Shown: one piece after another, positions 1-31,862 of the stretch
Numbering within the stretch: the first letter of the stretch is position 1
How the letters are laid out: every line of letters begins with the position of its first letter
IMG/VR virus record: IMGVR_UViG_3300031951_000777
Coordinates: 1 to 31,862 of that record
Direction: 5' to 3' (one strand)
Source: a virus
Lineage: Duplodnaviria > Caudoviricetes
Length of the DNA: 31,862 nt
The notes under the pieces: model-generated
Database searches by the model: none
What the model was told of the DNA's origin: nothing
Seen by the model: the letters and a program-made list of their open reading frames with translations, nothing else
Program-made: the position numbers and the translations under genes

Positions 1-66
1 AGCATCCAGCGCTTTGAATTCATGCCACGCGGCGCAGCAACCACCAGCGAGGAGCCTGTGTTCTGA
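1..66 (+). CDS. Partial CDS (3' end), probable single-stranded DNA-binding protein C-terminus
   Basis: Frame 1 reads SIQRFEFMPRGAATTSEEPVF*: a strand resembling the end of an OB fold, a short linker and an acidic tip ending in Phe, as in SSB tails. Only 21 codons are visible. Confidence 0.5.
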   Translation, partial: SIQRFEFMPRGAATTSEEPVF

Positions 67-218
67 TGAATCAAACCACACTTGATATTGCATTCAAGGA
101 GTGGTGGGAGGCGTCCTACGGGCGCCCTCCCGGCACCCATGCAGTCATGACACACGTGGCGTTTGCCGCGCACATTCTTGAACTCTTGGAGCTGATGCAA
201 GATGAGCGACCTAATTAA
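66..218 (+). CDS. Hypothetical protein, 50 aa (below ORF-track cutoff)
   Basis: ATG at 66 overlaps the upstream TGA (TGATG). Reads MNQTTLDIAFKEWWEASYGRPPGTHAVMTHVAFAAHILELLELMQDERPN*. Confidence 0.7.
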   Translation: MNQTTLDIAFKEWWEASYGRPPGTHAVMTHVAFAAHILELLELMQDERPN

Positions 219-423
219 CCACCCGCCGCATTACAAGCACGGCGACATTGAGTGCATTCAAGCCATCAAGTCAGCGCTTGGTGATACTGGATTCAGCGCC
301 TACTGCAAGGGCAATGTGATCAAGTACCTGTGGCGTGCCGAGCACAAGGGCAATGCCGATGAAGACTACGGCAAAGCTGACTGGTACATGCGTCGTTTGC
401 TATTGCATCATGAGCAGGTTTAG
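202..423 (+). CDS. DUF3310-like phage protein
   Basis: D.INHPPHY...IECI.AI...YCKGNVIKYLWR..HKG...D..KA.WY pattern typical of DUF3310. Confidence 0.85.
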   Translation: MSDLINHPPHYKHGDIECIQAIKSALGDTGFSAYCKGNVIKYLWRAEHKGNADEDYGKADWYMRRLLLHHEQV

Positions 424-601
424 AGCTGGCCACATCCCAGGCACTGCGGTGCTGACGCCGCAGAACGCTATTGACATCCGCCAACGTGCAGCTGGCGGCG
501 AGACCATGCTGAGCATTGCCATCACCTATGGCATCTCCATAGCGCACGTGAGCGACATCGTAAACCGCAAACGCTGGAAGAACGCTGAGCAACAGGTATG
601 A
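410..601 (+). CDS. Small helix-turn-helix DNA-binding protein, 63 aa
   Basis: In-frame ATG at 410 preferred over 335. LTPQNAIDIR...GETMLSIAITYGISIAHVSDIVNRKRW resembles the C-terminal HTH of phage HNH endonucleases, here without a nuclease domain. Confidence 0.65.
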   Translation: MSRFRAGHIPGTAVLTPQNAIDIRQRAAGGETMLSIAITYGISIAHVSDIVNRKRWKNAEQQV

Positions 602-930
602 CTCAAGAACACCCGATTACTCCGCCGCCTGAGCTGGTAAAGCAGTGGGCTATCTCAAGCCCGATTCAGCACTCGGATGAGTTGTGGGTGTATGAGCTAT
701 TCATCGCGCGCCAGGCCTCCCGCTGGGGTGCCGACCAGGAGCTGGAGGCGTGCTGTGAGTTTGATGCAACGGTTTACTCAACCGACTGTGCCGATAAGCT
801 TCGCCGCCACCGCCGCCCCAAGCCGCCGAGCTTGAAGGAGCAGGCGCTGGAAGAAGTAGGCGTCTTTGAAGGTATGGGCACATGCAACATCGACATCATC
901 CGCCGCGCTCTTGAATCCCTGCCCGATTAG
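598..930 (+). CDS. Hypothetical phage protein
   Basis: ATGA overlap with the upstream gene; 110 aa (MTQEHPITPPPELVKQW...RRPKPPSLKEQAL...IRRALESLPD). Confidence 0.75.
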   Translation: MTQEHPITPPPELVKQWAISSPIQHSDELWVYELFIARQASRWGADQELEACCEFDATVYSTDCADKLRRHRRPKPPSLKEQALEEVGVFEGMGTCNIDIIRRALESLPD

Positions 931-936
931 TCCGAT

Positions 937-963
937 CAACTTGTAAGCCGTACTTACACGTTG
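937..963. repeat. Imperfect inverted repeat CAACTTGTAAG-ccgta-CTTACACGTTG
   Basis: 11-bp arms with one mismatch and a 5-bp spacer; intergenic. Confidence 0.8.
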
Positions 964-976
964 CCCGAACGTGTCA

Positions 977-1001
977 AACATTCCGGAATTTCCGGACAGT
1001 T
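977..1001. repeat. Imperfect inverted repeat AACATTCCGGA-att-TCCGGACAGTT
   Basis: 11-bp arms with two mismatches and a 3-bp spacer; same AAC-N19-GTT span as the element at 938-962. Confidence 0.75.
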
Positions 1002-1015
1002 CACCTACTCAACCA

Positions 1016-1534
1016 ATGACCATCCTCTGCGACTACGAGATCAAAGCGCTGTGCAATGGCGGCATGGTGCAGAACTATGACGAGGCATTGATCAATCCCG
1101 CCAGCCTTGACCTACGGCTGGGTGACACGATCATGATCGAGTCGGCAGAAAACCTAGACATGCGCCCGCTCAGCATTGCAGGACGCACGGCAGAGAATCC
1201 CTACGAGTTGAAGCCTGGACAGTTCATCCTTGCTCAGACCATCGAGGTGTTCAACATGCCGGAGAATATCGCTGGCTTGTTTTTCCTCAAGTCCAGCCGC
1301 GCACGCGAAGGCTACGAAAACCTGCACGCCGGCTATGCCGACCCTGGCTGGCATGGCAGCGTTTTGACCCTAGAGCTGAAGAACAGTCGCCAGATACTGC
1401 CGCTGCCGCTATGGCCTGGATTAAAGATCGGGCAGATGGTGTTCTTCCGCATGAGCCAGCAGCCTCTCACCAGCTACGCCGAGGTTGGCCACTACAACCA
1501 GCACGGCAGCGTGATGGGCTCAGTGGCCGCCTAA
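1016..1534 (+). CDS. dcd: dCTP deaminase (trimeric dUTPase superfamily)
   Basis: IL.D.EI, INPASLDLRLG, KSSRAREG, AGYADPGWHG, LTLEL and GLKIGQMVF motifs. ATG at 1016 preferred over GTG at 971. Confidence 0.92.
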   Translation: MTILCDYEIKALCNGGMVQNYDEALINPASLDLRLGDTIMIESAENLDMRPLSIAGRTAENPYELKPGQFILAQTIEVFNMPENIAGLFFLKSSRAREGYENLHAGYADPGWHGSVLTLELKNSRQILPLPLWPGLKIGQMVFFRMSQQPLTSYAEVGHYNQHGSVMGSVAA

Positions 1535-1765
1535 CTCACGCGCGGCATCTAGGTGCCATTGCTCCAAACCGCTGCGTAGCGCTGCTGATGCCTCTTGCGC
1601 TAGCCAGTGGATTTGAGACCGCTGGCTTGCTTCTTGCTCAGCAAGTAGCAGCGCATACTCCAACAGGCCAGCCCAATCTGCTGCAGCATGTAACGCACGC
1701 AACTGCGCAGCATTGGCAGCGCCATGAAATTGTGCTTCCATTGTGTGAACTAACGGATTCTCCAT
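1520..1765 (-). CDS. Hypothetical helical protein, 81 aa, antisense between dcd and the sigma gene
   Basis: Fills the dcd-sigma gap exactly; amphipathic helical sequence. In-frame ATGs at 1777, 1765 and 1741, so the start is uncertain. Confidence 0.65.
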   Translation of the reverse strand: MENPLVHTMEAQFHGAANAAQLRALHAAADWAGLLEYALLLAEQEASQRSQIHWLAQEASAALRSGLEQWHLDAARELGGH

Positions 1766-2717
1766 GTCTGATGCCATTGGCGACTACTTAAACAGTATCG
1801 CTCGCTATCCACTTTTAACACCGCAACAAGAGATACAACTGGGTCGACGCGTCGCAAGGTGGAAAGAACTTAAGGATCTTGATAGACCCTTAACCACTCA
1901 AGAACGCCGTGAGTTGCGCAGTGGTGAACGCGCCCGCCAGCGGTTTATGCAGTCAAACCTGCAGTTGGTGGTGCATGTAGCCCGCAAGTACAGCAAGCGC
2001 AACAATCAGACACTGGAGATGCTTGATCTGATCCAAGAAGGCAACATCGGCCTTGCGCGTGCTGTAGAACTGTTTGATTACAGCCGCGGCTACAAGTTCA
2101 GCACCTACGCCTATTGGTGGATTCGTCAAGCCATTGGCCGTGCATTGGTGCAATATGACCCGATCATCAGGCTGCCGCTTGGTATTCACGAGATGCTGGT
2201 CAAGATCAACAAGACTGCACAGCTATTTGCGCAGGATCATGGCCGCACCGCAAGCATGTCAGAGCTTGCTGCAATGCTTGATGTGACGCCAGAAATCATA
2301 TCTGACACATTGCGTCAAGCGTACCGTGTCACCAGCCTCGACAAGCCAACGCAAGAAGATACATCTAACATCTTGGACCTAATCGCAGACGAGAAGCAAT
2401 ATGACGTTGAATACGACTGGCAGCTTGAGGTGCTCCGTGATCATTGCGAACAATACCTAGACGAACGCACTCGTGAAATTATCTATGCACGCAACAGCCG
2501 CAACCCTGTGCCGTGGAATGACCTTGAAAAGCGTTTGGGCATCTCACGCGGCCATATGTGCCAACTGCAGCTGCGCGGCATCAATCGGCTTCGTATGCTG
2601 ATAGGCAATCCGCTGGCAGGCACCCCACTTGGCGCCAACGATACAAAAGATAGGGAATATGTGGAGGGTATGCCTAGCGGGGATGTGCAAGGATCACCAG
2701 CAGGAATGGCAGGCTAA
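1764..2717 (+). CDS. RNA polymerase sigma factor, RpoD/sigma70 family (cyanobacterial type)
   Basis: Region 1.2 DAIGDYLNSIARYPLLTPQQEIQL; region 2 NLQLVVHVARKY, DLIQEGNIGL, GYKFSTYAYWWIRQAI; region 3 IRLP and SLD; diverged region 4. Confidence 0.95.
   Translation: MSDAIGDYLNSIARYPLLTPQQEIQLGRRVARWKELKDLDRPLTTQERRELRSGERARQRFMQSNLQLVVHVARKYSKRNNQTLEMLDLIQEGNIGLARAVELFDYSRGYKFSTYAYWWIRQAIGRALVQYDPIIRLPLGIHEMLVKINKTAQLFAQDHGRTASMSELAAMLDVTPEIISDTLRQAYRVTSLDKPTQEDTSNILDLIADEKQYDVEYDWQLEVLRDHCEQYLDERTREIIYARNSRNPVPWNDLEKRLGISRGHMCQLQLRGINRLRMLIGNPLAGTPLGANDTKDREYVEGMPSGDVQGSPAGMAG
1792..1797 (-). promoter_or_regulatory. Putative -10 element TACTGT for the 81-aa antisense gene
   Basis: GnTAnnnT lying 26 nt upstream of ATG 1765, matching the spacing seen at other - strand genes. 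Confidence 0.3.
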
Positions 2718-2796
2718 AGTGTTCTATCATCAGATGCTTGAATCCATCGCAACACCGCAAGTTCACGATCAAGCAGATAAGAATCCTGCCGATTGA
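2629..2796 (+). CDS. Small hypothetical protein, 55 aa (not in ORF track)
   Basis: TTG 2629 to TGA 2796: MAPTIQKIGNMWRVCLAGMCKDHQQEWQAKVFYHQMLESIATPQVHDQADKNPAD. It overlaps only the non-core tails of the sigma and HNH genes. Confidence 0.5.
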   Translation: MAPTIQKIGNMWRVCLAGMCKDHQQEWQAKVFYHQMLESIATPQVHDQADKNPAD

Positions 2797-3031
2797 ACCA
2801 CTGCTGCCATTCTTCACTGCCTTTGCGGCGGTTGCAATTACGGCACGCTGGCACCAAGTTTGCAGTTACCGTAGCGCCACCTTTATGGCGCGGTCTGACG
2901 TGATCCAACGTGTCTGCTGACTCGCCGCAATAGGCGCATTGATGTTGCCAAGCCCCAAAGATTTCTTGTCTGAATTTGTGTTTTGCACTGCGTTTTGGTA
3001 CGAGGTTTGCGCCATCAATGCAATGATCCAC
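2714..3031 (-). CDS. HNH endonuclease
   Basis: CAYC...TLDHVRPRHKGG...NLVPACRNCNRRKG: HNH motif with two CxxC zinc pairs. GTG start directly after the upstream TAA. Confidence 0.92.
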   Translation of the reverse strand: MDHCIDGANLVPKRSAKHKFRQEIFGAWQHQCAYCGESADTLDHVRPRHKGGATVTANLVPACRNCNRRKGSEEWQQWFNRQDSYLLDRELAVLRWIQASDDRTL

Positions 3032-3883
3032 TTAGACCGTCGGGCGACACGTAACATCAACGCCGCCCCGAGCGCGTGGTGTTAAATCAAGCCAGATGCC
3101 ACCAAGTGATTTTGGCATTACGATGCGCTCCACTGCCCATCCGCCAGTGCCACCAAACTCTTGCTTGTAAGTGCCGGTCTGCAGGTGCCAACGCTGCTCA
3201 ACCCATGCTTTGCCGTTATCGCTGATGCGATAGCACGGATGCGCCACGATGCTGCGTTCGTGGTTGTGACCGTTTAATACGATGTCAGCATCAGGTGCGA
3301 TCTGCGCATAGCGCCCGCCGCCCATCGTGCCCTTGGTGACAATACCGCCCCATGCACCATGGTGGAAGAACAACGTGCAGCGGCGGACGCCGCCACCTTC
3401 ACGCTCAAAGACAAAGCGCACAAATCCTTGATAGCCCATGTGCTCAGTGACTGCGCCATCGTTGCGCATGAGCCGGACTACGTTTTCTAGTGGGTCGATC
3501 TCTTGATTGTTGAGCACGGCAGTTTCGTGGTTGCCGTCACCCATCATCAGGATCATCTCGCCGTAGGGGTTCAGGAAATCCGCTGACTCACGAAAAACCA
3601 GATCAAAGTAGTTGCCGCCTAAGTGCTCTGGCCTGATGTCGCCTTTGCTGCCGCGACGATCTTTCTTGCCTTGCATCAAGCACATCACATCACCAAAGAA
3701 CAATGCCTTGCCACCGATGGACTTGCACTCTTCTAAATGTTGCTTGAGCAATCCACGGTTGCACTTTGGATTGTCTAGGTGAATGTCAGACGCTAGCAGG
3801 AATGTGACTGGTTCCTTGACGCTGGTGTAAGGAATGCGCACCTCTAGCAGCTCTGGCGATAATCGCGTGGATGTAATCGCCAT
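3032..3883 (-). CDS. Calcineurin-like metallophosphoesterase
   Basis: All five motifs are present: SDIH, GD, GNHE, HHG, GHNH. Confidence 0.9.
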   Translation of the reverse strand: MAITSTRLSPELLEVRIPYTSVKEPVTFLLASDIHLDNPKCNRGLLKQHLEECKSIGGKALFFGDVMCLMQGKKDRRGSKGDIRPEHLGGNYFDLVFRESADFLNPYGEMILMMGDGNHETAVLNNQEIDPLENVVRLMRNDGAVTEHMGYQGFVRFVFEREGGGVRRCTLFFHHGAWGGIVTKGTMGGGRYAQIAPDADIVLNGHNHERSIVAHPCYRISDNGKAWVEQRWHLQTGTYKQEFGGTGGWAVERIVMPKSLGGIWLDLTPRARGGVDVTCRPTV

Positions 3884-3907
3884 GCCGTTGGTAGCGGCTT
3901 ACACTGC

Positions 3908-3913
3908 AGTCTA
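3908..3913 (-). promoter_or_regulatory. Putative -10 element TAGACT
   Basis: Begins at the endolysin TAG stop; 24 nt upstream of ATG 3883. Confidence 0.45.
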
Positions 3914-4969
3914 GTAATCCCAACGCACTCTGGGCTTGCCGCGTCGCACCCCTAAATGCACAAATCCTTTAGGTGCGCCGTAGCCGAGTGAATAGGGCCA
4001 GTGATCATCGCACCAATCCTGCACGTGGTTGATGTTGACCTCGCGGATGTAAAAATCAACAGCTCCGACATTGGGCGCATCGTATAGGTGCTCGCTACCA
4101 CTAGCCCCTCCGACTGCTGCATTGATGGCACGCGGACGGTAGCCACTTGTAATCACAACAGGCTTGCCGCCAAACCTAACGCGAGCACGCTCAAGAAATG
4201 CCGCTAGCTCTGCTGCCGTGTCGAGCTGATATTGATGGTCAAAGCGTCGTGCTTCTTGAAACAATGCAAACTCTCCGAGCTGCACATGCGGCGTAATGCG
4301 CGCAGTGAAGGCGCTATCCGTGCTGAGCTTGGCCGGATCCTGTTGCTGCTCACCAGCCCATAGCCTGCCTTCTGCGCGGCGACGACGCAGCAAGCCTGCC
4401 TCTACGGCACTGCCTGGATTGCGGTATAGCTCCATTGCCTCTGGTACTGCTGCCCAATCCTTATCCCGCAAGCATCTGCTGATGGTCTCAAAGCCAGCGC
4501 TGCCGTAAAAGCCAGCGCCAAGGTTGTAGGCAAATGACAGCAACGCACATTGCTTGTTGCCGCTCATTGCACCCCAAAAAGGCACGCTGCTGCGGAGCTT
4601 TTCTGCAATGCGCTCTACTTCAACATCAAGCAATTGATCGGCGTCAATCACAGTAATCTTGTCACCGCGTTGCACCTTGCGGCCATCTGGATAGCGCGTG
4701 GTGCCATAGCCGATGGTTGCTACATCCCATCCATGTAGTGGATCGGGGTAGGCGCTTAGGTGCACGCCCTCAAACTCTTTAATGAGTTTTACCGCTGCGT
4801 CATAATTATGCAACTTGCCGCCAGCCTGCCAAGTCTTGTACCATGCTTGGCTGCGATCAAACACTTGCGGCGCTGTTTTTATTAGCTCTGCCTCAAGCTC
4901 AGACACCGCCGCCATTTGATGCGGTGTGCCGTGCTTGTAATACTTAAACAGATCGGATAGCTTGATCAT
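3911..4969 (-). CDS. Endolysin: GH24 lysozyme fused to a peptidase M15 domain
   Basis: EFEG...AYPD...TIGYG, FAYNLG and GLLRRRRAE (GH24), then SGYR, SEH, AVD and FVHL (M15 zinc ligands H-D-H). Confidence 0.92.
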   Translation of the reverse strand: MIKLSDLFKYYKHGTPHQMAAVSELEAELIKTAPQVFDRSQAWYKTWQAGGKLHNYDAAVKLIKEFEGVHLSAYPDPLHGWDVATIGYGTTRYPDGRKVQRGDKITVIDADQLLDVEVERIAEKLRSSVPFWGAMSGNKQCALLSFAYNLGAGFYGSAGFETISRCLRDKDWAAVPEAMELYRNPGSAVEAGLLRRRRAEGRLWAGEQQQDPAKLSTDSAFTARITPHVQLGEFALFQEARRFDHQYQLDTAAELAAFLERARVRFGGKPVVITSGYRPRAINAAVGGASGSEHLYDAPNVGAVDFYIREVNINHVQDWCDDHWPYSLGYGAPKGFVHLGVRRGKPRVRWDY

Positions 4970-5151
4970 CGCTTGACGAATGGGGTGATTACACCGGCAA
5001 GGATCTCAATGGCCCTATAAATCTTGACGACAGTCTTAGCAGCAGCAGTCAGTGCTGCATCGTCTTTTGGTGTTGGCGTCAGATTGACCACGATCAATGC
5101 CACGCCGTGGACTGCAACCGCTAAGGCGATGTAATCAGTGACGCGATCCAT
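4966..5151 (-). CDS. Putative holin
   Basis: 61 aa; hydrophobic N-terminal helix, TPTPKDD turn, second amphipathic helix, basic end; ATGA-coupled to the endolysin. Confidence 0.6.
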   Translation of the reverse strand: MDRVTDYIALAVAVHGVALIVVNLTPTPKDDAALTAAAKTVVKIYRAIEILAGVITPFVKR

Positions 5152-5153
5152 GG

Positions 5154-5405
5154 CTAGCAGGACGGTGGACGTACTTCCAGCTTAGATACCCTTTGCTCAA
5201 CGGTATTAAGGCGAGAGAAAAACTCCTTGCGATCTTCCTTAATATCCGAATGCAATACTTCTAATTGCGTTGCAATATGTTCAACGGCGCTCGTGAGGCG
5301 AATAACCGCATCACGTGCTTCGTCTGACTTGCGACTAAACCCCATTGCGCCCATAGCGGCAACTGAGATACTTGCGCCGGCCACTGCGGCTATGACTTCA
5401 ATCAT
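5154..5405 (-). CDS. Membrane-anchored coiled-coil protein (lysis module, holin-like)
   Basis: N-terminal hydrophobic segment followed by a heptad pattern (RLNTVEQRVSKLE); two genes upstream of the endolysin. Confidence 0.55.
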   Translation of the reverse strand: MIEVIAAVAGASISVAAMGAMGFSRKSDEARDAVIRLTSAVEHIATQLEVLHSDIKEDRKEFFSRLNTVEQRVSKLEVRPPSC

Positions 5406-5426
5406 GGCAGCATTGGCTACGGGTAT

Positions 5427-5432
5427 AGCTTA
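5427..5432 (-). promoter_or_regulatory. Putative -10 element TAAGCT for the lysis module
   Basis: Begins at the upstream TAA stop; 21 nt upstream of ATG 5405. Confidence 0.45.
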
Positions 5433-5564
5433 GCGACCCTGGCCCTTACGAAGCTTTCGAGTGCCGCGCGGCTTACTGCGCTTTCCGTTGCCTTGCCGGG
5501 TGAGCTTGGGCTTACCAGCTTGATGATCCAGCCGCCCAGTGCCGCTTTTTGCTTTAACAGCCAT
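5430..5564 (-). CDS. Small basic protein, 44 aa (not in ORF track)
   Basis: MAVKAKSGTGRLDHQAGKPKLTRQGNGKRSKPRGTRKLRKGQGR*; TGATG-coupled to the upstream gene and fills the gap. Confidence 0.8.
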   Translation of the reverse strand: MAVKAKSGTGRLDHQAGKPKLTRQGNGKRSKPRGTRKLRKGQGR

Positions 5565-5839
5565 CAGCAGTCCTCCGCGTCGGCGTACTCGGGTTGGCCC
5601 TTGAGCCAGGTGTAACCGATGGCCAGCGGGTTATCGCCGGGCTGCAGCTCGCCGGTGGGCGCAAACATTGTGCGGTCCCAGACCGGACTGGCATTCTCGT
5701 TGCGGGCATCAGCGTTCGCGTAATGCGAAATCTGAATCAGCGTTTGCTCCTTGTCGCAGCGCATCAGGGTGATGCGGGCGTAGGTATCGGCCATAGGGAT
5801 GCCGATGTTGGTCTGAGCCAAGGAAGTTGTGAGGGCCAT
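5564..5839 (-). CDS. Hypothetical protein, probable fibre chaperone or accessory
   Basis: 91 aa directly after the repeat fibre gene; ends YTWLKGQPEYADAEDC. Confidence 0.6.
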   Translation of the reverse strand: MALTTSLAQTNIGIPMADTYARITLMRCDKEQTLIQISHYANADARNENASPVWDRTMFAPTGELQPGDNPLAIGYTWLKGQPEYADAEDC

Positions 5840-6948
5840 TAGTAGGTCATCTCCGTGGTTTCAATTTTGGCCACCCAGCGGATGGTGGTAGCTAATGCGC
5901 CAGTGACTTCAACTTTAATGCCGCCGTTGGTGGTGTCTGCCGTGACGGCAACAGCCCATGCTGCAGCACCGGCGTCGTTGTGGGTCATGGTGACAGTCGG
6001 CGTGCCAACCATCGCGGTAGATGCTGCGTTAGCGCCACGTTTGATGGCACCGTTGATTGTCCAGCGGGCGGTGTTGCCTGCGGCTGTGACGCCTGCGATC
6101 ACCTCACCGCTGAAGCTGTAGGCCGCGTTATTGGGGAGGATGACTTGGTTGGTGGTGCTGGCGGCGCTGCTGTCGCTGCAGAGGACTGTGGCGGTGGCGT
6201 CGGTGGTTTGGCGGCCTAAGAGTAGGAGGGCGGATTGGGTGGCGCCTTGCGCGTTGGCGATAGGGATAGAACAAGCAGGAAATATGTGATTTCCAACAAT
6301 AGATCTTACGGTGCCCCTTCTTCCTCCAGCGACAAAAGATTGCGAAGCGTTTGCAATATTATCTATTCCGCCAACAATACAAGAATTAGATCCAGATGCT
6401 GCGTTGGTGTCACCCGCTACGACAATACTACGCAGTCCACTTGCAATATTGCCAATCCCACCCCCCACAAACGAATACTGCCCACTCGCCGTATTACCAC
6501 TCCCCCCACAAACCGCAGCGTGGGTGTTGGTTTGGGCGGTGTTGCTCTGGCCGCCGCCGACGAAGGAGTAGGTGCTGGAGGCGGTGTTGCTATCTCCACC
6601 GACAACCACGGAAGACACACCAGAGGCTTGATTTGAAACTCCCGCCAAGATGCCTGAAGTTGTTCCACTTGCAACTTGCGCTGCGGTCCCTCTGTTTTTT
6701 TGAAAATCCGTAGATCTTTGTCCGCGTAGATTGCCGCCTGTCGTTGTTTCGTCAGGCACTTGAGCAATAGTCGCCCCGAATCCCTTGGCAACTAGAGCTA
6801 CATCTAAGTTGGTTCGCAGGATTGTCTCTCTGTCTTCAGGAGGCAAAACAGCAACAACAGGACGGGTTGCATTGGTGCCTGTTGAAAATAGCCGAGTAAC
6901 AATAGACAGAGCGGCACGTGACGCCCACCCTCCAGTATTCAGGTTCAT
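5839..6948 (-). CDS. Tail fibre/adhesin with approximately 14-aa beta-solenoid repeats
   Basis: About 8 tandem units of S-x-V-x-G-G-x-x-N-x-A-S-G; T/A/G-rich beta C-terminal domain; lies in the tail cluster. Confidence 0.75.
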   Translation of the reverse strand: MNLNTGGWASRAALSIVTRLFSTGTNATRPVVAVLPPEDRETILRTNLDVALVAKGFGATIAQVPDETTTGGNLRGQRSTDFQKNRGTAAQVASGTTSGILAGVSNQASGVSSVVVGGDSNTASSTYSFVGGGQSNTAQTNTHAAVCGGSGNTASGQYSFVGGGIGNIASGLRSIVVAGDTNAASGSNSCIVGGIDNIANASQSFVAGGRRGTVRSIVGNHIFPACSIPIANAQGATQSALLLLGRQTTDATATVLCSDSSAASTTNQVILPNNAAYSFSGEVIAGVTAAGNTARWTINGAIKRGANAASTAMVGTPTVTMTHNDAGAAAWAVAVTADTTNGGIKVEVTGALATTIRWVAKIETTEMTY

Positions 6949-7340
6949 GTCAGGTCACCGCCCCATGCGCTGACACGAACCGTGCCGGTGGTTGGCGCAA
7001 CGCTAATCGTGGCGCCCAGCTTGTAGCTCGCGCTCGGTAGCACCAGATCCGTGTATGCCGTCACCAGGCGATAGCCCTTGACGGTGTTGCTGCCGGTGGT
7101 GGCGCTGATCGTCACCTGATCAAATAGGTCCCACTGCGTGCCGTCCCACAGGAACAGGTTGACCAGTGCTGCGACGGTAGTGGCGGTGCCTTGCACGTTG
7201 ACGCTCAGCACCCGGGTGCCAGCGCTGGCGCCCACGATGAGGTCGTTGATTGTGCCGGTGCCATCCGTTGCGGTGTTCGCCGTGCTCAGCGACAGTCGCC
7301 CGATGCGCGGGGTGGAGATGAAAGAGGGTGAGGCTGCCAT
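6945..7340 (-). CDS. Putative virion structural protein (beta-rich, 131 aa)
   Basis: T/S/G/A-rich; coupled to neighbours in the fibre cluster. Confidence 0.6.
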   Translation of the reverse strand: MAASPSFISTPRIGRLSLSTANTATDGTGTINDLIVGASAGTRVLSVNVQGTATTVAALVNLFLWDGTQWDLFDQVTISATTGSNTVKGYRLVTAYTDLVLPSASYKLGATISVAPTTGTVRVSAWGGDLT

Positions 7341-7343
7341 GGC

Positions 7344-7610
7344 TTAGATGCAGTTGACGTTGAGGTAGAGGTTGTCACCAACGGAGCTGCCTCCGCCACC
7401 GCCACCTGCTGTTGCCCATGACAGCACACCAGAGCCGTTGGTGCTGAGCACTTGGCCGGTGGTGCCATCAGCGGCAGGCAGTGTCCAGATGCGGTTGGTC
7501 GTGATGGTCGACGGGGCCTTGAAGCCGACATAGGCGGATGAGTCCGCATCAGCCAGCCGCAGCTCGCGTTGAGCGTTGAGCGTTATGTCAGTTTCAAAAG
7601 CCCGTGCCAT
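7344..7610 (-). CDS. Short fibre-like protein, 88 aa
   Basis: WTLPAADGTTGQVLSTNGSGVLSWAT is a common phage fibre shaft motif; Gly6 linker. Confidence 0.7.
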   Translation of the reverse strand: MARAFETDITLNAQRELRLADADSSAYVGFKAPSTITTNRIWTLPAADGTTGQVLSTNGSGVLSWATAGGGGGGSSVGDNLYLNVNCI

Positions 7611-8401
7611 CAGCCGATCACCACGACGCGATAGGCGTTAGAAGCAGGTGCCGTGGCAAACACCAACGTGGCGGTGGTTGTGCTGGTGCGTTGCACGTCC
7701 ACTTCCACGTCGTCATAGGTGCCGGAGTTGGGAAACACGCGAATGATCACGTCACGAGTGTTCAAGCTGTGCGTGATCGTATAGCTGGTTGCGCTGCCGT
7801 CACCGATGTTGGTGCTGTACTTCTTGATCCGCCCGGACCAGCTGGCCAGCTTCAGCGGTGTGACGATACGCAGGTCGTCGGTGCCAGCGTCAACCTCGGC
7901 CTGCGTGGCAAGTTCGGCGATACCAGCAGTCGTCTCACTGGCTGCAGGTGCTGCAGCGGCAAACGATGTCCAAATGACATTGCTGCTATCAATAGTGCCG
8001 TTGACCTGCGTCTGACGCCACGTCGTACCAGCGTCGGTGCCTTCCTCGACGGTGATGATCGCCTGTTCAAGCTCAGCAAAGGTGCTGGCATCAAGCGAGC
8101 GGGTCATGGCAACCGCGCTGCCATTCCACACATAAATGCCGTTCTCGCTTTGCGTGGATTGGTTGCGCACCAGCACCCGATCCTGTGACGCCATGGTCAC
8201 GCCATCAACCGTGGCGCCAGGACTGCTCAGGTTGATATTGCTTTGCGTGCCAACGCGGGCGCTGTCCTTCCATGCCAGACCTTCAACCGCAGAGTCCACG
8301 TAGGACTTGGGCACTGCGTCGCCAGATGCAGTTGGCGTCGGGACATTGATGACCTTCGAGACGCTTTGCAGGTCTAGGTCGGTAAAAAACTTGCGAGCCA
8401 T
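7610..8401 (-). CDS. Fibre/appendage protein, 263 aa
   Basis: DAVPKSYVD, DRVLVRNQSTQSENGIY, ASETTAGIAELATQAEV...IVTPLKL and ITHSLNTRDV are all recurrent fibre motifs. Confidence 0.75.
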   Translation of the reverse strand: MARKFFTDLDLQSVSKVINVPTPTASGDAVPKSYVDSAVEGLAWKDSARVGTQSNINLSSPGATVDGVTMASQDRVLVRNQSTQSENGIYVWNGSAVAMTRSLDASTFAELEQAIITVEEGTDAGTTWRQTQVNGTIDSSNVIWTSFAAAAPAASETTAGIAELATQAEVDAGTDDLRIVTPLKLASWSGRIKKYSTNIGDGSATSYTITHSLNTRDVIIRVFPNSGTYDDVEVDVQRTSTTTATLVFATAPASNAYRVVVIG

Positions 8402-8402
8402 G

Positions 8403-8729
8403 TCAGATCAAGCGAGCGAGGCCAGCGGATGCTGGGTTCAGTGTAACAACGGTTTGGTTATCACTTGGATGCGCCACATCACCATCAATTTCTTGACTAC
8501 CACTATCAAGTAATTCAACAGATGGTTTATAGCCAAGATTGTGGTTAATAGTCCAAGTTGTTGCTGGTGCAATTTGTTGGTACACAAACGCAGCCGCCCC
8601 TGATGGTCCTTGCGGACCTTGCGTGATTGCGGTGACGGTGCTGGTAACAGGTACGGTGACAACAGTGCTGCTGCCGTTTTCGGTGACGGTGACCGTATTA
8701 GTTACAGAGCTGACGTTGACGGTCGTCAT
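8403..8729 (-). CDS. Putative structural protein, 108 aa
   Basis: V/T-rich N-terminus, short GPQGPSG collagen-like hinge, WTINHNLGYKPSV domain. Confidence 0.65.
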   Translation of the reverse strand: MTTVNVSSVTNTVTVTENGSSTVVTVPVTSTVTAITQGPQGPSGAAAFVYQQIAPATTWTINHNLGYKPSVELLDSGSQEIDGDVAHPSDNQTVVTLNPASAGLARLI

Positions 8730-9064
8730 CCCGTATACCCCTCGCTGACGTAAATGATGCCTTCGAGGTAATACTCTTTGAGGCCGGAGGGGTTGGTCAG
8801 CAGTACGTCGTAGTACGCCTCATTGGGCAGCGTTGCAGTCTGGTCATCCGTCAACGCGATGGCGACTGTTCCAGTGCTGCGGTTGGTGTAGGTAACGGTG
8901 AAGTCGCCGTATTTGGTGGTGCGCCCTTGGTTCCAGGATTGCGCTGCAACGGTCCAGCCGGTCAGGTTGATGGCAGCGTCAGTGCTGTCCTTGAACTGCA
9001 GCGTGATGCTGTAGTCCGCCCGGCGCTGCAGGCTGATGTTGTAGGTGCCGGGTGAGATTGCCAT
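8726..9064 (-). CDS. Putative tail adaptor (BppU-like beta sandwich), 112 aa
   Basis: YNISLQRRADY...INLTGWTVAAQ...YYDVLLT...YYLEG.I.V pattern typical of appendage adaptor proteins. Confidence 0.55.
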   Translation of the reverse strand: MAISPGTYNISLQRRADYSITLQFKDSTDAAINLTGWTVAAQSWNQGRTTKYGDFTVTYTNRSTGTVAIALTDDQTATLPNEAYYDVLLTNPSGLKEYYLEGIIYVSEGYTG

Positions 9065-9066
9065 GA

Positions 9067-9312
9067 TCAGCTCAGGCCAAACAGCTCTTTCAATTCTGCA
9101 ACCGTCAACCCAGCGGCTTCCAGCTTCTGCTCAGTGGTGAGCACTGGAGGGGCAGGTGGTTCAGGGGCAGGCTCGGGAGTGTTGCCTTCATCGAGCCATG
9201 CTTGGTATTCCCGCCATTCGGGGGTGCCATTGTTTTGTGGCGGCAGGAACATGATGCTGCCATTTTCAAGGGGCAGTTTGATGCTGGTGTTGGTGGTTAG
9301 TTGGTAGGTCAT
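9067..9312 (-). CDS. Putative tail-fibre assembly protein
   Basis: EYQAWLDEGNTPEPA motif; directly downstream of the fibre gene. Confidence 0.65.
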   Translation of the reverse strand: MTYQLTTNTSIKLPLENGSIMFLPPQNNGTPEWREYQAWLDEGNTPEPAPEPPAPPVLTTEQKLEAAGLTVAELKELFGLS

Positions 9313-9315
9313 GGA

Positions 9316-10749
9316 TCAAAGCTCCACAGCAGCAATGTTATTAACATAAACAATCACATCTTGCTGGCTCCCCGATGCGGAAAATTCTACTCCGTTAGCG
9401 TAAACACTATTGGCCGTTACGGTGCCGGTCCCTGCTATTTTTGATCCCATAGTTACATTGGGTATAGTTCTTTTGCTGACCACAAATTGACCTTGCCCGC
9501 GTATAATTTGCGTTCCAGAACTCCAAGGCAGCATGATTGCGACCGGGCCAAAAATCTCGTAATACCTCTGACAAAGCGCCAGCTCCTGCCCGTAACTCCT
9601 GCGTTCAAACGGGGTGGCGACGGTTCCGGGTTCTAGTTGCACATCAGTGATATACAAGAAATCGCCTGCAGTCGTATCTGTCACATCAGACCAAATGAAT
9701 ACGATAATGTTGTTAGTGCTGGCTGTATCAATGTTTGCAGACAGCGAATAAGTGGCGTAGCTTGTTGTGACGCTTAAATTCGCAGGCGTGTTCTCGTAGG
9801 TGGCATTGGCAATCAGCGTTGGATTGGTGCCTTCTGCGCCCCATGCGCTGATAATGTCGCTTGTCACTGTATCAGCAGTGCCAGACCACGCAACAATCGC
9901 GGCTTTTACGTTGTCGAGCTTGGTAGTAGAGCTAACTTTTGCCTTAAAACTCAGCGTGACATTGCCACCTGTTAGCCCAACGCAGTTGACGTTTTCAATA
10001 ATTTGAGCAATGCCAAACTTCTTGTTTACTGTTTCAACATCAAGCGCAATGGCATATTTCTGATTGGTCGGTACGGTTGATGTTTCCTGCGTTACGTCAA
10101 TAGCATCGTTGCCATCGCTCAGAATGTACCAGCGGTCGAGCGTGTAGGCGTCGTCATTATTGGCAGCGCTTACAAAACTTGTGCCCCGTTGCGCAACGGA
10201 AAAGTCACCGTTGATGATGCGGTTACGGGTGCCACTGAGCGGTCCGCCGTTGAGGTTTGCCACCTGCACCTGATCGGTGCCGGCGTCGATCTTGAACAGG
10301 TTTGGCTCGGTGTCGCCTTCAATCCTGAAGTCAACGTCAGCGCCACCATCATTGAACACCACCTCGGTGGAGCCGTTGAAGTTGACGCGTTGAACACCAG
10401 CTGTGGTGATGGCTACTTGGTCGGTGCCGGGGCTGTAGAAGCCGGTATCGGTGCCGCTGTCCTTGAAATACAGCGACGGTGCAGCAGCGGTGCCGTTCTC
10501 CAGCGCGATCGTTGTCCACTCGCCATCAAGCTGGTACAGCGTGATCCAGCCGCTGTTGGCTGCGTTGCGAATTTTGTACAGGCCAGTTGAAGTATCCGCC
10601 CACGGCATGTAGGCGACGGTCTCAGGCGGCGCAGTGGCGCTGCTGTTTTGCGAGAACAATGCCAGCAGTGCGTCGTTCAGGTCAGCGCGTACAGCCGAAC
10701 CACTGCCGTTTGGAATTATGTCCGTGCCCGTCCAGTCGTACGTGGCCAT
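9316..10749 (-). CDS. Tail fibre / receptor-binding protein, 477 aa
   Basis: Follows J; contains AVRADLNDAL, GTAAAPSLYF, RNRIINGDFSVAQRG and QLEPGTVATPFERRSYGQELALCQRYY. Confidence 0.85.
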   Translation of the reverse strand: MATYDWTGTDIIPNGSGSAVRADLNDALLALFSQNSSATAPPETVAYMPWADTSTGLYKIRNAANSGWITLYQLDGEWTTIALENGTAAAPSLYFKDSGTDTGFYSPGTDQVAITTAGVQRVNFNGSTEVVFNDGGADVDFRIEGDTEPNLFKIDAGTDQVQVANLNGGPLSGTRNRIINGDFSVAQRGTSFVSAANNDDAYTLDRWYILSDGNDAIDVTQETSTVPTNQKYAIALDVETVNKKFGIAQIIENVNCVGLTGGNVTLSFKAKVSSTTKLDNVKAAIVAWSGTADTVTSDIISAWGAEGTNPTLIANATYENTPANLSVTTSYATYSLSANIDTASTNNIIVFIWSDVTDTTAGDFLYITDVQLEPGTVATPFERRSYGQELALCQRYYEIFGPVAIMLPWSSGTQIIRGQGQFVVSKRTIPNVTMGSKIAGTGTVTANSVYANGVEFSASGSQQDVIVYVNNIAAVEL

Positions 10750-10752
10750 GGA

Positions 10753-13700
10753 TTATGCGCCTTTACCGTATCCTACCGCTGACCACGCAAACAGGCGATC
10801 AACTGCAGTGCCGCTGCTATTGCGGAAAGTCACATCAAAACCGCTGCTGCTGACGTTGGTCACATTGAAGTAGTCACCAGATTGCAAATTCTGAGCGGTG
10901 ATGCCGATGGATGGCAAGATGCTGTTGACGCCGCCGAGCACAGCAGAGCCAGTCCAGTAAGGATTGGCAAACGCAACGCTTTTTGTGCCAGCGCCGCTTG
11001 CCTCGGCTACCACCGAGCTTTCAATGCGCCGCTGGAATGATGCTTTGTATCCCAGCTCGTAGCAGGCAAACGCCTGCGACAGCGTAAAGGCGGCGGCATC
11101 TAGCTTGAACTGGAACGCTCGCGCGGTGAAGGTGCCGTTGCCGAATTCTTGGTAGTCACTCCACGTTGGCGATCCAGTGGGGTTGTCGTCGGTGGTGCGC
11201 ACGCAGACCTTGGAGTTCACCTGATCCGCCACTGCACCTTCAAAGTCAACCCACGTATCAATCAGGTCGGTGCGTTCGTCGATCAAATCAGACGGGTAGA
11301 AGCCGCCAGCAACAAGATGACGCCGCAGGTCTAGCGAATACTTAGCGCCTAGATCCAGCACTTCAGTAAACACATAACTGCCAGTAGTGGCAATGTCGCC
11401 GTAATAGTCAAGGTCTAGCAGCAGGTCAAGGTCTGCGATGGTGTCAAACAGTGCTGAACCGCCAAGCGTAATGGCGTCATATTCGACGCTGTAGAACAGG
11501 TTGGTGAACTCGCCTTGGAATGGCGGGTCGGTTATGTCTTCGCGTTTATCCAGCACCAAAAAGGCGCTAAGTGGATCGGGAAGATCAACAATGACGCTGG
11601 CCTCACCAAGGCTTTGTTTGCCGCTGCTGTCTTCAAACTTGACGATGTATTCACCCTCGACCATCGGCACGATCGCCTCGGTGCTGTAGCCAGGCACTGC
11701 AGGGATGAGATCCTGCGAATTAGTCCATGAGCCGGTGCCGTCTGTGATGCTGGTGTGGCGGATGTGGACGCGACCGCCGATCTTCACGTCAAGATCAGTT
11801 GAGGCGCCCCAACGCAAGCGTGCAGAGTTGGCGCTGATCTGCTCAATCGTCAGATTCTGTACATTGGCGGGCTCAGCTAATTTGCCGCGTGCTGATACAT
11901 CAAGACGTGCTGCTTGCGCTGATGGCCGCAAGCCAGGATTGACGCCATAGATCAACACTTCATAATCGCCAGGCGTGGTGTCATAGATGACGTATTCCTG
12001 CGTTGTGACGTAGCTCTGCGCCCAGTTGCCGTCTACCCTGCGCCATTGCACCAGGTATTGCACAGCATTGGTGCGCCCATTTTCATCAATGGATGCAAGC
12101 CAGTTGATGATGAGCTTGGACAGCACCTGCCCAGACTCTTCGTACAGCACCTCTTGAAAGATTGGCGCACGTGGTGCGCTGGCTGGCTTGTTGAGGTCAG
12201 TGATGTCGCGCTCTTCTAACGCCGTGCCACGCTCGATGTAGTCGTATTTGCTGGCGTTGTAAGCAATGGCGCTGATGGCATAGTTGCTACCGTCTTGCTC
12301 TTGAACGGTAAGCACGCGCCACGTTGACGTTTGGATGGCTCTGGTTTGATAAATCCAGACGCTGTTGGCGTTAGGTGCTGTTGAGAATGCCGACGACACA
12401 GTGATCACATCACCAGCGATGGTTGCGATGGTGCGCGTCTGGACGCTGCCATCAGGCATGATCACAGACAGATCAGCGCCTGCTGCTGTCAATCCAGTGG
12501 CATCATCAACGGTGATGGCTGTGGTCGTTGCAGCAGAGATGCGGCCACCGCGACGTGCGCCAGCCTTGACTGGATCGGCTACTTCAATGATCTGCCCAGG
12601 GCGCACCAACACGCCAGCATCAATGGAGGCCGTGAAGCTGATGATCTCGCTTTCGTAGCGTTCGGAATACAGCAGCCACTCGCCGATGCGATACGCCTGC
12701 CCGCGACTGGTGCAAGCAAAGGCGCTGATTTCAGTTTTGACGACGCCATATTTCTGGATGGCTTCTGCGTCTTCTACGACTTCGTAGGCAATGTCACGCG
12801 ACTGCAGATCGAGGTAGCTAACAACGCAGACCGTGGGACGCGTCTTGCGGCTGCCACCTTGATAGCTGAAGCCTTCCTCGGTTACATTCGCCAGCGTGAA
12901 CAGGTAGGCAGTATCAGCGGGCCTGTCTTGACTGATTGTCAGTGCGCCAGTGCTCCAATACGGCATACAGCGCATTACGCTGCACATGTCGTTGATTAGC
13001 TTGTACGCATCTTCTGCAGTTTGGATGTTGACGTTGCAGGAGAAGCGCGGCTCCTGTCCGCCGAAGCCATCAGGCACCAGCTCGGAGCAATACTGGCTGG
13101 CTGCGTAGAAGGCGAACTTATCAAGTTGCGCAGCTTCAATGTGATCACCAAAGCCATAGCGCGTTGATGTGAGCAAGTCCCACAAGATCCACGCAGGGTC
13201 GCTGCACCATTGCGCTGCACCAAAGGTGCCGTTCCAGATGCCGGCATAGATCAGCCTGCCGGTAACGCTATCAACGGTGGCATTGCTTGGGATGCGCACC
13301 TTGATGCCACGGATCAGATAGGACCGCGATGGGATGCGGTTGAACTGCTCGGCGTCAATGCGCGTCCAAACCAGGGCACTGTTGGGATAGCGCAGTTTGG
13401 CGTAGATGATTTCGGTGTAGCTGGTCCAGTTGAAGGCGTTGACGACTTTTGGGTCGGTGCTATCTGGCCGGTCGCGTTCGATCTTGATGTCGATCGGATA
13501 CGTGCTGGCAAGGTTGATTAGGTAGTCACGCTGATAGGCGTCACCAGTGCGTCCGCTGATGGTGCCGGTAACGGCCAAGTTGTAGCCGCCACCGTTGTAC
13601 TGCACGTAAATGCGCAAACCAACTTGCGAACCGAGCACATCGCCTTCGTTGGTGAAGGTTTGCAGTTGCGGCACCGTAATGGTGATACGTGCAGCATTAA

Positions 13701-14070
13701 CGCTGGTGTCTGTGATGGTGCGCACCACTGGCGATGCGTACTGCACCTCAACGCCTACTGACTTCTCATCCTCTACGTCAGATGTGCCAGGGATGTAAGT
13801 CTGATTTTGCGTGCCATTGCGCGTGGCAATGGAAACGTTCTGGAAGTTGTATGTACCGTCTGCATTTTGCAGCGGCGTGTTATCAATGAAAATAGATTGG
13901 TAGCCATTCTTCAGCCCTTCGATCTCGCCCTCGCTGATCAAATCGAGGACTTGCGCATATTGCTTGGAATTAAGACTGTCGGTTTCAGTAACAGGAGTGC
14001 GTGGTGCGGGTTGCGATTGTGCGCCGCCGCCTTTACCGCCACCGCCGCCAGCGCCATAAATGCGGGCCAT
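10753..14070 (-). CDS. J: Tail tip / host-specificity protein J (lambda-like)
   Basis: 1105 aa; DLISEGEIEGL, YPNSAL, SDPAWILWDLL, EPRFSCN, FACTSRGQAYR and FN3-like segments; follows M-L-K-I. Confidence 0.93.
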   Translation of the reverse strand: MARIYGAGGGGGKGGGAQSQPAPRTPVTETDSLNSKQYAQVLDLISEGEIEGLKNGYQSIFIDNTPLQNADGTYNFQNVSIATRNGTQNQTYIPGTSDVEDEKSVGVEVQYASPVVRTITDTSVNAARITITVPQLQTFTNEGDVLGSQVGLRIYVQYNGGGYNLAVTGTISGRTGDAYQRDYLINLASTYPIDIKIERDRPDSTDPKVVNAFNWTSYTEIIYAKLRYPNSALVWTRIDAEQFNRIPSRSYLIRGIKVRIPSNATVDSVTGRLIYAGIWNGTFGAAQWCSDPAWILWDLLTSTRYGFGDHIEAAQLDKFAFYAASQYCSELVPDGFGGQEPRFSCNVNIQTAEDAYKLINDMCSVMRCMPYWSTGALTISQDRPADTAYLFTLANVTEEGFSYQGGSRKTRPTVCVVSYLDLQSRDIAYEVVEDAEAIQKYGVVKTEISAFACTSRGQAYRIGEWLLYSERYESEIISFTASIDAGVLVRPGQIIEVADPVKAGARRGGRISAATTTAITVDDATGLTAAGADLSVIMPDGSVQTRTIATIAGDVITVSSAFSTAPNANSVWIYQTRAIQTSTWRVLTVQEQDGSNYAISAIAYNASKYDYIERGTALEERDITDLNKPASAPRAPIFQEVLYEESGQVLSKLIINWLASIDENGRTNAVQYLVQWRRVDGNWAQSYVTTQEYVIYDTTPGDYEVLIYGVNPGLRPSAQAARLDVSARGKLAEPANVQNLTIEQISANSARLRWGASTDLDVKIGGRVHIRHTSITDGTGSWTNSQDLIPAVPGYSTEAIVPMVEGEYIVKFEDSSGKQSLGEASVIVDLPDPLSAFLVLDKREDITDPPFQGEFTNLFYSVEYDAITLGGSALFDTIADLDLLLDLDYYGDIATTGSYVFTEVLDLGAKYSLDLRRHLVAGGFYPSDLIDERTDLIDTWVDFEGAVADQVNSKVCVRTTDDNPTGSPTWSDYQEFGNGTFTARAFQFKLDAAAFTLSQAFACYELGYKASFQRRIESSVVAEASGAGTKSVAFANPYWTGSAVLGGVNSILPSIGITAQNLQSGDYFNVTNVSSSGFDVTFRNSSGTAVDRLFAWSAVGYGKGA

Positions 14071-14672
14071 CAGCCGTACACCTCTACGGTATCAATACCA
14101 GCCGAGATGGTGACAGATCCGACTAAGGTTTCGCCGTAAACAATCGGCACCGGTGTGCCTTGCCTGCTGGTGTTTTGGATGCCGCTGAAGCTGTAGCTCT
14201 TGCGTGGATCGTTGTTGTCTTGTGGTGTGCCGGGTTGGTTGATTTTTGGCGTCGGGGTGAGCAGGCCAGCAACCCCACCAAGAACAAGGCTTACGCCAAT
14301 ACCAGCCAGAACTGTGCTGACTGCAACAGGTGCAGCAAGCCCAAGCAATCCGATAGTTGCGCCGCCAGTGAAAAATGCACCGGCAATCAATGCAGCCCCA
14401 ATCAAAATACGCCCCACATTGCCACCAGCACCCACCAACACCGGCACTACCTTGATCTCCTGCTGCCCAGCTGGATCGTGCAGCTCGTCCATGGTCAGCG
14501 CATATTTCCCCACGCTCACGCGGTAGTGCTGATCCGCCATGTGCTTTTCAAGTTGCGGGAAGTTCACCACCAGAAATCGCACAGCCTCAGCGGCACTGGC
14601 AACATCTGCCTCAAACACACGCTGCCCCAGAAACTTGGCAAGTCGTCCATATACCCGGATCTTCCGCAGCAT
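14070..14672 (-). CDS. I: Tail assembly protein I (lambda-like)
   Basis: MLRKIRVYGRL, hydrophobic Gly-rich centre, SYSFSGIQNTSRQGTPVPIVYGE. ATG 14672 is preceded by GGAGG. Confidence 0.9.
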   Translation of the reverse strand: MLRKIRVYGRLAKFLGQRVFEADVASAAEAVRFLVVNFPQLEKHMADQHYRVSVGKYALTMDELHDPAGQQEIKVVPVLVGAGGNVGRILIGAALIAGAFFTGGATIGLLGLAAPVAVSTVLAGIGVSLVLGGVAGLLTPTPKINQPGTPQDNNDPRKSYSFSGIQNTSRQGTPVPIVYGETLVGSVTISAGIDTVEVYG

Positions 14673-14680
14673 GACTCGAC

Positions 14681-15406
14681 TCAACCTCCACCTATCGTAA
14701 CGAACTTGGGGTGTCGCAATCTACGGCCTGTGCATTTTTGCAGCCAACCGCCGCCGCCGTATAGGTCACGGCTGCTGAGGCGTCCGCGCAGGTGATGTAG
14801 CACCATGCTGTCGCCGATGTAGACAGCGCAATGGTTCAAGCCACTGCCTGAAATGTTCATCAGCAGGAAGTCGCCTTTTTGCAGCTCTTGCTCTTCTTCC
14901 AGTTCTCGGAATCCAGCCGCGCGCCAGCAGTCGTCAAACATTGGTGCCGCCTCAAACTGCTCTGGCGTTAGCGGGCGCTCCCAATCTGGGAGGTGCAGGC
15001 TGTGCTCTGCGTACCAATCTCGCGCCAGTGTCCAACAGTCGCTGACGCCCCATGTCCACTGCCTGCCGATAAGCGGTGCCTTAAAGCCGCTTGGCTTGCA
15101 CTCGCCCCATGTCTCAAGCTTGGGGTTGACGATGTACCACGGCAAGCCGCTTGCTTCGCAGCCCATCAGGTCTGGCTGACTGGGGACAGGTGGCGTCATC
15201 GGGTGAGAGTGGACGACGGCTACCACCTCGCCTTTGTCTTCCGCAGCGGCATAGTCGTCAGGATCGAGGATGAACTGATCGCTGCCGGTGCTCAGATTGC
15301 GGCATGGCACATAGTGCTCGCGCCCTTTGATCACTACCAGCAGGCCACATGCCTCGCGCGGATCCTCGGCTTTGGCGTGGTCAAGAGCATCAGTGCGCCA
15401 GGTCAT
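14681..15406 (-). CDS. K: Tail assembly protein K (JAB plus NlpC/P60)
   Basis: EACG, HSHP...PSQPD (JAB); GVSDCW and NHCAVY...HH (NlpC/P60). Confidence 0.92.
14694..14699 (-). promoter_or_regulatory. Putative -10 element TACGAT
   Basis: GtTACGAT 21 nt upstream of ATG 14672; same hexamer as upstream of the scaffold gene. Confidence 0.4.
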
Positions 15407-16080
15407 CCGCTGAAGGCTCCGATGCCCGGGTAGCTGCCAAATGGCAGCTCAGCCGTAGCGCCAAAGTGCGCTTTGCAGTCAGTCAGTGTCTTGAGGCATG
15501 TCGGCAGCCCGCCGCTGTAGCCGCACTCAGTGGACTTGTACACCCACTGGCAGATATTGGCGATGCACTGCCGCTTGGGTGCGCTAACACCAGCAAGGTC
15601 AAACGCTGCCGCAAGCTCGAACTCCACCACCTCGCGGTTTTCGATGGTTTTGCGGTCGAGGTAGTAGATCTCGCGCGGAAACTCCGCCGTTGGGTCTGGG
15701 CTGTAGGGGCTAACACCGCCGGGAAAGTTGACCGCGTCGATGTAGCGGGCCAGCGTGCGGATGCGGGTGAACTTGGCACCCTCCAGTCCATCCGGCAGCG
15801 TCAGCAGCAGTGCCGTGATGGTGCTGAGGATGTTGCTCACGCGAATCTTTGGACGCGGCAGTTGACCGTTGCCGCTGTATTCAAAGCCATCAGCCTCGAC
15901 TGGAAAGCGCTGGTAGCTGTTGCCATTCCACACCACCTCGCCATTGTTGTTGAGACTAGTGCCAGCGTGAAAGCGGTAGATATCAGTCGTGCCGTGTTGG
16001 GCAGTGTTTAGCTCCAGCTCAAATAGCTCAATGACAGCGCTGGGCGCTACTTCCTGTAGGGCTGAGACGGGTACGGTCAT
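15403..16080 (-). CDS. L: Minor tail protein L (lambda-like)
   Basis: [30 protein letters not shown] and a C-terminal Cys cluster as in the Fe-S domain of gpL. Confidence 0.92.
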
Positions 16081-16418
16081 GGCTCAAATACTTGCCGAAA
16101 TGTTGCCGTGATCGTTGCGCGTCCGGTGTACGGGATTGTCTTCTGCCATGTTTCGCACACCCACTTAGCAGACGATTCGCCCGGTGGTGTCCAGTCAAAA
16201 CTGGCGCCATCGGCAGCGCGGGCGTCCAAGAATGTCTCGATGGTATCGCTGTTGGCTTCTGTGATGTTTTGCCAAGTCAGATCCCACGTCTTTGGGTTTT
16301 GGTTCAGGCCAAACGTGATCCGCTGTTCGTAGCCATCGCCAAACTGCGTCTTGCGCACCTTGGGCGCTGATGATTTATTGGCGCCATAGGCAGGCGTGAT
16401 TGCAGGGAATGTAGCCAT
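16077..16418 (-). CDS. M: Minor tail protein M (distal tail)
   Basis: FGDGYEQR...GLN, FLDAR...[16 protein letters not shown]. Confidence 0.92.
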   Translation of the reverse strand: MATFPAITPAYGANKSSAPKVRKTQFGDGYEQRITFGLNQNPKTWDLTWQNITEANSDTIETFLDARAADGASFDWTPPGESSAKWVCETWQKTIPYTGRATITATFRQVFEP

Positions 16419-18487
16419 TACGCGAGGATGCCTCCGGGTCGCCTCTGCTTAATCAATTCTGCCTGCACCGCAGCAGCAATGACACGGCCAAGCGCCTGTC
16501 CTTCGGGCTGGTTGCCTTGCACGTTGGTGCCTCCTGCATCGACGTTGACCACGATATTGGCACCACCACCAAAGCTGCCAGCGCGGGCAATGCCGCCGCT
16601 GCGCCCTGGCATGAATAGCTCCGGTCCACGCTCGCCCACGAGGTATGGCTGCCCTGCCATAACGCTGCCGCCTTGGGCACGCTGTGGGATGCCGAAGTTG
16701 GGGCCGAGCGTGCCAAATTTGCCGACCATGCCACCGCCTGCACCTAGTGGTGTTGCGGCGCTGAATGGTGTTAGCACGCCTTTTAATGCATTAATTGCCT
16801 GCTCAATCACAAAGATCTGCAGCAGTTGCTTTGCGATGTCGATCAGTACGCCAGATGCAATCCGCTTGAGGCTTGCGCCAAATGCCTCGGATCCAGCAAT
16901 CAGCGCATCAAATGCACCGCCAATGCCTTGACCAAGAGTATTAGAGATACCATCTGCAAGCTTGAGCTGATTCTGGGCTGCTGTGTTTAGCTCGTACTGC
17001 TGCTCGATGTGCTTTTGCAGTGCATTGAATCTGTCCTGATCAGCCCTTGCTTGCAGCTCGTTTAGATCGCGCTGCACTTCGCGCTGGTTGGCAACTAGCG
17101 CAGTTTGCTGTTCAAAGATAATTGCCTTTTTAGCCTGTTCGTTTGTTTCCTTGACCAACTGTTCGGCGTATTGATATTGCAGATCAAGCTCACGTTGCTG
17201 ACCTTGCAAACGCGCAACGAGCATCGGATCTCGCGCTGCTTCTGCTGCCGCAATCTTGTCCTGCAGCTCGGACTTAGCGCGAATCAAACCAGTCTCAGCA
17301 ATCCGTGCCCGGATGACTTCAGCAACGCGCTCGGCTTCTTTCTTGGCGGCTTCTGCGGCGCGTTCTGCTTCGCGCTTTGCTTTGTCGGCTGCTTTTTCAG
17401 CGTCGGATTTGCCCTTGCGGCTGCCGCTGTCCCCCCCAAGCAATTCCGGCACCCCACGTGATCCTTGGGGTGCAGTGACTTGCGGCTTGACTTGTCCAGT
17501 GCTGATGCCAAACGATTCGATTAGATCACGTTCGCGTTGCGCAGCAAGCTGCTGAAATTGTCGATTGCGCTCGAATGGATCTTTGATTCGGCGCATGTTG
17601 ACAATTCGCTCTGCTTCGCTTTGCGCTTGACGCAGCACTTGCTGACGCTGCGCTTGCCCCATGCCGAATGATTTAGCCCTAGCGCCAGTTGCGATTAGCT
17701 GATTGATTGTATTAAGCGCAAATATAGCTTCATTCAGCACTGCCTTAATTGCTGGAGTTAGCGCGGATCCAACGGTTCGCGCCAATGACTCAATGCCATC
17801 TTGCAGCGTGCTAAATCGCCCATTTAGCGTGTCGCTTTGAGCGATAGCGCCGTTAGCATATTTGCCACCTGTATCTGTTAGCCGTTGCAGCGCAACTTCA
17901 ACGGCTTCTGCGCTGATCTGTCCTTTACTCAACGCCTTGCTAAATTCCTCACCGGTGAGCCCATACATCTTGCGCAGCTCATCCTGCAGCGCAACACCAC
18001 GCTCTTGGAACTGCAGCAGCTCCTCGCCTTGCAGTCTGCCCTTAGCGATGACTTGACCGTAGGCAAGGGTCAGCTCGCCTAGGTTGGCGCCAGTTGCTCC
18101 GGCAACATCGCCAAGCCGACGGGTGGTTTCTGCCACGTCTTTGGCGCTAACACCAAAAGCCGTCAAGCGCTTAGCGCTTTCGATTAGCTCGGTGCCTGTG
18201 AATGGCGTTGCTGCTCCAAGTTGCTGCAGCTCTTGGATGATTTGCTTTGCTTGCTGAACGCTGCCGGTCAGCGTTTGAATGCTTCTGGTTTGAGATTCAA
18301 GCTCTGCAGTTTTGGCGAATACGAACTTGGCTGCTTGAATCGTGCCAAATCCTGCCGCTAGCCCGGCGACTGCATTGCGCAGAGTGCCGATGCCAGCTGT
18401 AGCCGCCTTTGACGCTGCGTTGACTTGCTGAAGATTGCGTACAGCACCTTGGCTGTTTACCTGTACGTCAACAACAGCAACAGCCAC
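16418..18487 (-). CDS. H: Tape measure protein, 689 aa
   Basis: Helical and Ala-rich; TPF...YGQVIAKGRLQGEELLQFQERG tape-measure motif; GGSV...YLVGERGPELF C-terminus; GTG start with GGAGG. Confidence 0.92.
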   Translation of the reverse strand: MAVAVVDVQVNSQGAVRNLQQVNAASKAATAGIGTLRNAVAGLAAGFGTIQAAKFVFAKTAELESQTRSIQTLTGSVQQAKQIIQELQQLGAATPFTGTELIESAKRLTAFGVSAKDVAETTRRLGDVAGATGANLGELTLAYGQVIAKGRLQGEELLQFQERGVALQDELRKMYGLTGEEFSKALSKGQISAEAVEVALQRLTDTGGKYANGAIAQSDTLNGRFSTLQDGIESLARTVGSALTPAIKAVLNEAIFALNTINQLIATGARAKSFGMGQAQRQQVLRQAQSEAERIVNMRRIKDPFERNRQFQQLAAQRERDLIESFGISTGQVKPQVTAPQGSRGVPELLGGDSGSRKGKSDAEKAADKAKREAERAAEAAKKEAERVAEVIRARIAETGLIRAKSELQDKIAAAEAARDPMLVARLQGQQRELDLQYQYAEQLVKETNEQAKKAIIFEQQTALVANQREVQRDLNELQARADQDRFNALQKHIEQQYELNTAAQNQLKLADGISNTLGQGIGGAFDALIAGSEAFGASLKRIASGVLIDIAKQLLQIFVIEQAINALKGVLTPFSAATPLGAGGGMVGKFGTLGPNFGIPQRAQGGSVMAGQPYLVGERGPELFMPGRSGGIARAGSFGGGANIVVNVDAGGTNVQGNQPEGQALGRVIAAAVQAELIKQRRPGGILA

Positions 18488-18509
18488 AGCGGCACCTCCC
18501 TATGTGATC

Positions 18510-18515
18510 AGTCTA
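18510..18515 (-). promoter_or_regulatory. Putative -10 element TAGACT
   Basis: Begins at the GT TAG stop; 22 nt upstream of the tape-measure GTG. Confidence 0.45.
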
Positions 18516-18689
18516 CCGGTGCCGCGCCTTGTCTATCTCTATCTTTTCGCGCTTGCCCTTGACCTCATAGTAGGCTGCAAAATGTATGAACTCAGCATCA
18601 GTCAGCTCAGTGCGCAACCGGCTAACTGTCATGCCAAGTTCAGTTGCCAGGAAGAACTCAAAGAATAGCCAGGAGTCTTCCTCTAGTCG
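18513..18689 (-). CDS. T: T portion of tail assembly chaperone GT (reached by -1 frameshift)
   Basis: The -1 frame after the slippery site reads RLEEDSWLFFEFFLATELGMTVSRLRTELTDAEFIHFAAYYEVKGKREKIEIDKARHR* and fills the gap before the tape measure. Confidence 0.85.
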   Translation of the reverse strand, partial: RLEEDSWLFFEFFLATELGMTVSRLRTELTDAEFIHFAAYYEVKGKREKIEIDKARHR

Positions 18690-19042
18690 TTTTTTGCTTC
18701 TTCAATGTTGGCTTCACCGCCAAGGCCAAACAGGAATAGCTCTAGTTCGTTCAGTACACGCTCAGGCAGCTCTCGTTGCAGCTTGGCAGCATCAGCAGCG
18801 GCGAATGCCTTGGTGCCATTTTCAAGCTCTGCCATCTGGCACAGCATCTGCGTGCTGATCTCTAGCGCCTCATCAGAACCGGCAAGCGTAGTTGCCTTCT
18901 TGCGATCAGCACGGGTAATGGGCTTGAAATACAGATCCAGCACCGCATCGCCAGCGTCATTGGTGACGCTGAATTTACGGCGCTGGTTCAGATCAAAAGC
19001 ACCCGTGAGTAGATCAACCGGGCGCTGTGTGTTGGCAGGCAT
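18683..19042 (-). CDS. G: Tail assembly chaperone G
   Basis: 119 aa between tail tube and tape measure, ending EEAKND* at a slippery sequence. Confidence 0.85.
   Translation of the reverse strand: MPANTQRPVDLLTGAFDLNQRRKFSVTNDAGDAVLDLYFKPITRADRKKATTLAGSDEALEISTQMLCQMAELENGTKAFAAADAAKLQRELPERVLNELELFLFGLGGEANIEEAKND
18689..18695 (-). other. Programmed -1 ribosomal frameshift site A AAA AAC
   Basis: GCA AAA AAC GAC TAG: an in-frame X XXY YYZ heptamer one codon before the G stop. Confidence 0.88.
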
Positions 19043-19461
19043 CAGATGCTAAGTGTGAGAGTACCGCTTGAGACGAAGTTAATCGTCACAATCTCGATCT
19101 CGCCAACCGTAGCACCGTATTCAGTGCTCGTCACCACAATGGTGCCCGTGATCTTCTTGCCGCCGGTCTCATCCAGATACAGCTCAACGGCTGCATCGGC
19201 TTCATCAGTGGCTTGGTTAGCGTCCTTGATCAGATCCAGCTTGTCGCCAGATCCAGGCGCGTCGTACATCACCTCAATGGTGCCAGAACCGCTGATTAAG
19301 CCGCCCACGTTGGCGCGATAGGTAGCGCCATGAGAGGTTGCGTCGTACGACTCCTTTTCAACAGTCATACTCCAAGACCGCACTGCTGCGATCTCGGAAA
19401 GACCACCACTGCCAGCCTTATCAAAGAAGACCGTGCCTTGTTGCCCGCGATAGAAAGCCAT
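19042..19461 (-). CDS. Tail tube protein, paralog 2
   Basis: MAFYRGQQG...RSWSMTVEKES.D.T..GATYRANVGGLISGSGT; located just before G. Confidence 0.8.
   Translation of the reverse strand: MAFYRGQQGTVFFDKAGSGGLSEIAAVRSWSMTVEKESYDATSHGATYRANVGGLISGSGTIEVMYDAPGSGDKLDLIKDANQATDEADAAVELYLDETGGKKITGTIVVTSTEYGATVGEIEIVTINFVSSGTLTLSI
19289..19320. repeat. 32-bp exact direct repeat, copy 1
   Basis: CCGCTGATTAAGCCGCCCACGTTGGCGCGATA, identical to 19711-19742. Confidence 0.95.
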
Positions 19462-19463
19462 GA

Positions 19464-19880
19464 TCAGATGTCCAGCGAAATGGTTCCGTTGGTCACGAAG
19501 TTCAAAGTAATGACTTCGATCTCGCCTACGGTGGCAGAATACTCAGCCGAAGTGATCACGCCGTCAAAGCTAATCTTCTTGGTGCCGCTGGTATCAAGGT
19601 ACAGCTCAAACAGAGCCTCACCAGCATCGTTAGCAGTGTTGATGTGCTCGATGAAGACGTTAGTCTCATCGGCGCTGCTTGCGGTGTAAAGGATCTCGCA
19701 AGTGCCGCTGCCGCTGATTAAGCCGCCCACGTTGGCGCGATATGTAGCGCCTAGCGCCGTGGTGTCGAGCGATTCTTTCTCGACAGTCAGCGACCACGAG
19801 CGGGTGCTAGTGATGGTTGCTGCAGTAGTGCCAGCATCGTCAAACTTGACGCTGCCTTGCTGCCCTCGGTAAAAAGCCAT
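19464..19880 (-). CDS. Tail tube protein, paralog 1
   Basis: Same motifs as paralog 2 and colinear over the full length. Confidence 0.8.
   Translation of the reverse strand: MAFYRGQQGSVKFDDAGTTAATITSTRSWSLTVEKESLDTTALGATYRANVGGLISGSGTCEILYTASSADETNVFIEHINTANDAGEALFELYLDTSGTKKISFDGVITSAEYSATVGEIEVITLNFVTNGTISLDI
19711..19742. repeat. 32-bp exact direct repeat, copy 2
   Basis: Identical to 19289-19320; after one mismatch, 8 further bases (GTAGCGCC) also match. Confidence 0.95.
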
Positions 19881-19882
19881 GG

Positions 19883-20308
19883 CTAGAGATCCTCGAAGGT
19901 TTCAAAGGTCATTCTGACCTGAGTTTGGAAGTAACCCTCAGGAGCTGGCGCAGCCACCACCTCTGGGCCAGTTGGCGGGTCAAAATGAACACCGCTCACT
20001 ATGACCCTATTGTAAAGGTCACGAATGCGTTTGCCGATCGTGTAGTTAGCGCCAGATCCTACGCCTACTGCAGTAAAGATATTGACCACGATCACGCCAA
20101 TCACGCTATTGCTGCTGCCCGTGCTGCCACCCATCGTGAGAAAGTTGTTGTTGCCAAAACTCACTAGGCATTGCACCCACGAGCTACCGGGCGTTGGCAT
20201 GTAGGGCTGATTATGAAATACCACCGGCAGAACTGGCGCTTGCGTTAGCTCAGCCGCCAGCCGTGACTCAATGGTTGCGCGTATGGTGTTCAGGTTGACG
20301 GCTGCCAT
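19883..20308 (-). CDS. Tail terminator-like protein
   Basis: 141 aa immediately before the tail tube genes; IRATIESRL...HNQPY.P...WV...G.I.VNIF...G.G pattern. Confidence 0.7.
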   Translation of the reverse strand: MAAVNLNTIRATIESRLAAELTQAPVLPVVFHNQPYMPTPGSSWVQCLVSFGNNNFLTMGGSTGSSNSVIGVIVVNIFTAVGVGSGANYTIGKRIRDLYNRVIVSGVHFDPPTGPEVVAAPAPEGYFQTQVRMTFETFEDL

Positions 20309-20709
20309 TAGTCTTGCCTCGCAATACGGCTAGCTTGCTGCTGCGCCCAGTTGGTCATCTCGCGGGCGATCACATCAGTCCAGCCTGCAGGAGCCTGGAT
20401 GCTATGCCCATTCGCCAATGGCTCCGCGTATGGCAGGTTGTTGTGGATGTGATAAACATTGCCTGCCCGTTCCACTTGGTAGTCAAGTCGGCGTGGTGGC
20501 GTAATGCCGCTAGGGCTGGCTTGCGGTCCAGCGTCGTAGCCAGGTGTGCCTTGCTCGCTGATTGCCCAACTCAGCCGGAATCGGCCAGTGTCAACCGGGC
20601 TGGCTTGCTTCAACCTGCTATCAGTCTCCAGCACCGTTACACGCAGTAGCTGTTCGTACTTCTCAGTGGAGTAGTTGCCGATATCAGCTAGGTTGATGCG
20701 GCGTGCCAT
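20308..20709 (-). CDS. HK97 gp10-like tail completion/neck protein
   Basis: SPVDTGRFRLSW...NNLPYAEPLANGHSIQAPAGW. Confidence 0.8.
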   Translation of the reverse strand: MARRINLADIGNYSTEKYEQLLRVTVLETDSRLKQASPVDTGRFRLSWAISEQGTPGYDAGPQASPSGITPPRRLDYQVERAGNVYHIHNNLPYAEPLANGHSIQAPAGWTDVIAREMTNWAQQQASRIARQD

Positions 20710-20711
20710 GG

Positions 20712-21068
20712 CTATGCCCTCAGGATCAGCTCGTAAGTGATTGCCGTGTTGTCCTGTTCAATCGTAATAACGCGGATCACTTGATGCAGCACGCCGCCAA
20801 TAACCACGCGGTCAGTAGTGGTTGGAGCGGTAGCGACATCAGCAGCAGCAATAGCAAGCCGCTTGTCGCCAGCTTGCACTAGCTCGTTGACCTCACGTGC
20901 ATTGACATCTTCCAGTACGCCACGCACTACGGTGTCGGTTTCGACTTGGCTGATGGTGCCTGTCGTTGGGTTGTAGACGCCTGGCGTGACTGTACGGATC
21001 GTCGCCTCACCGCCAAACTTTGCCATCAGTTTGCTGGCAACCTTGCGTAGCGGGCTAGCTAATGCCAT
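20712..21068 (-). CDS. Head closure / head-tail joining protein
   Basis: KFG...YNPTTG...VQAGDKRL...YELILRA; syntenic position. Confidence 0.7.
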   Translation of the reverse strand: MALASPLRKVASKLMAKFGGEATIRTVTPGVYNPTTGTISQVETDTVVRGVLEDVNAREVNELVQAGDKRLAIAAADVATAPTTTDRVVIGGVLHQVIRVITIEQDNTAITYELILRA

Positions 21069-21601
21069 CAGGCAACCTGCACTGCTGTAAGGATAATGCC
21101 AGGGATGGAAGGATGCGCTGGTTCCGATGGCGACGATGGCAAGGATTGAATGCTGGCCGCAACGTTGGTTGTTGACCAGATCAATTCCAAGTAATCGCTA
21201 GCAGCAAGCTTTAGGACGTAATTCACGCAGCCGATGACATGACCGTCAACGCCGCCATGACTGGATATAATGCTGAACCTGCTATCCGATGCTGGTACGT
21301 CACCGCTAGTGCCGCTGTCGTTTTTGCGCACCCAAATATTGACATCGTGAATCGATGTGCTGGTATTTACAAATTGGACCGAATAGGTAATGCTGTAAAC
21401 ACCAGCACGGGAAAATGTAACGCGCGATCCACTGGCAATGCTGATGCCTTGGCTGTCTGGATCTGTTGAGTTAATGCCAACCGAGTATGCCGTATTTGCT
21501 GCTGCAGCAATTTGTTGTGTTGTGTCGTAGAACGACCCCCACAGCATTTGATTGCGGACTGTATCGAGATTGCTCGTGAACGGGTTGAGCTTAAAAGCCA
21601 T
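21068..21601 (-). CDS. Putative head/neck appendage protein with a C1q/BclA-like beta sandwich
   Basis: WGSFYDTTQQ...VTFSRAGVYSITYSVQF...LAASDYLELIW, a TNF/C1q-like strand pattern. Confidence 0.55.
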   Translation of the reverse strand: MAFKLNPFTSNLDTVRNQMLWGSFYDTTQQIAAAANTAYSVGINSTDPDSQGISIASGSRVTFSRAGVYSITYSVQFVNTSTSIHDVNIWVRKNDSGTSGDVPASDSRFSIISSHGGVDGHVIGCVNYVLKLAASDYLELIWSTTNVAASIQSLPSSPSEPAHPSIPGIILTAVQVA

Positions 21602-21604
21602 TAC

Positions 21605-21814
21605 TCAACTCCGTGTCACGGTCATCAGATTATTGTTGCCGTCGTAGGTCATCGTCAGCGTTGCCACGGTTCTGCCGCTAGCACCACCGCGCTTATACGT
21701 TGCGGTCAATAGGTTATTGGCGCCATCGTAGGTGTTGACGATGTAGTCATGCGTCGGGATCTCCAGCCCGTCGCGGCTAACCGCATCACCACCACCAGGA
21801 AGAACGTAAGCCAT
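21605..21814 (-). CDS. Small protein with two YD-like repeats, 69 aa
   Basis: TYDGANNLLT and TYDGNNNLMT; coupled to neighbours. Confidence 0.7.
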   Translation of the reverse strand: MAYVLPGGGDAVSRDGLEIPTHDYIVNTYDGANNLLTATYKRGGASGRTVATLTMTYDGNNNLMTVTRS

Positions 21815-22041
21815 CAGAGCCTGTAAGCGATGACAGTGCCGCTGGTCAGGGTGATGCTGGTAAACACACCCTCGATTTCAGTGCTGGCCTTGAAGGGGAT
21901 AGCGCTCAGCGTGTTGCCGGTCCAGTCTTGCGCGGTCAGGCTGGCAATCACAGAATCCTCAAGCGCAACGATCTTGCCGAAGCGTCCGGCGTGCGCTGCG
22001 GTGTCGTCGATAAACTCAGCGCCGGGGTATGCGTAGCTCAT
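21814..22041 (-). CDS. Hypothetical beta-rich virion protein, 75 aa
   Basis: ATGA/TGATG-coupled on both sides; ends GVFTSITLTSGTVIAY. Confidence 0.7.
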   Translation of the reverse strand: MSYAYPGAEFIDDTAAHAGRFGKIVALEDSVIASLTAQDWTGNTLSAIPFKASTEIEGVFTSITLTSGTVIAYRL

Positions 22042-22601
22042 GATCTGCGGATGGCAAAGTTGCCTGGTCCGCTAATTCTAAGCCCGGTTAGATATCGCTC
22101 CACGATCGGCGGGATCTTGTCAGCGCCCACTGCGCCATAGCCAAGATTAGGCGTCACGTCGATACTGCCGATCTTGACGTTCTTGTAATCCTCCAATCCG
22201 CTCAGGCCAATGCCGTCTGGATTGTTATGCAGATAGACCGCCAACACCACTTGCGCATATTGCACCTGCTGCGGGATCTCAGTCTCGGTGTAGTAATCCG
22301 TTGTGATGCGAAACGGAAACCCGACAGCGTAGGTATTGATGTAGGTGTCAGGCTTGCGCACGCCAGTACGCGGCCACTGCAATGCCTGCGTGTCAGTTGC
22401 GCGAGCGCCTAGAAACCGTTCACGGTCCAATCGCTGGGTAGCGGTAAACAATGCCCGATTCTTCTGGTCTGTGGTCGCTGATGCCCATGCAGTTACATCA
22501 GCATCCTGCACAAAGCCATCAATGATCTCCTGCGCTGCTGCCAGCGTCAGATACGAGTTTGCGCTTGCCGACCCGACGGTGGCTACGATTACGACTGCCA
22601 T
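22038..22601 (-). CDS. Head-tail connector/adaptor (DnaT-like annotated family)
   Basis: ANSYLTLA, ALFTATQRLD, QALQWPR, IP.QV..AQ..LA and VKIGSI motifs. Confidence 0.8.
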   Translation of the reverse strand: MAVVIVATVGSASANSYLTLAAAQEIIDGFVQDADVTAWASATTDQKNRALFTATQRLDRERFLGARATDTQALQWPRTGVRKPDTYINTYAVGFPFRITTDYYTETEIPQQVQYAQVVLAVYLHNNPDGIGLSGLEDYKNVKIGSIDVTPNLGYGAVGADKIPPIVERYLTGLRISGPGNFAIRRS

Positions 22602-22716
22602 CGTTCGGTGGCTCCTGTGTTTCTAGTTTAGGTTCAGGCTCTGCAATAGGAAAAGAGGCCACTGCGTTAGCAGCAGCCTCCAGTTCACGCAGTCGCCGAA
22701 AGGCGAACATGCCCAT
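22519..22716 (-). CDS. Small hypothetical protein
   Basis: MGMFAFRRLRE..., TGATG-coupled to the upstream gene; its 3' end overlaps the connector gene by 83 nt. Confidence 0.6.
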   Translation of the reverse strand: MGMFAFRRLRELEAAANAVASFPIAEPEPKLETQEPPNDGSRNRSHRRVGKRKLVSDAGSSAGDH

Positions 22717-23114
22717 CAGACGCGCTTAAGCAGCACGGTCAGGATCACACCGGCCAGAGCGGTGGTGGTGCCAGTCACATCAAGAGACAGGCGGTTGCCA
22801 GCCTCAAGAGTGAGGTCGCCGTTGGTAGTGGTCAGAGCAGGGGTTTGCTCGGTAAGAGCAGTCCCCTTGAAGTTGATGGTGGTGCTCAGAAGGTCGTCAC
22901 CAGCAGTGGCGGCCTCAGTGCCTTGGCAACGACGAACGGTGCCGGTTACAGCGCCAGCATCGGTGCCAGCAGTGGCGTGAACTTCACGCACTGCAACCAC
23001 TTGACACTTAACGGGAGCAGTCCAAAATTGCACGTCTGCAATAGAGGATGCGCCGTAAAAAGTGGCTTCGAGATACTGCTCGGTGGACAGTTCAAACTGG
23101 GAAGGTTGTGCCAT
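22716..23114 (-). CDS. Putative capsid decoration/cement protein
   Basis: 132 aa, T/A-rich and beta-like, directly after the capsid gene, with a GAGG ribosome-binding site. Confidence 0.55.
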   Translation of the reverse strand: MAQPSQFELSTEQYLEATFYGASSIADVQFWTAPVKCQVVAVREVHATAGTDAGAVTGTVRRCQGTEAATAGDDLLSTTINFKGTALTEQTPALTTTNGDLTLEAGNRLSLDVTGTTTALAGVILTVLLKRV

Positions 23115-23125
23115 GGTTAGTTACC

Positions 23126-24157
23126 TCAATCGAAGTTGGAGGTGTTGGTGGCACGCACGATGCCGAGGTTCTTCAGCTCGTACACCTTCGACCAGTTGCT
23201 CACGGTCTCCAGTTGAGCGCGAGTCGGGTTGGTGGTGGTCACTCCCCACTTAGCGCCGACCGGGTGATAGCAGTAGTGCAGGTCAATCGACATGGCATCG
23301 CTCTTGGCGAGGATGTCACGATCGGTTTCGGTCTGCATTGCCATCTGCTCACCGCTGGCGACAGCGCCTTGAGTGAAGAAGTAGGTGGCATACTCGGTCG
23401 AAGAGCCGCTGCCTTCGGTTTGCACGTCGTCAGACACGATCACACGCAGACCCATGTAGGTAGGAACAGTGGGATTGCCATAGGCACCAGCAATGCTGCC
23501 ACCAACGAAATCAGTCACCGAAGAGGTCAGACGGGCGTCGGTCTCGGTCACATAATCGATAGCCTTGCGCTCAACCAGGTCGTAATAGACCTTGCTGTGC
23601 ATTGCAACGGCAGCGAGCTTGTCACCTTGATCACCCAGCAGGCTGCGGGCTTCAGCAACGTGACGAGGCGACAGGGTGGTAGGGGTATCACCCGATTCGC
23701 CGTCGATGGTCAGGCCAAAGAAAGCAGCAGAGCTGGAGGTGGTGCCGAGTGTGCCGAACACACCGCTTAGGCAGGACAGCAGATCCTTTTGGCGCTGGTT
23801 AGCGATGTAATCAGCGATCTTGGCGCCGATAGCGGCCATCGGGTCAGAACCAGCAGCAAGGGCTGCAAGGTCACGAGCCTCAAAGGCGCGGCCACGGTGC
23901 AGGATCACGCCGACTTGCTTGTCAGCGGTGATTTTGCCGGGGGTCAGGGAGGAGCTATCGGTCAGCACCTCGAAGTCACCGGAAAGATTGGCTTTCCAGA
24001 AGGGGACGTTGATAAAATCACCACCCTCGGTAGCGTTCAACTCCGCCATGGGCTGCACCACGCCGCTAGCCAAGAAGGCATCGCGCTGAGTGGTTTGCTC
24101 AATAACGTACGGAGTAAAAATCTCGGGGATGATGATGTCAGAGCGAAGAGTCGCCAT
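23126..24157 (-). CDS. Major capsid protein
   Basis: 343 aa after the scaffold; T.RSDIIIPEIFTPY, GG.FINVPFW, AGSDPMAAI, MHSKVY, YMGLRVIVSDD, ETDRDIL, HPVG..W, NW.KVY. Confidence 0.93.
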   Translation of the reverse strand: MATLRSDIIIPEIFTPYVIEQTTQRDAFLASGVVQPMAELNATEGGDFINVPFWKANLSGDFEVLTDSSSLTPGKITADKQVGVILHRGRAFEARDLAALAAGSDPMAAIGAKIADYIANQRQKDLLSCLSGVFGTLGTTSSSAAFFGLTIDGESGDTPTTLSPRHVAEARSLLGDQGDKLAAVAMHSKVYYDLVERKAIDYVTETDARLTSSVTDFVGGSIAGAYGNPTVPTYMGLRVIVSDDVQTEGSGSSTEYATYFFTQGAVASGEQMAMQTETDRDILAKSDAMSIDLHYCYHPVGAKWGVTTTNPTRAQLETVSNWSKVYELKNLGIVRATNTSNFD

Positions 24158-24186
24158 GATGAATCACCTGGGATGTTTACGGGTGT

Positions 24187-24218
24187 GGGCGCAGCCCTAG
24201 GCTCAATGCGGCGCAGCC
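24187..24218 (-). promoter_or_regulatory. Two C(UGC)G triloop hairpins in the capsid 5' leader
   Basis: mRNA sense UGGC-UGC-GCCG (24219-24209) and GGGC-UGC-GCCC (24197-24187); GGCTGCGCC occurs twice, 22 nt apart. Confidence 0.6.
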
Positions 24219-24237
24219 ATCACGAGCAGACACTGAA

Positions 24238-24243
24238 ATACTA
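24238..24243 (-). promoter_or_regulatory. Putative -10 element TAGTAT for the capsid gene
   Basis: Begins at the scaffold TAG stop; 80 nt upstream of ATG 24157. Confidence 0.45.
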
Positions 24244-24915
24244 ACGGTTAGCTGCTGCCTTCATGCGCTCATAAAGATCACGGTCTGTACGGAACAGGCG
24301 TGATTGCTCGGTCAAGTTAAAGGTTTCGCGGCTGAATGGATTGCTCATGCCAGATGGGATGGCGCCACTGCTGCCGCTAGTTGGTGCACCGCTGCCCTGC
24401 GGCTTCGGCTGCTTTTGCATCCATGCGGGTAGCGTCTTGGCCCACTCGGCGACGGGTTTGCGCTCATAGCCGTCAACCACGACGACAGTGCCATCAGCTT
24501 CACGCTCGATGGATTCCGGCTTCAGCTTGGTCTTAAGCACCATGTCGGGGTCATGCACGATCTCGGCCAGTGCCGTGACTGCCGGCGTCACGAGTTCTAG
24601 CTCGCGGACTCGGGCTTCAAGTTCTGAGATGCGCTGGTCCTTTTGAGCCGTCGCCTCACGGAACTGCTGCTCCAGAGCCTGCCGGGCTTCTTGGTACTTG
24701 CCTTGTGATTCGAGCTGCTGCTGCTCGTAGTTGCGCTTGAACTCCAGCAGTTCATCAACATTTACTCCATCTGGCGCCTTGGATTTCTTTGCTGCACGCA
24801 GCTCTGCAATCAGTTCTTGATTCTTGCGTTCTAGCGCCTCAACACTGCGCTGCAGTGCGTCGGCAGTTGCACCCTCAGTAGCCGCAGGCTCTTTGGTTTG
24901 TTGTTCATCAGACAT
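24241..24915 (-). CDS. Capsid scaffolding protein
   Basis: Long charged coiled coil, PQGSGA linker and NPF...FNLTEQ C-terminal motif; immediately before the capsid gene. Confidence 0.85.
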   Translation of the reverse strand: MSDEQQTKEPAATEGATADALQRSVEALERKNQELIAELRAAKKSKAPDGVNVDELLEFKRNYEQQQLESQGKYQEARQALEQQFREATAQKDQRISELEARVRELELVTPAVTALAEIVHDPDMVLKTKLKPESIEREADGTVVVVDGYERKPVAEWAKTLPAWMQKQPKPQGSGAPTSGSSGAIPSGMSNPFSRETFNLTEQSRLFRTDRDLYERMKAAANR

Positions 24916-24933
24916 GGATAAGCCGCAGGCTTA
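24880..24933 (-). promoter_or_regulatory. Two C(UGC)G triloop hairpins flanking the scaffold start codon
   Basis: UAAGCC-UGC-GGCUUA (24933-24919), ending 3 nt before the AUG, and AGCC-UGC-GGCU (24890-24880) in codons 9-12. Confidence 0.65.
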
Positions 24934-24944
24934 ATTACGCTGTC

Positions 24945-24950
24945 ATCGTA
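24945..24950 (-). promoter_or_regulatory. Putative -10 element TACGAT for the scaffold gene
   Basis: GgTACGAT 29 nt upstream of ATG 24915. Confidence 0.45.
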
Positions 24951-24965
24951 CCAGCAGCCAGGACA

Positions 24966-25199
24966 ATGGCCCGCGAGTGGAATACACCAATCCGCGAACC
25001 TTGGAATCCGTTGATTAAGGAACTGCTAAATGCAATCGATCGCCATGAGCGGTTATATCGCCAAGATGGCAATGGCTGGCACGCTGCAAAAGCGCAAGAT
25101 CTGCGCTGGTATGTCGCAGAATTAAAGGATTGGATTCATTGCCAAGAGGCTACCACTTCTCCTTGTCAGCCCAATACGCAGCAGACATCTTGCCCTTAG
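24966..25199 (+). CDS. Hypothetical protein on the opposite strand within the head module
   Basis: Fills the 24916-25149 gap; Trp-rich helical sequence MAREWNTPIREPWNPLIKELLNAIDRH; AGGA just upstream. Confidence 0.7.
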   Translation: MAREWNTPIREPWNPLIKELLNAIDRHERLYRQDGNGWHAAKAQDLRWYVAELKDWIHCQEATTSPCQPNTQQTSCP

Positions 25200-25425
25200 C
25201 GATGTTGCTGGCATGACGCGCCTTGAATGATGCACGGCGTGCTGCTGCTGCTTTGGACTCGCCCTCGCGTGATGGACTGCCGCTAACTCCCTGCTGCCCG
25301 AAGCGGATCAGTTTTACCTTGTCGCCTTCCTTGGCGAGCACCGCGTGCGATTTGTTCGGATGCTTTGGCGTCCGCTTGGGCTTGTTGTAGCCGTCAAACT
25401 GCTCGCCGCGGTAGGTGATGCTCAT
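25150..25425 (-). CDS. Small basic phage protein, 91 aa
   Basis: GYNKPKRTPKHPNKSHAVLAK.G..VKLIRFGQQG...RRASFKARH...AAYWADKEKW. Confidence 0.85.
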   Translation of the reverse strand: MSITYRGEQFDGYNKPKRTPKHPNKSHAVLAKEGDKVKLIRFGQQGVSGSPSREGESKAAAARRASFKARHASNIAKGKMSAAYWADKEKW

Positions 25426-25583
25426 TTGCGCTTTGGTTTCTTTGCAGTCTTAGCAGCAGCCTTGAAGTCAGCAGCACTAGGACGATCAGGGTCACCCTTG
25501 CGTGCCATGCGCTCCTTGCTGCCAGCTTCAATGCGATTGCGCTTAGCGGCGATGTTGGCGTAAAGGCCAGGTTTCTTAGCCAT
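25422..25583 (-). CDS. Small basic protein, 53 aa (not in ORF track)
   Basis: [53 protein letters not shown]; TGATG/ATGA-coupled on both sides. Confidence 0.85.
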   Translation of the reverse strand: MAKKPGLYANIAAKRNRIEAGSKERMARKGDPDRPSAADFKAAAKTAKKPKRK

Positions 25584-25726
25584 CACTTTTTACCTTTGGG
25601 TTTGCGTGTTTTGCCAGCCTTGCTAAGCGCAATGGCGATGGCCTGCTTCTGCGGTTTGCCTGCCTTCATCTCAGCTTTGATGTTGGCCGAGATGGTCTTC
25701 TGAGAGCTACCCTTCTTTAACGGCAC
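25583..25726 (-). CDS. Small basic protein, 47 aa (not in ORF track)
   Basis: GTG 25726: [47 protein letters not shown]. Confidence 0.8.
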
Positions 25727-26930
25727 CGTACCGAGCGCGTAGTTGATCTAAGGTTAACTCTGACCCGTCATCGCGGACTAGCTTGGCGATGGCTTGATCA
25801 GGCCCGCGATCTTCGGCAAGCCTTCTAAAGTATTTCGCCTTCTGAGCGCCTAGCGCTTTCGCTTGCCGGGCCAAGAGATCTGCGTTGGATTCGCCCTTTT
25901 GTTTGTTTGCCAGCCAGTCGCCATAAGACACATCCGCCGGCACCTGACCACCTGCTGCTGCGCGTTTGCTGGGTGGTGGTGGGTCAAAGCCCAGCTCTTT
26001 GTAGTCGATTACCGGGACCGTTGTTGATCGGCAGTTGAAGTGCTGCGGCGGTGTCGGGCCTTTGCCGTATTCAAACTCGCGGCCATCCAATGCACGGCAA
26101 ATGCTGCTGGTGCGGGTGTCCAGTGTTGCCACATAACGATACTTCTTAGTGATGTCTTGATTGGCCTCATACACCTGCTGACTAGCTGCATTGGCGACTT
26201 GGTTGATGCTGGTGCGCACAAGGCTAACGATCTGATTGTCGGCAACTGCTGTTGCCTGGCCGCCTGCTGCAACCAACTGCTTGACGGTCTTGGCCTGCTC
26301 GCCAAATTCAAGATTTCCGATCAGCCGCTTGGCGATGGCTGGCGTGGGCTCGCCCGTCAGCAACCCTTGCCGCACGACTTGCGAGAACTGCTCAGCCTGA
26401 TCAACGGCAATGCCGCGGAATGCTTTGGTGACCACTTCGCCATTGGGCAGCGTGATCGTGGCGCCTTGCGCTGCAGTGAGACTGAATGTTGCCGGTGCAC
26501 CTTGCACTGCGGCAAATAGGTCATCGCTCAGCGCCACCACGTTGATCTGCGTCGGATCAGTGGTGACAACCGACTGCGCAAATTGCGGGCTGATCTCAAC
26601 GGTACGCACTGCATCGCGTGCACCTGTTGGTAGGGCACGTGCTAACTGATCGGCTACAAATTCCGATTGCAACTGCGCAATGCCCTGTAGCTCAGTTGCC
26701 GTGATCTCCGTTGCGTCGCCTGCCCATGTGCCTAGCGAGTCTTTGAGCTGCGCAAGTATCGCCCGCAGCCGTGCTGCCTTGACTGGCGCGGACAGCTCAT
26801 CAATGGTGCGCAGCTGATTGACCGCATCAATAATGATGTCGTTGTAAGCATTGATCACACGCCGCGCAACGCTATTGCTGTAGCGGTTCAGGTCAATTGC
26901 GTTGCGATACAGAGACTCCGGTGTGCTCAT
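25707..26930 (-). CDS. Minor head / head morphogenesis protein (SPP1 gp7 / Mu F family)
   Basis: [11 protein letters not shown]...[18 protein letters not shown]...PPQHFNCRS motif; follows the portal. Confidence 0.9.
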
Positions 26931-27247
26931 TGATAGATGCCCAGATCTTCGGGTTGATAGCCGCTGCGGATGCTGACATTAGCGCCTTGCTTCAAGGCAG
27001 TGCTCACCAATGATGCAAATGCGTCATAACCGTTTTGTCCGTCTTCCATCAAGGTGACTTGATCCACTTCATCTGCCTTGCCATCTTTGTACCAGGTGAT
27101 TCGCACGATGGCTAAGACTTCTTCAGGCAGTGCACTGACGTGATAGTCAAGCTCCTGCTTCCTCGGTTTCCTCGGTTCCATCCAGATCATCAGTTCCACT
27201 AGTTGATCCGTTATCCAATCCAGCAGGTTGAAGATCAAGCCCCGCAT
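26927..27247 (-). CDS. Hypothetical protein overlapping the portal 3' end
   Basis: Fills the portal to minor-head gap and is ATGA-coupled to the minor head gene. Possible starts at 27247, 27190 or 27181. Confidence 0.65.
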   Translation of the reverse strand: MRGLIFNLLDWITDQLVELMIWMEPRKPRKQELDYHVSALPEEVLAIVRITWYKDGKADEVDQVTLMEDGQNGYDAFASLVSTALKQGANVSIRSGYQPEDLGIYQ

Positions 27248-28592
27248 TGGCTGTAGCCTCAAGCTCCTCGTCTACGTTAAAGTCATCGCCCAAGACATCG
27301 CCCTCGGCAAGCTCACGCAGTAGGGTTTCCTGCGTGATGGTGCCTGCAGTGTAAAGCTGCAGCAGTGCTTGGATCTCCTGCGGCTCAAGGCGTGTGCCGA
27401 GGAAGTCGCGGTTGACATAGCTGCTGCCAGGTGATGTGTTATTGCCGATGTACTGCGCATGAAACTGCAGGCAGTTGTCGATCATGTCCTGTACGTTCTG
27501 CGCGATCACCATCATGGTGCTGTCGCCTTGACTGCGATCAATGCGCTTTGCCTCAGCAGTTTCAGCCGATAGCTTCTGGCCGAGCACTGCCGATAGCCCT
27601 AGCTCGTTGATCTGCAGTGCAAGCTGCTCAAGCCTGCGGAACTGGTAATCAAAGCTGCGTCCTTGAGGCTCGATGTATTCAGCTCGACCATCAGCAGGGA
27701 ATGCGATGGCTTCACCGGGTCCAGCGCTGACTTCCTCTGCTGCAGACGGGAAGCCATAGAACGCCAGCATCGGCACAGCGCTGATGTGGAGCTGGTTGTC
27801 GAGGTCGCTCTGGATCTGATACGCCTTGAGGTTTAGCTCGGCGATATCTTCCAACGGCGGACGTGACTCCATGAATCCATGGCGTTGCGCATAGGCGACG
27901 CTAAACGGGATCTCGCTAAGGCTGGTGCGGCCTTCGTCGACAATTTCAAACTCGCCGTTGTCTTGTTTCTGGTGAAGTTGAAACTCACCTGGCGTCAGTA
28001 CGCGGATCTGCTCCACTGCCTTCTCGCCGAACTCGCCATCAGGCACGGTGACCATCTCAGCCAGTCGCAGCTGCGTTAGCACCTGCCGGCCTTCCTGCTG
28101 CTCAGCACGCCAGCCAAGGATCTGCCGTGGTGTGTAGCTCACCCAGTAGGGTCTCCCCCCATCAGCAGGTGCATCCACCAGTACACCAACGTGGCCATAA
28201 CGGACCATCTTGCGGGTGGTTTCGTAGGTCCAGACGTTGAGGTCATTGCCTTGGAGGTCAACATCAAACAGCTGCTCGCGGATCACATCAGCGGTGTCAT
28301 CCAGCCTTACGGGCTTGCGCGTCAACATGCCGGCCAGCATCCGCTCTAAGCGTTGATAGAACGGCGGGCATACGCTACGCGCTAGGCGGTTGTCGTAGGA
28401 CTCATCCAGCTCGCGGGGTTCCTGCGGCAGGTAACGGCGATGCTTGCGGCGCATCCCATAGGTGCCCTGCATCAGATCTTCAATCAGGATCCAATGCGCC
28501 TCTTGTGCGTACCATGCAGTATTGGCATCCTGCACGCGAGTAACGCGGCGCTGCGCAATTGGCCGGTCGTATGCGTTAAAGCCGGTGTACAT
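27147..28592 (-). CDS. Portal protein (DUF4055-like)
   Basis: 481 aa after TerL; YLPQEPRE..ESY..RL.RS, DVDLQGNDL, YGHVGVLVD, RPY, PPLEDIAELN, ETAEAKRID; acidic tail. Confidence 0.9.
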   Translation of the reverse strand: MYTGFNAYDRPIAQRRVTRVQDANTAWYAQEAHWILIEDLMQGTYGMRRKHRRYLPQEPRELDESYDNRLARSVCPPFYQRLERMLAGMLTRKPVRLDDTADVIREQLFDVDLQGNDLNVWTYETTRKMVRYGHVGVLVDAPADGGRPYWVSYTPRQILGWRAEQQEGRQVLTQLRLAEMVTVPDGEFGEKAVEQIRVLTPGEFQLHQKQDNGEFEIVDEGRTSLSEIPFSVAYAQRHGFMESRPPLEDIAELNLKAYQIQSDLDNQLHISAVPMLAFYGFPSAAEEVSAGPGEAIAFPADGRAEYIEPQGRSFDYQFRRLEQLALQINELGLSAVLGQKLSAETAEAKRIDRSQGDSTMMVIAQNVQDMIDNCLQFHAQYIGNNTSPGSSYVNRDFLGTRLEPQEIQALLQLYTAGTITQETLLRELAEGDVLGDDFNVDEELEATANAGLDLQPAGLDNGSTSGTDDLDGTEETEEAGA

Positions 28593-28615
28593 TACAGCGC
28601 CGCAGTCATAGGTGC

Positions 28616-28621
28616 AGTTTA
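28616..28621 (-). promoter_or_regulatory. Putative -10 element TAAACT for the portal gene
   Basis: Begins at the AbrB TAA stop; 23 nt upstream of ATG 28592. Confidence 0.45.
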
Positions 28622-28939
28622 AGCAGCAGTCAGCGTAATGCTGTTGCCGCGTATCTTGATGTCAAACTCAGCGCCGGGTTCATAGCCCATCTCGCGCATG
28701 TAGCCGTCACCGATCTGCAGCTTGCCGTTGAATTGCACCTTGGCTTTATAGGTCAACTTGCGGCCTTTGCTAGCGGGCTTGCCGCCTAGGTCAACACCTT
28801 TGGCTTCCAGCAGCGCCTCATAAAACTGCGTGAATGCCAGACGATCCTTGATGAGGTAGCCGCAAGCGCGCACCAGTTCGGACTTAGGCGCATCGCCCAG
28901 TTCTTTGACCTTGGCGAGTAGTTCAGCACCCTTGAGCAT
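28619..28939 (-). CDS. Cyanobacterial AbrB-like transcriptional regulator
   Basis: L.GAELLAKVKELGD..KSELVRACGY...FYEALLEAKG and C-terminal GRKLTYKAKVQFNGKLQIG..Y..EMG.EPG.EF.I swapped-hairpin domain. Confidence 0.88.
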   Translation of the reverse strand: MLKGAELLAKVKELGDAPKSELVRACGYLIKDRLAFTQFYEALLEAKGVDLGGKPASKGRKLTYKAKVQFNGKLQIGDGYMREMGYEPGAEFDIKIRGNSITLTAA

Positions 28940-28963
28940 GGGTAGGGGTAATGGTTGGCGGAA

Positions 28964-30313
28964 TCAATATAGTCTGATGCCAGTGCTGCGGCCAGCACCT
29001 GCGTGCAATGGGTTGAATTCGCGCCATACAAGGTAGCCCAGTGCGTCGTTCATGTGGTCATGGCCGGCATCCTTATCTGGGTCACCCTTGTCGGTGTAGC
29101 ACTGCAGCTCTAGGCATTCGATCAGCCGCTTGCAGCGCTGGTGGATGGTGAGCCGGACTTGACCCTTGCCGTTTTCCAGCAAAGCCTGAACAGCAGCCAC
29201 GCGATCACGGACGGGAGGATTTGCCCGTGGTGACTGGTTTGACATGCCGTAGGACTCCAGGATTTGGATGTCGGTTTGGCTTGCGTTGGTGCTGCGGTTG
29301 CCGCCGCTGGCATCTGGGTAGATGTAGATGCGCCGCTGCGGGTAACGCGCTTGGATCTCTTGCGCCAATGCGTCGGTGTCATGGGCGCCGCTAATCTCAT
29401 CAATCACTAGCAGGCTGCTGCCGCTGCGGACGCCGATCACAGCAGACATGTTGCCAACGTTGAAATCAACGCCAATACGCAAGGGCTCGCGGTCAAGGTC
29501 GGGCAGCTCAGCCACCACGTGCTTCTCACGGCTGAAGCGGTCATAGATGGTGCCCGTGGTGAGGTTGACGAACTCTCCATCCAAATAGGCCCGCAACAGG
29601 TTGGGGTCGTAGTTGGCCTCTAGTCGCTCGATAAAGTCCGGCGGCAGGTGCGGATTATCCGCTGACCGCATCTTGATCAGCTTGCGGTCATTGCGACCTT
29701 TGGCATCCTCGCTGCCGAATGTGTTCCACATCCAGCGGAAGCCCTCCGGTGTGGATGCAGCCCCAAACTGCCGCACATTGCCTGACCGCAAGCGGCCAAG
29801 GATCTTAGGAAATGCCTTGTTGGCAATGCTTGGCGTCACCGTGTCGATCTCATCAGCCAGCACCCATGCAAGGTTCAAGCCGATGATGCGGCTCCAGTTC
29901 TCGAAGCTACGGCACAGGATCTTCGTGTCGCCGCCTGGTAGGTGCAGCATGTATTCCGGCAGCGGGCTTGCCCTGAAGGTGTACGGGATCTCATACGCCT
30001 CCAGAAATTGCTCGAAGTCGTTCTGCCAGATATCACGGATCAATGGGCCAGTCGGCTCCATTACTGCGCCGATGAAGCCTTGATTAGCGGCTGCAAGCAT
30101 GACAGCTTTAGCGCACAATGCACGTGTCTTGCCGGCGCCATAACCGGCTGAGATGCCAATGATCTCTGTTGCAGTGTCATCTACAAACGCAAGCTGGCCA
30201 GGGTGCAGATCAGCCCGGATGCGGTTGAGCAGATCGCCCGTGTCTTCTTGCGTAGCAACATCCATAAACCCAAGCAGCTTGCCGGGTTCAACAATGCCGG
30301 CGAGCAAGCTCAC
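28964..30313 (-). CDS. terL: Terminase large subunit
   Basis: Walker A AGYGAGKT, Walker B VLADE, STPEG, nuclease GVDFN and DHMNDALGY. Confidence 0.96.
   Translation of the reverse strand: MSLLAGIVEPGKLLGFMDVATQEDTGDLLNRIRADLHPGQLAFVDDTATEIIGISAGYGAGKTRALCAKAVMLAAANQGFIGAVMEPTGPLIRDIWQNDFEQFLEAYEIPYTFRASPLPEYMLHLPGGDTKILCRSFENWSRIIGLNLAWVLADEIDTVTPSIANKAFPKILGRLRSGNVRQFGAASTPEGFRWMWNTFGSEDAKGRNDRKLIKMRSADNPHLPPDFIERLEANYDPNLLRAYLDGEFVNLTTGTIYDRFSREKHVVAELPDLDREPLRIGVDFNVGNMSAVIGVRSGSSLLVIDEISGAHDTDALAQEIQARYPQRRIYIYPDASGGNRSTNASQTDIQILESYGMSNQSPRANPPVRDRVAAVQALLENGKGQVRLTIHQRCKRLIECLELQCYTDKGDPDKDAGHDHMNDALGYLVWREFNPLHAGAGRSTGIRLY
28966..28971 (-). promoter_or_regulatory. Putative -10 element TATATT for the AbrB-like gene
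   Basis: Overlaps the last TerL codons and stop; 26 nt upstream of ATG 28939. Confidence 0.4.
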
Positions 30314-30633
30314 GAGATCTCAAACCGCAACAGCTTGGCCTGGTCTTCTAGCGCTTTAATTGCAATGCTGAGATTGCCTTTAGCGCGTGCTTCGCGTTCG
30401 TAATCCTGCAGCCTCGCTAGTGCGGCTTGCAGCCATTGCGGGCGTTCTAGTTCCGAATCAAGGGCAATCAGCTTGCGCGCTTCCGCCATGTAATCGCGCA
30501 CTTGGCGCTCGCTGACGCCCCACAGCTCGGAACCGTGTTGAACGATCTGATGGTGGCTGTGAGCACGCAGGATGAGTTCATAAACCACATTGACGCGGTT
30601 CTGAATCTCATCCTTGGTGCTCTTCTTTGCCAT
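30310..30633 (-). CDS. terS: Putative terminase small subunit
   Basis: 107 aa with an HTH (WGVSERQVRDY) and helical C-terminus; overlaps the TerL start. Confidence 0.7.
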   Translation of the reverse strand: MAKKSTKDEIQNRVNVVYELILRAHSHHQIVQHGSELWGVSERQVRDYMAEARKLIALDSELERPQWLQAALARLQDYEREARAKGNLSIAIKALEDQAKLLRFEIS

Positions 30634-30636
30634 CTA

Positions 30637-31677
30637 TTAGCCCTTAATTTGCACAGGCATTACAAGATACGTTACACCATCCATGCCGCTAGGTGTCAGC
30701 ACCACGGGTGTGGTTGCCGTATTGGCGTGCATGGTGATGGCTTCTGCGGGCTTGAACGCCTTGATGCCGTCTAGCAGGTAGTGGACGTTAAACGCCCATG
30801 CGCCCTTTGCGGTGCCGTCTACCTTGAGCAGCTCTTTGCCGTTGTTGGCATCGGCTTCGGCGGTGATGGCGATGGTGCCACCTACTGCCTCGATCTTGAC
30901 GATCGAGTTGTGCGCATCTGCGATGACGGCAACACGCTCTAGTGCACGTGTCAAGCGGCGACGATCAGCGGTGATGGTGCTGGTGAAGTCAGTGGGCAGC
31001 AGTTTAGCCACATCTGGGTAGGTGCCATCTAGCACGCGGCTGTAGATGGTGATGCCATCGCCGGCATCAATGACGGCTTGACCGGCTGCCATGGCGATGG
31101 TGACCACGCGATCCTGCAACAGGCGCATGGTGCTGGCCGGTAATACCACGTCGAGGCCAGTGGGCAGGTCGATCGGGTAGCGCATGAGGCGATGCCCGTC
31201 AGTCGCTTCCATGTGACCGCTGCCAAGGTGGATGCCTTGGAGCATCTGCTTGCTGGCATCGGTGCTGGCGGCTGCCATGCAAGCGCGGATACCAGCGGAT
31301 AGGTGCAGATCGCTCGTAGCAGCGTCTACAACCGGCATGGCGGGGTAATCCGCCGCATCCGCCGCTGCAAGCCCGTAGGAGCCGCTAGAGGCCGTCAGAG
31401 CGCCATCTGCGAGGGTCAGAGCCTCATCGCCATCAAAGCGGCTTACAAGGCCAGCTAGCAGCCGATACGGCAGCGCTACGGCGCCATCAGTGTCCACTGC
31501 AGCAGGAATGGTGACGGTGATGCCGAGATCAAGGTTGAAGCCGGTGATAGTGAGGGTGCCAGCAGCGGCATTGATCAGGCAGCAATCAAGGATCGGGTGT
31601 GAGCTGCGATGGCCAACAGCAGGCGCAATGGTGCGGAGCGCGTGATCGAGATCAGCTTGGCAGGTAGTGGCTTTCAT
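30637..31677 (-). CDS. dnaN: DNA polymerase III beta sliding clamp
   Basis: SHPILDC, TGFNLDLGI, ATDGHRL, SRVLDGTYPD..KLLP, ALERVAVIAD, AFNVHYLLDG.K, YLVMPVQI; resembles cyanobacterial DnaN. Confidence 0.92.
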   Translation of the reverse strand: MKATTCQADLDHALRTIAPAVGHRSSHPILDCCLINAAAGTLTITGFNLDLGITVTIPAAVDTDGAVALPYRLLAGLVSRFDGDEALTLADGALTASSGSYGLAAADAADYPAMPVVDAATSDLHLSAGIRACMAAASTDASKQMLQGIHLGSGHMEATDGHRLMRYPIDLPTGLDVVLPASTMRLLQDRVVTIAMAAGQAVIDAGDGITIYSRVLDGTYPDVAKLLPTDFTSTITADRRRLTRALERVAVIADAHNSIVKIEAVGGTIAITAEADANNGKELLKVDGTAKGAWAFNVHYLLDGIKAFKPAEAITMHANTATTPVVLTPSGMDGVTYLVMPVQIKG

Positions 31678-31862
31678 TTGACGGTGGCGGCAGTGACGAG
31701 GCTGGTGATGATGCGTTCGTAATCAGCGGCGAAGCTATCCACGAGATCCATGGGTAGCGGTACGCCGTCATCAATGGCGTTATCGGCAATGGCTGCGGCA
31801 TACGCAACGGCTTGCGTCATGACGTCATGCAGCCGGTTGATCACCGGTTGTTGCTTGGCTGG
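31674..31862 (-). CDS. Partial hypothetical protein (5' end outside window)
   Basis: Open frame PAKQQPVINRLHDVMTQ...SLVTAATVK*, ATGA-coupled to dnaN. Confidence 0.65.
   Translation of the reverse strand, partial: PAKQQPVINRLHDVMTQAVAYAAAIADNAIDDGVPLPMDLVDSFAADYERIITSLVTAATVK

Follow-up and report, generated by a model that had tools for sequence, protein, structure and literature searches.

Loop-matched RNA hairpin pairs at the scaffold and capsid gene starts of a cyanosiphovirus, with the scaffolding protein as their probable reader

In a tailed phage, the genes for the scaffolding protein and the major capsid protein each start beside a pair of short hairpins, and all four hairpins share one three-base loop. 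The locus raises the question of whether these hairpins act as RNA or as DNA, and of which factor, if any, reads them. The window, that is the whole analysed stretch of 31,862 nucleotides (positions 1 to 31,862 of IMG/VR virus record IMGVR_UViG_3300031951_000777), covers about 80% of a genome. On sequence comparison, it is that of a KBS-S-2A/S-H1-like cyanosiphovirus. Its genes here encode terminase, portal, a gp7-like minor head protein, three small basic ORFs, scaffold, and capsid, and a sigma-70 factor is also encoded. Among cultured phages the nearest include cyanophage KBS-S-2A and S-H1 of Synechococcus (scaffold identity 74-75%), and the capsid is 86.6% identical to that of KBS-S-2A. Prochlorococcus phages MED4-184/P-HS2 (49.5%) also belong to this nearest set. 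PF06810 matches at E<=0.01 were found in 15 of 104 aligned relative scaffolds, the window's own scaffold not being among them, and a structural model of the scaffold (pTM 0.37) had no match at E<=0.001 in a fold search.

Hairpins in the window and the two messages

The original prediction placed four C(UGC)G hairpins on the mRNA strand at the two gene starts, and all four were confirmed (Table 1). Two further copies that it listed were located as well, at 19956-19946 and 17547-17537, and an unlisted one was found at 9989-9977. There are seven such hairpins with a stem of at least 4 pairs on the minus strand, against 1.85 expected from 200 dinucleotide shuffles (maximum 6). In the 760-nt region there are 4 against 0.055 expected, and 0 of 5000 shuffles reached 4; the proposed shuffle count thus came out as enrichment. 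Conservation is the stronger test, because the C(UGC)G pattern was chosen after the data had been seen. Folding energies of the whole region are unremarkable (z -1.25 and -0.94), and hairpins of the cognate loop near 15 other late-gene starts were not enriched over non-cognate YRY loops. The copy at 19956-19946 had been counted as a fifth member of the element. It was rejected as a chance occurrence, being found at 5 of 68 tail-terminator ends, all in near-identical relatives (at least 84% identity).

Table 1. Features at the scaffold and capsid gene starts, with the discarded fifth copy
Feature	Positions	Strand	Basis or remark
Head scaffolding protein gene, 224 aa	24241..24915	-	phrog_206 E 1.5e-22; S-H1 homologue annotated as putative scaffold
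Major capsid protein gene, SPP1 gp13-like, 343 aa	23126..24157	-	phrog_247 E 8e-84; PF20036
Extended -10-like box GnTAnnnT	24945..24952	-	35 nt before scaffold AUG; predicted short-leader scaffold mRNA would start just before H1
Hairpin H1, UAAGCC-UGC-GGCUUA (24933-24919)	24919..24934 (element)	-	3' end 3 nt before scaffold AUG (24915)
Hairpin H2, AGCC-UGC-GGCU	24880..24890	-	Scaffold codons 9-12
Codons of scaffold residues 19-46, predicted leucine-zipper-like helix and predicted RNA reader	24778..24861	-	Loop coupling and AlphaFold2
GnTAnnnT box over scaffold stop codon	24238..24245	-	Predicted separate capsid-mRNA promoter
Hairpin A, core UGGC-UGC-GCCG (24219-24209)	24201..24227 (extended stem with bulge)	-	Near predicted capsid-mRNA 5' end
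Hairpin B, GGGC-UGC-GCCC	24187..24197	-	Loop 35-44 nt before capsid AUG
Conserved GU(A/G)AAC, 5' strand of predicted helix	24175..24180	-	Fold and codon coupling
Shine-Dalgarno-like AGGUGA of capsid gene	24164..24171	-	Sequence
3' strand of predicted helix with GUAAAC, capsid codons 13-15	24114..24120	-	Fold and codon coupling
Fifth C(UGC)G copy	19946..19956	-	Inside tail-terminator coding sequence; outside the element

Extended -10-like boxes (GnTAnnnT) were found before the scaffold gene and over its stop codon, and from these predicted boxes two messages would arise, with H1 and A at their 5' ends. The first box recurs in 74 of 102 representatives, 24-40 nt upstream of the scaffold AUG; a coding control has it in 3 of 105. 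TAnnnT lies on the scaffold stop codon in 93 and GnTAnnnT in 83 of 105 representatives, against 1 and 0 of 92 on the capsid stop codon; the TA is imposed by the stop codon and the last T is not. H1 does lie where a Shine-Dalgarno sequence would sit, as had been proposed. It hides none: a Shine-Dalgarno-like word was found before 1 scaffold start among 105 representatives, against 66 of 105 capsid starts.

The capsid start has a second structure of its own. The conserved GU(A/G)AAC is predicted to pair with capsid codons 13-15 in a helix that would cover the AUG and ribosome-binding site of the capsid gene. GUAAAC co-occurs with UUU for Phe14 in 114 of 145 cases (UUU makes up 39% of Phe codons elsewhere), and the pair is broken in the other 31. 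GUGAAC goes with UUC in 11 of 13 cases (33% elsewhere), the GUGAAC group being essentially one clade. When A and B were forced to form, predicted access to the capsid ribosome site did not change (0.31 vs 0.31, 93 leaders), which argues against a simple RNA switch. Neither leader has a terminator-like site on the minus strand, the sole site on that strand being inside the capsid gene.

Loops and stems in relatives

Related loci were gathered by scaffold homology, by the double-hairpin pattern, and by a capsid N-terminus pattern blind to the leader, and three cultured genomes were added. A capsid start was present in 537 of the gathered loci and a scaffold homologue in 520. Protein searches with 3409 and 285 matches lacked DNA context and were left out. 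Both A and B were called in 268 of 288 distinct capsid leaders, and 262 of these 268 have the same three-base loop in both. The shared loops are UGC (134), UAC (66), UGU (52), CGU (7), and UAU (3); part of the leader set was chosen by the UGC pattern, which inflates the UGC count and leaves agreement in the other classes unaffected. On inspection, five of the six discordant leaders were miscalls and one was real. Three leaders have an AGC loop in hairpin A, and 17 of the 288, of Prochlorococcus type, have other loops such as UUGC tetraloops. The loop consensus of the capsid-leader pair is Y-YRY-G, and its members are closely spaced (17-22 nt from loop to loop in 89 of 97).

The agreement extends to the scaffold start. 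All four hairpins were called in 167 of 276 distinct scaffold-start loci, and in 161 of these the four loops are identical. Neither H1 nor H2 was called in 93 of the 276, chiefly in the KBS-S-2A and Prochlorococcus-type clades. The capsid pair is thus constant and the scaffold pair optional. In a scan for the double-hairpin pattern, 99 of 120 loci precede a related capsid gene and 108 follow a related scaffold gene; the remaining few are repeats or a methyltransferase leader and show no spread to unrelated genes.

Pairing was examined at sites picked by loop sequence and position alone, with no pairing required. In H1, pairs 2-4 are formed in 61 of 61 relatives, and pair 3 is C-G in 34 and G-C in 27. 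Pair 2 of H2 is formed in 75 of 75, in five pair types, although the encoded residues change. Among close relatives, H2 shows a C-G to U-A replacement by way of U-G, accompanied by two amino-acid changes. Pairs 2-4 of B are formed in 96 of 96, and those of A are looser (95, 83, and 62 of 96). The conservation and covariation that had been proposed as a check are therefore present in the relatives. In a sequence-only alignment of 66 leaders selected for diversity from 100 candidates, 97.7% of the cells of B are paired, with two-sided change in all four pairs, above 500 shuffles. A control slid by -2 columns had a covariation score of 0.325, against 0.294 for B, yet only 69.7% of its cells are paired. 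The original prediction also took the loop and the closing C-G pair as fixed. This holds in the window and not across relatives, where 37 of 96 copies of B close with U-G and loops other than UGC occur. As judged from these comparisons, the four hairpins are real conserved elements of RNA type.

The inverted repeats could instead act as DNA, either as extruded C-GNA-G mini-hairpins or as palindromic sites for a dimer. All four window copies read C-GCA-G on the template strand, promoter-like boxes adjoin them, and the putative reader described below is zipper-like, all of which speaks for this proposal. N4 virion RNA polymerase uses hairpins, upstream of +1, that need a C:G closure and G and A loop bases (PMC4496689). 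Like those promoters, the hairpins here have a short stem and a three-base loop. They differ in that the loop and closure needed by N4 are missing in half of the relatives. On the template strand, where a U-G closure would be a C-A mismatch, C-GNA-G is matched by only 46 of 98 B loops. In stem pairs 2-4 there are 63 G-U and 10 A-C combinations, 56 of the 63 G-U coming from hairpin A, and G-U pairs favour the RNA strand. The hairpins here also lie downstream of the -10-like boxes. The arm sequences vary freely as long as they are complementary, which is not expected of a DNA duplex site. No virion RNA polymerase ORF was found in the window (about 80% complete), and the annotations of the three cultured relatives include no large virion polymerase. 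The N4-type mini-hairpin, offered as one option in the original prediction, was rejected on its G-U pairs and incompatible loops, and a DNA role of any kind is scarcely credible.

The scaffold helix and the loop type

AlphaFold2 places a helix at scaffold residues 16-46, with L21, V25, L28, N32, L35, and L39 at the a/d positions, that is zipper-like heptads with an Asn at 'a'. The helix is not arginine-rich. The 397 scaffolds were reduced to 105 representatives at 90% identity, of which 98 carry a YRY loop label and seven 'other' rows were excluded. Trees were made with FastTree, and two miscalled loop labels were corrected.

A scan of alignment columns put the loop signal in scaffold residues 22-46, with residues 24, 29, 33, 37, and 38 tracking the loop. 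The second loop base follows residues 33/37/38 and the third follows residues 24/29. Residue 38 is K in all 28 representatives with a middle A and E/D/Q in all 70 with a middle G (98/98 overall). Residue 29 is D/E in 73 of 73 with a final C and R/K/L in 24 of 25 with a final U (97/98 overall), the exception being L492, and this rule recurs in three different helix backgrounds. Leave-one-out accuracy from the helix is 1.0/0.98, against baselines of 0.71/0.74. The best rival columns are lower: 0.81/0.83 in the scaffold beyond residue 50, 0.81/0.84 in the capsid, 0.84/0.83 in the gp7-like protein, and 0.77-0.89 in the small basic proteins, of which the second is uninformative (n=15). A portal column reaches 0.94, on 18 loci only. 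Two loci, L545 and L264, illustrate the coupling. Their scaffolds are identical at 174 of 175 positions beyond residue 50 and at 14 of 28 in the helix, and their leaders are otherwise near-identical and differ at both loops.

The loop label changes at least 20 times on the tree of the 105 representatives made from residue 23 onward and 28 times on that made from residue 50 onward. Independent pairs on well-supported branches of the latter agree with the rules in 9 of 9 (p 0.004) and 5 of 5 (p 0.06) cases. These counts bear on a view in which the hairpins have no reader and act generically as 5'-end stabilisers or folding spacers, and the loops reflect ancestry and base composition. The predicted position at mRNA 5' ends would suit such a role. 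All common loop changes are transitions, and the low-GC Prochlorococcus-type loci have the U-richest loop. It is very unlikely nonetheless: four sites with different stems switch together 20-28 times, the loop classes overlap in GC content (0.39-0.59, 0.46-0.58, and 0.36-0.62), and one hairpin copy lies within coding sequence.

With the rule fixed, 177 further loci were fetched, of which 125 were usable, giving 76 distinct helix/leader pairs, two of them lacking the helix. The loop was predicted in full in 71 of 74, and positions 2-3 were right in 73. In 20 of the pairs the scaffold is less than 90% identical to any used in training; the whole loop was predicted correctly for 19 of these, and positions 2-3 for all 20. 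Two misses are at position 1 only (R37 instead of K37 with CGU). The third, L641, is a true exception on a single contig, in which a UGU-type helix and H1/H2 are joined to UGC in A and B.

Of 19 representatives that lack H1 and H2, 18 keep to the rule, which indicates that the helix coupling is not hitch-hiking with H2. It also bears on whether another factor, possibly a host protein, the capsid, or a small basic protein, reads the loops, the helix being inherited with the H1-H2 cassette or touching that factor. A span of 140 nt contains the helix, H1, and H2, which recombine as a block, small lysine-rich genes stand just upstream in most relatives, and, the window being about 80% of a genome, an unseen gene is conceivable. 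Against this, A and B are 600 nt away and yet follow the helix, not the intervening scaffold sequence, and the coupling persists where H1 and H2 are missing. A small basic protein, the alternative reader in the original prediction, fares poorly, as its genes are variably absent and poor predictors of the loop: all three were undetected in 21 of 269 loci with an upstream gp7-like gene and in 6 of 66 representatives (by a short-protein search, in which misses are possible). For the capsid, the 92 loci with a full capsid gene require 26 label changes on the capsid tree against 17 on the scaffold tree, and for a host protein, repeated switching between sister phages would not be expected. Another reader is thus distinctly improbable. 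Direct binding of the hairpins by the scaffold, on the present comparisons, is highly probable. The two-site RNA operator bound by scaffold that was originally proposed appears well supported by covariation, concerted loop switching, and residue-level helix coupling.

Because variants of the helix move as whole blocks, contacts by individual residues are no more than candidates, and a g-e' salt bridge is also predicted between residues 24 and 29. An acid for C and G and a base for U would be in keeping with side-chain hydrogen bonding. A tentative reading, put at slightly below even chances, is that the scaffold is a sequence-specific RNA-binding regulator with a swappable code, dimers on tandem hairpins silencing the scaffold message and licensing capsid synthesis or chaperoning it co-translationally, and cassettes being exchanged to give orthogonal operators. 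In this reading an acidic residue 29 would stand for C and a basic one for U, Lys38 for A and an acidic residue 38 for G, and a basic residue 37 for C. If it is true, exchange of operator types perhaps avoids cross-control by co-infecting relatives.

A possible control circuit and its precedents

It is probable that the scaffold, likely as a zipper dimer, binds the tandem RNA operators, represses its own synthesis, and promotes or escorts that of the capsid. From the heptad pattern, the zipper dimer may present two equivalent faces, one for each hairpin. Free scaffold on H1 and H2 would clamp the AUG between them, which lacks a Shine-Dalgarno sequence, and turn off its own synthesis, as the P22 scaffold reportedly does. 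Capsid assembly would soak up scaffold and lift this self-repression. Self-repression would not be universal, since H1 and H2 are uncalled in a third or so of the loci (93/276). We infer that the hairpins set the scaffold:capsid ratio.

The sign at the capsid message is the weakest step of this mechanism. The scaffold could read the hairpins and repress both messages, or the capsid pair could be a sink that titrates it. The same coupling of loop and helix speaks for such a joint brake. In addition, the predicted fold shuts the capsid start, and a protein bound alongside could make that fold more stable. The B loop, though, is 35-44 nt from the AUG, and the usual initiation footprint does not extend that far. 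A surplus of scaffold would signal a shortage of capsid, so that capsid repression would have the wrong sign. A decoy serving self-repression alone would not need A and B in lineages without H1 and H2, where they still track the helix. A joint brake or sink is accordingly judged unlikely. Both A and B are upstream of where the ribosome would sit, so that scaffold bound to them is somewhat more likely to stabilise or license the structured capsid mRNA, or to wait beside the ribosome for nascent capsid, than to block synthesis.

The nearest precedent is phage P22, in which the scaffolding protein (gp8) reportedly regulates its own translation, as Wyckoff and Casjens are said to have described in 1985. 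The N-terminus of the P22 scaffold has been implicated in this autoregulation (bioRxiv 10.1101/2022.12.13.520362). As in P22, the scaffold here would act on its own mRNA through its N-terminal part (predicted here by covariation, residues 24-38), and hairpins flank the start of gene 8 there as H1 and H2 flank the scaffold start here. The gene 8 hairpins differ in having other, unequal loops. Gene 5 in P22 has no leader, the gene 8 stop overlapping the gene 5 start, whereas here a second operator lies on a capsid leader that is predicted to be separately promoted, with a defined loop and swappable specificity types. The P22 scaffold is also of a different family from the phrog_206 / PF06810-like scaffold.

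Short hairpin loops at translation starts are read by proteins in CsrA/RsmE-type and coat-protein operators (MS2, T4 RegA/gp43/gp32), and CsrA dimers take two hairpins. The hairpins here differ from these operators in the loop (no GGA), in the fold of the reader, and in their coupling to head assembly. In the ANTAR systems (EutV, AmiR, and NasR), a dimeric helical protein reads tandem 5'-leader hairpins that have equal loops, as far as the accessible text goes (PMC3369931, PMC8934654). The two tandem hairpins here likewise have equal loops and a narrow spacing. ANTAR loops are described in that text as hexaloops with A1 and G4, in contrast to the three-base YRY loop on a Y-G closure, and nothing in it shows them switching with the protein among close relatives. 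Unlike ANTAR leaders, neither leader here has an intrinsic terminator. No ANTAR domain (PF03861) was found in 104 scaffolds or in 11 other window proteins.

The comparison with Rfam gave no family match, either for the window at E<=1 or for 20 diverse relatives, and the 861-nt region at E<=10 had only two irrelevant weak matches. GP20-a (RF02991) and GP20-b (RF03003) are structured RNAs before scaffold genes of PF06810 (GP20), the family matched by 15 of the 104 relatives here. The former had no match at E<=10 and the latter one chance match of 8.4 bits at 3527-3540, off the locus. Fremin 2023 (PMC10690425) has candidate RNAs before GP20 genes (9), a scaffold gene (1), and capsid genes (9), and its accessible part proposes no reader for them. 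In the accessible main text of Weinberg 2017 (PMC5737381) there is no mention of GP20 or capsid. The hairpin RNA described here may be among the candidates of these two studies.

What the locus appears to hold is a probable paired-hairpin RNA operator absent from Rfam, with a probable reader and recognition rule. In the literature searched, most subscription journals being beyond reach, there was no report of a defined operator or a recognition surface for any scaffold, of a scaffold reading a defined hairpin, or of a scaffold site on a capsid message. The cyanophage family supplies a predicted 11-nt RNA site, a helix of 28 residues, and, as ready-made swap controls, five natural specificity types. 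If the proposed circuit is true, it would account for the way in which abundant aquatic cyanophages keep their scaffold and capsid output matched. Uncatalogued hairpins in front of scaffold and capsid genes of many phage families would then have a mechanism too. It would also provide a very small orthogonal peptide-RNA code for synthetic biology.

Beyond this family, no Y-YRY-G pair was found in SPP1, Javan117, SS5, maay_LB1, PhiJL001, CA8, TIVP-H6, and P22. The covariance model built here matches distant SPP1-like phages weakly, in six cases on the capsid coding part only. Public RNA runs gave three weak matches, to contigs only and mostly from other strains, and these carry neither transcript starts nor strandedness. 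Vibrio phage CA8 and Pseudomonas phage TIVP-H6 have hairpins with AUGG/AUGA loops in both leaders.

Scaffold helix and loop type in relatives

Capsid leaders of the Prochlorococcus-type loci (L146, L150, L158, L162, L556, and related loci) contain hairpins with UUGC/GUGC tetraloops and other loops outside the YRY class, the three-base loops such as UGC on a Y-G closure. The N-terminal, leucine-zipper-like scaffold helix is of a distinct type in these loci. With a helix type of their own, they carry the coupling between helix and loop past the YRY loops.

Hairpins with four-base AUGG/AUGA loops were found in the scaffold and capsid leaders of two Queuovirinae relatives, CA8 and TIVP-H6, and their scaffolds have an N-terminal heptad stretch resembling that of window-type scaffolds. 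Taken together, these features suggest a parallel system with a different loop.

Possible recombinant loci

In L641 (1225-2080), the scaffold differs from that of L643 by 2 nt, the leader is identical to that of L500, and the capsid loops are mismatched to the scaffold helix. This locus is either a recombinant or an assembly chimera. In L510, a crossover was located between H1 and H2, the hairpins before the scaffold AUG and in codons 9-12.

At an unrelated locus, three CUGCG words, part of them in hairpins, lie ahead of a DNA methyltransferase gene (L259:1470-1575). These words are probably there by chance.

Other genes of the window

Coordinates of features in the window and in Queuovirinae relatives
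Feature	Locus	Positions	Remarks
Phage-encoded sigma-70-family factor	window	1764-2717	regions 1.2, 2, 3, 4 present
Endolysin	window	3911-4969	phage lysozyme and peptidase M15 domains joined
Two tandem paralogous tail-tube genes	window	19042-19880	both phrog_10528
77-aa ORF	window	24966-25199	opposite strand; just upstream of scaffold promoter-like box
Three small lysine/arginine-rich ORFs	window	25150-25726	between gp7-like gene and scaffold
AbrB-like transcriptional regulator gene	window	28619-28939	between terminase and portal
AUGG/AUGA-loop hairpins, Vibrio phage CA8	L598	345-435; 1278-1438	
AUGG/AUGA-loop hairpins, Pseudomonas phage TIVP-H6	L599	425-515; 1317-1477	

The sigma factor may be the protein that recognises the late GnTAnnnT boxes. 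The three small lysine/arginine-rich ORFs have no match in Pfam, and their combination varies from relative to relative. The 77-aa ORF is also variably present among relatives, and one RNA-library contig joins across its stretch, in agreement with this variable presence.
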